UHGV virus genome: UHGV-0060989
Reading direction: 5' to 3' (one strand)
Source of the DNA: a virus
Length of the DNA: 16,644 nt
This document shows, one piece after another, positions 1 through 16,644 of this stretch; position 1 is the first letter of the stretch; each line of letters begins with the position of its first letter. The notes under the pieces are model-generated. The model was not told where the DNA came from. It saw nothing but the letters and a program-made list of their open reading frames with translations, and made no database searches. The position numbers and the translations under genes were made by a program.

Positions 1-181
1 ATTTGAGTTTTGGGTTTAGCGTGACAAGTTTGCGAGGGTGATCGGAGTAATCAGTGAATAGCTCTCCTCCTACAATGACGTCATAACCATGATTTCTGGT
101 TTTCTGCCGTCCGTTATCAGTTCCCTCTGACCACGCCAGCATATCGAGGAACGCCTTACGTTGATTATTGATTTCCACCAT
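1..181 (-). CDS. R: Endolysin R (lambda-type lytic transglycosylase), N-terminal part only; gene continues beyond window start
   Basis: Reverse complement translates as [61 protein letters not shown], matching my recollection of lambda R. The ATG at 181..179 overlaps the S stop, as in lambda. Confidence 0.85.
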
Positions 182-488
182 CTTCTACTCCGGCTTTTTT
201 AGCAGCGAAGCGTTTGATAAGCGAACCAATCGAGTCAGTGCCGATGTAGCCGATGAACACGCTCGTTATATAAGCGAGATTGCTACTTAGTCCGGCGAAG
301 TCGAGAAGGTCACGAATGAACCAGGCGATAATGGCGCACATCGTTGCGTCGATTACTGTTTTTGTAAACGCACCGCCATTATATCTGCCGCGAAGGTACG
401 CCATTGCAAACGCAAGGATTGCCCCGATGCCTTGTTCCTTTGCCGCGAGAATGGCGGCTAACAGGTCATGTTTTTCTGGCATCTTCAT
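165..488 (-). CDS. S: Holin S (class I holin/antiholin with dual Met1-Lys2-Met3 start)
   Basis: 107 aa [42 protein letters not shown]... is essentially the lambda S protein as I recall it, with one C-terminal difference (GGNQ here versus GRNQ). It lies immediately upstream of R. Confidence 0.95.
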
Positions 489-730
489 GTCTTACCCCCA
501 ATAAGGGGATTTGCTCTATTTAATTAGGAATAAGGTCGATTACTGATAGAACAAATCCAGGCTACTGTGTTTAGTAATCAGATTTGTTCGTGACCGATAT
601 GCACGGGCAAAACGGCAGGAGGTTGTTAGCGCAACCTCATGCCGCCCGCTTTCACGAAGATCATGTGTAGAAGGCCGCAGCATAACTATCACTGATGAAT
701 TCAGGATAGCCAGTGGCTACGGCTCAGTTA

Positions 731-806
731 TGGTGCTGGTTAACGGACTTGAACCGCTACCCATTCGCTTACAAGGCGACTGCTCTACCATTGGAGCTAA
801 ACCAGC
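731..806 (-). tRNA. tRNA-like gene, probably tRNA-Thr (anticodon UGU), 76 nt with encoded CCA
   Basis: Minus-strand sequence GCTGGTT-TA-GCTC-CAATGGTA-GAGC-A-GTCGC-CTTGTAA-GCGAA-TGGGT-AGCGG-TTCAAGT-CCGTT-AACCAGC-A-CCA folds by hand into a cloverleaf. It has a perfect 7 bp acceptor stem, GG in the D-loop, a TTCAAGT T-loop and a 7 nt anticodon loop with U33 and anticodon TGT. Confidence 0.6.
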
Positions 807-811
807 ATATT

Positions 812-886
812 TGGCGGGACAGCGTGGACTCGAACCACGATAAGAAGGTTAACAGCCTTCCGTAATGACCTTTATACGACTGACCC
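812..886 (-). tRNA. tRNA-like gene, probably tRNA-Asn (anticodon GUU), 75 nt with encoded CCA; one acceptor-stem mismatch
   Basis: Minus-strand sequence GGGTCAG-TC-GTAT-AAAGGTCA-TTAC-G-GAAGG-CTGTTAA-CCTTC-TTAT-CGTGG-TTCGAGT-CCACG-CTGTCCC-G-CCA. The anticodon stem and T-arm are perfect 5 bp helices and the T-loop GGTTCGAGTCC resembles E. coli tRNA-Asn. The acceptor stem has a T-T mismatch at pair 4-69. Confidence 0.5.
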
Positions 887-932
887 AAATAAAAAAAGCC
901 ACCGTTGCAACTTAAGAGTCACTAACGGCAGC
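887..932 (-). terminator. Candidate tR'-like intrinsic terminator (hairpin plus U7 tract) between Q and the tRNA genes
   Basis: Minus-sense GCUGCCGUU-(17 nt loop)-AACGGUGGC followed by UUUUUUUAUUU forms a 9 bp stem with two G-U pairs. The loop is long, so this is tentative. Confidence 0.35.
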
Positions 933-942
933 TTACCTTCTA

Positions 943-972
943 ATTATGGCTAAATGGCTAATTGCATGTCAA
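943..972 (-). promoter_or_regulatory. Candidate late promoter pR' (-35 TTGACA, 18 bp spacer, -10 CATAAT) overlapping the 3' end of Q
   Basis: Minus-sense TTGACAtgcaattagccatttagcCATAAT. Its position directly downstream of Q and upstream of the hairpin/U-tract fits a short late leader. Based on motif reading only. Confidence 0.35.
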
Positions 973-1468
973 GGCTTTTAACAGCAACATGCTTAACTTT
1001 CTCAACACGTTTACGCATTTTGAAAGCATTTTGCATTGGCTGGTATAAAACAAATAATGACGCTTTCAGGATGTCGTCAATTTCGTTTCTACAGGTTGCC
1101 AGTGAAGGTTTTCTCCATCCCTCGCCACCACGTCCACACATCTTGCGTGGCTTTGCAGTCGCGTGATAGTAGGATGCAATTGCTCGCTTAGATGAACCAT
1201 GAGCGTAGTAGCTGAGGAGGATGCCAAAGGCTTTTTTGTCAATGTACATGACGGAATCGACGACCTGAGAAATCAACATTCCATCATCATCATTGCACAT
1301 TGGCCTTGTCATAACTCTTCCCGGCTCTACGCTCTCCATGAACTTCGCTATTACGCTGCTCATGCGCTTTTCCAGACGACCTGAATAAACCCATGCGCCC
1401 CACAGTTCAAGCCAGCCATTCAGCCACTCGTGCTGCTCTTTGGTGAGGTTTAGTTCTCTTATGCCCAT
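950..1468 (-). CDS. Q: Late-gene antiterminator Q (non-lambda allele, Phage_antitermQ family)
   Basis: 172 aa ORF containing the ELWGAW motif and cysteine/histidine-rich segments. It sits between ninI and the lysis genes, has a GGGAGAAGG ribosome-binding site, and is not the lambda Q sequence. Confidence 0.8.
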
Positions 1469-2130
1469 GCGCCTTCTCCCTGTACCTGAATCAATGTGAG
1501 GTTTCCGCAGAACACTGCGCCGGTATCGATATACATCTGGTTGGCAAATTTGAGTGGTTTCACTGCTGGCGTATGACCAAAGATGAACGTGTCCGCGCCT
1601 TTAATTTCTTTCACGATCCCGTCTTGTGAGTTGCTGATTCGTTCGCGGTTCCAGATTACCTGCTGATGATCAACTGGCTTTCCAAACTCGTATTCGTCAC
1701 AAGGATAATCGGCGTGGCAGATGACATATTTTTTATCTTTGCTCACCAGTTCGATGATTAACGGAAGTTCATCTGCTTTATGGGCAAGAGCTTTAGCCAG
1801 AATTTCTTTGTCGTAATCGAGATTAAAGAACCAGCCACCGCCATTAAGCATCCAGTGATTGACGTTTCCGTGCTCTGATAAGCCATCAATCATCATTTGC
1901 TCATGGTTTCCACGTACAGCTCTGAACCAGGGGAATGTGATTAATTCCAGGCATTCGACGTTCTCTGTACCGCGATCGACCAAATCGCCAACCGAGATAA
2001 GCAGGTCTTTTTTGGTGTCGAATCCTATCGTCTCCAGTTTTTTCATCAGGTTCGTGTAGCATCCGTGCAGATCGCCAACTACCCAAATATTTCGGTATTT
2101 GCTGCCATCAATTTTTTCGTAATAGCGCAT
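1459..2130 (-). CDS. ninI: NinI Ser/Thr protein phosphatase (calcineurin-like phosphoesterase)
   Basis: From the internal Met the product is [25 protein letters not shown]...GDLVDRG...GNHE..., carrying the metallophosphatase motifs and closely matching the lambda phosphatase. The 248 aa six-frame ORF is an upstream extension that overlaps ninH. Confidence 0.9.
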
Positions 2131-2314
2131 CTCTTTCACTCCATCCGCGATGAACCATGAGAACGTCGTTGACGATGGCGTGCATTTTCCCGTCTTTATC
2201 ATCAACGTATTTTCTGACCGTACCGCGACTACATTTCAGTCTGCGTGCTACTTCTGTCTGGTTTCCGTATGCTTCAACGAGCATGTCTGGAATGGTTTTT
2301 ACTGAGAACGTCAT
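2108..2314 (-). CDS. ninH: NinH
   Basis: 68 aa [39 protein letters not shown]... matches my recollection of lambda NinH. The start overlaps the ninG stop (ATGA). Confidence 0.85.
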
Positions 2315-2913
2315 GCGGCCTCACTTCTGCTATTTCGCAGGTCTTTGAGTTTCTGCTGATACTCCGCCTTGATGGCCCTGCACTCTTCGACAGTCCAGCG
2401 ATGGCGGTTATGGTTTGATTCGATTTCGTCTACTGCTTCCTGCCCGATGCGATTAATCAGTTCGACGCGATACGGAACGAGATTTCCGCTTTTGTGCTGG
2501 TTGCACACCACGCATTGCTTGTGAATATTGCGTTCATCAAATCGGAGTTGAGGTGCCGCAGCAGTTGTCCGGTAATGTCCGGCATCCCACTGAGCAGACG
2601 TGAGCGTTCCGCACGAGATACATGGTAAGTCGCGGTCTCTTTCTCTGATGAAGGCGTTTACGGCTTGTTGGGCTTGTTTAATCCAGTAACTGCGGGGCTT
2701 TAAGGCGAGTTTTCGAATCTTCAGTTTATCTTTCTGTTTCTGCTCCTCTCGTCGTCGTTTCTTCTCTGCTGCTTTTTCCGCTTTTTCGCGTTCTTTACTT
2801 CGTCGTTCGAGTGCTATCTTGGTTCCACAAATCTCATTACACCAATATTGATTTTGATATTTTGGTATAAACCATTCATTGCAACATTTACATTTCCTTC
2901 GATAGATTCGCAT
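2311..2913 (-). CDS. ninG: NinG / Rap (recombination-associated protein), divergent N-terminus with its own start
   Basis: From the Met at 2913 the product is [58 protein letters not shown]..., collinear with lambda NinG after its first ~10 residues. A strong AAGGAG site lies 5 nt upstream of this ATG. The 220 aa track ORF is an upstream extension. Confidence 0.85.
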
Positions 2914-3454
2914 AAGTGCTCCTTTCGTTGCCGGAAAAATCACCGTAATACTTATCTCGGGCTTCTTCAGCAACTAGTACCGCTAACTCCAGATCATCAA
3001 AGCATCCGAAGTGTTTACTCTTGCCATGGAAACCTAGCCTAACATTCCATTTTTTCTGTCGTTTGTGCCAAGTAACTCCTCTGCAACCTGATTTGCTATT
3101 CTTTCGGATCCTTATATTTCTTGAATTTTCTATTGGCAGGCATTCTCTTAAATTTTCTGGCCTATTGTCGGTCCTAATTCCATTAACGTGGTCAATTTGA
3201 CCAGCAGGCCAACGATTATGAGTTATGTAAAAAACTAAGACGTGAGTTTTATATCTACGCCCATCTATCATGATCATTGAATAACCGTTGGAATCAAAAG
3301 TTCCAGCAACACTATTTAATGCTATCCTTCCCTGAGTGGGAACTTTCCATCTAAATACCCCGGTAGATTTATCGAAACTTAGTAACTCAAATATCCTTTT
3401 AACAGTTAAATCTTCTCTTTTACGGTTACATCGTCTTCGCGCTGGTTTAGCCAT
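2888..3454 (-). CDS. HNH homing endonuclease with C-terminal AP2 DNA-binding domain, fused in frame to the first ~10 codons of lambda-type ninG
   Basis: The product starts MAKPARRRC, identical to the lambda NinG N-terminus, then continues ...[23 protein letters not shown]...[23 protein letters not shown] (HNH_3 motif) and ...[49 protein letters not shown] (AP2-like). The body is AT-rich relative to its flanks. Confidence 0.8.
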
Positions 3455-3641
3455 CATCTTCTTCCTCGTGCATCGAGCTATTCGAATCGCTCATCAGCTC
3501 TGCACAGCAGTACTCACACACGTGAACTTCCAGCACATGCAACTTCTGACCGCAGTTAGCGCACGTTAAAGCCCGCTCGACGCTTTCTTGTTCGTAACTT
3601 CGATTTGGGTCAATCACCTTGTTTTCCTCATGCGGTTCCAT
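3447..3641 (-). CDS. ninF: NinF
   Basis: The C-terminal 64 aa of the 153 aa track ORF, from Met90: [64 protein letters not shown]. This resembles lambda NinF, and its stop overlaps the ninG-type start as in lambda. Confidence 0.7.
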   Translation of the reverse strand: MEPHEENKVIDPNRSYEQESVERALTCANCGQKLHVLEVHVCEYCCAELMSDSNSSMHEEEDDG

Positions 3642-3790
3642 TTGGCCTGTAACAGCCCGTAGACATAATCGAATGTCTTTACCTGGCTTTCTGTGGGGAT
3701 TGGTTTCTTGCGGGATTTGGTGCGTTTGGTAGGAGTAAAAATCAGGTTGTCTAACGCTATTTGAGTAATGCTTCGTCGCTGTCTCGCCAC
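3614..3790 (-). CDS. ninE: NinE-like small basic protein (probable GTG start)
   Basis: Hand translation gives (V/M)[57 protein letters not shown], which resembles lambda NinE. An AGGAGG site lies just upstream. Not in the ORF track (under 60 aa). Confidence 0.5.
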
Positions 3791-3930
3791 ACGTCCTCCT
3801 TTTCCTGCGGTAGTGGTAACACCCCTGTTGGTGTTCTTTCACACCGGAGACACCATCGATTCCAGTAAGGTTGATTTGGTCGGAAGCGGTTATCTTCTTT
3901 GCATTCACCGCACCGATAACATCGCATCAT
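3757..3930 (-). CDS. ninD: NinD (Cys-rich small protein)
   Basis: [57 protein letters not shown] (57 aa), read from the internal Met pair of the 77 aa track ORF. The start overlaps the ninB stop. Confidence 0.7.
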
Positions 3931-4367
3931 GCTGCCCGGTCTCCCCATCGCGCTTTCCACTCCAGAGCCAGTCGCGCTTCGTCTGACCACTTAACGCCAC
4001 GCTCTGCACCGAATGCCTGTATAAGCTCTAATAGCTCCGCAAATTCGCTTACACGCATCCTGCTGGTTGACTGGCCTATTACCACAAAGCCATTCCCGGC
4101 AAGGTTAGGAACAACATCCTGCTGCTTTAATGCTGCGGTAAACACACACTTCCAGCTTTCTGCATCCAGCCAGCGACCATGCCATTCAACCTGACGAGAG
4201 ACGTCACCTAAGCAGGCCCATAGCTTCCTGTTTTGGTCTAAGCTGCGGTTGCGCTCCTGAATGATCACTACGATTGGCTTGGTTGGGTCTGGAAGGATTT
4301 GCTGTACTGCGTGAATAGCGTTTTGCTGATGTGCTGGAGATCGAATTTCAAAGGTTAGTTTTTTCAT
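3927..4367 (-). CDS. ninB: NinB (recombination mediator)
   Basis: From [34 protein letters not shown]... the 146 aa product matches lambda NinB. A GGAGAGGG ribosome-binding site lies upstream. Confidence 0.9.
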
Positions 4368-4380
4368 GACTTCCCTCTCC

Positions 4381-4415
4381 CCCAAATAAAAAGGCCTGCG
4401 ATTACCAGCAGGCCT
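4381..4415 (-). terminator. tR2-like intrinsic terminator between the replication genes and the nin region
   Basis: Minus-sense AGGCCUGC-uggUaauc-GCAGGCCU (8 bp stem) followed by UUUUUAUUUGGG. Confidence 0.6.
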
Positions 4416-4440
4416 GTTATTAGCTCAGTGATGTAGATGG

Positions 4441-5817
4441 TCATACGTCAGCCCCTTGTGCATATCGTCTGCCACGTGCAGCAGGTGCATTTGATGTTGT
4501 GCAAATCTGTCTGGCTTCATCCTGGTCACATGCAACAAAGTGTCCGTTGCAGAACCGCTGGTAAACCGTACCAAGCGAGCCAAAACGGTTTTTCGTCACG
4601 ATGATTTCAGCAAATGGCGCGGCGCTACTGTTCTCGTCATATACCGCTTCCCGATAGAGCATGATGATTGAGTCTGCGTCCTGTTCAATGCTTCCAGAAT
4701 CACGCAAATCTGCGTTTGTCGGGCGTTTGTTTGGTCGCTTCTCAACATCGCGCGAAAGCTGACTCAGGGAGATAACAGGCGTTTTCAGGTCTTTCGCCAT
4801 CGCCTTCAGGCTTCCGGAGATGTGAGCAATTGCGAGGTCGTTGCGATCTGCTTTCGGCTTCTCAATCAGGCCAAGATAATCCGCCATGATGAGTGACAGG
4901 TTTGGATTTTCCTGTTTATGCCGTTCTGCGATTGAGCGTATTTCTTCGACCGATAACCGCGAGGCATCGACTACCCATACATCCAAATCTGCAAGCTGAC
5001 TCATGCCGTTAGCAACACGCGCCCAGCCTTCGTCATCCATCGATGCAGGATTTCGCAGTACGCTAACCGACATCCTCCCGGCGTTGGCAATGCTTCGCTC
5101 TGCAATCTGCAATGCGCTCATTTCCATTGAGAAAATCAATACTCCGCGCCGGACGTCAGAACCAGGAATAACGCGGCTTGCAACACCTTCGGCAATCTTC
5201 AGCGCCAGCTCGGTTTTCCCCATACCAGGACGAGCAGCGATTATCACCAGGTCTTCCGCGTTCATCCCTCCGGTGATGGCGTCAAGTTCTTCGATTCCGG
5301 TCTTCAGGGTATCTGATTCCTCTCCGTTCCTCAGACGCCTGTCAAGCGTGTCAGTGTAGTCAGTGATGATTTCCCCTAACCGTACAGGTTTAACCTCGTC
5401 ACGGGGCTTTCTGATGGCTGAAAGACGCTTTACAAGCTCGTCCATCGCCTGACTCGATGTATCGATGGTTCCGCTCTGAATTGGTTCACGCATTTCATCC
5501 ATGATTTCCAGCACCAGACGGCGGTGATAGTTATCCGCGACCATTCCGGCATATCCCTTCAGGTTTGCGGCACTCGGGCAGTTCTTACTGGTCATCAGGA
5601 TTGACGTGAAATGCTCCTCTCCGCACGCCTCGGCAACCATCAGCGCGTCGATTAGGTTTCTGTTTCTCGCCTGCTTACGGATAACTTCGAAGGCTTTCCT
5701 GTAGAGCGGAATTGAAAACGCTTCCGGCTCAAGCGTTGCCAGAACGTCACTGGCGGTTGGAGTTAATCCACCAATCAGCAGGCCACCGATAACGCTCGCT
5801 TCGATATCCTGTCTCAT
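4441..5817 (-). CDS. Replicative DNA helicase (DnaB family, P22 gene 12-like)
   Basis: 458 aa ORF with Walker A ([12 protein letters not shown]), a DnaB-like N-terminal domain and RecA-like core motifs. It follows the O-like gene with an ATGA overlap. Confidence 0.9.
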
Positions 5818-6650
5818 GCAATCCCCCTGTCTGCAAACTTCCCTTCCCGAACTCCCGTTAACGAGTCTTCCCTCAGCAGGTAATCAAAATCTGCCGTCCA
5901 GCCCGTGTCGTTGTCTCCGAAGTAAAACGGCTTGGCCTGATGCACAAACGCCCTGACATACGCTCTGAAACCGTCCACGTTTGGCGTTTTCAGTTGCGGA
6001 ATGATTTTCTTCAGGCGACGTTTGCGTTTCTCGTTGACCGCAACAGCATGAGGAAGTCTGTCACCGACTTCGGTGTTGTAGGCGTTCAGGAAGGATTCGT
6101 AGTCGATGCGTTCTGCCTTGCGACGTTCAGGTTTAACCTGCCCATCGCCGCCCCCATTGGGGGGTAGGGGGGTATTTGTATTTATTGTCTTTTGTATATT
6201 GTCTTTTGTGTTTGACTGATTCGGTAAATTGCTTTTTACCGATTTAGTGAAGGTTTGTTTTACCGAATTGGTAAATGTTTTACCGAATCCGTTAACTTTC
6301 GTTTTCCACTCGGAAATGTTTGTATTCATACCAACTTGACGCCCCACCTGAATGAGAACTCCCATTCTGATAAGCTCGTTTTTGGCGGTAGAGCATTTGG
6401 TTGGTGCCATGCCAGTGAGTTCAGCGAACTGTTCGTTTCCGATCCAATCTATTTTTTTGTTGTAACCGTATGTCTTGCGCCACACAGCCATAACAATCAG
6501 TAGCTGATGTTGAGTAAGCCCGGAAAGCATGACGGCTTCTAACAGTGTGTTTGCAGTCCGAGTGTAGCCATCTTCGAGTTCTGCCACGCGATACTCCACC
6601 GCCTCCAGATGAGGTCGTATAGGTATGACTTTCTCATACGCCAGATTCAT
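5814..6650 (-). CDS. Replication initiator, lambda O-like N-terminal domain (P22 gene 18-like)
   Basis: The N-terminal region [48 protein letters not shown]...NISEW parallels the lambda O N-domain. The start is placed at the Met preceded by GGAGAGGAAAG; the track start at 6668 is the alternative. Iterons lie inside the gene. Confidence 0.85.
6180..6300. repeat. Putative replication origin: iterons plus AT-rich tract inside the O-like gene
   Basis: ttgtcttttgt occurs twice (6185..6209). TTTTACCGA(A/T)T occurs three times in direct orientation, with ATTCGGTAAA / TTGGTAAAT in inverse orientation (6219..6287). A G-rich tract ggggggtagggggg sits just upstream. Confidence 0.55.
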
Positions 6651-6810
6651 CTTTCCTCTCCATGCCATTAATCATGATTTCGACGCAAAGAAGAACGCAT
6701 TCATTGCATATAGAAACCCCGGGGCCAGCAATGATGTGCTTAACCTCGAGGTTCGTTTTATCGCAAAAAGAACACTTGTGAGTCGGCGCGATTGTTTGGG
6801 TGTTACTCAT
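6634..6810 (-). CDS. Small standalone ClpX-type C4 zinc-finger protein (58 aa), overlapping the O-like start
   Basis: Hand translation: [58 protein letters not shown]. The CSFCxK...IAGPxVxICxECVxLC pattern matches the ClpX N-terminal zinc-binding domain. A GGAGAAAGG site lies upstream. Not in the ORF track. Confidence 0.6.
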
Positions 6811-6949
6811 GACCTTTCTCCTTCCGCATCAGCTTCACTTTTTCCAACTCAGCCCGGAATCGACCAGGCTGCTTGAAGCTGGACAGGAAGCGATCACGTA
6901 GTATGTGTTTGTGAATTTTGTCCTGGTAAGGACTGAGTTGTTTTGTCAT
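6803..6949 (-). CDS. Hypothetical small basic protein (48 aa) between cII and the zinc-finger ORF
   Basis: [48 protein letters not shown] with an AGGAG site 5 nt upstream. Its stop overlaps the zinc-finger ORF start. Not in the ORF track. Confidence 0.4.
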
Positions 6950-6981
6950 AATTACTCCTGTGGATTGATCCAGTAATTCCC

Positions 6982-7278
6982 TCAGAATTGCATATCAGTT
7001 TGCTTAAAATCCTCGGTGGCGGCCGGGGATTTTTTCTTTGTGATTTCATCAAGCGCATACTTAAAAGCCCTGCTAATCGGACTGATGTCTGATGCCATTC
7101 CGAAAGCACACAAGACCGAAGCAATAAATCTCCAGTCCGTTCTGCTTATCTTCGATTCATGACAGCCAATCATCTTTGCCAGACCGCGCTGGGTAAGCGT
7201 TGACAGGTTGATGAGTAAATCAGTTTCAGCGCGATCAATTTCTCGCTGTGTTGGCTTGCTGTAGCTTGCTTGTGCCAT
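6982..7278 (-). CDS. cII: CII-like transcriptional activator (P22 C1 / lambda CII family)
   Basis: 98 aa; the segment ...[19 protein letters not shown]...[20 protein letters not shown] parallels the lambda CII C-terminal region (KKRPAATERSEQIQMEF). It lies immediately downstream of cro. Confidence 0.85.
7256..7269 (+). promoter_or_regulatory. Candidate CII-binding box of pRE (TTGC-N6-TTGC) inside the cII 5' end, oriented toward the repressor gene
   Basis: TTGCtgtagcTTGC on the plus strand, at the position of lambda pRE. Confidence 0.4.
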
Positions 7279-7344
7279 TTGTTAATTTTCCTATATTGAT
7301 ATTGAGTTATAGCGGCACACCCAATGGATTTGCCGCTGATGTTT

Positions 7345-7386
7345 GCTCACCCGGTTAGAGGTGAAAGGCCAGAACTGTTAAAGAGC
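7345..7386 (-). promoter_or_regulatory. nutR (boxA GCTCTTTAACA plus phi21-type boxB hairpin)
   Basis: Minus-sense GCTCTTTAACA, then UCACC-ucuaaccg-GGUGA downstream of cro. Loop content is shared with the nutL boxB at 8495..8514. Confidence 0.55.
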
Positions 7387-7393
7387 AATTTGC

Positions 7394-7579
7394 TTATGCC
7401 GCTTGGCGGTAAGCACTTTCTTGATACTTCAGGGCGCCAGCTGTAACGATTTCCAATCGATAGGCGTCTTTCTCTGGGATAACTTCTTTCCACTGAGAGA
7501 CTGCTGCATCGCTAATGCCTAGTGCTTTAGCAACAGCACGCTGGGTTCCGAAGTGGTCAATAACATCTTTTTTGTACAT
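7394..7579 (-). CDS. cro: Cro repressor (P22-type)
   Basis: 61 aa MYKKDVIDHFGTQRAVAKALGISDAAVSQWKEVIPEKDAYRLEIVTAGALKYQESAYRQAA, nearly identical to P22 Cro as I recall it. Confidence 0.95.
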   Translation of the reverse strand: MYKKDVIDHFGTQRAVAKALGISDAAVSQWKEVIPEKDAYRLEIVTAGALKYQESAYRQAA

Positions 7580-7659
7580 AGACTCGCTCCGAAATTAAAG
7601 AACACTTAAATTATCCACCAAAGGAATCTTAAGTCAAGTTTATTTAAGATGTCTTAACT
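7580..7659. promoter_or_regulatory. Divergent OR/PR/PRM region with P22-type 18 bp operators
   Basis: Operator-like palindromes ATTAAAGAACACTTAAAT (7594..7611) and ATTTAAGATGTCTTAACT (7642..7659), plus a probable third site around 7618..7637. PR on the minus strand reads TTGACT-17 bp-ATAATT. The c2 start has no Shine-Dalgarno site, consistent with a leaderless PRM transcript. Confidence 0.75.
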
Positions 7660-8310
7660 ATGAATACACAACTGATGGGTGAGCGTATTCGCGCTCGCAG
7701 AAAAGAACTCAAGATTAGGCAGGCTGCCCTTGGCAAGATGGTTGGCGTGTCTAATGTTGCTATTTCCCAATGGGAGCGATCTGAAACTGAGCCCAATGGC
7801 GAAAACCTATTGGCCTTAGCCAAGGCTTTGCAGTGCTCCCCTGATTACCTGTTGAAAGGAGAGGATAGTCTTTCAAACATTGCCTATCACAGCAGGCATG
7901 ATCCAAGAGGTTCGTATCCTCTAATTAGTTGGGTAAGCGCAGGATGTTGGATGGAAGCTGTAGAGCCATATCATAGGCGTGCAATAGATAACTGGTACGA
8001 CACAACGGTAGATTGTTCTGAAGACTCTTTTTGGCTCGACGTTAAAGGCGATTCAATGACTGCCCCGGCAGGACTGAGTATTCCTGAGGGGATGATTATT
8101 CTCGTCGACCCAGAAGTCGAACCACGTAATGGAAAGCTGGTAGTCGCCAAACTTGAAGGAGAAAACGAGGCGACATTCAAAAAGTTAGTTATTGATGCCG
8201 GTAGAAAATTCCTGAAACCACTCAATCCACAATACCCAATGATTGAAATCAATGGGAACTGTAAAATCATTGGCGTTGTCGTTGATGCCAAGCTAGCAAA
8301 CCTTCCTTAA
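7660..8310 (+). CDS. c2: C2 repressor (P22-type CI-family repressor with LexA-like autocleavage domain)
   Basis: 216 aa MNTQLMGERIRARRKELKIRQAALGKMVGVSNVAISQWERSETEPNGENLLALAKALQCSPDYLLKG..., closely matching P22 C2. It has an N-terminal HTH and a C-terminal S24 peptidase-like domain. Confidence 0.95.
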   Translation: MNTQLMGERIRARRKELKIRQAALGKMVGVSNVAISQWERSETEPNGENLLALAKALQCSPDYLLKGEDSLSNIAYHSRHDPRGSYPLISWVSAGCWMEAVEPYHRRAIDNWYDTTVDCSEDSFWLDVKGDSMTAPAGLSIPEGMIILVDPEVEPRNGKLVVAKLEGENEATFKKLVIDAGRKFLKPLNPQYPMIEINGNCKIIGVVVDAKLANLP

Positions 8311-8332
8311 GGGGCTTTCGCCCCTTTTTTAT
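8311..8332 (+). terminator. Intrinsic terminator after the repressor gene
   Basis: GGGGC-tttc-GCCCC followed by TTTTTTATTT. Confidence 0.6.
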
Positions 8333-8375
8333 TTCCCGTTAAAAATCAAAGACAAACTAAATTCACGCCCATAGA

Positions 8376-8430
8376 ATTAAGTTTTCTTCAAAAATGCACT
8401 TGACCAATAAATTAAGAAGTCTTAAATTTA
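8376..8430 (+). promoter_or_regulatory. OL/pL: leftward early promoter with operator sites
   Basis: -35 TTGACC (8400..8405), 17 bp spacer, -10 TAAATT (8423..8428). Operator-like ATTAAGAAGTCTTAAATT (8411..8428) overlaps the promoter; a weaker ATTAAGTTTTCTTCAAAA lies at 8376..8393. Confidence 0.6.
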
Positions 8431-8474
8431 AGCCATCAGCAGGACGCTGGAAGCCAAACGGAACAGATTGGCAG

Positions 8475-8514
8475 GCTCTTTAACATCGACGGACTCTCAA
8501 CCTAACCGTTGAGA
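8475..8514 (+). promoter_or_regulatory. nutL (boxA GCTCTTTAACA plus boxB hairpin)
   Basis: GCTCTTTAA at 8475..8483, then hairpin UCUCAAC-cuaacc-GUUGAGA at 8495..8514, upstream of N. Confidence 0.6.
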
Positions 8515-8624
8515 CCAGAACTTGAGTGGTTTTGGGGATGGCGCGAATTGCAGCTGCAAGACAGCGATCGAGAAGATAAGCACCTCGACGCGTCATGCGC
8601 CAAAGCCACTTAAAGGAGACCATC

Positions 8625-8930
8625 ATGGTAACCATTGTCTGGAAAGAATCCAAAGGTACGGCAAAAAGCCGCTACAAAGCTCGCAGAGCAGAACTTATTG
8701 CCGAGCGACGCAGTAATGAAGCACTGGCGCGAAAAATTGCGCTAAAGCTCTCTGGTTGCGTCAGAGCAGACAAAGCAGCATCACTAGGAAGCCTTCGCTG
8801 CAAGAAGGCAGAAGAAGTCGAGCGTAAACAGAACCGTATTTACTACCGGAAGCCACGGAGTGAAATGGGTGTGACTTGCTCAGGCCGCCAGAAGCAACGC
8901 GGAAAATCAATTCCAGCTTATTACGATTGA
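8625..8930 (+). CDS. N: Antiterminator N (phi21-type arginine-rich motif)
   Basis: From the Met preceded by AAGGAG: MVTIVWKESKGTAKSRYKARRAELIAERR... The ARM GTAKSRYKARRAELIAER matches phi21 N as I recall it, and the C-terminus ...GVTCSGRQKQRGKSIP resembles the lambda N C-terminus. Confidence 0.85.
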   Translation: MVTIVWKESKGTAKSRYKARRAELIAERRSNEALARKIALKLSGCVRADKAASLGSLRCKKAEEVERKQNRIYYRKPRSEMGVTCSGRQKQRGKSIPAYYD

Positions 8931-8938
8931 GGTGAGCC

Positions 8939-9076
8939 ATGCTCAAGAAAGTCAAACGTCGACTTTACAAAGAAGGTAGATATTCATGCCAGTTGCCAAA
9001 ATGCGACACAACAAAATGGAGTGTCGATGATTGGTGTAACTGGATAGATAGATACGGAACTTGGTGGGATAAATAA
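8939..9076 (+). CDS. Hypothetical small protein (45 aa, Cys/Trp-rich)
   Basis: MLKKVKRRLYKEGRYSCQLPKCDTTKWSVDDWCNWIDRYGTWWDK with a GAGGTG ribosome-binding site, immediately after N. Not in the ORF track. Confidence 0.35.
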   Translation: MLKKVKRRLYKEGRYSCQLPKCDTTKWSVDDWCNWIDRYGTWWDK

Positions 9077-9130
9077 CAGGTAACTTAAGCGGATTTATTT
9101 TCGCAGCAAACCACTTATTTGAGGTGAGAT

Positions 9131-9382
9131 ATGGAGTTTCATGAAAGTGCGATTTGTGATTTTCGCGCTAACGCAAATTCAGTAAAACCACAGCCAATTG
9201 CAGTTCTTTTTAAAACAATGGGTGCGTGGGCTGTTTTATGCTTCGCCTCTGATGACACTGACGCGAGAATGGCAATAGGCCAAGAGATGGAGATGGACCC
9301 GACAAACGATGAATTCATAATTTATGGCGCTCCATCTAATTACTTACTTGATACCTGCAACATTTACAACAAGGCTGCCTGA
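9131..9382 (+). CDS. Hypothetical protein (83 aa), immediate-early position
   Basis: ORF with GAGGTGAGAT upstream of the ATG, same strand and operon as N. No family recognised. Confidence 0.55.
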   Translation: MEFHESAICDFRANANSVKPQPIAVLFKTMGAWAVLCFASDDTDARMAIGQEMEMDPTNDEFIIYGAPSNYLLDTCNIYNKAA

Positions 9383-9421
9383 TGGTGGCCTTTATTTTTG
9401 GCATAAACAACAGAGGCTAAC

Positions 9422-9718
9422 ATGGAATTTAAAGGTACTGAAGGTAAGTGGGAAATAATGATGGATGGCGATGAGATTAAAATCATCCAGGCAGACTCTC
9501 TTGAAAATGGCACAGGCTGGCGTTCGTATATTGCAATCTGTGAGGAAGTTCAATGCATTGAAGATGCCAATCTAATAGCGGCAGCACCTGACCTTCTCGA
9601 AGCACTTCAGTTATTACTTAAGCAATCCAAAAATAGAACAACGACAACATATCCAGAATGGTATGGAGCTGTTAATAAAGGTCTCGCAGCAATCAGAAAA
9701 GCCATAGGTGATGAGTAA
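9422..9718 (+). CDS. Hypothetical protein (98 aa) with an Ead/Ea22-like IAAAPDLLEAL motif
   Basis: ORF with an AGAGG ribosome-binding site. The motif ANLIAAAPDLLEALQ resembles ANAEFIAAANPATVLALL in the ORF at 13437..13964. Confidence 0.55.
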   Translation: MEFKGTEGKWEIMMDGDEIKIIQADSLENGTGWRSYIAICEEVQCIEDANLIAAAPDLLEALQLLLKQSKNRTTTTYPEWYGAVNKGLAAIRKAIGDE

Positions 9719-9876
9719 TGAATAAGAAATACATTGTTGAAGTTATAGAGCGAGAAACGAAAGAAGTAATTAAACATTTCGAATTTGATAATTATAGAAA
9801 AGCTGACCGCGTAGAAGAAGGATTGTTGCGACAAAGTAATCTCGAAAAATTTGATGTTGTCATGCGATGCGAATAA
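9718..9876 (+). CDS. Hypothetical small protein (52 aa), AT-rich
   Basis: MNKKYIVEVIERETKEVIKHFEFDNYRKADRVEEGLLRQSNLEKFDVVMRCE. The ATG overlaps the preceding stop (TAATG). Not in the ORF track. Confidence 0.4.
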   Translation: MNKKYIVEVIERETKEVIKHFEFDNYRKADRVEEGLLRQSNLEKFDVVMRCE

Positions 9877-9969
9877 GCGCCTATAGCAGATTTACGAGTC
9901 TGCTATGTGAGCAATGTCGCTCGTAACTAAACAGGAGCCGACTTGTTCTGATTATTGGAAATCTTCTTT

Positions 9970-9994
9970 GCCCTCCAGTGTGAGGGCTTTTTTA
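9970..9994 (+). terminator. tL1-like intrinsic terminator
   Basis: GCCCTC-cagtgt-GAGGGC followed by TTTTTTAT. Confidence 0.6.
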
Positions 9995-10009
9995 TATGCA
10001 TACCAATAA

Positions 10010-10030
10010 CGCTTCACTCGAGGCGTTTTT
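10010..10030 (+). terminator. Second, weaker hairpin plus T-tract (tandem terminator)
   Basis: CGCTTC-actc-GAGGCG followed by TTTTT. Confidence 0.4.
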
Positions 10031-10060
10031 CGTTATGCAATCAAATATAAGGAGTTACCC

Positions 10061-10195
10061 ATGATGCACTTTCAGCTCGCGGGTAGCGGCGTCATGTCCG
10101 CTTTCTACCCGCACGAATCTGAATTATCACGCCGAGTTAAACAACTAATCAGAGCAGCAAAGAAACAACTGGAGGCGTTATGCGCAATGAAATAG
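10061..10195 (+). CDS. cIII: CIII-like protein (FtsH inhibitor family), 44 aa
   Basis: MMHFQLAGSGVMSAFYPHESELSRRVKQLIRAAKKQLEALCAMK with a strong AAGGAG site. The central region parallels lambda CIII (AG...ESLLERITRKL) and the position is right after the tL1-like terminators. Confidence 0.6.
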   Translation: MMHFQLAGSGVMSAFYPHESELSRRVKQLIRAAKKQLEALCAMK

Positions 10196-10332
10196 CCATT
10201 AATCACCAGATGCTTCGTGCGGCACAAAACAAAGCAGTAATAGCCAGATTTATTGGTGATTCAAAAATGTGGCTTGAAGCAAATAAAGCGATGAAATCAG
10301 CTATCAACCTTCCGTGGTATCGCAGGAAATGA
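10180..10332 (+). CDS. Kil-like small protein (50 aa), tentative
   Basis: MRNEIAINHQMLRAAQNKAVIARFIGDSKMWLEANKAMKSAINLPWYRRK. Position directly after cIII with overlapping start. The resemblance to lambda Kil rests on my uncertain recollection of that sequence. Confidence 0.4.
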   Translation: MRNEIAINHQMLRAAQNKAVIARFIGDSKMWLEANKAMKSAINLPWYRRK

Positions 10333-10413
10333 GTTTTACAGATAACTGGTCAGACGAAGAATTCATTCGTCAGATGAACAAAATGCTCAATCAGCACAAA
10401 GAACAGGAGAAAG

Positions 10414-10725
10414 ATGATGATTCTGACTCTGAATGATAAGCGTGAAATATCGCAAATAATCGCAAGTTTTACTGATGAAGATTACGAGCGAATCAACAGT
10501 GAAGTTGATCGCCTCTGCAAACGTTGCGACCCAATAAGCGAAATGCTTCGCTCATATAAACCAGATGAACACACTAAGGACGCTATCGACTGGTTGGAAG
10601 ATGATGACTGTAACTATCAGGAAAAAGCCGCTGAATGGTTCTGGGATGCAATAACCGAAAGAGTTAAGGCTGAATATGCCTTCGCAATATTCAAACGCAG
10701 ACACATTTATGGAGAAGCAGCATGA
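10414..10725 (+). CDS. Hypothetical acidic protein (103 aa) at the gam/abc position upstream of recT
   Basis: ORF with an AGGAG ribosome-binding site. Its stop overlaps the recT start. No family recognised. Confidence 0.6.
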   Translation: MMILTLNDKREISQIIASFTDEDYERINSEVDRLCKRCDPISEMLRSYKPDEHTKDAIDWLEDDDCNYQEKAAEWFWDAITERVKAEYAFAIFKRRHIYGEAA

Positions 10726-11633
10726 GCAATATCGTTGAATTCGTTAAACAGCAGGAGCAGTTATTCTGCGGAGCATTGACTGAACAGACGGTGACATGGG
10801 CTAAGGAAAGCCAGTTTGCAATTCAGTATTTCCAGAAAAATGATTACCTTGCTAAAACGGCACTGGCAAATCCAACCAGCGCACAGAACGCCATCATCAA
10901 TGTTGCGGCGATCGGCATCACCTTAAACCCGGCCAGCAAACTTGCTTATCTAGTTCCGCGCGACGGCATGGTTTGCCTTGATATCAGTTATATGGGATTG
11001 CTCCATATTGCAATGGAGTCTGGTGTTATCTCATGGGGTCAGGCAAAACTTGTTCATGCTAACGATACCTATGAGTCAAACGGGCTTGATAAAGCACCAA
11101 CCCATAAATACAACGCCTTCGGTGATCGTGGTGATATCGTTGGCGTTTACTGCACAGTTAAGACGCCAGCAGGTGATTATCTAACGGAAGAGATGAGTCT
11201 GGCTGAAATTGAGGCTGTAAGGAAAACAAGCAAGGCAGCATTCAGCGATAAAGGACCATGGGTAAATCACTGGAATGAGATGGCGCGAAAGACGGTCGTA
11301 AAGCGTGCAAGCAAGTATTGGCCTAAGGCATCACGTCTTGATAGTGCTATTCACGTACTAAACGAAGAAGAAGGTGTGTGGACTGAACCAGTTATGCCGC
11401 ACAAATCAGAGGAAGATATCCGCGAAGATGAACGGAAACGCCAGCAGGAAATAATGGATAAAGCACAACTTCTTTGTGATGAAATGGATCAGGCAGAAAA
11501 CATTGATGATTTGAAGCGATATTTTGCAGAAGCATATCGCCTGACATCTGGAATGAAATTGCAGCAGAACGTACAAGCCATTTACATAGAATGCAAAGCG
11601 AAACTGGAGGTTGCCAGTGAGCAAACTGTATGA
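10722..11633 (+). CDS. recT: RecT-family single-strand annealing recombinase
   Basis: 303 aa; the segment GPWVNHWNEMARKTVVKRASKYWPKA matches the conserved RecT core (compare Rac RecT GPWVTHWEEMAKKTAIRRLFKYLP). Confidence 0.85.
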   Translation: MSNIVEFVKQQEQLFCGALTEQTVTWAKESQFAIQYFQKNDYLAKTALANPTSAQNAIINVAAIGITLNPASKLAYLVPRDGMVCLDISYMGLLHIAMESGVISWGQAKLVHANDTYESNGLDKAPTHKYNAFGDRGDIVGVYCTVKTPAGDYLTEEMSLAEIEAVRKTSKAAFSDKGPWVNHWNEMARKTVVKRASKYWPKASRLDSAIHVLNEEEGVWTEPVMPHKSEEDIREDERKRQQEIMDKAQLLCDEMDQAENIDDLKRYFAEAYRLTSGMKLQQNVQAIYIECKAKLEVASEQTV

Positions 11634-12099
11634 AATAGCCAATGAATACGCAAAATTGATGGATTCAGATTTAGAACCAGAGATGATTGCTGACACAATA
11701 GAAGGCATGGAAGGAGAATTTACCGATAAAATAGAGCAACTTCTTTCCGTCATTAAAAATGAATCTGGTTATGCTGAACGCCTCAAGGAAGAGGCAAAGT
11801 CACTGAATGAGCGAGCCGCAGTAATTCAAAATAAGATTGACAGCATCAAATCATATATAGCGTCATCGCTTGAAATGGTTGGCAAGAAAAATATTCGAGC
11901 AGGTATTCACCAGGTAACAATCCGCAAACCGTCAGAAACTGTAGAAATCATCGACTCAAGCGCCCTTCCTCCTGAATACGTTGAGTTTGAAACGACAATT
12001 AAAGCCGACAAACTGGCAATCAAACACCAACTAAAAGCAGGAATAAATATCCCCGGCGCTCAACTCAAAGTTGGGAAACCTTCACTTCTTATCAAATAA
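11617..12099 (+). CDS. Siphovirus Gp157-like protein (recombinase-associated), probable GTG start
   Basis: About 160 aa, helical and acidic at the N-terminus. GGAGG lies 6 nt upstream of the GTG. The family assignment is from memory of Gp157 features and is moderately confident. Confidence 0.55.
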   Translation: MSKLYEIANEYAKLMDSDLEPEMIADTIEGMEGEFTDKIEQLLSVIKNESGYAERLKEEAKSLNERAAVIQNKIDSIKSYIASSLEMVGKKNIRAGIHQVTIRKPSETVEIIDSSALPPEYVEFETTIKADKLAIKHQLKAGINIPGAQLKVGKPSLLIK

Positions 12100-12110
12100 C
12101 GGTATCGCCT

Positions 12111-12425
12111 ATGAAAAAGACTCCATGGGAGAAATGGGAAGTCGATTTCTTGCGCGAAGTAGCGGCGACAATGCCAGTTGAACTTATCGCTGAAAAACTG
12201 GAAAGGACTGAAAAAGCAGTAATGGCGAAAGCAACAAGGATTGGCGCTGACATTGTTAGCCGACTTCGTGGAAGACGATGGACAAGAGCCGAAGTATCAC
12301 TTTTCGGTAAGTTCTCCGCAGAAGAAATAGCAATTGCAACCTGCCGCTCAATTTATTCAGTAAGAGCTATGCGATACAAGCTAAAAAAACTCGATGAAGA
12401 AAGAGCAGGCATACGAATAAATTAA
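12111..12425 (+). CDS. Hypothetical protein (104 aa) with two internal Myb/SANT-like repeats
   Basis: Two ~45 aa repeats, each beginning W-x-(K/R)-x-EV and containing an EIA...R core ([12 protein letters not shown]...[10 protein letters not shown] and [24 protein letters not shown]). Confidence 0.55.
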
Positions 12426-12441
12426 CAAAGAGGAATTAATC

Positions 12442-12606
12442 ATGAGAGGACTTGCATACAATCCCGGCATTCTTCCGGCAGAAATGATTATTCGCCAACG
12501 CGTAAAGCCAATGCCATCGAGAGAGGAATTGCTTAAGAGAAATTCTTTTCCATCAGTGAATCAAAACAAATATCTGAATGAGATGTGGCGGAGTGGGAAT
12601 AAATGA
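12442..12606 (+). CDS. Hypothetical small protein (54 aa)
   Basis: [54 protein letters not shown] with an AAGAGG site. Its stop overlaps the next ATG. Not in the ORF track. Confidence 0.4.
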
Positions 12607-13148
12607 AACAAATGACACTAATTAAGATGGATGGTTTTCTGAAAGGTAAATGCATCCCACGAGATTTAAAGGTTAACGAAACAAACGCTGAATATCTGGT
12701 GCGTAAATTTGCTGAAGCGGAGGCCAAGATTTCGGCTCTGTCCGAATACCACCAGAAAGCGATTGAGTCAATTAAGCAGGCTGATGCGGCTGTTAAGTTG
12801 GCACACGAGAAGTTTTCGGCGCTGGCGGCGGAGAATGCGGGGCTGAAGTCTGGCGCTATGGACGAAATCAAGGTTATCAACCGTGGAGGGCAGGCATATT
12901 GCGTAAAAGATGGAGTGCAAGTTAATCCCATGTATGCAAGAGGGTGGAATGACTATCGCGCAAAGTCTATGCAATCAGACACCCCAGCCACCGACGCTTT
13001 CCTGGCTGAAATTGAACGCAAAGCAATCCGCAAGTTCATTAACAGCATTGAACACATCCTGCGTGACAAGTTGTCACCGTATGACACCGAAGAGATGCTT
13101 GAGGCTATGCGTATTTTTCTGGAAGAACAGAGTGGTGAGCAAAAATGA
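12603..13148 (+). CDS. Hypothetical coiled-coil protein (181 aa)
   Basis: ORF with a GGAG ribosome-binding site and an Ala/Glu/Lys-rich heptad-like central region. No family recognised. Confidence 0.6.
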
Positions 13149-13450
13149 CAATCACAAAACAACGGGTAGAAGAAATCATATCCCGCATTGAAATGTATGG
13201 ACATGGTGCAGGATATACCGCTGACGAGGTTTATGACCTAGCTGTACTGGCGCTGAATTTATCAAATATCGCAAACCTGAAGCGATACGAGCTTGATATG
13301 GGAGGTTGTGACTCATGCGGTCAGGATTGTGGCGCTGACATGACTGAAGATTCTGATGGCGATTATGTCCTGTTTGATGACGTGGTTAAGTTGTTTGAGT
13401 TTGATACATTCGAAAGCCCAGCAAGGGAGACAACCAGTGAGCAAGATTGA
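13145..13450 (+). CDS. Hypothetical protein (101 aa) with acidic C-terminus
   Basis: ORF with a GGTGAG ribosome-binding site and start overlapping the preceding stop. Confidence 0.55.
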   Translation: MTITKQRVEEIISRIEMYGHGAGYTADEVYDLAVLALNLSNIANLKRYELDMGGCDSCGQDCGADMTEDSDGDYVLFDDVVKLFEFDTFESPARETTSEQD

Positions 13451-13964
13451 CTATCAGGCACTGCGTGAGGCGGCAGAAAAAGCAACGTGTGGCGTGTGGT
13501 CGCTCGAATATGGAGAGGAGAGATTTGATGCTGGTGATGCGCTAATTCATCGTGAAGTTGTTGGATATCTTCCCATTTGCAGAATTGAAGGAGCGCATCC
13601 TGAAAGCGGTTTCGATGAAGATTTCCAAATGGAACAGCAGGCCAATGCTGAATTCATCGCCGCAGCCAATCCGGCTACCGTGCTGGCACTACTGGATGAA
13701 CGGGAAAGAAACCAGCAATACATCAAACGCCGCGACCAGGAGAACGAGGATATTGCGCTAACGGTAGGGAAGCTGCGTGTTGAGCTGGAAGCCGCAGAGA
13801 AGCGCATTGCAGAACTGGAAGCACGGGAAATATCGCTCCCAGAACGTAGCAGCATGCTTCATCGAACAGATTTTCACGATGATTACCAAACGGTAATGGC
13901 ATACAAAGTTTCTGAAGTCATCGATGCAATCCGCGCTACTGGCATTCGCATCAAAGGAGAGTGA
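13437..13964 (+). CDS. Ead/Ea22-like protein (about 175 aa), probable GTG start
   Basis: Contains ANAEFIAAANPATVLALLDERE and a coiled-coil C-terminal region (LRVELEAAEKRIAELEA). GGGAGA lies upstream of the GTG. The longer track ORF begins in the previous gene. Confidence 0.55.
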   Translation: MSKIDYQALREAAEKATCGVWSLEYGEERFDAGDALIHREVVGYLPICRIEGAHPESGFDEDFQMEQQANAEFIAAANPATVLALLDERERNQQYIKRRDQENEDIALTVGKLRVELEAAEKRIAELEAREISLPERSSMLHRTDFHDDYQTVMAYKVSEVIDAIRATGIRIKGE

Positions 13965-13965
13965 G

Positions 13966-14157
13966 ATGAACGGACAAATATCAATTGTTCGACCGGGAGC
14001 ATGTGACGATTGCGAGATACGAATGATTATTCGTCTGGCGAGGGGGAAAACAATAACTGCTCTCATTACTCCAGAAAATATCGCATTAGCATTAACAGGA
14101 AAGTCAGACCTGCCAGTAGAGCTAAAGCTGCGAAATGTTGAGATTAAGGTGAAATAG
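13966..14157 (+). CDS. Hypothetical small protein (63 aa)
   Basis: MNGQISIVRPGACDDCEIRMIIRLARGKTITALITPENIALALTGKSDLPVELKLRNVEIKVK with an AAAGGAG site upstream. Confidence 0.45.
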   Translation: MNGQISIVRPGACDDCEIRMIIRLARGKTITALITPENIALALTGKSDLPVELKLRNVEIKVK

Positions 14158-14159
14158 CT

Positions 14160-15020
14160 ATGACCACTATTACCAAAGAGCGACTGCTGACAATCAAGCA
14201 GTGGCGCGAAACATACGGACCTGGTAGCAACGTTGTACTGCCAGCAGAAGAAGCGGAAGAACTGGCACGAATTGCTCTGGCATCGCTGGAAGCAGAACCA
14301 GTTGCTTATATTTTCAAACATCCGGCCGGGAAATTATTCTGGGCTTTAACGGATGAAAGCAATAAAGAGCAAGCTGACGTTATTCCTGTTTATGCTGCCG
14401 CGCCTGCGTCGGTTGTGCCGGATAATGCATCAGAGCCTCTTGCTTATGCTTACAAAGAGCTTACGCCTGAGATTATGCGCAACCATTTAGCTGTATTCGA
14501 GCGATATGGAATAGCCCCAAACGATAGCTCTACCACAATTCAGGCACTGCGAATCGCGCTGGATGGCATAGAGCGGAGCGACGCGATGCTTCATGGTGCC
14601 GAACCTGTAAGCCAAACTTACAAGTTGCCAGTTAATACACCTTGCAAAGATGCGCCAGCCCATATCTGGCTGCAAACGGCTGGAGTATGGCCAGAAGATG
14701 GCGAGTTAAGCGAATTAACGTGGTGCAGCCACAATCAGCACCATGATGACACGCTATATGTTCGAGCTGACTTGGTAAATGGCAACTCTCCGGTAACTCC
14801 GGATGGTTGGATAAGCTGTAGTGAGCGAATGCCTGAAATTAGACAAACAGTTATTGGATGGAATGGATATGCAGTTAGACAATGCGTATATACAAGGAAT
14901 GAATATGCCAAGACACAGAAAGGCAGAGAGCCAAGGTTTGAAACCTTAACTGGTATATGGCATGGAGTAACCCACTGGATGCCGCTACCAGAACCGCCGC
15001 AGGAGGTTAACCATGGCTAA
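14160..15020 (+). CDS. Hypothetical protein with C-terminal DUF551-like domain (286 aa)
   Basis: The C-terminal segment DGWISCSERMPE...GWNGYAVRQCVY...THWMPLPEPP is typical of the DUF551 phage domain. An AAGGTG ribosome-binding site lies upstream. Confidence 0.65.
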   Translation: MTTITKERLLTIKQWRETYGPGSNVVLPAEEAEELARIALASLEAEPVAYIFKHPAGKLFWALTDESNKEQADVIPVYAAAPASVVPDNASEPLAYAYKELTPEIMRNHLAVFERYGIAPNDSSTTIQALRIALDGIERSDAMLHGAEPVSQTYKLPVNTPCKDAPAHIWLQTAGVWPEDGELSELTWCSHNQHHDDTLYVRADLVNGNSPVTPDGWISCSERMPEIRQTVIGWNGYAVRQCVYTRNEYAKTQKGREPRFETLTGIWHGVTHWMPLPEPPQEVNHG

Positions 15021-15050
15021 CCTGCAACTTGACGTCAAAGGTGAATAACA

Positions 15051-15078
15051 ATCCTCGCATTCGCGGGGATTTATTTTA
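15051..15078 (+). terminator. Intrinsic terminator after the DUF551 gene
   Basis: ATCCTCGC-attc-GCGGGGAT (8 bp stem, one G-U pair) followed by TTATTTTAT. Confidence 0.5.
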
Positions 15079-15120
15079 TCTGAACTCGCTACGGCGGGTT
15101 TTGTTTTATGGAGATGATAA

Positions 15121-15288
15121 ATGCACTTCCGAGTCACAGGTGAATGGAATGGAGAGCCATTCAACAGGGTTATCGAAGCAGAGAACATCAACGACTGCTA
15201 TAACCACTGGATGATATGGGCGCAGATAGCGCATGCAGACGTAACCAATATTCGAATTGAAGAACTGAAAGAACACCAAGCCGCCTGA
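15121..15288 (+). CDS. Hypothetical small protein (55 aa) flanked by terminators
   Basis: MHFRVTGEWNGEPFNRVIEAENINDCYNHWMIWAQIAHADVTNIRIEELKEHQAA. GGAG lies 7 nt upstream. Not in the ORF track. Confidence 0.45.
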   Translation: MHFRVTGEWNGEPFNRVIEAENINDCYNHWMIWAQIAHADVTNIRIEELKEHQAA

Positions 15289-15300
15289 TGGCGGTTTTTT
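15279..15300 (+). terminator. Strong intrinsic terminator immediately upstream of xis
   Basis: AGCCGCC-tgat-GGCGGTT followed by TTTTTT. The stop codon of the 55 aa ORF lies in the loop. Confidence 0.65.
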
Positions 15301-15301
15301 C

Positions 15302-15330
15302 TTGCGTGTAATTGCGGAGACTTTGCGATG
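15302..15330 (+). promoter_or_regulatory. pI-like CII-dependent promoter (TTGC-N6-TTGC) at the xis start
   Basis: TTGCgtgtaaTTGC at 15302..15315, as at lambda pI. Confidence 0.5.
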
Positions 15331-15546
15331 TACTTGACACTTCAGGAGTGGAACGCTCGCCAACGACGCCCAAGAAGCCTTGAAACAGTTCGTCGATGGG
15401 TACGCGAGTGCAGGATATTCCCTCCTCCGGTTAAGGATGGAAGAGAGTATCTGTTCCACGAATCAGCGGTAAAGGTTGACTTAAATCGACCAGTAACAGG
15501 TAGCCTTTTGAAGAGGATCAGAAATGGGAAGAAGGCGAAGTCATGA
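15328..15546 (+). CDS. xis: Excisionase Xis (lambda-type)
   Basis: 72 aa MYLTLQEWNARQRRPRSLETVRRWVRECRIFPPPVKDGREYLFHESAVKVDLNRPVTGSLLKRIRNGKKAKS matches lambda Xis. Its 3' end overlaps the int start. Confidence 0.95.
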   Translation: MYLTLQEWNARQRRPRSLETVRRWVRECRIFPPPVKDGREYLFHESAVKVDLNRPVTGSLLKRIRNGKKAKS

Positions 15547-16594
15547 GCGCCGGGATTTACCCCCTAACCTTTATATAAGAAACAATGGATATTACTGCTA
15601 CAGGGACCCAAGGACGGGTAAAGAGTTTGGATTAGGCCGAGACAGGCGAATCGCAATCACTGAAGCCATACAGGCCAACATTGAGTTATTTTCAGGACAC
15701 AAACACAAGCCTCTGACAGCGAGAATCAACAGTGATAATTCCGTTACGTTACATTCATGGCTTGATCGCTACGAAAAAATCCTGGCCAGCAGAGGAATCA
15801 AGCAGAAGACACTCATAAATTACATGAGCAAAATTAAAGCAATAAGGAGGGGTCTGCCTGATGCTCCACTTGAAGACATCACCACAAAAGAAATTGCGGC
15901 AATGCTCAATGGATACATAGACGAGGGCAAGGCGGCGTCAGCCAAGTTAATCAGATCAACACTGAGCGATGCATTCCGAGAGGCAATAGCTGAAGGCCAT
16001 ATAACAACAAACCCTGTCGCTGCCACTCGCGCAGCAAAATCAGAGGTAAGGAGATCAAGACTTACGGCTGACGAATACCTGAAAATTTATCAAGCAGCAG
16101 AATCATCACCATGTTGGCTCAGACTTGCAATGGAACTGGCTGTTGTTACCGGGCAACGAGTTGGTGATTTATGCGAAATGAAGTGGTCTGATATCGTAGA
16201 TGGATATCTTTATGTCGAGCAAAGCAAAACAGGCGTAAAAATTGCCATCCCAACAGCATTGCATGTTGATGCTCTCGGAATATCAATGAAGGAAACACTT
16301 GATAAATGCAAAGAGATTCTTGGCGGAGAAACCATAATTGCATCTACTCGTCGCGAACCGCTTTCATCCGGCACAGTATCAAGGTATTTTATGCGCGCAC
16401 GAAAAGCATCAGGTCTTTCCTTCGAAGGGGATCCGCCTACCTTTCACGAGTTGCGCAGTTTGTCTGCAAGACTCTATGAGAAGCAGATAAGCGATAAGTT
16501 TGCTCAACATCTTCTCGGGCATAAGTCGGACACCATGGCATCACAGTATCGTGATGACAGAGGCAGGGAGTGGGACAAAATTGAAATCAAATAA
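15524..16594 (+). CDS. int: Integrase Int (lambda-type tyrosine recombinase)
   Basis: 356 aa MGRRRSHERRDLPPNLYIRNNGYYCYRDPRTGKEFGLGRDRRIAITEAIQANIELFSGHKHKPL... matches lambda Int, including the catalytic C-terminal domain (HELRSLSARLY...LLGHKSDTMASQY). Confidence 0.97.
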   Translation: MGRRRSHERRDLPPNLYIRNNGYYCYRDPRTGKEFGLGRDRRIAITEAIQANIELFSGHKHKPLTARINSDNSVTLHSWLDRYEKILASRGIKQKTLINYMSKIKAIRRGLPDAPLEDITTKEIAAMLNGYIDEGKAASAKLIRSTLSDAFREAIAEGHITTNPVAATRAAKSEVRRSRLTADEYLKIYQAAESSPCWLRLAMELAVVTGQRVGDLCEMKWSDIVDGYLYVEQSKTGVKIAIPTALHVDALGISMKETLDKCKEILGGETIIASTRREPLSSGTVSRYFMRARKASGLSFEGDPPTFHELRSLSARLYEKQISDKFAQHLLGHKSDTMASQYRDDRGREWDKIEIK

Positions 16595-16644
16595 TGATTT
16601 TATTTTGACTGATAGTGACCTGTTCGTTGCAACAAATTGATAAG
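16595..16644. other. Distal part of the attP P' arm (Int arm-type sites and IHF H' site); core lies beyond the window end
   Basis: The reverse complement CTTATCAATTTGTTGCAACGAACAGGTCACTATCAGTCAAAATAAAATCA matches the lambda attP P' arm as I recall it. It carries TATCAATTTGTTG (IHF-like) and CAGGTCACTAT / CAGTCAAAAT (arm-type Int sites). Confidence 0.75.

Follow-up and report, generated by a model that had tools for sequence, protein, structure and literature searches.

Two tRNA genes, both probably functional, open the late operon of the phage represented by UHGV virus genome UHGV-0060989, of which a stretch of 16,644 nucleotides (the window) was analysed. It is likely that the tRNA-Thr(UGU) replaces host tRNA-ThrU where the latter is destroyed by the nuclease Old of P2 prophages, and that the tRNA-Asn(GUU) probably acts in a similar manner. 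As judged from its sequence, the cassette is a late-leader tRNA-Asn(GUU)-tRNA-Thr(UGU) pair of the phage 21 type, placed directly after the terminator tR' and before the lysis genes. Such pairs are already known, and it is years since they were annotated or described in phages 21, Sf6, SfI and L. The window, however, has the exact tRNA-Thr that two studies of 2025-2026 showed to be anti-Old; its companion tRNA-Asn, with a conserved acceptor mismatch, is a candidate for the same arms race, and the late, Q-dependent position of the cassette raises a question of timing for any tRNA-based counter-defence.

Results

Across the whole 16.6-kb window ARAGORN returned two tRNAs and no more, Thr(tgt) at 731..806 and Asn(gtt) at 812..886, both on the minus strand, and both are full-length matches to Rfam RF00005, scoring 61.5 and 55.3 bits respectively against a gathering score of 29. 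The two tools thereby agree with the original prediction, which had placed adjacent Thr-UGU and Asn-GUU genes on the strand of the lysis genes after folding by hand, and the anticodons assigned then are those that ARAGORN gives. In the direction of transcription tRNA-Asn (75 nt with CCA) precedes tRNA-Thr (76 nt with CCA), separated by the 5-nt spacer AAUAU (807..811, minus strand); this gap had been counted correctly, and the CCA ends proposed for both genes can be read directly from the sequence (…GUCCC-G-CCA in tRNA-Asn and …CCAGC-A-CCA in tRNA-Thr). The minimum-energy folds of both are cloverleaves, and both possess the features of an elongator tRNA, that is, a 7-bp acceptor stem, G18G19 in the D-arm, a 7-nt anticodon loop, U33, a purine at position 37 and a UUCRA T-loop. 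The one irregularity of the tRNA-Asn acceptor stem that had been pointed out before, a T-T mismatch, corresponds to U4·U69 and is flagged by Infernal as well as evident in the sequence.

The E. coli AsnRS recognizes G34, U35, U36 and the discriminator G73, while the identity set of ThrRS comprises G1-C72, C2-G71, G35 and U36. The former elements appear complete in tRNA-Asn, with its anticodon loop CUGUUAA, and the latter in tRNA-Thr, where they are invariant across 19 variants, suggesting that both could be charged by the host enzymes. A requirement for the anticodon was confirmed functionally for one phage tRNA-Thr (PMC12445682).

Upstream of the cassette, on the same strand, lies an open reading frame for a late antiterminator Q of the phage 21/Sf6 type (950..1468, 172 aa), which shares 86% identity with the Q of phage 21, with divergence in the C-terminal half, and approximately 99% identical to Sf6 gene 59 at the DNA level. 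A promoter scan identified a pR'-like candidate (943..972, minus strand) with the -35 TTGACA at 972..967 and the -10 CATAAT at 948..943; this TTGACA-18 nt-CATAAT arrangement matches 11 of 12 consensus positions and contains the Q stop codon TAG (952..950), in line with the overlap between promoter and Q that was proposed originally. Promoter-like sites numbered three in the interval 400..1500, compared to 1.3 expected, and the scan found no further site on this strand between pR' and S. The -35, the Q-binding element (QBE) and the -10 align column for column with the annotated pR' of phage 21, and a QBE-like direct repeat, AATTAGCC ATTTAGCC, occupies 963..948 between -35 and -10. This repeat is of the Sf6/L type and not of the phage 21 type, whose specific element (ATTGAGCA / AATGAGCA) is absent from the window; since the Sf6/L-type repeat is matched by the diverged C-terminal part of Q, the regulatory unit can be assigned to the Sf6 subtype, even though the tRNAs match those of phage 21 in full. 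Late transcription is predicted to start at G936, ahead of a putative pause element TAAGCTG at 935..929 (together 929..936, minus strand), on the basis of homologous positions in the phage 21 annotation, which has the start at 39541 and the pause element at 39542-39548; from the pause element onward the two sequences are identical.

The intrinsic terminator tR' (887..934, minus strand) consists of a hairpin at 934..896, folding at -20.2 kcal/mol (z = -4.4), and a U-tract at 897..887, in which U7 (897..891) is followed by A and UUU, and then by tRNA-Asn at the very next base; the hairpin and U7 tract that had been noted upstream of the tRNAs are thus in place. The terminator is the same as the late terminator of phage 21, varying in the length of the U-run in Sf6 and ST64T, and already bears the label tR' in the Sf6 and phage 21 annotations; the tRNAs, too, are identical in the alignment with these three phages. 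An internal bulge in the stem and the 4-nt loop hid this site from a simple terminator scan, and it was found by folding.

Downstream, also on the minus strand, blastn and alignment define a leader from the tRNAs to S (489..730), in which the first 60 nt or so (730..669) are common to phage 21, lambda, Sf6 and HK446 and the remainder is lambda-like. The first protein gene of the late operon is a lambda-type holin/antiholin S (ORF 165..488, 107 aa) with 97.6% DNA identity to lambda S, and the equivalent Sf6 genes 60 and 61 are annotated as S107/S105. There is no cargo gene between the tRNAs and S in the list of open reading frames for the window. Homology to lambda (97.6% over 580 nt) begins at position 729, 2 nt past the CCA of tRNA-Thr, which bears out the suggestion that the tRNA-Thr 3' end marks a junction to lambda-like sequence leading into S; homology to HK446 begins at 896, within the U-tract of the terminator. 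In view of these two boundaries, the tRNA pair acts as a mosaic module complete in itself. Of 5,426 complete E. coli genomes, 353 (6.5%) contain it, and PGAP annotates it there routinely. The window as a whole is a unique mosaic, being covered to 55% at best in the phage collection and 63% in that of E. coli.

The slot of the cassette (164 nt) is filled in lambda by a 163-nt segment (44782-44944), which we considered as a decayed tRNA remnant and rejected; ARAGORN finds no tRNA in it, and its global and local alignment scores with the cassette were reached by 138 and 294 of 500 dinucleotide shuffles respectively.

Structural selection acts on both tRNA genes. Covariation was assessed among 17 distinct variants of tRNA-Asn and 19 of tRNA-Thr, with 500 shuffles and slid registers as controls, and for both tRNAs the score exceeds all of the shuffles and all slid registers, in which pairing drops to 25-53%. 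The tRNA-Asn variants display compensatory changes at six pairs and double changes in 16 cells, where shuffles give 3.3 and 4.6. Paired cells amount to 89.9%, compared to 85.1% in shuffles, none of the 500 reaching the observed value; in tRNA-Thr compensatory changes affect four pairs and 12 cells. The anticodon loop, G18G19 and the T-loop are invariant over the 17 tRNA-Asn variants, and G73 is retained in 16. Compensatory changes near the acceptor mismatch in tRNA-Asn include pairs 5:68, 6:67, 7:66, 28:42 and 29:41, yet position U4·U69 stays unpaired in 15 of the 17 variants, and given that neighbouring pairs covary around it, the mismatch is a conserved trait of a selected tRNA. The alternatives raised originally for the Asn candidate, a decaying or a specialised copy, can therefore be separated: the conserved mismatch and the compensatory changes do not support decay, and the copy may be specialised. 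In tRNA-Thr, it is the anticodon stem that holds fixed features, G27·A43 and U28-A42 being present in all 19 variants despite a covarying acceptor stem.

Codon usage was compared between phage 21 genes, the open reading frames of the window and a sample of 38 E. coli genes. ACA is used 12.6-15.0 times per 1000 codons in the phage 21 genes and window ORFs, that is, 2.2-2.6 times the 5.8 of the host sample, but Asn codons are not enriched, AAC standing at 20-23 per 1000 in phage and 22 in host. In the major capsid gene of phage 21, ACA supplies only 4.5% of Thr codons.

Discussion

Host tRNA-ThrU is the sole decoder of ACA in E. coli. Old, the nuclease of P2 prophages, has it as its main target, and it is also among the prime targets of PARIS AriB. 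The tRNA-Thr of the window is identical to both tRNA-Thr21 and the tRNA-Thr of HK446, which have been examined experimentally. tRNA-Thr21 protected cells from P2 Old toxicity and was nearly fully resistant at Site 1, and a shorter stem together with C28U/G42A are noted among its features (PMC12445682); with HK446 tRNA-Thr, the Old-sensitive phages HK97, HK542 and Bas34 plaque again (bioRxiv 10.64898/2026.07.10.737580). Host thrU does not protect against Old even when overexpressed, where the phage tRNA does, and hence the sequence differences between them matter functionally. These differences include positions 28-30 and 40-42, reading UCG and CGA in the window tRNA-Thr, with G·A at 27:43, against CUG/CAG and a full 5-bp stem in host thrU. 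With its UGU anticodon, altered CNG and stem shortened at 27:43, the tRNA-Thr of the window would by sequence be classed as a P2-Old-resistant 'rescue tRNA'.

The sequence of events that we propose would run as follows. By homology, RNA polymerase would start from pR' at about G936 and, without Q, halt in the U-tract 1-10 nt ahead of tRNA-Asn; Q-modified polymerase would read through tR', and the late transcript would thus yield the tRNAs before anything else. With CCA already encoded, their release from a transcript that runs into S should require no more than host RNase P and 3' exonucleases. The tRNA-Thr(UGU) may then stand in for host tRNA-ThrU cut by Old, as shown elsewhere for the identical sequence, its resistance being attributable to an anticodon stem that has no paired CNG motif and is shortened by G27·A43. 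It could also serve the raised ACA usage of the phage as a compatible second benefit, and tRNA-Asn(GUU) would probably follow the same logic with respect to host tRNA-Asn.

Several observations weigh on this interpretation. Identity between the phage tRNAs and their host counterparts is only 62-71%, such that differences in the anticodon stem are to be expected from divergence alone, and all rescue experiments ran from plasmid promoters. Old and PARIS act early, and the known triggers of Old include the early RecBCD inhibitor Gam and ssDNA hairpins of replication origins; early action set against tRNAs that are made late counts against a counter-defence role. Furthermore, neither lambda nor ΔrecB toxicity was rescued by tRNA-Thr on its own, HK446 needs the protein inhibitor Oad2 as well, and its authors doubt that the tRNA is primarily anti-Old (bioRxiv 10.64898/2026.07.10.737580). 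The window also carries a distant homologue of Oad2, and alongside its tRNA-Thr the phage may thus hold two anti-Old devices, like HK446.

The foremost rival is that the tRNAs merely supplement codons (ACA; AAC/AAU) for the burst of late protein synthesis and have no anti-nuclease role, which we regard as unlikely, though it is not exclusive of the replacement of cleaved host tRNA. The surplus of ACA is in its favour and recurs in SfI, at 17.3 compared to 7.1 (PMC3636060), 24 of the 25 Asn codons in the phage L capsid gene are AAC (PMC8022706), and placement in the late operon fits demand during virion protein synthesis. Nevertheless, the level AAC usage reported above, the absence of an Asn bias in SfI too (PMC3636060) and the rarity of ACA among Thr codons of the phage 21 major capsid gene do not fit this account, nor do the failure of host thrU to protect against Old and the invariance of the resistance-type anticodon arm across tRNA-Thr variants.

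The position of the cassette, with tRNA-Asn directly after the terminator and the end of tRNA-Thr about 240 nt before S, is the sole argument for an action mainly in cis, whereby RNase P would detach the structured, paused leader and set the 5' end and stability of the lysis/late mRNA. This is very unlikely, considering that lambda works with its unrelated 163-nt segment in the same slot, and that conservation extends to the anticodons and identity elements, for which a mere processing signal would have no need. E. coli has four asn genes, which speaks against the notion, hardly credible here, that the tRNAs compensate for damage that an integrating prophage does to a host tRNA gene (a 'temperate lifestyle' role). 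Such compensation was suggested for HK446 (bioRxiv 10.64898/2026.07.10.737580), and tRNA-dependent lysogeny reportedly occurs in mycobacteriophages (PMC10865867). It was rejected, however, on position, as a cassette behind tR' in the late operon, with int (15524..16594) some 15 kb away, would be expected to stay mostly silent in the lysogenic state, and on the attachment site of phage 21, which has the identical pair and integrates in icd, not a tRNA gene; the pair is found besides in phages with unrelated integrases. Finally, that tRNA-Asn is a decaying pseudo-tRNA travelling with tRNA-Thr might be suspected from U4·U69, U13·U22 in the D-stem, C9 and an Rfam score below that of tRNA-Thr, but it was rejected on the covariation described above, and sits poorly with the invariant loops and with tRNA-Asn being the constant first member of each array type in 120 viral contigs (in a search seeded on tRNA-Asn).

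Returning to the replacement of cleaved host tRNAs, the part played by tRNA-Asn is the less certain. PARIS AriB cleaves host tRNA-Asn(GUU) as a secondary target of biological relevance (PMC12409363); the same tRNA is a slower substrate of Old, and is absent from the top in vivo Old targets listed (bioRxiv 10.64898/2026.07.10.737580). In host asnT the CNG is paired (CGG/CCG) and the motif of AriB is present as UAAUC, compared to AAG/CUU and UAACC in the window tRNA-Asn. The AriB motif U36-A-A-U39-C40/N41 reads UAAGCG in the window tRNA-Thr and UAACCU in tRNA-Asn, U39 being replaced in both, but the motif does not by itself decide cleavage (PMC12409363). Since the host counterparts are shared targets, and U39 and the CNG pairs are lost from both phage copies, we tentatively suggest, as a possibility and little further, that lambdoid phages may carry a counter-defence module of two tRNAs, with tRNA-Asn(GUU) as its second half, against Toprim tRNases, namely PARIS AriB and P2 Old, encoded by P2-like prophages and P4-like satellites. 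The CNG argument for tRNA-Asn is not general, as Mulock-type variants (6 of 17) regain CAG/CUG through replacement of A28-U42 by C28-G42, and the prime target of AriB is tRNA-Lys(UUU), which the cassette lacks, counting against a role in countering AriB. The conserved U4·U69 might itself contribute to some specialised property, whether of evasion or of charging. The adjacent tRNA-Asn went unnoticed in both of the experimental papers that used tRNA-Thr.

Comparison with known systems

tRNAs located between Q and the lysis genes are also a feature of Stx phages of the 933W type, whose ileZ-argN-argO cluster lies between Q and stx, downstream of Q/pR'/tR'. The original prediction had taken these as its precedent, and with respect to location it was right; the family is different, however, because the Stx-phage tRNAs are Ile(CAU) and Arg(UCU/UCG), unrelated to the GUU/UGU genes here and next to toxin cargo, and no sequence was found in common apart from roughly 30 nt at the end of the terminator. 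The closest relatives carry instead the exact pair, these being phage 21, Sf6, HK446 and BTP1, among others. T5 has two of three specificities in common with the cassette, and both sets are without U39 of UAAUC and without CNG motifs, but T5 is virulent, its tRNAs are only 61-64% identical to those of the cassette and they belong to a cluster of approximately 25 tRNA genes with promoters for each group, whereas tRNA-Lys is missing here. The tRNA1(Asn)-tRNA2(Thr) tandem of phage P1 has both anticodons in this order, with 2 nt between the genes, yet follows the ban-operon promoters and is not in a late leader; its tRNA-Thr is 81% identical but, unlike that of the window, keeps CUG/CAG and a full 5-bp stem, and its tRNA-Asn is only 58% identical and without the 4:69 mismatch.

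In HK446 the cassette is identical, including the spacer and 100% of both tRNAs, and stands just after the late terminator and before a lambda-type S, but the upstream region differs, having a lambda-type Q and pR' and a 194-nt 6S leader. Guo, Kainz and Roberts are said to have dealt with the phage 21 late leader in 1991, and Casjens et al. reportedly with Sf6 in 2004. The preprint on HK446 (bioRxiv 10.64898/2026.07.10.737580) describes a single tRNA in that phage, overlooking tRNA-Asn.

Phage 21 (OL657228 39506-39746; PMC9119081) presents pR', QBE, pause element, tR', tRNA-Asn and tRNA-Thr in the order and at the distances observed here, with both tRNAs 100% identical and the pause element and terminator identical as well. 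It departs from the window in its Q-binding repeats and -10, in having the S21 pinholin in place of a lambda-type S, its homology stopping at window position 669, and in its spacer, AACAU, which is shared by Sf6 and one base apart from AAUAU. Shigella phage Sf6 (AF547987) is 99.0% identical over window positions 1500..150, in the region of its genes 59-61, and shares the Q type, QBE, tRNAs (tRNA-Asn being 100% identical) and lambda-type S, with a U-run one base shorter; outside this region the window, which includes imm21, RecT and a Mu-Gam-like gene, is a mosaic other than that of Sf6. Together with Sf6, in which tRNAs, pR', qut and tR' are all annotated, the closest systems are BTP1, SPN9CC, Kapi1 and CurroJimenez, and the module is annotated in BTP1 and SPN9CC.

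The late leader and its two tRNA genes

Exactly two tRNA genes were identified by ARAGORN across the whole window, both on the minus strand and with the anticodons originally predicted: tRNA-Thr(UGU; tgt) at 731..806 and tRNA-Asn(GUU; gtt) at 812..886. Both match the Rfam tRNA model end to end (61.5 and 55.3 bits respectively; gathering score 29), and no Rfam family besides tRNA exceeded threshold in the entire window. On the transcribed strand, which is that of the lysis genes, the cloverleaves lie adjacent in the order Asn, Thr, separated by 5 nt and each with an encoded 3' CCA, and the expected T-T mismatch in the tRNA-Asn acceptor stem is present as U4·U69. Upstream, a promoter (TTGACA-18-CATAAT; 972..943, minus strand), matching 11 of 12 consensus positions, overlaps the stop codon of Q (1468..950, minus strand); a hairpin (934..896, minus strand; -20.2 kcal/mol, z = -4.4) and then a U7-A-UUU tract follow, and directly 3' of the tract is the first base of tRNA-Asn. 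From tRNA-Thr, a leader of ~240 nt extends to a lambda-type holin/antiholin gene, S (488..165, minus strand). Positional homology to phage 21 predicts that the late transcript starts at G936; without bound Q it would stop ~45-50 nt further on. All observed elements of the original prediction were confirmed, and its reading is sound.

Selection on both genes

A pattern scan of IMG/VR for the tRNA-Asn of this cassette returned at least 120 loci; among the matches listed, the array was Asn-Thr at 95, Asn-Gly(UCC) at seven, Asn-Phe-Thr-Arg(UCU) at five and a minor form at the remainder. Across 17 distinct tRNA-Asn variants, double substitutions preserve the cloverleaf at 5:68, 6:67, 7:66, 28:42 and 29:41; the covariation score (0.141, versus 0.052 in shuffles) was reached by none of 500 shuffles, and pairing collapses in slid registers. 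The AsnRS identity set, G73 and the GUU anticodon, is present, and 13:22 is U·U in every variant. The earlier suggestion that tRNA-Asn might be a decaying copy is not supported, because 4:69 is unpaired in 15 of the 17 variants, spanning three acceptor-stem haplotypes, while other stem pairs covary; judged on these variants, U4·U69 is a conserved trait and not decay. Among 19 tRNA-Thr variants, covariation in the acceptor stem involves 3:70, 5:68 and 6:67, the ThrRS identity pairs G1-C72 and C2-G71 never change, and the anticodon arm is nearly frozen, with a G27·A43 mismatch throughout (19/19). Covariation and retained identity elements in both tRNAs argue for purifying selection on both genes, which, from these sequence comparisons, are almost certainly functional members of the phage-21-type cassette.

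Proposed roles of the two tRNAs

A functional role for the tRNA-Thr member has recently been established experimentally. Govande et al. (2025, PMC12445682) reported that the P2 prophage nuclease Old, through which classical P2-lambda interference acts, is lethal because it cuts the anticodon arm out of host tRNA-ThrU, the sole ACA decoder in E. coli, its cleavage sites being paired CNG motifs at 28-30 and 40-42; that cells are rescued by phage tRNA-Thr(UGU); and that the phage 21 molecule, tRNA-Thr21, with a shortened anticodon stem and the changes C28U/G42A, is protective and almost fully resistant at Site 1. The HK446 tRNA-Thr provides strong counter-defence for HK97, HK542 and Bas34, but none for lambda nor against ΔrecB toxicity (2026 preprint, 10.64898/2026.07.10.737580). 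The window tRNA-Thr is the same molecule as both, with UCG at 28-30, CGA at 40-42 and G27·A43; the corresponding triplets of host thrU are CUG and CAG, and its stem is full-length. Itself resistant, it would counter Old by standing in for cleaved host ThrU, and countering Toprim tRNases (Old and the PARIS nuclease AriB) is probably a real selected role of this tRNA. Against this, the late-operon position seems late for early-triggered defences, HK446 needs the protein inhibitor Oad2 as well, the tandem Asn-Thr pair of P1 retains CNG in its tRNA-Thr, and stem differences are unsurprising in themselves when the two window tRNAs share only 62-71% identity with their host counterparts.

For tRNA-Asn, the same role is possible but doubtful. 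AriB cuts at U36AAUC|N41, and changing U39 abolishes its cleavage of tRNA-Lys (Belukhina et al. 2025, PMC12409363); U39 is lost in both window tRNAs (UAAGCG in tRNA-Thr, UAACCU in tRNA-Asn), but the cassette contains no tRNA-Lys. Host tRNA-Asn, a slower Old substrate, carries the paired CNG motifs CGG/CCG, where the window molecule has AAG/CUU; the Mulock-type variant, however, regains CAG/CUG.

Codon supply as the sole purpose of the tRNAs is plausible for tRNA-Thr, ACA being commoner in phage 21 genes and the window ORFs (12.6-15.0 per 1000 codons) than in a sample of 38 E. coli genes (5.8), but weak for tRNA-Asn, since the same comparison gave no enrichment of Asn codons. Raised ACA usage is compatible with a second benefit of tRNA-Thr alongside its anti-Toprim role. 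A purely cis function in transcript processing finds no support; compensation for host tRNA gene damage on prophage integration is contradicted by the cassette position and the phage 21 attachment site in icd, and a pseudo-tRNA-Asn by the covariation.

Other features of the window

An ORF at 12603-13148 (plus strand; 181 aa), assigned to phrog_614 with unknown function, aligns over ~165 aa with HK446 gp27 (40.6% identity, E = 6e-36), which was reported in 2026 as Oad2, a protein inhibitor of P2 Old; just upstream, ORF 12442-12606 (plus strand) is 93% identical to HK446_028. Together with tRNA-Thr, the Oad2-like ORF suggests that this phage may carry both HK446 anti-Old devices. The first 21 residues of a small ORF at 10314-10436 (plus strand), directly after cIII-like and kil-like ORFs, are 76% identical to HK446 gp33, the reported Old trigger, from which its C-terminus differs. 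The immunity region (6942-8893) is imm21, with 98% identity to phage 21 from the end of cII through cro and cI into N, while the replication genes (O-like, DnaB-like helicase) and recombination genes are of other types; in the pL operon (10722-12099, plus strand), a RecT-like annealase and a Mu-Gam-like end-protection protein replace lambda Exo/Bet/Gam. An HNH endonuclease ORF in the nin region (2888-3457, minus strand; 189 aa; phrog_99, E = 1e-71) overlaps the start of the NinG-like ORF and may be a homing-endonuclease insertion.

Comparison with related phages

Lambda homology (97.6%) starts at window 729, 2 nt past the tRNA-Thr CCA, so that the tRNAs mark a mosaic junction as predicted. HK446, unlike the window, has lambda-type Q, pR' (late promoter) and 6S leader, and matches only from 896, within the terminator U-tract, its cassette being identical; phage 21 homology continues ~60 nt beyond tRNA-Thr, to 669, followed by S21. 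These differing endpoints indicate a discrete module that reassorts as a unit, and it is found with three or more types of Q/pR' and with several lysis cassettes. In lambda an unrelated 163-nt segment fills the slot between the same short flanks, TTTTTTAT and AACTGAGCC, as the 164-nt cassette; a remnant test found no residual similarity between the two, arguing against a decayed tRNA remnant. In HK446 (segment 1511-1585) ARAGORN finds both tRNA-Asn and tRNA-Thr, the same as those of the window, in a region carrying no annotation; the preprint (10.64898/2026.07.10.737580) credits HK446 with one tRNA.

Variable arrays led by the same tRNA-Asn lie behind the late terminator, tR', in Mulock, Tbat2_3 and IMG/VR loci including L016, L056, L074 and L019: Asn-Phe(GAA)-Thr-Arg(UCU), which may also include Gly(UCC), as well as Asn-Gly(UCC) and Asn-Thr-Arg. 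One of the tRNAs that Old preferentially targets, according to the preprint (10.64898/2026.07.10.737580), is Gly(UCC). The second 'tRNA' of ST64T (987-1055), and likewise that of phage L, shares its acceptor, D and T arms with the cassette tRNA-Thr, but the anticodon arm has been replaced; in the Infernal alignment (42.1 bits) a 5-bp stem encloses a loop of only ~4 nt, and ARAGORN makes no call. The published Leu(UAA) assignment in phage L therefore looks doubtful, and the element may instead be a tRNA-like RNA lacking an anticodon. The IMG/VR contig L117 (218-293) has a tRNA-Thr with a phage-type 5' third and host thrU sequence from the anticodon arm onward, acceptor pairing being kept via G·U wobbles; either recombination between phage and host or a chimeric assembly would account for this gene. 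An independent tRNA-Asn(GUU)-tRNA-Thr(UGU) tandem, with 2 nt between the genes, lies downstream of the ban-operon promoters in P1 (825-978), an unrelated temperate phage in which the same pair of specificities thus recurs.

Over the 511 nt that link the end of Q to S, the window shares 98.4-98.8% identity with HF4s, vB_EcoP-720R6, CurroJimenez and Sf6, and 97-98% with many Salmonella P22-like phages. In a four-way alignment of the late leader with phage 21, Sf6 and ST64T, the tRNA pair is identical to that of phage 21, as is everything from pause element through terminator, while the promoter core and Q-binding repeats (AATTAGCC ATTTAGCC) are of the Sf6/L type, which fits a Q protein 86% identical to Q21 and divergent in its C-terminal half (PMC8022706). 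Of 5,426 complete E. coli genomes, 353 contain the cassette by itself, annotated there by PGAP as tRNA-Thr and tRNA-Asn. In phage 21 the pair (39591-39746) lies behind pR', the Q-binding element, the sigma-dependent pause element and the terminator, all mapped by experiment; in Sf6 the late promoter, qut, tR', tRNA-Asn and tRNA-Thr are fully annotated as 'similar to phage 21'; and the tRNAs have been described for SfI, Sf6, ST64T, PS3, phage 21 and L. The window cassette is thus a module already known and annotated.

Follow-up and report, generated by a model that had tools for sequence, protein, structure and literature searches.

A probable free-standing homing endonuclease cassette, with its own divergent ninG start, in the first part of the ninG gene of lambda-like phages

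We analyzed a window of 16,644 nt from the virus genome UHGV-0060989 (the whole stretch of DNA under study), in which ninF, an endonuclease gene, and ninG follow one another on the - strand; all coordinates are those of the + strand. ninF (3447..3617) begins with GTG and encodes 56 aa (Pfam NinF, E 1e-11), with a translation that equals lambda NinF save for a few residues. Its stop overlaps the start of the endonuclease open reading frame (ORF; 2888..3457, supported by Pfam, PHROG, an AlphaFold2 model, and Foldseek), and its last codons hold the ribosome-binding site that serves this ORF, a Shine-Dalgarno region reading GAGGAAGAAG (3458..3467). The endonuclease is 189 aa long from its first ATG and 188 aa from the second (3454), and comprises an HNH_3 catalytic module (3134..3253, YKTHVLV...) followed by an AP2-type DNA-binding domain of three strands and a helix (2942..3088). 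A complete ninG/rap gene of 200 aa (2311..2913) lies downstream, and its first part is a divergent, AT-rich 5' tract (2830..2913) linked to the endonuclease. The G+C content was 0.39 in the endonuclease body, 0.30 in the divergent tract, and 0.50 in ninF and the remainder of ninG.

The endonuclease ORF opens with codons that belong to ninG. Bases 3454..3426 (ATGGCTAAACCAGCGCGAAGACGATGTAA) match lambda ninG at 29/29 nt, an exact match that rules out chance, and represent codons 1 to 9 plus 2 nt of a lambda-type ninG (MAKPARRRC; 3426..3454), now serving as the 5' end of the endonuclease ORF. The ninF stop overlaps this leader as it does in lambda (GATGATGGCTAA), and an additional in-frame ATG at 3457..3455 is also the same in lambda. 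These features bear out the original prediction, made from the sequence alone, that the ORF begins with the lambda ninG start. The proposed invasion of ninG would have fallen had MAKPARRRC been the native N-terminus of this endonuclease family; the leader was, however, missing from 14 distant homologues (32-47% identity), which start about 15 residues later at a conserved L-x-x-x-L-R-x-L-L-x-Y-D-P-x-T-G-V-F-R-W block. The leader ATGs are the only in-frame ATG, GTG, or TTG codons before endonuclease codon 61, and the endonuclease is therefore dependent on the ninG start signals. GAGGAAGAAG is the leftmost stretch common to all cassette copies and is shared even by those that have no ninF upstream; in 37 loci with a non-ninF upstream region (AU6Stx1 type), identity to the window starts at GGAGGAAGAAG.

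ninG itself starts anew within the end of the endonuclease gene. Its ATG at 2913 precedes the endonuclease stop (2890..2888), giving an overlap of 26 nt, and an AAGGAG Shine-Dalgarno site (2924..2919) sits 5 nt upstream of this ATG, inside the endonuclease coding sequence, as had been proposed. The 200-aa product matched Pfam NinG (PF05766) with E 4e-85 and 284.9 bits over profile positions 5-192 of 193 (188/193), retained all four N-terminal cysteines, and was intact in 47/52 related loci where no contig end cuts ninG off, so that the downstream gene, far from lacking a usable start, is full length with start signals of its own. From 2829 on, it is ~98% identical to lambda. The first 111 ninG alignment columns, tract included, showed 57-60% identity to every other ninG allele class. 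More generally, the first ~110 nt of ninG are hypervariable among lambdoid phages, beside a central core of 300 nt in which lambda, Stx-type, and P22-type phages agree at 96-100% of positions.

A three-way alignment of the window, lambda, and AU6Stx1 resolved both junctions. The left junction, originally put near 3425, falls between 3426 and 3425, directly after CGATGTAA, and the right junction, for which the original prediction gave no position, falls between 2830 and 2829, where homology picks up again at TGTGGAACCAAG. Between them, a block of 596 nt (2830..3425), consisting of the endonuclease body and a foreign ninG 5' end, stands in place of 64 nt of lambda-type ninG (AAACGATGAATG[C/T]CGGGAATGG...TCTCCAGAG), namely codons 10-31 of lambda ninG, which encode the zinc-binding CxxC...CxxC region. 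The insert-free comparison set consisted of lambda and a further 80 alleles (IMG/VR loci). Among the 12 best-matching insert-free loci listed, homology to the window by local BLAST ended at 3426 in 11 and resumed at 2829 in all 12. The locus is thus a presence/absence polymorphism at a single site, at which the breakpoints of insert-free alleles (lambda and the IMG/VR loci) are common to the carriers. Alignment with lambda and insert-free genomes supports the proposed invasion of ninG by an endonuclease gene, although not as a simple insertion, since 64 nt were replaced by 596. No isogenic empty-site twin of the prophage was present among the 80 IMG/VR loci, where the best partners were good on one side only, and the 515 nt of the non-ninF upstream context occurred only in the carrier phages AU6Stx1 and SH2026Stx1, with no insert-free counterpart.

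An imperfect direct repeat recurs at the two ninG starts. The left copy, CGAAGACGATGTAA (3426..3439), encodes the lambda-type codons RRRC-K, and the right copy, CGAAGGAAATGTAA (2888..2901), encodes RRKC-K of the imported ninG and contains the endonuclease stop codon; 11/14 positions match. The right copy is close to the Stx-phage form CGAAGGAAATGCAA, and the two copies are homologous ninG codons of two different alleles, rather than a fresh target-site duplication.

This arrangement could bring to mind a self-splicing element of ninG, with the ORF inside an intron or intein and mature NinG arising only after splicing of the RNA or protein: like some intron ORFs, this one continues the reading frame of the ninG codons before it, and removing the 538 nt between the two ATGTAA copies would leave an in-frame nin reading frame. 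However, Rfam, including its group I and group II introns, gave no match in 2700..3600 at E <= 1, and the flanking RNA folds like shuffled sequence (z-scores of 0.21 and -0.47 for the junction regions). At its 3' end, the endonuclease frame is one base off that of ninG and ends in a stop codon, making an intein impossible, and the downstream ninG is full length by Pfam without splicing, behind its own Shine-Dalgarno site and ATG. We regard splicing as exceedingly improbable and the gene as free-standing, neither intron nor intein, in agreement with the original prediction. Hairpins over the two ribosome-binding sites, as in T4 endonucleases, were likewise not detected, the folds being no better than shuffled sequence by these z-scores. 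An Rfam scan of the whole window returned two tRNAs only.

Functional annotation of the endonuclease was based on profile searches and a structural model. The HNH_3 assignment (PF13392, aa 69-108) was well above the Pfam cut-off (E 4.2e-11; 42.7 bits versus 24.8), and AP2 (PF00847, aa 124-172), the second domain anticipated, scored under its cut-off (E 1.8e-4; 22.1 bits versus 33.3) and was recognized by its modeled fold; in a sequence search of the PDB, the AP2 region matched WRI1 alone (E 0.19). PHROG 99, 'HNH endonuclease', matched with E 1.4e-71, and no NCBIfam model matched either the endonuclease or NinG. The catalytic pattern D-H ... N-L-R ... N is in place, with D88, H89, N101, L102, R103, and N110 invariant in an alignment of 15 sequences (the endonuclease and the 14 distant homologues). 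In the AlphaFold2 model (pLDDT 87.8), the best Foldseek matches were I-HmuI for the N-terminal half and plant AP2 domains for the C-terminal half. I-HmuI (1u3e) was the top PDB match, with a probability of 1.00, a weak E-value of 0.012, and a TM of 0.37-0.40, and the model contains a predicted beta-beta-alpha-metal fold. The modeled AP2 region (strands 127-130, 135-142, and 145-152; helix 155-173) superposes on AtERF1 1gcc with an rmsd of 1.3 A over 51 columns (TM 0.67), and TEM1 and WRI1 also matched it with a probability of 1.00; despite the sub-threshold Pfam score, the model thus predicts an AP2-like, three-stranded sheet packed on one helix. The HNH_3 group has been described as homing endonucleases with AP2 as a DNA-binding module (PMC5714182). 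An HK97 gp74-type, terminase-associated HNH protein was considered and rejected, given the position in the nin region between ninF and ninG and the HNH_3 plus AP2 family.

The cassette is common in Escherichia coli. The endonuclease body was found in 538/5426 complete E. coli genomes and the tract in 538/5426 too, that is, in about one-tenth of genomes, including O157:H7 strains such as EDL933; Stx1 phages carry it as well, and single E. coli genomes hold up to 3 copies. The sole apparent exception to linkage was an IS2 insertion in the tract, adjoining the endonuclease. Over the 496 nt of the endonuclease body, identity was 99% or higher in all 538 E. coli matches. Nucleotide diversity was 0.001-0.012 across the endonuclease and tract and 0.3-0.44 upstream, and it was at background level just downstream. 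A co-conversion gradient to the right of the tract was considered and rejected, as diversity reached the non-carrier background within the first 50 nt.

Carriers occur in many flanking backgrounds. In the 3' 500 nt of ninG they were interspersed among non-carrier alleles, with the nearest non-carrier 0-6 nt away in 42/52 carriers; the window was 1 nt from a non-carrier, and AU6Stx1 was 2 nt from VT2-Sakai. Several ninF variants were each present both with and without the cassette, and 37 of the 56 copies with an upstream read (55 IMG/VR loci and AU6Stx1) shared one Stx-type upstream context. The phylogeny of the element is at odds with that of its flanks, suggestive of lateral spread, and identity of at least 99% despite diverse flanks indicates recent, repeated transfer. 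Judged by sequence, a near-invariant cassette in varied flanks has the population signature of homing-type gene conversion.

The same distribution could come from frequent ordinary recombination among lambdoid prophages together with clonal expansion of their hosts. The cassette would then be a passive mosaic module, with an inactive or decaying HNH gene as passenger, spread by crossovers in the ninG core and by the expansion of clones such as O157 and O111. The near-invariant central 300 nt of ninG is an ideal crossover zone for such exchange, a single Stx-type context accounts for most sampled copies, and the endonuclease polymorphisms (12 non-synonymous, 11 synonymous) are near 1:1, which indicates weak purifying selection at most. 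However, a decaying passenger should have frameshifts or deletions more often, and the endonuclease ORF was intact in 55/58 loci, with all catalytic residues retained; the near-identity of all 538 E. coli matches in diverse flanks also speaks against passive carriage, which we consider unlikely.

The divergent tract most likely represents the native start of a foreign ninG allele that was imported with the endonuclease, rather than a newly evolved restart. An N-terminus of the form MRxxRRxC is a natural one for NinG, being MRKVRRRC in phage Emek and MRKIRRRC in P0042, and because the tract's start resembles that of this natural allele class (MRKVRRRC, Emek), we favor import over invention. In searches for a donor of the tract, a word-indexed search yielded nothing beyond fragments of this allele from E. 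coli, and exhaustive HMMER of 1.84 billion representatives gave at best 51-59% identity outside the lambda-type allele (P0042, P0053, and P0044). By tblastn of phage records, the tract was seen only beside the endonuclease; no insert-free allele with the tract was found, and the single partial-tract match, H220, was an IS2 insertion beside the endonuclease. A search of 5.8 billion proteins for an endonuclease donor gave no relative between 99% and 44% identity. In a carrier, the lambda-type site is broken after codon 9 and the ninG 5' region that holds the working tract is only 57-60% identical to other alleles; the tract is a candidate cleavage-resistant version of the target.

From the anatomy, junctions, linkage, domain architecture, and scatter over genetic backgrounds that we observed, we infer that this is probably a free-standing homing endonuclease cassette aimed at the ninG 5' end of lambda-like phages. 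The predicted enzyme, which pairs an HNH catalytic module like that of I-HmuI with a DNA-binding domain of the AP2 type, would rely for its translation on the start codon of ninG and on the ribosome-binding site at the end of ninF; under these start signals, its synthesis would accompany expression of the nin operon following infection or induction. It would then nick or cut an insert-free ninG within or beside the 64 nt that the cassette replaces. Enzymes of the I-HmuI type are nickases, and replication would therefore be needed to reach a double-strand break. A phage that bears the cassette and resides in the same cell would serve as the template for repair, with recombination in ninF to the left and in near-invariant central ninG to the right, and the endonuclease would be copied in together with the divergent 5' tract of ninG. 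The new carrier would be protected against its own enzyme by the interruption of its lambda-type site after codon 9 and by the very different sequence of its working ninG 5' part, and ninG would be kept functional because the cassette supplies a complete alternative start (Shine-Dalgarno site, ATG, and four cysteines). Since the cut sites of free-standing endonucleases are often remote from the genes that encode them (PMC2988022), the target may be outside the replaced 64 nt.

As to origin, the endonuclease may formerly have preceded an intact ninG directly, in a relative rich in A+T, and may have reached a lambda-type ninG through one-sided repair that was homologous at the right end and illegitimate at the left. 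Such an event would have joined it in frame to codons 1 to 9 of the recipient, and the duplicated RRRC/RRKC codons would be its by-product. No donor lineage that would support this history emerged from the searches, either for the endonuclease (the next best relative being 44% identical) or for the tract. The junctions may likewise be read as a scar, in which one-sided illegitimate entry may have left the duplicated RRRC/RRKC codons behind; it is doubtful, if conceivable, that the left junction (3426|3425) also marks the cut in lambda-type ninG, that lambda is a natural target, and that the hypervariable ninG 5' end reflects an arms race between endonuclease and escape. Precedents are collected in a review (PMC2988022), which covers intronless homing, marker exclusion, the one-sided illegitimate repair of breaks, and the splitting of host genes by endonuclease genes.

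The enzyme could instead be a domesticated competition nuclease that damages co-infecting or co-induced lambdoid rivals with a lambda-type ninG, through marker exclusion or some other benefit to its own phage, with self-copying as a side effect. ninG/rap, in the nin region, is dispensable for lambda growth, and cutting it may therefore harm a rival little, except where the break as such kills. In T4, free-standing endonucleases are known to cause marker exclusion (PMC2988022), the T-even SegB is reported to benefit its phage (PMC13096335), and E. coli often carries several lambdoid prophages, with up to 3 copies of this gene in one genome. Sequence data cannot separate such a nuclease from homing, as the first steps are mechanistically the same; overall, we think this role quite improbable, and homing remains our preferred reading.

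The cassette would then be no new kind of element, but a clean and common example of the known free-standing phage homing endonucleases, as far as its sequence goes. In our literature search, the element was not described and no paper joined an HNH endonuclease, NinG, and Stx. Homing endonucleases have been studied mainly in virulent T4-like phages and their role in temperate lambdoid phages is little explored, even as lambdoid phages are the classic case of mosaic genome evolution. The locus illustrates how a selfish gene can find a way into a coding region without killing it, by seizing the start signals and supplying a substitute 5' end. If active, the enzyme would help to account for an abrupt mosaic boundary within the nin region, and it could influence recombination between Stx and non-Stx prophages. 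Because the short candidate target region lies in lambda itself, homing, co-conversion, and self-protection are testable by standard lambda genetics; were the scar and arms-race readings true, temperate lambdoid phages would gain their first homing system amenable to experiment, in which wild-type lambda has the susceptible allele.

Several known systems share parts of this design. The free-standing HNH enzymes of T-even phages (T4 mobE near nrdB, Aeh1 mobE inside nrdA, and T4 mobA in gene 60/39) are also stand-alone ORFs and, as in the 'intronless homing' of SegF and SegG, sit in or at a conserved phage DNA-metabolism gene that is kept functional; the one site is occupied in some related phages and empty in others, and flanking sequence travels with them (PMC2988022). 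Their hosts are virulent T4-like phages, whereas the ninG cassette resides in temperate lambdoid phages and prophages, and its catalytic module is, by sequence, probably HNH_3/I-HmuI-like with AP2 rather than of the Mob type. Unlike the T-even split genes, which need reassembly, ninG gives nine codons to the endonuclease and receives a complete substitute 5' end. In phage epsilon34 (lambdoid, P22-like), gene 31 similarly has the N-terminus of eaE fused in frame to a putative HNH homing endonuclease, but it lies in the early left operon, involves another host gene and an endonuclease lineage with Lactobacillus phage relatives, and is described with no replacement 5' end for the host gene (PMC2629481). 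HNH-AP2 endonucleases of Jersey-like Salmonella phages, T5-like phages, and others (for example, SETP13 and vB_SenS_AG11 gp58) have the same two domains and 40-44% identity over residues 16-174; unlike the ninG cassette, these genes lie in virulent phages beside lysis or other genes, with their own starts and no link to ninG. I-HmuI and I-HmuII of the Bacillus phages SPO1 and SP82 (1u3e) belong to the same Pfam HNH_3/His-Me finger group 2 (PMC5714182). The gene for I-HmuI lies within a group I intron, and its product has a helix-turn-helix C-terminal domain, in contrast to the free-standing, AP2-bearing ninG endonuclease, and the two share 18% sequence identity over 109 aligned columns, together with the same D-H...N...N catalytic pattern in the N-terminal half, for which I-HmuI is the best structural match.

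The endonuclease ORF (2888..3457, minus strand; 189 aa via the first ATG, 188 aa via the second) opens, as originally predicted, with the lambda ninG start. The lambda-type leader ATGGCTAAACCAGCGCGAAGACGATGTAA (3454..3426, minus strand) comprises 29 nt from the second ATG, all identical to lambda ninG, and overlaps the ninF stop as in lambda. Identity to lambda is lost after CGATGTAA, where AT-rich sequence begins (GC 0.39, versus 0.50 in ninF and the remaining ninG). The two ninG ATGs are the only in-frame ATG, GTG or TTG codons ahead of codon 61, so translation of the endonuclease would rely on ninG's start and on a ribosome-binding site, GAGGAAGAAG, within the tail of ninF. MAKPARRRC was absent from all 14 distant homologues (32-47% identity), which begin ~15 residues later, at a conserved L-x-x-x-L-R-x-L-L-x-Y-D-P-x-T-G-V-F-R-W block, and residues 1-17 are without secondary structure in the structural model (mean pLDDT 65 for residues 1-10 and 84 for residues 11-20). 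Judged by these comparisons, the leader is borrowed from ninG and not native to the endonuclease family. In 37 carrier loci (ninG alleles with the endonuclease ORF and a divergent ninG 5' tract) of the AU6Stx1 type, which lack ninF upstream, identity to the window starts exactly at GGAGGAAGAAG.

This is the majority context: in the Stx1 phage AU6Stx1 (L001 1960..2474) and 36 other IMG/VR carrier loci, ~515 nt other than ninF precede the cassette, and the ninF tail is reduced to GGAGGAAGAAG. Within the phage collection this upstream stretch was confined to the two carrier phages, AU6Stx1 and SH2026Stx1. In some assemblies with this context the endonuclease is called as a 215-aa ORF (P0002) from an upstream in-frame ATG.

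Both breakpoints were defined by alignment of the window with lambda and AU6Stx1 and by local BLAST against 80 lambda-type insert-free IMG/VR loci. Among the 12 best-matching insert-free loci listed, left homology ended at 3426 in 11 and resumed at 2829, at TGTGGAACCAAG, in all 12; thus 596 nt (2830..3425) stand in for 64 nt in lambda-type ninG, namely codons 10-31, where its cysteine-rich N-terminal motif is encoded. The precise junction proposed near 3425 was recovered at 3426|3425; relative to the empty allele, sequence was replaced and not simply inserted. The 596 nt hold the endonuclease body and an 84-nt alternative ninG 5' end (0.30 GC).

Downstream, a complete 200-aa ninG begins at 2913 (minus strand), 26 nt ahead of the endonuclease stop, with its own AAGGAG (2924..2919, minus strand) 5 nt before the start. 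Its product matched nearly the whole Pfam NinG profile (E 4e-85) and the alternative 5' end retains four of four cysteines, so the locus is not simply a ninG without a usable start. An intron or intein, already discounted in the original prediction, was rejected: no Rfam match was found in 2700..3600 at E <= 1, the junction RNAs showed no folding advantage over shuffled controls, the endonuclease reading frame is closed by a stop codon and at its 3' end is out of register with that of ninG, and ninG needs no splicing. We regard this explanation as having practically no chance of being correct.

The 5' region holding the divergent tract had 57-60% DNA identity to each ninG class compared (lambda, the Stx phages VT2-Sakai and YYZ-2008, and the P22-like phages SE1 and Emek). 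The NinG of Salmonella phage Emek and a metagenomic NinG (P0042, N-terminus MRKIRRRC) indicate that ninG alleles with an M-R-x-x-R-R-x-C start, a residue shorter than MAKPARRRC, occur naturally as a class. The downstream ninG start was correctly anticipated; on the allele comparison it is probably the native start of a foreign allele and not a new restart.

Across the ninG 5' end (window 2803..2913, compared with ninG-bearing loci L002, L060, L061, L063 and L064), the first ~111 alignment columns were 55-79% identical between allele classes, and the next 300 nt were 96-100% identical among lambda, VT2-Sakai, YYZ-2008, Emek, SE1 and the carrier allele. This sharp intragenic mosaic boundary could reflect escape from endonucleases or simply modular exchange. 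AU6Stx1-type ninG has a 9-nt expansion, an EKA repeat (L001 about 3190..3200), with a 203-aa NinG in four carrier loci.

The endonuclease is flanked by an imperfect direct repeat (11/14), with the left copy CGAAGACGATGTAA (3439..3426, minus strand; RRRC-K codons) exactly of lambda type and the right copy CGAAGGAAATGTAA (2901..2888, minus strand; RRKC-K codons) one base off the Stx-phage form. The copies are thus homologous codons of two different ninG alleles brought next to each other, rather than a recent duplication of the target. Most simply, an AT-rich phage would once have carried the endonuclease immediately ahead of an intact ninG; its entry into a lambda-type ninG would then have combined homologous crossover on the right side with illegitimate joining at the left. 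Such one-sided events, with microhomology at the junctions, have been documented during intron homing in T4 (Parker et al. 1999, summarised in PMC2988022). Searches found no donor of the endonuclease, whose next relative is 44% identical, or of the divergent tract. In Emek, ninF and ninG (L063 447..626 and 601..1209) overlap by 26 nt, with the ninF TAA within the ninG Cys-Lys codons; overlap length and stop position match those of the window endonuclease. This likeness may be a coincidence forced by ninG codons, or the endonuclease C-terminal tail may derive from a donor ninF tail.

Of the two domains proposed, HNH_3 was confirmed by Pfam above threshold (42.7 bits, E 4e-11), and AP2 scored 22.1 bits, below its 33.3 threshold. 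The AlphaFold2 model was confident (pLDDT 87.8); I-HmuI is the best structural match of its N-terminal half, and the three C-terminal strands and their helix align structurally with plant AP2 domains (AtERF1, rmsd 1.3 A over 51 columns), with weak Foldseek E-values (0.01-0.1). D88, H89, N101 and N110 were invariant throughout the family alignment. The nearest phage relatives (40-44% identity) are annotated HNH homing endonucleases of Jersey-like and T5-like virulent phages, and I-HmuI and HNH_3 proteins form one homing endonuclease group with DNA-binding modules including AP2 (PMC5714182). Judged by sequence and model, the window protein is predicted to be an active homing endonuclease. A distant metagenomic homologue (P0005, 232 aa) carries a tandem pair of N-terminal region and HNH_3 module, without AP2. 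The gene is already annotated 'HNH endonuclease' in RefSeq genomes as well as in the phages AU6Stx1 and SH2026Stx1; our literature search found no paper analysing it.

Of 5426 complete E. coli genomes, 538 carried the endonuclease body, in every case at >=99% identity, and 538 carried the divergent tract, all of them on chromosomes; the sole partial tract without an adjacent match was an IS2 insertion into the tract, with the endonuclease right beside it. The exact protein was found on at least 1000 contigs, mostly E. coli with some Salmonella. Across 49 distinct sequences (48 related loci and the window), nucleotide diversity was 0.001-0.012 over endonuclease and tract and 0.3-0.44 upstream; downstream, carrier diversity equalled non-carrier diversity already in the first 50 nt past the tract. 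On the left flank, several ninF variants were each found in cassette carriers as well as in non-carriers, and the ninG 3' 500 nt of carriers fall into several clusters common to non-carriers. Over these 500 nt, 42 of 52 carriers had their nearest non-carrier at a distance of 0-6 nt; the window was 1 nt from a non-carrier and 3 nt from the closest carrier, and AU6Stx1 2 nt from VT2-Sakai. One near-invariant block thus occupies many backgrounds at identical junctions. Homing-type gene conversion would predict this distribution. Ordinary recombination of a passive mosaic module could also yield it, because the ninG core beside the tract is nearly identical among very different lambdoid phages; one Stx-type context accounts for most sampled copies, and endonuclease polymorphisms (12 non-synonymous to 11 synonymous) indicate only weak constraint. 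An intact endonuclease was present in 55 of 58 loci; for ninG the figure was 47 of 52, counting loci in which a contig end did not truncate it. We consider the passive module unlikely and a mainly competitive role, in exclusion, more doubtful still.

Homing as a whole is the likely explanation. Once the phage infects or is induced, translation of nin operon mRNA would yield the endonuclease from the ninG start; it would nick or cut a ninG lacking the insert, within or close to the 64 nt that the cassette replaces, and repair from the carrier genome would copy in the 596-nt block, with crossovers in ninF and the ninG core. The carrier would be protected by the splitting of the lambda-type site after codon 9 and the strong divergence of the functional ninG front end, while the imported start would keep ninG function.

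Endonuclease genes within host genes include mobE in Aeh1 nrdA and mobA in T4 gene 60/39 (PMC2988022), P22-like phage epsilon34 has a host-gene N-terminus fused in frame to an HNH homing endonuclease (PMC2629481), and endonuclease genes have been described where exchanged and unexchanged segments of phage genomes meet (PMC10055350). The cassette differs from known free-standing endonucleases in its temperate lambdoid host and its HNH_3-AP2 architecture; it has also taken over the start signals of its target gene and brings a complete replacement 5' end. The original finding is real and its interpretation supported; the cassette would be useful as a possible model for homing in lambda.

The nin region of the window runs, on the minus strand, ninB, ninD, ninE, ninF, the endonuclease ORF, ninG, ninH, a NinI-like phosphatase, Q, two tRNAs and a holin (ORF calls, Pfam and the lambda annotation). 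The tRNAs, tRNA-Thr(TGT) and tRNA-Asn(GTT), lie at 731..886 (minus strand), with the Q antiterminator gene on one side and the holin gene on the other; in Stx phages, tRNAs and toxin genes occupy this position. The window is a lambda-like prophage and, with gene identities taken from ORF translations only, an ordinary lambdoid mosaic (4441..5817, 10722..11633 and 15524..16594): besides a lambda-type integrase and nin region, it has genes for a putative DnaB-like replicative helicase and a RecT-like protein where lambda has P and bet. In E. coli Z1323CEC0014 (L062 597..2562; NZ_CP148426.1), IS2 is inserted in the divergent tract just 3' of the endonuclease gene and splits ninG.

Follow-up and report, generated by a model that had tools for sequence, protein, structure and literature searches.

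The stretch of DNA analyzed here (the window) is the 16,644-nucleotide virus genome UHGV-0060989, in which the genes of a pR operon follow one another on the minus strand in the order cro, cII, DUF2740/orf48, a gene for a 58-aa zinc-finger mini-protein (ZnF), an O-like replication initiator and a DnaB-like helicase. A first-pass annotation had put the mini-protein between cII and the initiator in the PR operon, a placement that was confirmed by the open reading frame (ORF) map together with profile matches. The operon containing ZnF is the early rightward one, and it is presumed to be driven from a pR-like promoter. The features of the locus are as follows.

7610..7637, minus strand: pR-like sigma-70 promoter, TTGACT-16-GATAAT, upstream of cro (consensus scan only)
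7394-7579, minus strand: cro
6982..7278, minus strand: cII-like activator (Phage_CII, E 2.7e-33), upstream in the same operon
6803..6949, minus strand: upstream gene, DUF2740, a homologue of P22 orf48, 48 aa (PF10872, E 3.5e-28; P22 annotation)
6818..6823, minus strand: AAGGAG, a Shine-Dalgarno-like motif 7 nt ahead of the ZnF ATG (read from the sequence)
6803..6810, minus strand: ATGAGTAA overlap of the ZnF start codon (6810-6808) and the orf48 stop codon (6805-6803)
6634..6810, minus strand: ZnF coding sequence, 58 aa, a standalone ClpX-type zinc-binding domain (ZBD) (ORF, profile and model)
6774-6772, 6765-6763, 6708-6706 and 6699-6697, minus strand: codons of the ZnF zinc ligands Cys13, Cys16, Cys35 and Cys38, respectively
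6654..6661, minus strand: GGAGAGGA, a Shine-Dalgarno-like motif that falls within the ZnF gene and serves the initiator start at 6650
6634..6650, minus strand: ZnF/initiator overlap, 17 nt, with the initiator offset by +1 frame relative to ZnF
5814..6650, minus strand: O-like (Phage_rep_O) replication initiator, of 278 aa when counted from the conserved start
4441..5817, minus strand: DnaB-like replicative helicase of the P22 gp12 type, the partner of the initiator

The ZnF gene is tightly packed, overlapping both orf48 and the initiator gene. A 58-aa ORF had been reported at 6634-6810 with no strand given; the coordinates proved exact, and the strand is minus. Read on the plus strand, the same interval gives a translation that contains no zinc-finger sequence, and an 83-aa plus-strand ORF at 6625-6876 was dismissed as an antisense shadow. 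(In the record of Klebsiella phage MK416022 the annotated ORF is the antisense one, and the real ZnF gene has been passed over.) In P22, the ATG equivalent to that of ZnF is the start of initiator gene 18, and the equivalent AAGGAG site serves gene 18. We considered the resemblance between the N terminus of ZnF (MSNTQTIAP) and that of P22 gp18 (MSNLATVTP) as a mark of duplication and set it aside, because the ATGAGTAA overlap dictates the shared MSN, and AP-THKC characterizes the ZnF family.

The ZnF stop codon, TGA (6636-6634), lies within the initiator ORF, as had been claimed for the end of the mini-protein gene. The longest initiator ORF begins at 6668, which gives a 35-nt overlap with ZnF; the real start, however, is probably the ATG at 6650-6648, since this start is conserved and is the one chosen by gene callers in all relatives. 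The resulting 17-nt overlap is found in every relative linked to a rep_O initiator, whereas at loci with an initiator of the phrog_1701 type the two genes lie 14-17 nt apart and the gap contains a Shine-Dalgarno site, so that the coupling geometry is conserved within each of these two types. Production of a ZnF-initiator fusion through programmed frameshifting was rejected, because the initiator is in the +1 frame and because the commonest arrangement, that of the phrog_1701 type, has separated genes with the initiator preceded by its own Shine-Dalgarno site.

The proposal that the mini-protein carries the C4 zinc-binding pattern of the ClpX N terminus was borne out by both profile and sequence matches. 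In particular, the Pfam profile zf-C4_ClpX (PF06689, gathering score 27 bits) matches ZnF with an E value of 7.6e-15 and a score of 55 bits over profile positions 2-37 of 39, and the four cysteines, spaced CxxC-18-CxxC (Cys13, 16, 35 and 38), align with C14, C17, C36 and C39 of ClpX and are at least 96% conserved across 72 family members. The best NCBIfam matches are to the N-termini of ClpX equivalog models (TIGR00382 and NF003745), which score 39.5 and 36.6 bits where the cut-offs are 359 and 371 and cover only model positions 5-48, and the best PDB sequence matches are ClpX and the isolated ClpX ZBD. ZnF is not itself a ClpX, being 58 aa in length and without an AAA+ ATPase module.

Structure prediction, which had been suggested as a check, points the same way. 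AlphaFold run on the single sequence gave an unusable model (pLDDT 50), and we therefore used an AF2 model built from an 83-sequence alignment, which has a pLDDT of 85 overall and above 90 for residues 11-50. Foldseek superposed this model on the crystal structures of the E. coli ZBD (2DS5, 2DS6 and 2DS8) with an rmsd of 0.5 A over 37-38 residues, at 53% identity and a target TM of 0.84-0.91. The model thus displays the predicted ZBD fold, two beta-hairpins followed by a C-terminal helix. The hydrophobic pocket F16/I46 of ClpX is retained in the window protein as F15 and I45 (present in 71/72 and 55/72 family members, respectively), and the core positions I28, A29, V33, I35, V40, C43 and I46 are common to ClpX and the family. 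Invariant departures of the family from ClpX include T10-H11-K12 for L11-L12-Y13 and S/C33 for Y34, as well as F/L40 for D41, V43 for N44 and F47 for R48. The last three substitutions make one face of the helix hydrophobic, which suggests that the specificity of ZnF may differ from that of ClpX.

Several observations indicate that the ORF is a real, conserved protein gene. At least 24 public contigs (51 index blocks) have a gene call for the identical protein, and more than 100 clusters, at 90% identity, of 55-70-aa homologues occur in prophages of Enterobacterales, in the genera Enterobacter, Citrobacter, Klebsiella, Salmonella, Serratia, Raoultella, Pluralibacter and Escherichia. Relative to homologues of 50-85% identity dN/dS is 0.08-0.31, and synonymous change is near-saturated at 50-65% amino-acid identity. 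This purifying selection, together with the recurrence of the same arrangement in dozens of independent loci, puts the ORF beyond chance. The first-pass annotation had named two outcomes that would undo its reading, lack of a profile match and lack of conservation; the match is strong and the gene is conserved under purifying selection in related prophages.

The same data bear on whether the ORF lacks a protein function altogether, serving instead as a leader that sets initiator translation by coupling, or being a decaying clpX fragment. The overlaps with both neighbors are in keeping with such an ORF, as are its absence from most related phages and the broken state of some prophage copies, in which a zinc ligand has been lost or a stop codon is present. 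We nevertheless consider this highly improbable: the dN/dS values largely refute it, and the saturation of synonymous sites, the invariance of the four cysteines and fold core in about 70 members, the family's own conserved residues and its constant size (58-70 aa) all argue against it. Capture and decay of a host clpX fragment, specifically, was rejected on dN/dS, on size, on the family-specific invariant residues and on the fact that there is no AAA+ remnant downstream of ZnF.

A survey of lambdoid synteny had been proposed along with the first reading. In 78/78 scorable loci, the first large ORF downstream of ZnF encodes a replication initiator, but the ZnF gene is missing from many related phages. 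The linked initiators are of three Pfam-distinct types: a Phage_rep_O type, partnered by DnaB, a DnaC-like loader or a lambda-P-like loader; the phrog_1701 'DnaD-like' type, which has no Pfam match and is partnered by a DnaC-like loader; and an HTH_36/DnaD_N type, partnered by a lambda-P-like loader. Most family members are tied to the phrog_1701 and DnaC-like module in Klebsiella/Enterobacter prophages, whereas the window variant is tied to a P22-type rep_O and DnaB module. The gene upstream of ZnF varies (DUF2740, cII, YdaT, HNH or cro), and the block DUF2740-ZnF-O-DnaB adjoins four different immunity modules. Sub-types of ZnF follow the initiator, with CVLLC occurring alongside rep_O, GDGVCIC alongside the HTH_36 initiator, and a one-residue loop insertion plus CVFLC/CVFQC alongside phrog_1701.

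The gene is also dispensable to the module in which it sits. In annotated phages and E. coli, megablast and blastn matched only the flanks; ZnF is absent from the orf48/initiator junction in 388 related phage records and in all matching E. coli prophages, and from all 5,426 complete E. coli genomes. The best full-length homologues found by tblastn in annotated phages come from two Klebsiella phages, at 49% identity. Phages that lack ZnF encode initiators as close as 95% (SaI_NFG_5581) and 79% (P22 gp18) identical to that of the window, and the lambdoid replication module, of either the O/P or the gp18/gp12 type, works without the gene. The absence of ZnF from related phages and from E. coli genomes thus argues that it is an accessory rather than a core component of the replication module. 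A scan of GTDB species representatives, from which we fetched the best 80 of 308 confirmed matches, gave 3 loci of this family among the 80, the remainder being ClpX N-termini or 100-135-aa ZBD proteins from other phyla. A profile search gave 15,787 hits.

The identity of the protein, its conservation and its gene linkage are solid here; what follows beyond them we infer. ClpXP degrades lambda O rapidly, a classic example of regulated proteolysis that has long been studied as a control on replication in lambdoid phages, Shiga-toxin phages with this replication module among them. Our best hypothesis, and one that we hold at somewhat less than even confidence, is that ZnF is a decoy protecting the initiator against ClpXP. 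The mini-protein would adopt the ZBD fold with zinc bound, probably dimerizing as the ClpX domain does, and would be made just ahead of, and roughly in step with, the initiator. Through the retained F16/I46 pocket, with which ClpX grips lambda O, SspB and RssB, it might compete against the ZBDs of the host's ClpX hexamer for the ClpX-recognition element of newly made initiator, and perhaps for adaptor tails as well. Degradation of the initiator by ClpXP would then be slowed until the initiator had assembled at the origin, and the mini-protein would be an optional tuning device as opposed to a core replication factor.

Published work on ClpX is consistent with such a role. ClpX lacking its ZBD cannot degrade lambda O, and the site for lambda O on the ZBD overlaps the F16/I46 hydrophobic region, which is also bound by SspB and RssB and is used for trigger factor (PMC7804408). 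Moreover, purified ZBD supplied in trans inhibits RssB-mediated sigma-S breakdown by ClpXP in vitro (PMC7226468). The constant position of ZnF before the initiator gene suggests that the initiator is what a natural decoy would serve, and the idea is made more plausible by the linkage to several types of initiator, the retention of F16/I46 and the inhibition of ClpXP by free ZBD (PMC7226468). On inspection of the sequences, the N-termini of the linked initiators share no obvious common motif or degron resemblance with lambda O. Lambda grows in clpX/clpP mutants, and stabilization of O may therefore have only a subtle effect. The decoy idea also has against it that the replication module works in phages without the gene and that some prophage copies are broken. 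A pure mimic of ClpX is made less likely by the invariant surface residues that are the family's own: T-H-K ahead of the first Cys, and the changes D41 to F/L, N44 to V and R48 to F, which lie along a single helix face.

Those same residues (THK, F/L40, V43 and F47), which ClpX lacks, would fit with ZnF being an initiator-specific accessory factor that binds the initiator, or the initiator-origin complex, through its hydrophobic helix face, with ClpXP beside the point. Such a factor would act as a chaperone or in assembly, for example by preventing aggregation or by aiding recruitment of the helicase or loader, and if this were so ZnF would be a new optional component of a very well-known replication module. 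Strict adjacency to several initiator types also fits, as does the tracking of initiator type by ZnF sub-type, although the latter correlation is expected from tight linkage alone. We regard this explanation as unlikely, if worth keeping in mind, since the close initiators of SaI_NFG_5581 and P22 work without the mini-protein, no single helicase or loader target fits partners as varied as DnaB, DnaC-like and lambda-P-like proteins, and the retained lambda O pocket is more simply explained by a decoy.

The inhibition of adaptor-mediated degradation by free ZBD in vitro (PMC7226468) would suit a general modulator of ClpXP, engaged in host takeover or counter-defense, that soaks up SspB, RssB or ZBD-dependent substrates. 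A protein of this kind would block the ClpXP-dependent antitoxin turnover that triggers abortive infection, or stabilize other phage or host proteins, and its place before the initiator gene would merely reflect early expression. The optional character of the gene is in line with this, and so are ZBD-only proteins in other contexts. In particular, metagenome contigs carry, between clpP and clpX, a gene for a protein of two ZBDs in tandem, another ZBD-only protein adjoins an ECF sigma/anti-sigma pair, and others are found in P2-like phages; related ZBD-only proteins have 1-6 tandem copies. We nonetheless judge a general role to be distinctly unlikely, since it leaves unexplained why ZnF keeps to a constant pre-initiator site, unlike the usual sites of accessory genes, while both of its neighbors change. 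Profiles of PADLOC-DB, a library of defense and not anti-defense proteins, gave no match to the mini-protein at E <= 0.01.

Natural tandem, covalently joined ZBD pairs also fit a dimer as the working unit, and with it a protein directed at ClpX itself, forming mixed dimers with ClpX ZBDs or docking on the ClpX ring. ZnF would in that case poison N-domain function or, like an adaptor, recruit ClpX to remodel the initiator-origin complex. Conservation with ClpX of the hydrophobic core positions of the ZBD, and a model backbone nearly identical to that of the ZBD, are compatible with such pairing. The ClpX ZBD dimer, however, assembles inside a single hexamer and is highly stable, which makes exchange with a free monomer unlikely, and we think this explanation improbable, more so than a general modulator.

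If ZnF is indeed an initiator-shielding decoy, it would be the first viral protein known to work against ClpX by means of a copy of the ClpX recognition domain; a phage copy of the ClpX domain that recognizes O would be a simple natural countermeasure to O turnover. It would also provide a ready-made, specific inhibitor of N-domain-dependent degradation by ClpXP, usable as a tool. The double-ZBD protein flanked by clpP and clpX hints independently that proteins made up of ZBDs alone act together with ClpXP, and the wider set to which it belongs suggests an unstudied layer of ClpXP regulation. It is conceivable, if doubtful, that free-standing ClpX ZBDs form an as yet undescribed class of natural regulators that govern in trans which substrates ClpXP chooses; the single-copy lambdoid form would shield the initiator, and related ZBD-only proteins of 1-6 tandem copies, some of them encoded between clpP and clpX, would do likewise for cellular substrates.

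How, then, does ZnF compare with known systems? Its own family appears in NCBI and UniRef as 'ClpX C4-type zinc finger protein' (46-85% identity, 55-70 aa), in the same place before a replication initiator; these names derive from the domain only, with no function attached, and full-text searches of the literature found no paper on a standalone ClpX zinc finger of a phage or prophage. With the ZBD of ClpX the mini-protein has in common the fold, the zinc site and the CxxC-18-CxxC spacing, at 53% identity over 38 residues; unlike ClpX, it is a free, phage-encoded protein of 58 aa without a linker or AAA+ module, and it has an acidic C-terminal tail where ClpX has its linker. The best PHROG match of the window protein, phrog_6797, contains 110-aa proteins of the P2-like phages P88 and PhiR44_2 that have a C-terminal ClpX zinc finger and likewise lack an ATPase, but they differ in having a 55-aa N-terminal extension and in that their genes follow gpA and a ParB-like gene in the accessory region instead of preceding an initiator. 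(The phrog_6797 proteins are mis-named 'carboxylate-amine ligase' in records.)

Mycobacterial ClpC2, as outlined in PMC10030653, follows the same logic, in that a partial homologue of ClpC1 binds cyclomarin A and thereby protects the cell; the likeness is one of analogy only, since ClpC2 belongs to another unfoldase family, has another fold, is chromosomally encoded and has an antibiotic as its ligand. The recombinant isolated ZBD that served as a competitor in ClpXP assays (PMC7226468) is similarly free of an ATPase and acts in trans. That protein is a laboratory construct of host sequence, whereas the surface residues of the phage protein have diverged, and the window protein would be its natural counterpart.

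The ClpX C4 zinc-finger pattern reported by the first-pass annotation lies in an ORF at exactly the coordinates given there, 6634–6810, read from 6810 to 6634 on the minus strand; the plus-strand reading of the same interval gives a meaningless translation. In a profile search, the 58-aa mini-protein encoded by this ORF (the ZnF gene) matched Pfam zf-C4_ClpX with an E value of 7.6e-15 and 55 bits (gathering score 27), and its only NCBIfam matches were to two ClpX equivalog models, over the first ~48 positions and with scores far under both full-length cut-offs. The top PDB sequence matches were ClpX and the isolated ClpX zinc-binding domain (ZBD), and all four zinc ligands are present and spaced as in ClpX. 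AlphaFold modeled the mini-protein with a pLDDT of 50 from the single sequence versus 85 with an 83-sequence family alignment (>90 for residues 11–50), and the alignment-based model overlies crystal structures of the E. coli ZBD (2DS5, 2DS6 and 2DS8) with a 0.5 A rmsd across 37–38 residues and 53% identity, so that the structure prediction proposed earlier as a check bore out the pattern. Because of this profile, PDB, zinc-ligand and superposition evidence, the assignment of the mini-protein as a ClpX-type ZBD is secure.

The window is a lambdoid prophage with an integrase gene (15524–16594) and a holin gene (165–488) at its ends, between which lie genes for RecT, an N-like protein, cI, cro, cII, replication proteins, nin proteins and Q. 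From the pR-like promoter onward, the features are:

7637–7610, minus strand, pR-like promoter
7394–7579, minus strand, P22-type cro
6982–7278, minus strand, cII
6803–6949, minus strand, DUF2740 protein of 48 aa (P22 orf48)
6634–6810, minus strand, ZnF gene, between orf48 and the initiator gene
5814–6650 (longest ORF 5814–6668), minus strand, Phage_rep_O initiator, next after the ZnF gene
4441–5817, minus strand, DnaB-like helicase, after the initiator
minus strand, NinB, after the helicase

This order agrees with the original placing of the ORF between cII and the initiator in the PR operon, and the stop codon of the ZnF gene was found inside the initiator ORF, where the first-pass annotation had it end. 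The ZnF ATG overlaps the orf48 stop codon (ATGAGTAA) and is preceded by AAGGAG at a spacing of 7 nt. Taken at its longest, the initiator ORF begins at 6668 (284 aa); an ATG at 6650, preceded by a Shine-Dalgarno site (GGAGAGGA), gives a 278-aa product and a 17-nt overlap with the ZnF gene, and the equivalent ATG is the initiator start in all relatives and for all gene callers. The 6668 start thus probably makes the ORF six codons too long, with 6650 the conserved start. Elsewhere in the window, a strong terminator-like hairpin at 7006–7033 on the plus strand (12 pairs, then TTCTTTGT, with a T-run to ~7043) is antisense to the 3' end of cII and matches the lambda oop antisense RNA terminator in position and orientation. 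Among the nin genes, a 189-aa HNH_3 plus AP2 homing-endonuclease-like ORF (2888–3457, minus strand) overlaps the 5' end of the NinG ORF (2311–2973); similar HNH genes adjoin the ZnF gene in some relatives (L011, L012, L181).

Conservation of the ORF in related prophages had been named as a test, and relatives were abundant. An identical mini-protein occurs in 51 index blocks, from which the 24 longest contigs were examined. In all four places displayed for the identical protein, the block DUF2740-ZnF-rep_O (278 aa)-DnaB (458 aa) is the same, and it adjoins four different cI/cro immunity modules. Word-indexed searches recovered 17 relatives and the family profile >100 clusters (90% identity) of 55–70-aa relatives, from Enterobacter, Citrobacter, Klebsiella, Salmonella, Serratia, Raoultella, Leclercia, Pluralibacter and Escherichia. 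Family genes occur at 104 or more loci in IMG/VR. When the window gene was compared codon by codon with 13 relatives, dN/dS was 0.08–0.31 where dS was unsaturated, which contradicts the idea that the ORF has no protein function and leaves it very improbable. These comparisons show a translatable ORF under selection that is predicted to encode a free ZBD. In a minority of prophages the gene copy is damaged or altered, with the fourth zinc Cys changed to Tyr (L142, L152), the first to Phe (L168), an in-frame stop (L160), or changes of CSFC to CYFC and of C42 to W (L165, L171, L173), which fits an accessory gene within decaying prophages.

In P22, BTP1, HK97, Stx phages and others, the initiator directly follows orf48 and starts at the ATG that serves the ZnF gene in the window, which carries ~165 extra bases relative to P22. 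The ZnF segment was found in none of 388 phage records matching the window flanks, none of 148 matched by a short query spanning the gene, and none of 5,426 complete E. coli genomes, a low-stringency search included. Because of its absence from these flank-matching records and genomes, the ZnF gene is, as judged by sequence comparison, an optional addition to a replication module that functions without it.

For the synteny survey that had been suggested, we scored 78 loci, comprising 68 of 80 from IMG/VR (12 with variant or damaged zinc-finger motifs were set aside) and 10 fetched earlier that are partly redundant with the 68; the ZnF ORF was located and its neighbors were classed against reference proteins, then with Pfam and PHROGs. 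The next large same-strand ORF was a replication initiator in all 78, and adjacency is thus obligatory. The initiators, each given here with the gene after it, were of five types: Phage_rep_O with DnaB (the arrangement in the window); Phage_rep_O with a DnaC-like loader; a divergent Phage_rep_O (phrog_2514) with a lambda-P-like loader; phrog_1701 "DnaD-like" (no Pfam match) with a DnaC-like loader (the majority); and HTH_36/DnaD_N with a lambda-P-like loader. The phrog_1701 type occurs in Klebsiella/Enterobacter prophages downstream of YdaS/YdaT, with a 14–17-nt gap containing a Shine-Dalgarno site before the initiator; in the rep_O type the overlap is constant at 17 nt. The 5' neighbor varies (DUF2740, cII, YdaT, HNH endonuclease or cro). 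With partners varying on both sides, the ZnF gene therefore stays first in the replication module as the genes on either side are exchanged, and this fixed place is the strongest functional clue to hand. Separately, ggatcaat(t/c)cacaggagtaattATG is found repeatedly as the ribosome-binding region of whichever gene comes first after cII, before the ZnF ATG in L010, L110, L118, L131 and L132 and before orf48 in the window (6953–6974), and has the look of a conserved joint at which modules recombine.

The ZnF gene lies in the early operon, overlaps both neighbors and is accessory. The leading but still tentative reading is that the mini-protein shields the initiator from ClpXP as a decoy: produced along with the initiator, it would compete with the ZBDs of ClpX itself for the element by which the initiator is recognized, and perhaps for adaptor tails, delaying degradation until the initiator has assembled at the origin.

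Searched exhaustively with the profile, 1.84 billion representatives yielded 15,787 matches, genuine ClpX among them, and the top ranks were mostly 100–300-aa proteins built from two to six tandem ZBDs and nothing else; metagenome examples include P0121, P0128, P0134, P0085 and P0118. The last, a double-ZBD protein of 109 aa, has its gene flanked by clpP and clpX in a tig-clpP-[ZBDx2]-clpX operon that three contigs carry (L182–L184; 4001–4330 of L182). A 103-aa ZBD-containing protein (L186 4001–4312, L187 2527–2838) lies downstream of genes for an ECF sigma factor, a 270-aa protein without a Pfam match that may be an anti-sigma factor, and a 112–128-aa protein; in several bacteria, anti-sigma factors are ClpXP substrates. 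P2-like phages encode, in an accessory region after gpA and a ParB-like gene, a 110-aa protein (phrog_6797; L096 3318–3650 in phage P88, L097 3321–3653 in phage PhiR44_2) with a C-terminal ClpX-type zinc finger, misnamed "carboxylate-amine ligase" in GenBank and RefSeq. Because of these cases, ZBD-only proteins form a broad uncharacterized group, at least some of which are genetically tied to ClpXP. Beside them can be set two other readings of the mini-protein: a general ClpXP modulator serving takeover or counter-defense, which we consider unlikely, and a partner or adaptor that binds ClpX, which seems less likely again.

The domain is a familiar one, and the small family proteins are not new to databases, since many are already named "ClpX C4-type zinc finger protein" in NCBI and UniRef after the domain. 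In Klebsiella phage ST846-OXA48phi9.2 (MK416022, L002), a 51-aa antisense ORF annotated "hypothetical protein" stands over the true gene on the opposite strand (4004–4159, minus, versus 3968/4001–4189, plus); phage records therefore under-annotate the family. The full-text literature, with most subscription journals outside its scope, yielded no paper on a standalone phage or prophage ClpX zinc finger, on how such a gene is linked to replication initiators, or on a natural free ZBD acting on ClpXP. The gene offers a cheap, specific and directly testable hypothesis on a textbook proteolysis system.

E. coli ClpX was aligned with 72 small proteins of the family. The family differs in having T-H-K in place of L-L-Y ahead of the first Cys, S/C33 for Y34, F/L40 for D41, V43 for N44 and F47 for R48, and at N20 and G31, residues that are near-invariant or strongly preferred among its members. 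Positions 40, 43 and 47 (helix i, i+3, i+7) turn one face hydrophobic, which suggests a partner surface absent from ClpX and therefore advises caution in calling the mini-protein a pure ClpX mimic; a helper specific to the initiator, acting through this surface, is a reading we regard as somewhat doubtful. Shared with ClpX are the zinc ligands, the hydrophobic core (I28, A29, V33, I35, V40, C43), and F16 and I46. ClpX lacking its ZBD cannot degrade lambda O, whose binding site overlaps the F16/I46 hydrophobic region also used by SspB and RssB (PMC7804408). The alignment shows this predicted substrate and adaptor pocket to be retained in the mini-protein, and a free ZBD that keeps this pocket therefore has a demonstrated in vitro precedent as a competitor, the ZBD that inhibited RssB-mediated breakdown of sigma-S by ClpXP (PMC7226468).

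Follow-up and report, generated by a model that had tools for sequence, protein, structure and literature searches.

The segment studied lies in a window of 16,644 nucleotides, the whole stretch of DNA analysed from the virus genome UHGV-0060989. Four open reading frames of 45, 83, 98 and 52 aa (ORF1 to ORF4) were confirmed on the + strand between positions 8939 and 9876, flanked by a phage-21-type N gene (8625-8930) on one side and by cIII (10061-10195) on the other. A sequence-only reading had placed four small ORFs 3' of N and expected their expression from pL, and the coordinates agree with this placement; lambda and phage 21 have ral at the same place. The features of the locus were as follows.

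8400..8428, + strand: putative pL-like promoter (TTGACC, 17-nt spacer, TAAATT), found by consensus scan and corresponding by alignment to pL and OL as annotated in phage 21
8475..8514, + strand: putative nutL, with a boxA-like element GCTCTTTAAC (8475-8484) and a phage-21-type boxB hairpin (8495-8514), found by sequence inspection
8625..8930, + strand: N antiterminator of the phage 21 type, 101 aa, ATG at 8625 (phrog_271, E 3e-36)
8939..9076, + strand: ORF1, 45 aa, basic (pI 9.4), an optional cassette adjoining N (PF17583, phrog_1871)
9103..9127, + strand: 5' junction of the ral slot, the 25-mer GCAGCAAACCACTTATTTGAGGTGA, with a Shine-Dalgarno site for any following cassette and identical copies elsewhere
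9131..9382, + strand: ORF2, 83 aa, acidic (pI 4.2), a narrow lambdoid orphan (phrog_2471)
9371..9401, + strand: predicted terminator A, a 9-bp G+C-rich hairpin (stem 9371-9392) followed by UUUAUUUUU (-13.9 kcal/mol)
9422..9718, + strand: ORF3, 98 aa, acidic (pI 4.5) (phrog_1273; probably PF27050)
9718..9876, + strand: ORF4, 52 aa, a narrow orphan (phrog_6949)
9882..9907, + strand: 11-bp hairpin right after ORF4, without a U-run (-15.9 kcal/mol, z-score -2.5)
9970..9995, + strand: predicted terminator B, GCCCUC...GAGGGC (9970-9987) followed by UUUUUUAU (hairpin and U-run)
10008..10035, + strand: predicted terminator C, AACGCUUC...GAGGCGUU (10008-10027) followed by UUUUCGUU (hairpin and U-run)
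10061..10195, + strand: cIII, the conserved downstream limit of the accessory region (Pfam cIII, E 2e-30)
10180-10332: kil, after cIII (Pfam Lambda_Kil, E 2e-20)

The N gene shares ~96% DNA identity with phage 21 N and scored E 1e-4 against Pfam N_peptide, under the gathering score. The nutL coordinates were carried over from the phage 21 annotation through a megablast match, with window position 8500 as position 1 of the query. Judged from the sequence, the entire operon is driven by the pL-like promoter at 8400..8428, and the promoter signal inside the segment was at background level (6 promoter-like sites against 4.2 expected). Each of the four ORFs is preceded, 5-8 nt upstream, by a Shine-Dalgarno-like motif. 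Rfam gave no match within the segment, and ea10 is missing from this window. The cluster, earlier described as AT-rich relative to its flanks, is modestly so: its G+C content is 39.6%, whereas the whole window has 46.0% and N has 49.3%; that of ORF4 is 32%.

Terminators A, B and C are predicted intrinsic terminators, each comprising a G+C-rich hairpin directly followed by a U-run. Terminator A, which was absent from the sequence-only reading, sits between ORF2 and ORF3 and splits the cluster in two; its 5' arm is made up of the K-A-A codons and stop of ORF2, whose stop it overlaps. ORF1 and ORF2 precede every intrinsic terminator and can therefore be made along with N, whereas transcription has to pass terminator A to reach ORF3 and ORF4, which, on sequence grounds, should thus need N antitermination. 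The immediate-early position proposed for all four ORFs would accordingly hold for the first two and not for the last two. The tandem terminator described after the cluster is present (B and C), but it is not tL1-like and instead matches the pair flanking ea10 in lambda and phage 21: by alignment and annotation, terminator B is the counterpart of the terminator 5' of ea10 in lambda (33950-33933) and phage 21, and by alignment terminator C is that of the ea10/cIII intergenic terminator in lambda (33512-33493) and phage 21. We take the two lambda terminators to be tL2a and tL2b, not tL1. The hairpin at 9882-9907 was also considered as an intrinsic terminator and was rejected, as it has no U-run; it could serve to stabilise a 3' end or as a processing site.

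All four ORFs are real, conserved phage genes under purifying selection. Near full-length matches to PHROG families of unknown function were obtained for ORF1 (phrog_1871, E 1.4e-22), ORF2 (phrog_2471, E 2.9e-61), ORF3 (phrog_1273, E 5.9e-31) and ORF4 (phrog_6949, E 3.2e-40), and the pooled pN/pS values against related copies were 0.18, 0.14, 0.21 and 0.06, respectively. The exact ORF1, ORF2 and ORF4 proteins were each found on at least ~1,000 public contigs, and the exact ORF3 protein on 47. The conservation that the sequence-only reading had left to be checked is thus borne out by the PHROG families, by a survey of 160 loci and by pN/pS values of 0.06-0.21. It could be argued that some of the ORFs are chance frames in an AT-rich spacer, since they are very short, AT-rich and of no known function. 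This idea is effectively refuted by the family matches for all four (E 1e-22 to 3e-61), by the low pN/pS, by cross-genus conservation (of ORF1 as far as the T-even phages, and of ORF3 in genera including Salmonella and Enterobacter) and by the conservation of Shine-Dalgarno sites and of the stop/start overlap; in the segment's other frames and on its opposite strand, no ORF had a family match, save one of 44 aa. That 44-aa frame, which spans terminator A, matches phrog_31828, a family that probably consists of miscalled ORFs.

ORF1 scored 46.7 bits with PF17583 (DUF5484), for which the cut-off is 27, residues 5-42 aligning with profile positions 3-41 of 43. Its sequence is identical to the Sf6 gene 36 protein and ~50% identical to T-even gp55.4, and the family occurs in >900 phage records. 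Residues K6, R7, L9, K11, G13, Y15, P20, K21, D23, T24, W27, W32, I36, D37, G40 and W42 are held in common with the T2, JS10 and Klebsiella phage homologues. The contexts differ, as gp55.4 belongs to the 55.1-55.8 early accessory cluster near nrdH, whereas ORF1 follows N in the pL operon. ORF1 is indeed Cys/Trp-rich, as had been noted, with 3 Cys and 5 Trp among its 45 residues. A role as a Cys-based metal binder was considered and rejected: the three Cys are confined to the lambdoid branch and are not kept across the family, which makes a metal site unlikely.

The ORF3 family is large (5,821 clusters or more), and virulent myophages of ~145 kb also have the N-terminal half of the protein. The PF27050 assignment was precomputed on cluster representatives 95-96% identical to ORF3, direct Pfam and NCBIfam profile searches of ORF3 itself giving no match, and a near-identical variant is named 'XkdD/Y8K6 family phage-associated protein' in RefSeq. 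Relatives within PF27050 / XkdD-Y8K6 include P22 orf78 and ORF18 of the P22-like phage ST104, where the ORF3 homologue likewise lies between ral and c3. Across the family, invariant scaffold residues flank hypervariable segments: an N-terminal FKGTxGxW, a LIAAAPDLLEALQ helix and a C-terminal AAIxKALGE enclose two variable segments, and the AlphaFold2 model (pLDDT 72.8) comprises a small beta sheet and a helical hairpin. The GTxGxW and LIAAAP motifs raised the candidate of an Ead/Ea22 relative (PF13935), which was dropped: there was no Pfam match, and the hhalign probability between the ORF3 family and the window's own Ead/Ea22 protein (13356-13964) was 0.5%.

No more than 7 phage records contain ORF4. 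The gene is translationally coupled to ORF3, its ATG overlapping the stop codon of the latter (TAATG); this stop/start overlap was present in 43 of 43 loci, and the coupled slot after ORF3 is also taken by at least 4-5 alternative genes. The variable segment of ORF3 did not covary with the gene that follows, one ORF3 type being found with all partner types. The last 3-4 ORF3 codons alone track the partner, and these codons mark the recombination junction.

Searches for function by sequence in Pfam, NCBIfam, PADLOC and the PDB were empty or uninformative. PADLOC returned no match for ORF1 to ORF4 with E-values allowed up to 1, PDB sequence searches with ORF2 and ORF3 gave chance-level hits only, and nothing usable was found in the literature on DUF5484, the PHROG ids, XkdD, the protein accessions or tL2a/tL2b. 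ORF2 and ORF3 are moderately acidic, with a net charge of ~-7; the ORF3 model has no match to Ocr or ArdA, and the ORF2 model is poor. GRAVY is negative for all four products, and as none is hydrophobic overall, membrane segments are unlikely; the TMHMM column in the data of Silas et al. gives 0 segments for ORF2 and ORF4. The products are probably small cytoplasmic proteins with neither enzyme motifs nor membrane segments.

The relationship between the four ORFs was studied in a survey of 160 IMG/VR loci between N and cIII. The order of elements was fixed, N - [ORF1] - [ral slot] - [ORF3] - [ORF4 slot] - [ea10] - cIII, and each ORF was present or absent independently of the others, giving dozens of architectures. 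The ORFs had earlier been treated as one cluster; they are four independently assorting cassettes, not a single unit. The gap from ORF2 to ORF3 was 42 nt in all 40 loci with this arrangement, and the same gap separated ral from ORF3 in 13 of 18. We are highly confident that the segment represents, in this prophage, the accessory hotspot that lambdoid and P22-like phages have between N and cIII. Like the accessory regions of Silas et al., it holds variable small genes between conserved bounds, here N and cIII. Those authors named this region the 'Ral' accessory region, placed it second by score on a manually inspected top-scoring list of enterobacteriophage accessory regions, and called several related regions 'RalSupEx' (10.1101/2023.04.06.535777). 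In lambda, all pL genes save N are dispensable, ral being conditionally essential on type I restriction hosts (PMC10695390). Because the four ORFs fill swap-in slots of an already described lambda-like hotspot, the finding is correct but largely known.

The second slot, the ral slot, has conserved junctions. The 25-mer at 9103..9127 is identical 5' of orf28-ral in phage 21 and 5' of orf184 in mEp213, and exact matches were found on at least 120 IMG/VR contigs with ~ten different cassettes downstream. On 120 such contigs the next gene was orf28-ral (52), a 156-aa gene (32), ORF2 (14), a two-transmembrane protein (6), orf184 (5) or others. Terminator A doubles as the 3' junction of this slot, its sequence recurring 3' of ral in phage 21 and lambda (34095-34070) and 3' of mEp213 orf184. 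The 25-mer and the terminator are thus found on either side of three different cassettes: orf28-ral (phage 21 and lambda), orf184 (mEp213) and ORF2 (this window). ORF2 and ral were found together in none of the 160 loci. ORF2 is a positional allele of orf28-ral, and it is allelic with orf184 too.

ORF2 ends in NKAA and lambda Ral in NNKAA, a likeness previously thought possibly coincidental. It is not, because the last codons, the stop and the terminator hairpin form a conserved mosaic junction common to ral, ORF2 and orf184. ORF2 thus shares with orf28-ral the slot, the 25-nt upstream junction, the Shine-Dalgarno site, the ATGGA start context, the NKAA codons, stop and hairpin, and, where ORF3 is present, the 42-nt spacing to it. 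Outside the junctions, however, there is no sequence similarity, DNA identity between ral and the segment being confined to them, and orf28-ral comprises two overlapping genes whereas ORF2 is a single gene. The comparison with mEp213 orf184 is similar: it occupies the same slot with identical junctions, ends in DKAA and is likewise small and acidic, but its sequence is unrelated to that of ORF2. ORF2 is itself narrowly distributed: clustering gives just 16 clusters when done at 90% identity and leaves 6 representatives at 50%, and the protein has no Pfam or NCBIfam match. An exhaustive HMMER search recovered close relatives only, apart from a 3,126-aa repeat protein (E 7e-34, 42 stretches, 28% identity) that was judged an artefact of weak hits summed over repeats.

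Anti-restriction had been proposed as a plausible role for the cluster. As to position, this stands for ORF2, which alone, like Ral, directly precedes the terminator that follows ral in the pL operon; as to sequence, none of the ORFs is Ral-like, no Pfam or NCBIfam model of the Ral family PF11058 matching any of them even with E-values allowed up to 1. A Ral-like role for ORF2, or less plausibly for others of the four, in shielding unmodified DNA from type I restriction-modification would fit the shared junctions and the mutual exclusion with ral, and ORF2 (pI 4.2) and ORF3 (pI 4.5) are acidic, as are the DNA mimics Ocr and ArdA (pI ~4). However, Ral is basic (pI 8.8) and carries a Cys cluster, whereas ORF2 is acidic and has none, and other alleles of the slot, such as the two-transmembrane protein and orf184, are clearly not Ral-like.

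A published screen also bears on this question. Silas et al. built a library of 200 accessory genes and expressed it in ECOR strains, either unchallenged or exposed to 8 phages, for a total of 45 phage-host pairings (10.1101/2023.04.06.535777). ORF2 corresponds to orf60 (UDP0060) of that library with one residue different, ORF4 is identical to orf149 (UDP0149), and ORF3 has a relative in orf110; ORF1 is not in the library. The authors had chosen orf60 and orf149 from accessory regions of this kind. The type I inhibitors Ocr, Ral and ArdA sensitised ECOR hosts in the same screen (10.1101/2023.04.06.535777), while orf60, orf110 and orf149 are absent from the authors' list of accessory genes that gave a phenotype. 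This absence argues against broad or strong counter-defence or toxicity, at least where the genes are expressed one at a time in these strains. Of the alleles of the slot, Ral acts against type I restriction and orf184 sets off abortive infection by gop-beta-cII (10.1101/2023.04.06.535777); by comparison, neither a type I anti-restriction phenotype nor cell death with gop-beta-cII is reported for orf60. Both orf60 and orf149 were in the same pools as the known inhibitors. Overall, type I anti-restriction is a very unlikely function for these ORFs.

It could also be that the ORFs serve the lysogen as defence or superinfection-exclusion genes, like the neighbouring sieB, rexAB and P22 gene 17. 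The hotspot of relatives does carry sieB (lambda, ST104), gene 17 (ST104) and a 'superinfection exclusion protein' (Stx phages), and the 'RalSupEx' name points the same way. The ORFs, however, lie on the repressor-silenced pL transcript and so should be silent in a lysogen, and promoter signals within the segment do not exceed background. Their products, none of them hydrophobic overall, lack PADLOC matches, and the TMHMM result for ORF2 and ORF4 is against membrane segments. The screening platform was able to detect protective accessory genes as well, in some hosts (10.1101/2023.04.06.535777), and none of these genes is listed as a hit. We consider a role in exclusion quite unlikely.

A third alternative is that the ORFs modulate the phage programme or host physiology (lysis-lysogeny, cell division, recombination) in the manner of their neighbours cIII and Kil. 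The cIII protein is an FtsH inhibitor and Kil an FtsZ inhibitor, and the ORFs have the operon, size class and early timing in common with both genes. The presence of the ORF1 family in virulent T-even phages and of the N-terminal half of ORF3 in virulent myophages fits host takeover better than a lysogeny role. Nevertheless, the highly variable presence, absence and allele replacement among otherwise similar phages is more typical of arms-race genes, and orf60 and orf149 are unlisted among phenotypes that would include strain-specific lethality. Modulation of this kind appears unlikely.

The best explanation of these data is that recombination swaps dispensable cassettes in four successive slots at short conserved junctions, namely the Shine-Dalgarno 25-mer 5' of the ral slot, the KAA-stop-terminator hairpin 3' of it, and the stop/start overlap between ORF3 and the next gene. 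Transcription from pL would cover all four ORFs on infection or once repressor is lost, and ORF3 and ORF4 would be translated as a coupled pair. The role favoured for the products is that early after infection they would bind proteins of the host or of competitors, as counter-defence factors or host modulators, with a benefit limited to particular hosts, as with Ral. The target of ORF2 would be something other than type I restriction, and ORF3 may display two variable surfaces on its conserved beta-sheet and helical-hairpin scaffold. A role of the products as counter-defence factors or host modulators is held tentatively; the anatomy and that role, taken together, make up a reading that we regard as probable. 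A bolder version is doubtful: the ral slot could be an allelic counter-defence series, resembling an anti-CRISPR locus, in which each cassette (Ral, orf184, ORF2, the 156-aa gene and others) disarms a different immunity, the ORF2 target being missing or masked in the ECOR strains screened, and in which the conserved ORF3 scaffold, showing two hypervariable surfaces, acts with its swappable coupled partner (ORF4 or the alternatives) as a two-protein binder that diversifies in an arms race.

The present value of the analysis lies mainly in tidy annotation, with the NKAA end explained and a terminator placed inside the cluster, and two of the four genes (ORF2 and ORF4) have already been screened with no phenotype reported. 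Should any cassette prove to be a counter-defence factor, it would bring new small inhibitors, and by way of these new host immune targets, into the arms race between phages and E. coli or Salmonella. The precise junctions would give a simple rule by which all alleles of the slot could be harvested from sequence databases.

The hotspot resembles anti-CRISPR loci, T-even Ip loci and the T7 ocr region, which likewise combine conserved flanks, many unrelated small alternatives, independent assortment and at least one proven counter-defence member (here Ral). It differs from them in that counter-defence is proven here for one allele only, and in that its swap points are unusually precise and themselves carry functional signals, namely Shine-Dalgarno sites and terminator hairpins.

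The window is a mosaic lambdoid prophage segment, and no phage record matched it over its whole length. The minus strand carries, from the left, a holin gene, two tRNAs, Q, nin genes, a DnaB-like helicase gene, O, cII and cro. On the plus strand cI, a pL-like promoter, nutL and N, the last two of phage 21 type, lead into four ORFs, which are followed by cIII, kil, a 103-aa ORF, RecT, Gp157, an Ead/Ea22-like gene, a DUF551 protein and integrase. Given the gene layout of the two strands, the plus strand corresponds to the leftward (pL) direction of lambda. Recombination functions consist of RecT and Gp157 instead of Bet and Exo; gam was not found. The features concerned are:

165-488, minus strand, holin gene
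731-806 and 812-886, minus strand, tRNA pair Thr(tgt) and Asn(gtt), between the holin and Q genes
950-1468, minus strand, Q antiterminator gene
7660-8310, plus strand, cI
8400-8428, plus strand, pL-like promoter
8625-8930, plus strand, N
8939-9076, plus strand, ORF1 (45 aa)
9131-9382, plus strand, ORF2 (83 aa)
9371-9392, plus strand, terminator A, overlapping the ORF2 stop codon, between ORF2 and ORF3
9422-9718, plus strand, ORF3 (98 aa)
9718-9876, plus strand, ORF4 (52 aa)
9970-9987, plus strand, terminator B, hairpin with U-run
10008-10027, plus strand, terminator C, hairpin with U-run
10414-10725, plus strand, 103-aa ORF (phrog_3486) between kil and RecT, with C-terminal GEAA
13356-13964, plus strand, Ead/Ea22-like protein, farther along the pL operon
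14160-15020, plus strand, DUF551 protein, likewise

The coordinates and lengths that the sequence-only reading had assigned to the four ORFs were confirmed, as was the AT-richness of the cluster (G+C 39.6% against 46.0% in the window). A Shine-Dalgarno motif lies upstream of every ORF, and all four gave full-length matches to PHROG families annotated as unknown function (E 1e-22 to 3e-61). Pooled pN/pS against related copies, from pairwise, phylogenetically non-independent values against the window copy, was far below 1 throughout (ORF1 0.18, ORF2 0.14, ORF3 0.21, ORF4 0.06), and conservation and profile matches together indicate that the ORFs are real. Proteins identical to ORF1, ORF2 and ORF4 each occur on at least about 1,000 contigs in public collections; identical ORF3 was present on 47, and its cluster has 653 members. 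Opposite-strand frames of the segment gave no family matches. A 44-aa plus-strand frame (9324-9458), running from the end of ORF2 through terminator A to the start of ORF3, matched phrog_31828 (E 1e-22), a family probably built on miscalled ORFs.

The setting of ORF2 was studied by aligning the window with phage 21, reading mEp213 and locating the motifs in lambda. The orf28-ral cassette of lambda and phage 21, orf184 of mEp213 and ORF2 share two junctions and are otherwise unrelated. The upstream junction of this ral slot is the 25-mer GCAGCAAACCACTTATTTGAGGTGA, which includes a Shine-Dalgarno site, and the downstream junction runs from the last codons through the stop codon to the hairpin of terminator A. 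The 5' arm of this hairpin, AAG GCY GC(C/A), encodes K-A-A; since these codons build the arm, the NKAA ending of ORF2 was inherited as junction DNA and reflects neither convergence nor chance. The common junction in phage 21, mEp213 and lambda thus refutes the suggestion that the likeness to lambda Ral might be coincidental. Endings of the xKAA/xEAA type with a hairpin-adjacent stop were seen in several pL operon cassettes (Ral, ORF2, orf184 and Ea10).

ORF2 and ral co-occurred in 0 of 160 IMG/VR loci for which ORF2 or ORF3 served as the anchor, and in such loci ORF3 sits downstream of either gene at the same spacing of 42 nt. The 25-mer itself was detected in at least 120 contigs by scanning. 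Among the matches listed, it was followed by orf28-ral (52), a 156-aa gene (32) or ORF2 (14) and more rarely by a two-transmembrane protein (6), orf184 (5), a 62-aa gene (2) or one of four singletons. No remote relatives of ORF2 were found, and its predicted structure was unreliable. A 3,126-aa protein (P0210) of ~42 near-identical repeats of ~74 aa each matched ORF2 at E 7e-34 by summed weak matches; it matches DUF3333 and Imm58 in a similarly diffuse way, and the hit was treated as an artefact, though a protein of this kind is unusual.

Three hairpin and U-run terminators were identified, not two, and A, B and C lie at lambda positions 34095-34070, 33950-33933 and 33512-33493. The tandem terminators proposed to follow the cluster are therefore present as B and C, but the label tL1-like does not hold, as their sequences are the flanks of ea10 in phage 21 and lambda; they stand in tandem here because ea10 is missing from the window. 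The Rho-dependent tL1 is closer to N, and we take the lambda counterparts of B and C to be the sites named tL2a and tL2b. Immediate-early expression from pL remains plausible for ORF1 and ORF2, which precede terminator A and could be transcribed together with N, but would not extend to ORF3 and ORF4, which lie behind A and whose transcription would require N-dependent read-through. A stable 11-bp hairpin without a U-run (9882-9907, plus strand, -15.9 kcal/mol) lies immediately 3' of ORF4, and at the equivalent place phage 21 has another hairpin, upstream of the conserved GAGCAATGTCGCTCG block.

The ORF3 family is large: by profile search it comprises at least 5,821 clusters formed at 90% identity, which carry the precomputed assignment PF27050; one variant is named XkdD/Y8K6 family in RefSeq. 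P22-like homologues such as ST104 ORF18 likewise lie between ral and c3. Family alignments showed three invariant blocks (an FKGTxGxW start, an LIAAAP(D/E)LLxALQ helix and an AAIxKALGE end), and the two segments between them each exist in several unrelated versions. The N-terminal half (residues 4-52) is 45-55% identical to sequences in virulent myophages of ~145 kb from Klebsiella, Cronobacter, Proteus and Salmonella (records H82-H122), the match straddling two annotated CDSs in several records. The structure model (pLDDT 72.8) predicts a small sheet with a helical hairpin and matched only generic hairpins. A suspected relationship to Ead/Ea22 was rejected. ORF4 is a narrow orphan, identical in all 7 phage records; its start overlapped the ORF3 stop in 43 of 43 loci, and at least four further gene types occupy this coupled position.

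ORF1 is an optional cassette immediately 3' of N. Its Pfam family is DUF5484; the Sf6 gene 36 protein has exactly its sequence, and T-even gp55.4 (>900 records) is ~50% identical to it. Three of its Trp residues are conserved in gp55.4-type homologues, whereas its Cys residues are not.

All four ORFs rarely occur together (2 of 80 ORF2-anchored loci, L025 included), and complete E. coli genomes covered at most 84% of the segment. In mEp213 (locus L165, JQ182733.1 29300-34000) two different N antiterminator genes stand in tandem; a 62-aa gene, an ORF3-like gene and ORF4 come after the first, and a 74-aa gene and orf184 after the second. In related prophages of E. coli VCSW5 and ZF8-1 (L002, L003), a 122-aa gene separates cI from N, and a 969-bp gene described as 'coiled-coil/TolA-like', resembling Sf6 gene 33, separates the ORF3/ORF4 slots from cIII. 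One relative bears an insertion near N that encodes an 'Nmad5 family nucleotide modification protein'.

Searches of the ORFs against Pfam, NCBIfam, PADLOC and PDB sequences returned nothing beyond the families already named. Silas et al. ranked accessory regions of enterobacteriophages (bioRxiv 10.1101/2023.04.06.535777; Nat Commun 2025, PMC12373910), and in the list that they inspected by hand the 'Ral' region had the second-highest score (10.1101/2023.04.06.535777). Their 200-gene library contains ORF2 bar one residue (UDP0060, orf60), ORF4 exactly (UDP0149, orf149) and a distant ORF3-family member (UDP0110, orf110); Ral, orf184 and the two-transmembrane allele are also in it. Library members were expressed in ECOR strains, both without phage and under challenge with 8 phages in 45 phage-host combinations. 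In the authors' account, phenotypes came from orf7, 24, 48, 63, 92, 98, 116, 126, 143, 145, 148 and 184 and known controls, a list from which orf60, orf110 and orf149 are absent; orf184, the slot-mate of ORF2, triggered gop-beta-cII.

The four ORFs are thus real but ordinary: uncharacterised accessory genes, conserved and already known, in a hotspot that is known as well, to which the present analysis adds the slot-and-junction anatomy, an internal terminator, an explanation of NKAA and a tie to an existing screen. As their most likely role we would tentatively suggest that the products are made early, bind proteins and serve counter-defence or host modulation, being useful only under certain conditions; this is rated at less than even confidence because the available experimental data are negative and concern single genes in a limited host set. 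In lambda, all pL genes bar N are dispensable, and ral is needed only on type I restriction hosts (PMC10695390).

Follow-up and report, generated by a model that had tools for sequence, protein, structure and literature searches.

Gam of phage lambda blocks all RecBCD activities (PMC5218532). The GamL protein of phage phi80, which is small and acidic (93 aa) and is encoded directly upstream of a RecT-type annealase, has been reported to resemble Gam in its predicted fold (PMC12315714). In phage P22, the genes are ordered c3-kil-arf-erf-abc1-abc2. A recent survey of lambdoid recombination (Rec) modules (Zheng et al. 2025, PMC12315714; cited throughout for the portion of the article available to us) describes 84 of 246 modules as lacking a nuclease, with phage HK140 given as an example. 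The HK140 module is listed there as an SAP-4 RecT and MuGam (i.e., the name given to its Gp157 protein), with neither a nuclease nor an SSB. In the same portion of the survey, MuGam is the only anti-RecBCD gene named for HK140, and two genes of one function are recorded in only three phages.

Here, we analyzed the recombination genes in a 16,644-nt stretch of the virus genome UHGV-0060989 (hereafter, the window). A first-pass annotation had treated the pairing of RecT with a Gp157-like protein, with no exonuclease partner, as unusual. Given the survey proportions quoted above, it is not; the exonuclease-less RecT-Gp157 cassette is a common lambda-like type that has already been catalogued. The new point concerns the unnamed first gene of the cassette (here called X), the 102-residue product of which is predicted by structural modeling to fold like lambda Gam.

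Organization of the early-left operon

The genes in this part of the window are ordered cIII, kil, a 35-aa open reading frame (ORF), X, RecT, Sipho_Gp157, and a 104-aa helix-turn-helix (HTH) protein (Table 1). The block begins at two terminator-like hairpins, which are presumably read through under N antitermination; a putative terminator is annotated at the equivalent place in HK97. No further terminator-like hairpins were found on the plus strand from 10028 to 14284. From kil through the Abc1-like 104-aa gene, there is little space between the genes, stop and start codons overlap at the junctions checked, and all of the reading frames of the cassette are open. At its two ends, the 35-aa ORF overlaps the kil stop codon (through its ATG, in ATGA) and the start of X (through its stop codon). 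Its product matches the N terminus of HK97 gp42 at 16 of 21 residues and weakly matches P22 Arf (i.e., "SDEEFI"); this ORF may have been left behind at a mosaic junction. Because a DUF2737 gene also follows abc2 in HK97, we regard the DUF2737 gene of the window as the downstream edge of an exchangeable recombination cassette.

Table 1. Features of the window relevant to the recombination module
Feature	Position	Strand	Evidence or remark
NinG/Rap structure-specific endonuclease	2311..2973	-	PF05766, E=5.5e-85; not an end-resecting exonuclease
HNH endonuclease	2888-3457		nin region
NinB/Orf recombination mediator	3927..4385	-	PF05772, E=7.2e-54; accessory recombination function elsewhere in the prophage
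N-like gene	8595-8930		phrog_271
Two terminator-like hairpins	9970..10027	+	Upstream of cIII; upstream edge of block
cIII-like gene	10061..10195	+	phrog_550, E=2.6e-13
kil-like gene	10180..10332	+	phrog_2055, E=1.2e-35
35-aa acidic ORF, possibly Arf-like	10329..10436	+	phrog_2123/17766
X, acidic protein; candidate RecBCD inhibitor	10417..10725	+	102 aa; predicted Gam fold
RecT-family single-strand annealing protein	10722..11633	+	PF03837, E=3.4e-32
Sipho_Gp157 protein; MuGam-type candidate DNA-end-protection protein	11617..12099	+	PF05565, E=1.1e-37
104-aa basic protein, two HTH-like repeats	12111..12425	+	phrog_323
DUF2737 gene	12442..12606	+	PF10930, E=5.9e-30
Terminator-like hairpins	15050..15101	+	After ea-type genes, before xis/int

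The cassette is widespread. Its DNA is 97 to 98% identical in Kapi1, HK140, mEpX1, Gally, and Louie, and the X protein shares 99 to 100% identity with the copies in HK140-type phages. In HK140, X, RecT, Gp157, and the 104-aa gene are arranged as in the window, including their placement in the early-left operon. Among 5,426 complete E. coli genomes, 266 contain the cassette. Of 80 viral contigs with an X gene, 79 have the cassette intact.

RecT and its C-terminal tail

The identification of RecT in the first-pass annotation was borne out by PF03837 (112 bits, cut-off 24; residues 31-216), phrog_148 (E=1.5e-91), and TIGR00616 (82 bits, cut-off 52.65). The annealing domain (approximately residues 1-219) shares 59% identity with that of phi80 Rec and is followed by a C-terminal tail of approximately 85 aa, which belongs to the class found in RecT proteins partnered with Gp157 and differs from the tail of phi80 Rec. 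Among the five sequences compared, which fall into two clades, tail identity was 51% within the Gp157-partnered class and 53 to 81% within the Exo-partnered class, with only 11 to 17% between classes, while the annealing domains were 48 to 81% identical throughout. In these sequences, the class of the tail switches with the partner (i.e., Gp157 versus Exo).

Gp157 as a candidate end-protection protein

The Gp157 ORF spans 11611-12099; its likely start is the GTG at 11617, which lies 6 nt after a GGAGG motif and yields a protein of 160 aa, as in database homologs. The gene overlaps the 3' end of recT by 17 nt and takes the slot that exo holds in modules of the phi80 type, in which the RecT is homologous. 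The earlier recognition of a Gp157-like protein after RecT agrees with a full-length match to PF05565 (130 bits, cut-off 28.6; positions 1-162 of the 162 in the profile) and with phrog_253 (E=3.5e-54), which PHROGs labels "Mu Gam-like end protection." The first-pass annotation had overlooked that Gp157 is itself classed as a MuGam-type anti-RecBCD/end-protection candidate by PHROGs and in the survey (PMC12315714); under this classification, the module already had a recognized anti-RecBCD candidate.

Mu Gam and Gp157 belong to separate families (phrog_491 and PF07352 versus phrog_253 and PF05565, respectively), and PF07352 was absent from the Gp157 hits. The two proteins are similar in size (174 and 160 aa, respectively) and may share a layout, with a helical N-terminal half and a C-terminal half that aligns colinearly (Gp157 83-158 versus Mu Gam 82-164). 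A profile-profile comparison (hhalign) gave a weak, local match of 74 colinear columns (P=0.018) between alignments that were shallow, as scans intended to widen the range of Mu Gam and Gp157 sequences found close relatives only. The Gp157 profile had no meaningful hit among the PDB sequences. The genomic neighbors are alike; Mu gam adjoins gp9 and Gp157 adjoins the 104-aa gene, both of which are assigned to phrog_323. In Firmicutes phages, Gp157 and Mu gam are reported to be interchangeable upstream of erf/sak4 modules (PMC8093625). A separate candidate for a Mu Gam homolog, the 181-aa ORF at 12603-13148, was rejected as noise (PF07352, E=0.091, residues 29-62 only).

The 104-aa Abc1-like protein

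The product of the gene downstream of Gp157 is basic (pI 10.0). Its sharing of a PHROG with P22 Abc1 had gone unremarked in the first-pass annotation; phrog_323 matches the 104-aa protein (E=1.8e-19), P22 Abc1 (E=1.3e-23), and Mu gp9 (E=5.2e-29). BLASTP aligned the 104-aa protein with Mu gp9 (E=5e-5) and gave no match to P22 Abc1. Its kinship with Abc1 is thus remote, with phrog_323 as the only link. No homolog of Abc2 (PF11043) was found in the window (Pfam and PHROGs) or beside the cassette in 80 related loci.

The X gene and its family

The X ORF (10414-10725) encodes 103 aa from the first ATG. Translation more likely starts at the second ATG (10417), which has an AGGAG motif 7 nt upstream and gives a protein of 102 aa, the same length as its homologs. 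An acidic protein where lambda has gam had been noted previously, and this description holds; X has a pI of 4.65 (24 D+E versus 15 K+R), and its gene follows cIII and kil, i.e., in the slot of gam in lambda. The placement of the P22 abc genes at the same position was wrong, as the P22 gene there is arf and abc lies downstream of erf. In BLASTP comparisons, X had no meaningful match to HK97 Abc2 (E=1.6) and none to P22 Abc1.

Exhaustive searching with HMMER yielded 54 hits, including approximately 35 full-length proteins of about 100 aa, with a median pI of 4.65 and a median net charge of -9 (GamS, -10). The relatives of X are found in several orders, i.e., X-RecT-YqaJ exonuclease in ENT47670 and Midgardsormr38, X-RecE-like-RecT in L173, X-RecE-like-189 aa in SEN22, and X-RecT-Gp157 in L175. 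The X protein of L175 shares only 32% identity with that of the window, and its lineage keeps X, RecT, and Gp157 together at 32%, 71%, and 61% protein identity, respectively. In all of the contexts examined, with or without an exonuclease, a recombination gene lies directly downstream of X, and the stop codon of X overlaps the start of that gene. Among 80 loci with this Gp157, X is present in 75 and lambda Gam in 2, and no locus has both. In phage Dewey, the order is Gam-RecT-Gp157-Abc1-like; here, a true Gam replaces X in an otherwise identical cassette. One slot is filled by either lambda Gam or X.

Similarity of X to lambda Gam and phi80 GamL

A first AlphaFold2 (AF2) model of X, based on five close sequences, was poor (pLDDT 50). 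In the AF2 model built from the deeper alignment of the HMMER search, X is predicted to have the fold of lambda GamS, which was the single best match, by a clear margin, among 48,164 chains compared. A Foldseek comparison with BFVD was uninformative. The monomer model differs from GamS (2UUZ, 2UV1, and 5MBV) in that its N-terminal region is split into two helices (5-16 and 20-34), whereas GamS is a homodimer with a single long N-terminal helix that plugs the ssDNA channel of RecB. The C-terminal helix of X is also predicted to be longer, and the two proteins share approximately 15% identity.

At the sequence level, the X profile aligned weakly but colinearly with the Gam profile (hhalign; P=0.002; residues 5-89 versus 6-94; probability, 12 to 14%) and with phi80 GamL (P=0.009); the distant homologs GamL and Gam aligned with P=5e-6. 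X had no hit to the Gam Pfam model PF06064 at E<=0.1 or to the GamL model NF033500 of NCBIfam, by which phi80 GamL itself scores 148.6 bits. A search of the PDB sequences with X-family profiles did not retrieve 2UUZ and returned only noise (e.g., designed proteins and S15). The earlier proposal of X as a candidate RecBCD modulator, made by position only, is supported by the predicted Gam fold, the conserved placement in distant relatives, and the mutual exclusion with Gam. Following lambda Gam and phi80 GamL, X would probably represent a third sequence type among RecBCD inhibitors with the Gam fold.

Search for an exonuclease

Plus-strand ORFs were scanned against both Pfam and PHROGs in the interval 10414-15020 and against PHROGs in the intervals 8595-10436 and 15121-15546. 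The ten large minus-strand ORFs were scanned against Pfam, and eight ORFs were rescanned with NCBIfam. No YqaJ, RecE/DUF3799, PD-(D/E)XK, or DnaQ domain was found in the window ORFs scanned, and none matched YqaJ/lambda Exo (PF09588) or RecE-like DUF3799 (PF12684). The same searches detected YqaJ in ENT47670 and Midgardsormr38 and DUF3799 in SEN22 and L173. The only nucleases seen in the scanned ORFs were the nin-region endonucleases NinG/Rap and HNH. The statement that no recognizable exonuclease lies between recT and xis thus withstood a profile search for YqaJ, RecE, and Exo; no exonuclease domain was found in the downstream hypothetical proteins, and X matched no unrelated family. HK140 has the same four genes, and no exonuclease is annotated in its complete genome.

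Interpretation and alternative explanations

We consider the following explanation, taken as a whole, to be reasonably probable (roughly 60%). In it, these genes form an intact lambdoid Rec module of the functional class without an exonuclease (i.e., anti-RecBCD plus annealase) and of the HK140 type. X, as a RecBCD inhibitor, would protect linear and rolling-circle phage DNA and leave the phage annealase free to act. Gp157 may bind double-strand ends in the manner of Mu Gam/Ku, and would probably be held to RecT by the tail that is specific for its partner, in a similar way to the link between Exo and Beta in lambda. The single-stranded DNA (ssDNA) annealed by RecT would not be of phage making; it could come from replication forks and gaps, or from host nucleases (e.g., RecJ with RecQ) distinct from RecBCD. 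The Abc1-like 104-aa protein would be an accessory factor, as in P22. A point against this explanation is that a full block of RecBCD by X, combined with ends capped by Gp157, leaves the source of ssDNA unexplained.

Both that source and the absence of a phage exonuclease would be accounted for if X and/or the Abc1-like protein converted host RecBCD into a resecting nuclease that feeds RecT. P22-type modules without a nuclease co-opt RecBCD through Abc2 (PMC9836394), and a cassette protein shares its PHROG with Abc1, but Abc1 has no defined role even in P22 (PMC9836394). No Abc2 homolog accompanies the cassette in the window or in the 80 related loci, X is dissimilar to Abc2 and its predicted fold instead matches that of Gam, a blocker of all RecBCD activities, and X also occurs with phage exonucleases, where such a hijack would be needless. 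We thus regard a P22-style hijack as quite unlikely. It is unlikely, too, that X is no RecBCD inhibitor, i.e., that it is an Arf-like accessory or chaperone-like partner or targets SbcCD or a defense protein, with its likeness to Gam amounting to no more than a small helical fold in common. Convergence on one fold is possible for helical bundles of small size, the sequence similarity between X and Gam is marginal, X holds the position of P22 arf, and the overlap of its stop codon with the next recombination gene recurs in every context examined. Against this stand the clear margin of GamS in the structural comparison of the predicted model and the length, acidity, and colinearity that X shares with Gam and GamL. 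Moreover, some cassettes that are otherwise identical have true Gam in place of X, the two never occur together, and phi80 GamL fills the same slot before a RecT of 59% identity.

The remaining alternatives concern Gp157 and the integrity of the module. Gp157 might be a Ku/Mu-Gam-like end binder that replaces Exo as the partner and loader of RecT by docking on a dedicated RecT C-terminal domain; as one joint claim, in which DNA ends are also handed to the annealase while X keeps RecBCD away, this is tentative and rather improbable. Its exact position in the exo slot after homologous RecT genes and the change in RecT tail class that goes with it could also suggest that Gp157 is the missing nuclease, i.e., a direct enzymatic replacement of Exo that is either cryptic or an adaptor recruiting a host nuclease. 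This is very unlikely, given that no nuclease family was matched in Pfam, PHROGs, NCBIfam, or the PDB sequences, that PHROGs and the survey (PMC12315714) class Gp157 as Mu-Gam-like, and that Firmicutes phages exchange it with Mu gam rather than with exonucleases (PMC8093625). We give the least credence of all to a decayed remnant, in which the exonuclease has been lost and recombination is no longer promoted. Prophage decay is frequent. Small modules are also called "somewhat suspect" by Zheng et al. (PMC12315714), but the four genes are intact in plaque-forming HK140, mEpX1, Kapi1, and Gally, and the cassette recurs in 266 E. coli genomes. The X-RecT-Gp157 set has been kept in the L175 lineage despite divergence to 32%, 71%, and 61% protein identity, and the reading frames are open throughout, with overlapping stop and start codons.

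Implications

Approximately 5% of complete E. coli genomes, as well as several phages under study, encode a member of the X family, to which no function is assigned in the annotations examined. Because MuGam is the sole anti-RecBCD gene named for HK140 in the portion of the survey available to us, X was apparently not counted there (PMC12315714). If X is of the Gam type, HK140-type modules would hold two anti-RecBCD-type genes, and SEN22-type modules, which are listed with none, would hold one; both the tally in print and the reported correlation of anti-RecBCD genes with the density of Chi sites (PMC12315714) would change. Recombineering, as well as research into annealases that act with no dedicated nuclease, could profit from an additional inhibitor of the Gam type and from a RecT whose partner is not Exo.

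Comparison with known systems

The module of the window shows no substantive difference from those of HK140, mEpX1, Kapi1, and Gally, and is a copy of that module. The gamL-rec-exo module of phi80 differs in that an Exo of the lambda type takes the place of Gp157. The P22 module resembles that of the window in having no phage exonuclease, a small acidic gene upstream of the annealase, and a phrog_323 gene downstream; it differs in its annealase (Erf), in its RecBCD modulator (Abc2), and in the absence of a Gp157 or MuGam-type gene. If Gp157 does act as a loader of RecT, the cassette would represent an exonuclease-independent, end-tethered pathway of single-strand annealing, unlike lambda Red, in which Exo loads Beta, and unlike P22, in which Abc2 hijacks RecBCD.

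Recombination genes without an exonuclease partner

The first-pass annotation had described a RecT and a Gp157-like protein without an exonuclease partner, and domain searches bear this out. The RecT-family protein was assigned by PF03837 (E = 3.4e-32) and phrog_148 (E = 1.5e-91), the Sipho_Gp157 match is full-length (PF05565; E = 1.1e-37), and no match to exonuclease families, including the YqaJ, RecE, and Exo domains proposed for an HMM check, was found among the window ORFs scanned (Pfam, PHROGs, and NCBIfam). This negative result is meaningful, since related phages gave YqaJ and RecE-like hits in the same searches. On the basis of the DNA, Gp157 starts at GTG 11617 (GGAGG 6 nt upstream; 160 aa), and the acidic protein encoded upstream of RecT (here called X; pI 4.65) starts at the second ATG, 10417 (AGGAG 7 nt upstream; 102 aa); both lengths are those of database homologs. 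The X stop codon and the recT start overlap as ATGA.

Phages Kapi1, HK140, mEpX1, Gally, and Louie match the 2.5 kb around the cassette (i.e., X, RecT, Gp157, and an Abc1-like 104-aa HTH protein) at 97 to 98% identity. The four-gene block was present in 266 of 5,426 complete E. coli genomes and intact in 79 of 80 X-carrying viral contigs; no lambda Exo, RecE, Erf, Gam, or Abc2 gene was found near the cassette in those contigs, and no exonuclease is annotated in the complete HK140 genome. The lack of a partner is real, is not very unusual, and has been described before. In its accessible part, a 2025 survey of lambdoid Rec modules (PMC12315714) cites HK140 by name for a "SAP-4" annealase with neither a phage nuclease nor an SSB and with a "MuGam" anti-RecBCD protein, and counts 84 of 246 modules without a nuclease; the same point was made for Abc2-encoding phages by Wilkinson et al. 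2022 (PMC9836394). The module as a whole was known before; what is new is that X is assigned to the Gam fold.

X as a probable member of the Gam fold

Searches of Pfam and NCBIfam gave no match for X, the Gam (PF06064) and phi80 GamL models included. It falls in a PHROGs family of unknown function (phrog_3486) and is labeled "hypothetical protein" in all phage and genome annotations examined. In phage Dewey, the same genes for RecT, Gp157, and the 104-aa protein follow a genuine lambda-type Gam (PF06064; E = 1.5e-50) that stands in place of X. Across 80 loci with this Gp157, X occurred in 75, Gam in 2, and both in none. An exhaustive HMMER search yielded 54 relatives of X (~35 full-length, ~100 aa, all acidic), and wherever the neighborhood is visible, X lies directly 5' of recombination genes with a stop/start overlap of 1 or 4 nt. 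It precedes RecT and a YqaJ exonuclease in Cronobacter phage ENT47670 (X identity, 49%) and Erwinia phage Midgardsormr38 (39%), a RecE-like protein and RecT at locus L173 (32%), a RecE-like protein and a 189-aa protein in Salmonella phage SEN22 (96%), and RecT and Gp157 at locus L175 (32%). This placement follows the gam-bet-exo pattern, with or without a nuclease present.

BLASTP of X against the Dewey Gam aligned "TKDAIDWLEDDDCNYQEKAAEWF" to "SKNAISKAFDDDVEFQERAAEFI". Profile-profile comparison gave a colinear match between X and the Gam family (residues 5-89 versus 6-94; P = 0.002) and P = 0.009 for X versus phi80 GamL (GamL versus Gam, P = 5e-6), values for X that are by themselves no proof of homology. 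An AlphaFold2 model, built without templates from a 36-sequence family alignment containing no Gam sequences, reached a pLDDT of 91.1 and a pTM of 0.77. When this model was compared with 350,542 chains by Foldseek, five GamS chains were the sole matches with TM >0.5, with poor E-values. Five close sequences alone had given a model too poor to use (pLDDT 50).

Because of the slot substitution, the position in distant relatives, the weak profile signal, and the predicted fold, X very probably has the Gam fold. It probably inhibits RecBCD, by mimicking DNA as Gam does (PMC5218532). The earlier proposal of a RecBCD modulator, made by position, is thereby strengthened; its placement of abc at this position in P22 was wrong, since the P22 order is c3-kil-arf-erf-abc1-abc2 and the corresponding gene is arf. 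X is a distinct sequence type, hit by neither the PF06064 nor the GamL model, and would be the third with this fold. X appears to have gone unrecognized in the 2025 survey, whose accessible part lists HK140 with MuGam only and SEN22 with no anti-RecBCD gene, and reports two genes of the same function in just three phages (PMC12315714).

Two loci show side features. In SEN22 (L087, 5127-5696), the 189-aa protein at the expected annealase place, after X and a RecE-like PD-(D/E)XK protein, has no Pfam family and belongs to phrog_11517 (function unknown); in the accessible part of the survey, the module counts as one with an SSB and a nuclease and without an annealase (PMC12315714). In one viral contig (L258, 459-1481), a 340-aa transposase-like ORF, IS21-like by our impression of the sequence, occupies the X place on the opposite strand, directly 5' of an intact recT-Gp157 pair.

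Layout of the early region

The early region of a lambda-like prophage makes up the window (see the table). Its minus strand also encodes a NinI-like phosphatase, NinH, NinG/Rap, NinF, NinB/Orf, a DnaB-type helicase, and an O-like initiator. The pL-type operon on the plus strand runs from the N-like gene through several small genes with no assigned function, cIII, kil, the cassette region, and ea-type genes (Ead/Ea22, DUF551) to xis and int. Given the hairpins 5' of cIII and the next strong ones only after the ea-type genes, the recombination genes probably form one transcription unit together with their neighbors.

The 35-aa ORF between kil and X matches HK97 gp42 ("arf-like") at 76% identity over its first 21 residues and has "SDEEFI" in common with P22 Arf. 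Possibly it is what remains of an Arf-like gene cut short where two mosaic segments meet. In one E. coli protein (P0025), the N terminus of this ORF is fused to the C-terminal half of X.

Features of the window and their coordinates
Feature	Coordinates	Strand	Remarks
Holin gene	165-488	-	Next to tRNA pair at late-operon start
tRNA-Thr (tgt)	731-806	-	Between Q antiterminator and holin genes
tRNA-Asn (gtt)	812-886	-	Between Q antiterminator and holin genes
Q antiterminator gene	950-1468	-	Q side of tRNA pair
HNH endonuclease with AP2-like domain	2888-3457	-	nin region, overlaps ninG 5' end; looks like a homing-type insertion
cI-sized ORF	7660-8310		Named by size alone; precedes pL-type operon
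N-like gene	8595-8930	+	First in pL-type operon
Terminator-like hairpins (two)	9970-10027	+	5' of cIII
cIII	10061-10195	+	
kil	10180-10332	+	
35-aa acidic ORF	10329-10436	+	ATG overlaps kil stop; stop overlaps X start
X	10417-10725	+	
recT	10722-11633	+	
RecT tail	11380-11633	+	Residues ~220-303
Gp157 ORF	11611-12099	+	
104-aa protein	12111-12425	+	
ea-type gene run	12603-15020	+	No assigned function; 181-aa, 101-aa, Ead/Ea22-like, 77-aa, and 286-aa DUF551 proteins
101-aa ORF	13145-13450	+	
202-aa Ea22-like ORF as listed	13356-13964	+	True start probably further downstream, because of overlap with 101-aa ORF
Terminator-like hairpins (next strong)	15050-15101	+	

Proposed mechanism and alternatives

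X would block RecBCD, Gp157 would bind DNA ends and be linked to RecT, and RecT would anneal ssDNA that comes from the host, either at replication forks or through nucleases apart from RecBCD. The Abc1-like protein would be an assisting factor; NinB/Orf and NinG/Rap have their genes elsewhere in the prophage. A P22-style hijack of RecBCD is possible, and X could be an accessory factor unrelated to RecBCD, a reading to be set against the exchange of X for a true Gam in Dewey. That Gp157 is a cryptic nuclease, or that the module has decayed, would also account for the missing exonuclease; both are unlikely because of the family assignments and the conservation of the module in viable phages.

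RecT tail and Gp157 compared with known systems

In an alignment of five RecT proteins (window, L175, phi80, ENT47670, and Midgardsormr38), the annealing domains were 48 to 81% identical, and the last ~80 residues fell into two unrelated classes (11 to 17% identity between classes). Within the Gp157-partnered class (window and L175) the tails were 51% identical, and within the Exo-partnered class (phi80, ENT47670, and Midgardsormr38) they were 53 to 81% identical. This sequence pattern suggests that the tail is a swapped partner-binding domain. Lambda Beta uses its C-terminal domain to bind Exo, and by analogy this RecT tail is probably where Gp157 binds. With so few proteins, and with each class also being a clade of its own, the pattern is a lead, not a result.

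PHROGs labels the phrog_253-type Gp157 family "Mu Gam-like end protection," and the HK140 counterpart is the MuGam of the survey, in its accessible part (PMC12315714). Gp157 did not match PF07352, and no PDB relative was found by sequence; its hhalign match to a Mu Gam alignment is weak (P = 0.018) and keeps colinearity over the two C-terminal halves. Three points of context are in line with end protection rather than nuclease activity. The erf and sak4 modules of Firmicutes phages have sipho_gp157 and Mu gam as alternative neighbors (PMC8093625). The 104-aa protein, P22 Abc1, and Mu gp9 have phrog_323 in common, and gp9 adjoins gam in Mu (L090, 1483-2326) as the 104-aa gene adjoins Gp157 here, in the opposite order; an Abc1/gp9-type HTH protein and a Mu-Gam-type protein may be a conserved pairing. 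Finally, in phi80, ENT47670, and Midgardsormr38, a lambda-type exo lies at the place of Gp157, after a homologous RecT.

Follow-up and report, generated by a model that had tools for sequence, protein, structure and literature searches.

In phage lambda, expression of xis and int from pL requires N, and int is also expressed from pI. Directly before pI and xis lies orf55, the ORF that closes the exo-xis region; PMC3824215 credits the name to Sergueev et al. 2002. According to a citation in PMC9239242, orf55 is one of four genes implicated in blocking the initiation of host replication. Its product has been proposed to be a Gp2-like modulator of RNA polymerase, and a docking model has been presented (Donaldson 2021, PMC8614690). 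The literature on the exo-xis region, this paper among it, assumes that the region is transcribed from pL. In the lambda record, orf55 (29118-29285, lambdap35 / NP_597778.1) is annotated as "Predicted by GeneMark", and three hairpins at this locus have been predicted by ARNold and named t3, t4, and t5 (Bloch 2014, PMC4195576, Table 4).

Other lambdoid phages carry annotations that bear on the same hairpins. The HK022 record X51962.1 places a misc_feature 'tL4 terminator' on bases homologous to the first hairpin and its T-run, and in HK140 the third hairpin is annotated as a 'rho-independent terminator' behind a "lambdap35-like" gene. P22-pbi (AF527608.1) assigns the sequence of the third hairpin to the other strand, where the annotation names it t'I and makes it the 3' end of the aI RNA, whose C1-activated promoter PaI lies inside eaC. 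A further comparison is offered by the morons of HK97 and HK022 (Juhala 2000; Cumby 2012, PMC3594210). Morons are defined by their own promoter and terminator, by expression from the repressed prophage, by a usually deviant GC content, and by being an obvious addition (Cumby 2012).

The DNA analyzed here, called the window throughout, is the 16,644-nt virus genome UHGV-0060989. No phage record covers more than 55% of it. The window has the sequence of a mosaic, lambda-like phage or prophage, with the plus strand running as the leftward pL transcript (Table 1), and the cI gene, the N-like gene, RecT, and the upstream terminator-like sites all lie on the same strand as orf55. Homology to lambda starts at window position 15045, just before hairpin 1, and DNA identity from there on is 96.5%. 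Lambda and the window thus share the same gene in the same position directly before pI and xis, together with the same three hairpins (PMC4195576; PMC8614690), with hairpin 1 corresponding to t3, hairpin 2 to t4, and hairpin 3 to t5. They differ in the upstream gene, which is ea8.5 in lambda and encodes a DUF551 protein in the window. The orf55 cassette and its terminator hairpins are therefore already known, as lambda orf55, as t3, t4, and t5, and as tL4.

The initial annotation had described a 55-aa ORF with its own Shine-Dalgarno site, bracketed by two intrinsic terminators directly before the pI/xis junction and without a convincing sigma-70 promoter. Both the ORF and its GGAG are present, flanking hairpins are indeed found, the last T-run ends 2 nt from the cII box, and strict and laxer promoter scans agree that no such promoter is seen; the number of hairpins, however, is three rather than two. 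The comparison with lambda at the ea8.5/xis boundary that was then proposed recovers the same cassette, whose identity with orf55, t3-t5, and tL4 had been missed.

Table 1. Features of the orf55 locus and its surroundings (window positions; stem-loop extents in parentheses)
Feature	Position	Strand	Details
cI-type repressor	7660-8310	+	gene order of the window
N-like gene	8595-8930	+	weak Pfam N_peptide match
RecT	10722-11633	+	
Ea22-like gene	13356-13964	+	
DUF551 gene	14160-15020	+	upstream neighbor of the cassette
11-codon frame MANLQLDVKGE*	15013..15048	+	overlaps the DUF551 stop; own stop directly before hairpin 1
Hairpin 1 and T-rich tail	15050..15081 (15050-15071)	+	9 pairs, tail TATTTTATCT; -13.1 kcal/mol, z -5.8
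Hairpin 2 and T-run	15082..15109 (15082-15101)	+	8 pairs, tail TGTTTTATGG; -11.0 kcal/mol, z -3.4
Shine-Dalgarno GGAG	15110..15113	+	7 nt 5' of the orf55 ATG
orf55 (lambda lambdap35 / NP_597778; PHROG 676)	15121..15288	+	ATG start, 55 aa
Hairpin 3 and T6	15278..15300 (15278-15297)	+	8 pairs, tail TTTCTTGCGT; -13.0 kcal/mol, z -2.6
cII-binding box of pI, TTGC-N6-TTGC	15302..15315	+	right-hand boundary of the cassette, outside it
xis	15328..15546	+	ATG at 15328
int	15524..16594	+	followed by the P arm of attP

By chance alone, ORFs this short turn up often (a 3.1-kb stretch here is overlapped by 45 ORFs of 25 aa or more), so that 55 codons alone are no evidence of a gene, and the evidence for coding has to come from relatives. 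These sequence comparisons show that orf55 truly codes for a protein and that purifying selection acts on it. The match to PHROG 676 spans residues 1-55 of 55 (E 1.7e-39). Five of the six nucleotide differences from lambda are synonymous (dN/dS 0.04), and the one amino-acid difference is N28D. The ortholog in a Klebsiella prophage is 73% identical in DNA and 75% in protein, with a dN/dS of 0.10; the 55-codon length is retained at this distance, and the differences fall 12/4/28 on the three codon positions (pS 0.69, pN 0.17, with synonymous sites saturated). The two other reading frames show no such bias in this comparison and contain stops. Among 41 distinct viral-contig sequences, a sample picked by protein similarity, variable sites per codon position number 5/3/16. 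To complement that sample, a second one was anchored on DNA outside the ORF, at hairpin 2, and in it 78 of 81 copies hold an intact 55-codon ORF. The GGAG is conserved across nearly all loci compared.

The HK022 copy has a 1-nt deletion just after the start codon (L208, AF069308.1, 467-646; L001, 320-345). Its interpretation as a pseudogene was rejected, as the complete-genome record shows the frame to be rescued by an in-frame ATG 13 nt upstream, in the usual ribosome-binding region, giving MEMINAFRVTGEW… and preserving residues 3-55. The note on this copy in the HK022 genome reads "undocumented homolog present in lambda".

The cassette occurs in 375-387 phage records and, at a coverage of at least 80%, in 2159 of 5426 complete E. 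coli genomes (∼40%). The Orf55 family is small and confined to prophages of Enterobacteriaceae, with 97 clusters at 90% identity, and 54 representatives were found among 1.84 billion proteins, with a few distant relatives of 51-57 aa.

Orf55 is an acidic protein for which no family was found in Pfam or NCBIfam. AlphaFold gives a confident beta-beta-alpha-beta model (pLDDT 89.4). In structure comparisons this model matched the epsilon subunit of B. subtilis RNA polymerase (4.9), T7 Gp2 (4.6 and 4.5, ranks 25 and 34), phage p56 (4.6), AcrIE2 (4.6), and T4 Dmd (4.2), with Gp2 ranking behind PurS, eL20, and RNA polymerase epsilon. Foldseek against viral models returned no match below an E of 0.01 and a few Gp2-like inhibitors at E ∼0.1. 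A sequence-profile search of the PDB found no Gp2 at E values up to 10, only noise, with copper nitrite reductases at 0.27. T7 Gp2 (PDB 2LMC, 2WNM, 4LLG) has no sequence relationship to Orf55, and one of its two key arginines is replaced in Orf55, by N43 (PMC8614690). The Gp2-like proposal thus appears compatible with the modeled fold but not specific to it. Since several unrelated phage inhibitors share the same small fold, we offer only the low-confidence guess that Orf55 binds some host protein. Judging from its size, charge, and predicted fold, it would most likely be a binder or inhibitor of a host protein that acts early in lytic growth.

The three sites in Table 1 are canonical intrinsic-terminator-like hairpins. 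At each of them, a GC-rich stem-loop is followed directly by a U-tract on the plus strand; their z-scores were computed against shuffled sequences. Folding of the 271-nt context lets the three hairpins form independently. On both strands of the whole 16.6-kb window there are 28 terminator-like sites, compared with 16.1 ± 4.3 in shuffles, and whereas ∼0.1 such sites are expected per 250 nt of one strand, three are seen here. Hairpin 3 carries the TGA stop of orf55 inside its loop, and its T6 at 15295-15300 stops 2 nt before the TTGC-N6-TTGC box. From their anatomy and position, hairpin 1 is the putative terminator of whichever gene precedes it and would mark the 3' end of an upstream gene module, hairpin 2 with its T-run and GGAG appears to be a portable intergenic linker, and hairpin 3 is the canonical predicted intrinsic terminator of orf55, forming its 3' end. 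The 11-codon frame whose stop directly precedes hairpin 1 probably represents what is left of the 3' end of a gene that formerly stood there.

Variation among relatives bears on these structures to different degrees. At the site of hairpin 1, other loci have different hairpins, some of the changes preserving pairing, and a G/A polymorphism in hairpin 2 also preserves pairing (U.G to U-A). Hairpin 3 allows no covariation score, being nearly invariant and also encoding QAA-stop. In the Klebsiella ortholog, the stop still lies in the loop of a hairpin, GCCGCC…GGCGG+T5. In L085, a relative of the Klebsiella type, the downstream hairpin is degenerate, and the terminator is thus not indispensable. 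Literature searches on tL4, tL3, and tL2 returned nothing relevant and no experimental paper on tL4, and searches for work that maps the lambda pL operon by 3' ends or RNA-seq likewise found nothing relevant. The Hfq-bound prophage sRNAs described by Tree 2014 map to PR' and not to the orf55 locus.

Similar elements occur elsewhere in the window. Terminator-like sites at 9371, 9970, and 10008 lie between N and the recombination genes, the latter two in tandem. The terminator-like hairpin at 9371-9392 (+), AAGGCTGCCTGATGGTGGCCTT, ends an 83-aa ORF (9131-9382) with the stop TGA in the loop, and its core closely resembles that of hairpin 3 (GCCGCCTGATGGCGG). By this resemblance, ORF and hairpin together may represent a related "gene plus terminator" module.

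To the right of the cassette, the cII box of pI is identical to that of lambda, as is the sequence on into xis; the records of mEp235 and HK630 label the same box as a cII site. The motif TTGC-N6-TTGC is found six times in the window, at 1143-1156 (+), 7256-7269 (+), 10452-10465 (-), 10998-11011 (+), 14359-14372 (-), and 15302-15315 (+), compared with 1.45 expected, and 0 of 200 shuffles reach six. Three of the boxes match known cII-dependent promoters by position and strand, namely a paQ-like promoter, pRE, and pI. The box at 14359-14372, antisense within the DUF551 gene, was rejected as relevant to the cassette: it points away from it and has no -10-like hexamer at the pRE/pI spacing. The window, lambda, and a Klebsiella prophage have the gene order orf55-pI-xis in common. 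In that prophage (L084, GCA_024197975.1, 3170-3250), the orf55 ortholog is followed by a terminator, a TTGC-N6-TTGC box (TTGCGTTAGTTTGC), and an excisionase gene, and its xis (Pfam Exc) and int differ from those of lambda. A cII-type pI promoter may, from this arrangement, be conserved there.

The edges of the cassette are those of a mosaic module. We aligned window positions 14500-15900 to all fetched loci and mapped the ends of homology in 197 distinct alignments. These ends cluster at 15042-15051 (87), 15066-15073 (31), 15113-15123 (∼40), and 15299-15308 (67), and only 5 of ∼300 fall inside the ORF. The breakpoints therefore coincide with the hairpins, the T-runs, and the ribosome-binding site, and the cassette assorts independently. 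On the left, hairpin 1 abuts the stop codons of different upstream genes (…GGTGAATAA, …CAATGAATAA, …ACAAGTAA), and in some loci it is replaced at the same spot by CCCGCCGAGTGCGGG, CCCCGCCCTCGCGGGG, or CCTCG…CGAGG. In many Stx and Salmonella phages, hairpins 1 and 2 stand behind DUF551, EaA, and ASCH genes with no orf55 attached, and in 36 of the 117 DNA-anchored loci the unit of hairpin 2, T-run, and GGAG is followed by one of at least seven other genes.

On the right, at least four different contexts follow hairpin 3. In HK022, orf55 and pI are separated by an additional gene that brings its own hairpin, and where orf55 does not adjoin pI, as in HK022 and mEp235, another hairpin (GCCGCATCAATGCGGC plus T5) stands before the cII box. 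In loci of the HK022/mEp235 type (L001 880-975, L088 940-1020, L083, L148, L202), the DNA before pI resembles, in frame, the N-terminus of an AlpA-type excisionase (…LTLDEACSFLKISRPTI…) and ends in this same hairpin and T5; by its sequence the stretch appears to be a scar that another xis gene left behind on recombination. Hairpin 3 can also persist with a mere stump of orf55. In P22-pbi (L086, 1201-1264), the last 64 nt of orf55 and hairpin 3 are 98% identical to those of E. coli phages, and locus L182 is similar. Many database proteins (P0047-P0093) are chimeras of an unrelated N-terminus and the last 25-38 residues of Orf55 (…WAQIAHADVTNIRIEELKEHQAA), a pattern in the sequences that shows repeated recombination or deletion inside orf55 with its 3' end and terminator kept.

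How is orf55 expressed? No sigma-70-like site at the cassette passes the promoter scan, and in a laxer consensus scan of 14980-15340 the best sites reach 8-9 of 12 matches, none of them positioned to drive orf55. The gap between the T-run of hairpin 2 and the ATG is only ∼11 nt, too short to hold a promoter. One that is weak or not of the sigma-70 class may still have escaped the consensus scans. We consider it likely, and hold this reading with good confidence, that a lambda-like phage has its orf55 cassette here and that orf55 belongs to the N-antiterminated pL operon as a gene without a promoter of its own. Within the exo-xis (b-region-proximal) part of that operon, it would be the last accessory gene. 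By analogy with lambda biology, it would be transcribed only within the pL transcript, by N-modified RNA polymerase, after infection or induction. Such polymerase would read through the intrinsic terminators; both termination and read-through at the three sites are what we infer from their structure. Unmodified polymerase would halt at these hairpins, and already at earlier ones, so that stray transcription of upstream accessory genes would be kept from xis. Int alone would still be made from the cII-activated pI, which would start directly after hairpin 3. The hairpins themselves would be parts of mosaic gene modules, with hairpin 1 closing the upstream gene at its 3' end, hairpin 2 serving as a linker, and hairpin 3 closing orf55 in the same way.

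This reading also refines the earlier statement that the layout makes xis-int expression from pL dependent on N while leaving int to pI. The dependence itself is textbook lambda, and the N-like gene and the cII box fit it, but the need for N is not created by the cassette. The terminator-like sites at 9371, 9970, and 10008 lie downstream of N, and N dependence would thus be imposed before the cassette is reached.

The same layout had been called that of a classic moron, and an autonomous moron, with its own promoter, expressed from the repressed prophage and benefiting the lysogen, is the first alternative to this promoterless pL-operon gene. We regard it as improbable. The single-gene layout bounded by terminators, the breakpoints at the cassette edges, and the variation in presence and neighbors (mEp235 lacks the cassette, and HK022 and HK140 have other adjoining genes) all speak in its favor. 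Indeed, the cassette shares with the HK97 and HK022 morons a single accessory gene, variable presence and neighbors, and a factor-independent terminator of its own (hairpin 3 with T6, -13.0 kcal/mol, on anatomy only). Unlike those morons, however, it has no promoter in the consensus scan and no GC deviation (orf55 47.0%, window 46.0%, neighbors 45.4-48.9%), and it lies in an early antiterminated operon rather than in a late operon. A promoter-like site is absent even at relaxed thresholds, the space before the ATG is short, and a promoter further upstream would meet hairpins 1 and 2 first. Where PMC7067206 lists genes reported as expressed in lambda lysogens, these are cI, rexAB, lom, and bor, and the exo-xis genes are treated in the literature as transcribed from pL. 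As for the cassette being an addition, its neighbors vary and it is absent from mEp235; no locus with the same two flanks joined directly was found. The terminator and the separate assortment of the cassette support the moron reading in part, but the label as such does not fit. Even less probable is that hairpin 3 serves the opposite strand as the 3' end of an antisense RNA, as in P22. The hairpin sequence is identical to P22 t'I, which is annotated as 'terminator; 3'-end of aI RNA' on that strand, but P22 has a truncated orf55 and carries eaC between hairpin and xis, whereas the window has no eaC. Moreover, the minus-strand tail CTTGGTGTTCTTT is a poor U-tract, the minus-strand fold does not improve on shuffles (-10.4 kcal/mol, z -1.3), and no minus-strand TTGC-N6-TTGC or promoter-like site was found downstream in xis/int. 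Least credible of all is that the ORF is a GeneMark artefact in a noncoding spacer or structured RNA. The lambda annotation rests on that prediction only, the protein has no Pfam or NCBIfam family, and ORFs of similar size are common by chance. Yet the dN/dS values of 0.04-0.10 already refute this idea, and the third-position bias of the variable sites, the constant length at 75% amino-acid identity, the distant relatives, and the confident AlphaFold model all stand against it, as does the absence of any Rfam match in a scan of window positions 14000-16644 at E values up to 1.

A more serious contender, though one we hold only tentatively and below the pL-operon reading, is that the hairpins are primarily exchange joints at which homologous recombination swaps small early genes, with termination secondary. 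The concentration of breakpoints at hairpins and T-runs is what such joints would produce, as is the recurrence of the linker of hairpin 2, T-run, and GGAG before at least seven genes, of hairpin 3 before at least four contexts, and of hairpins 1 and 2 alone behind DUF551, EaA, and ASCH genes. Against this, selection against broken genes also leaves breakpoints at gene edges under any recombination mechanism, and the full terminator anatomy, with structure kept where sequence differs, argues for a function at the RNA level. The pattern fits both selection against gene-breaking recombinants and preferential exchange in conserved linkers, and the roles of terminator and joint are not exclusive. 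In the same tentative vein, the linkers may be portable gene-swap joints and hairpin 3 may be selected independently of orf55, as an insulator before pI and xis. This last suggestion draws on the retention of hairpin 3 with a 64-nt stump of orf55 in P22 and some E. coli prophages, and on the different hairpin that stands at this site before pI if orf55 is not adjacent.

The locus carries little weight as a discovery, since the gene, the predicted terminators, and the pI/xis arrangement were already in the literature and databases. What has changed is the standing of orf55 itself: the lambda annotation is only a GeneMark prediction, and comparative support for orf55 as a selected gene is now clear. 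More broadly, the locus provides a clean and quantifiable case of mosaic joints that fall on terminator hairpins, one that might be used to test how small early genes are exchanged among lambdoid phages.
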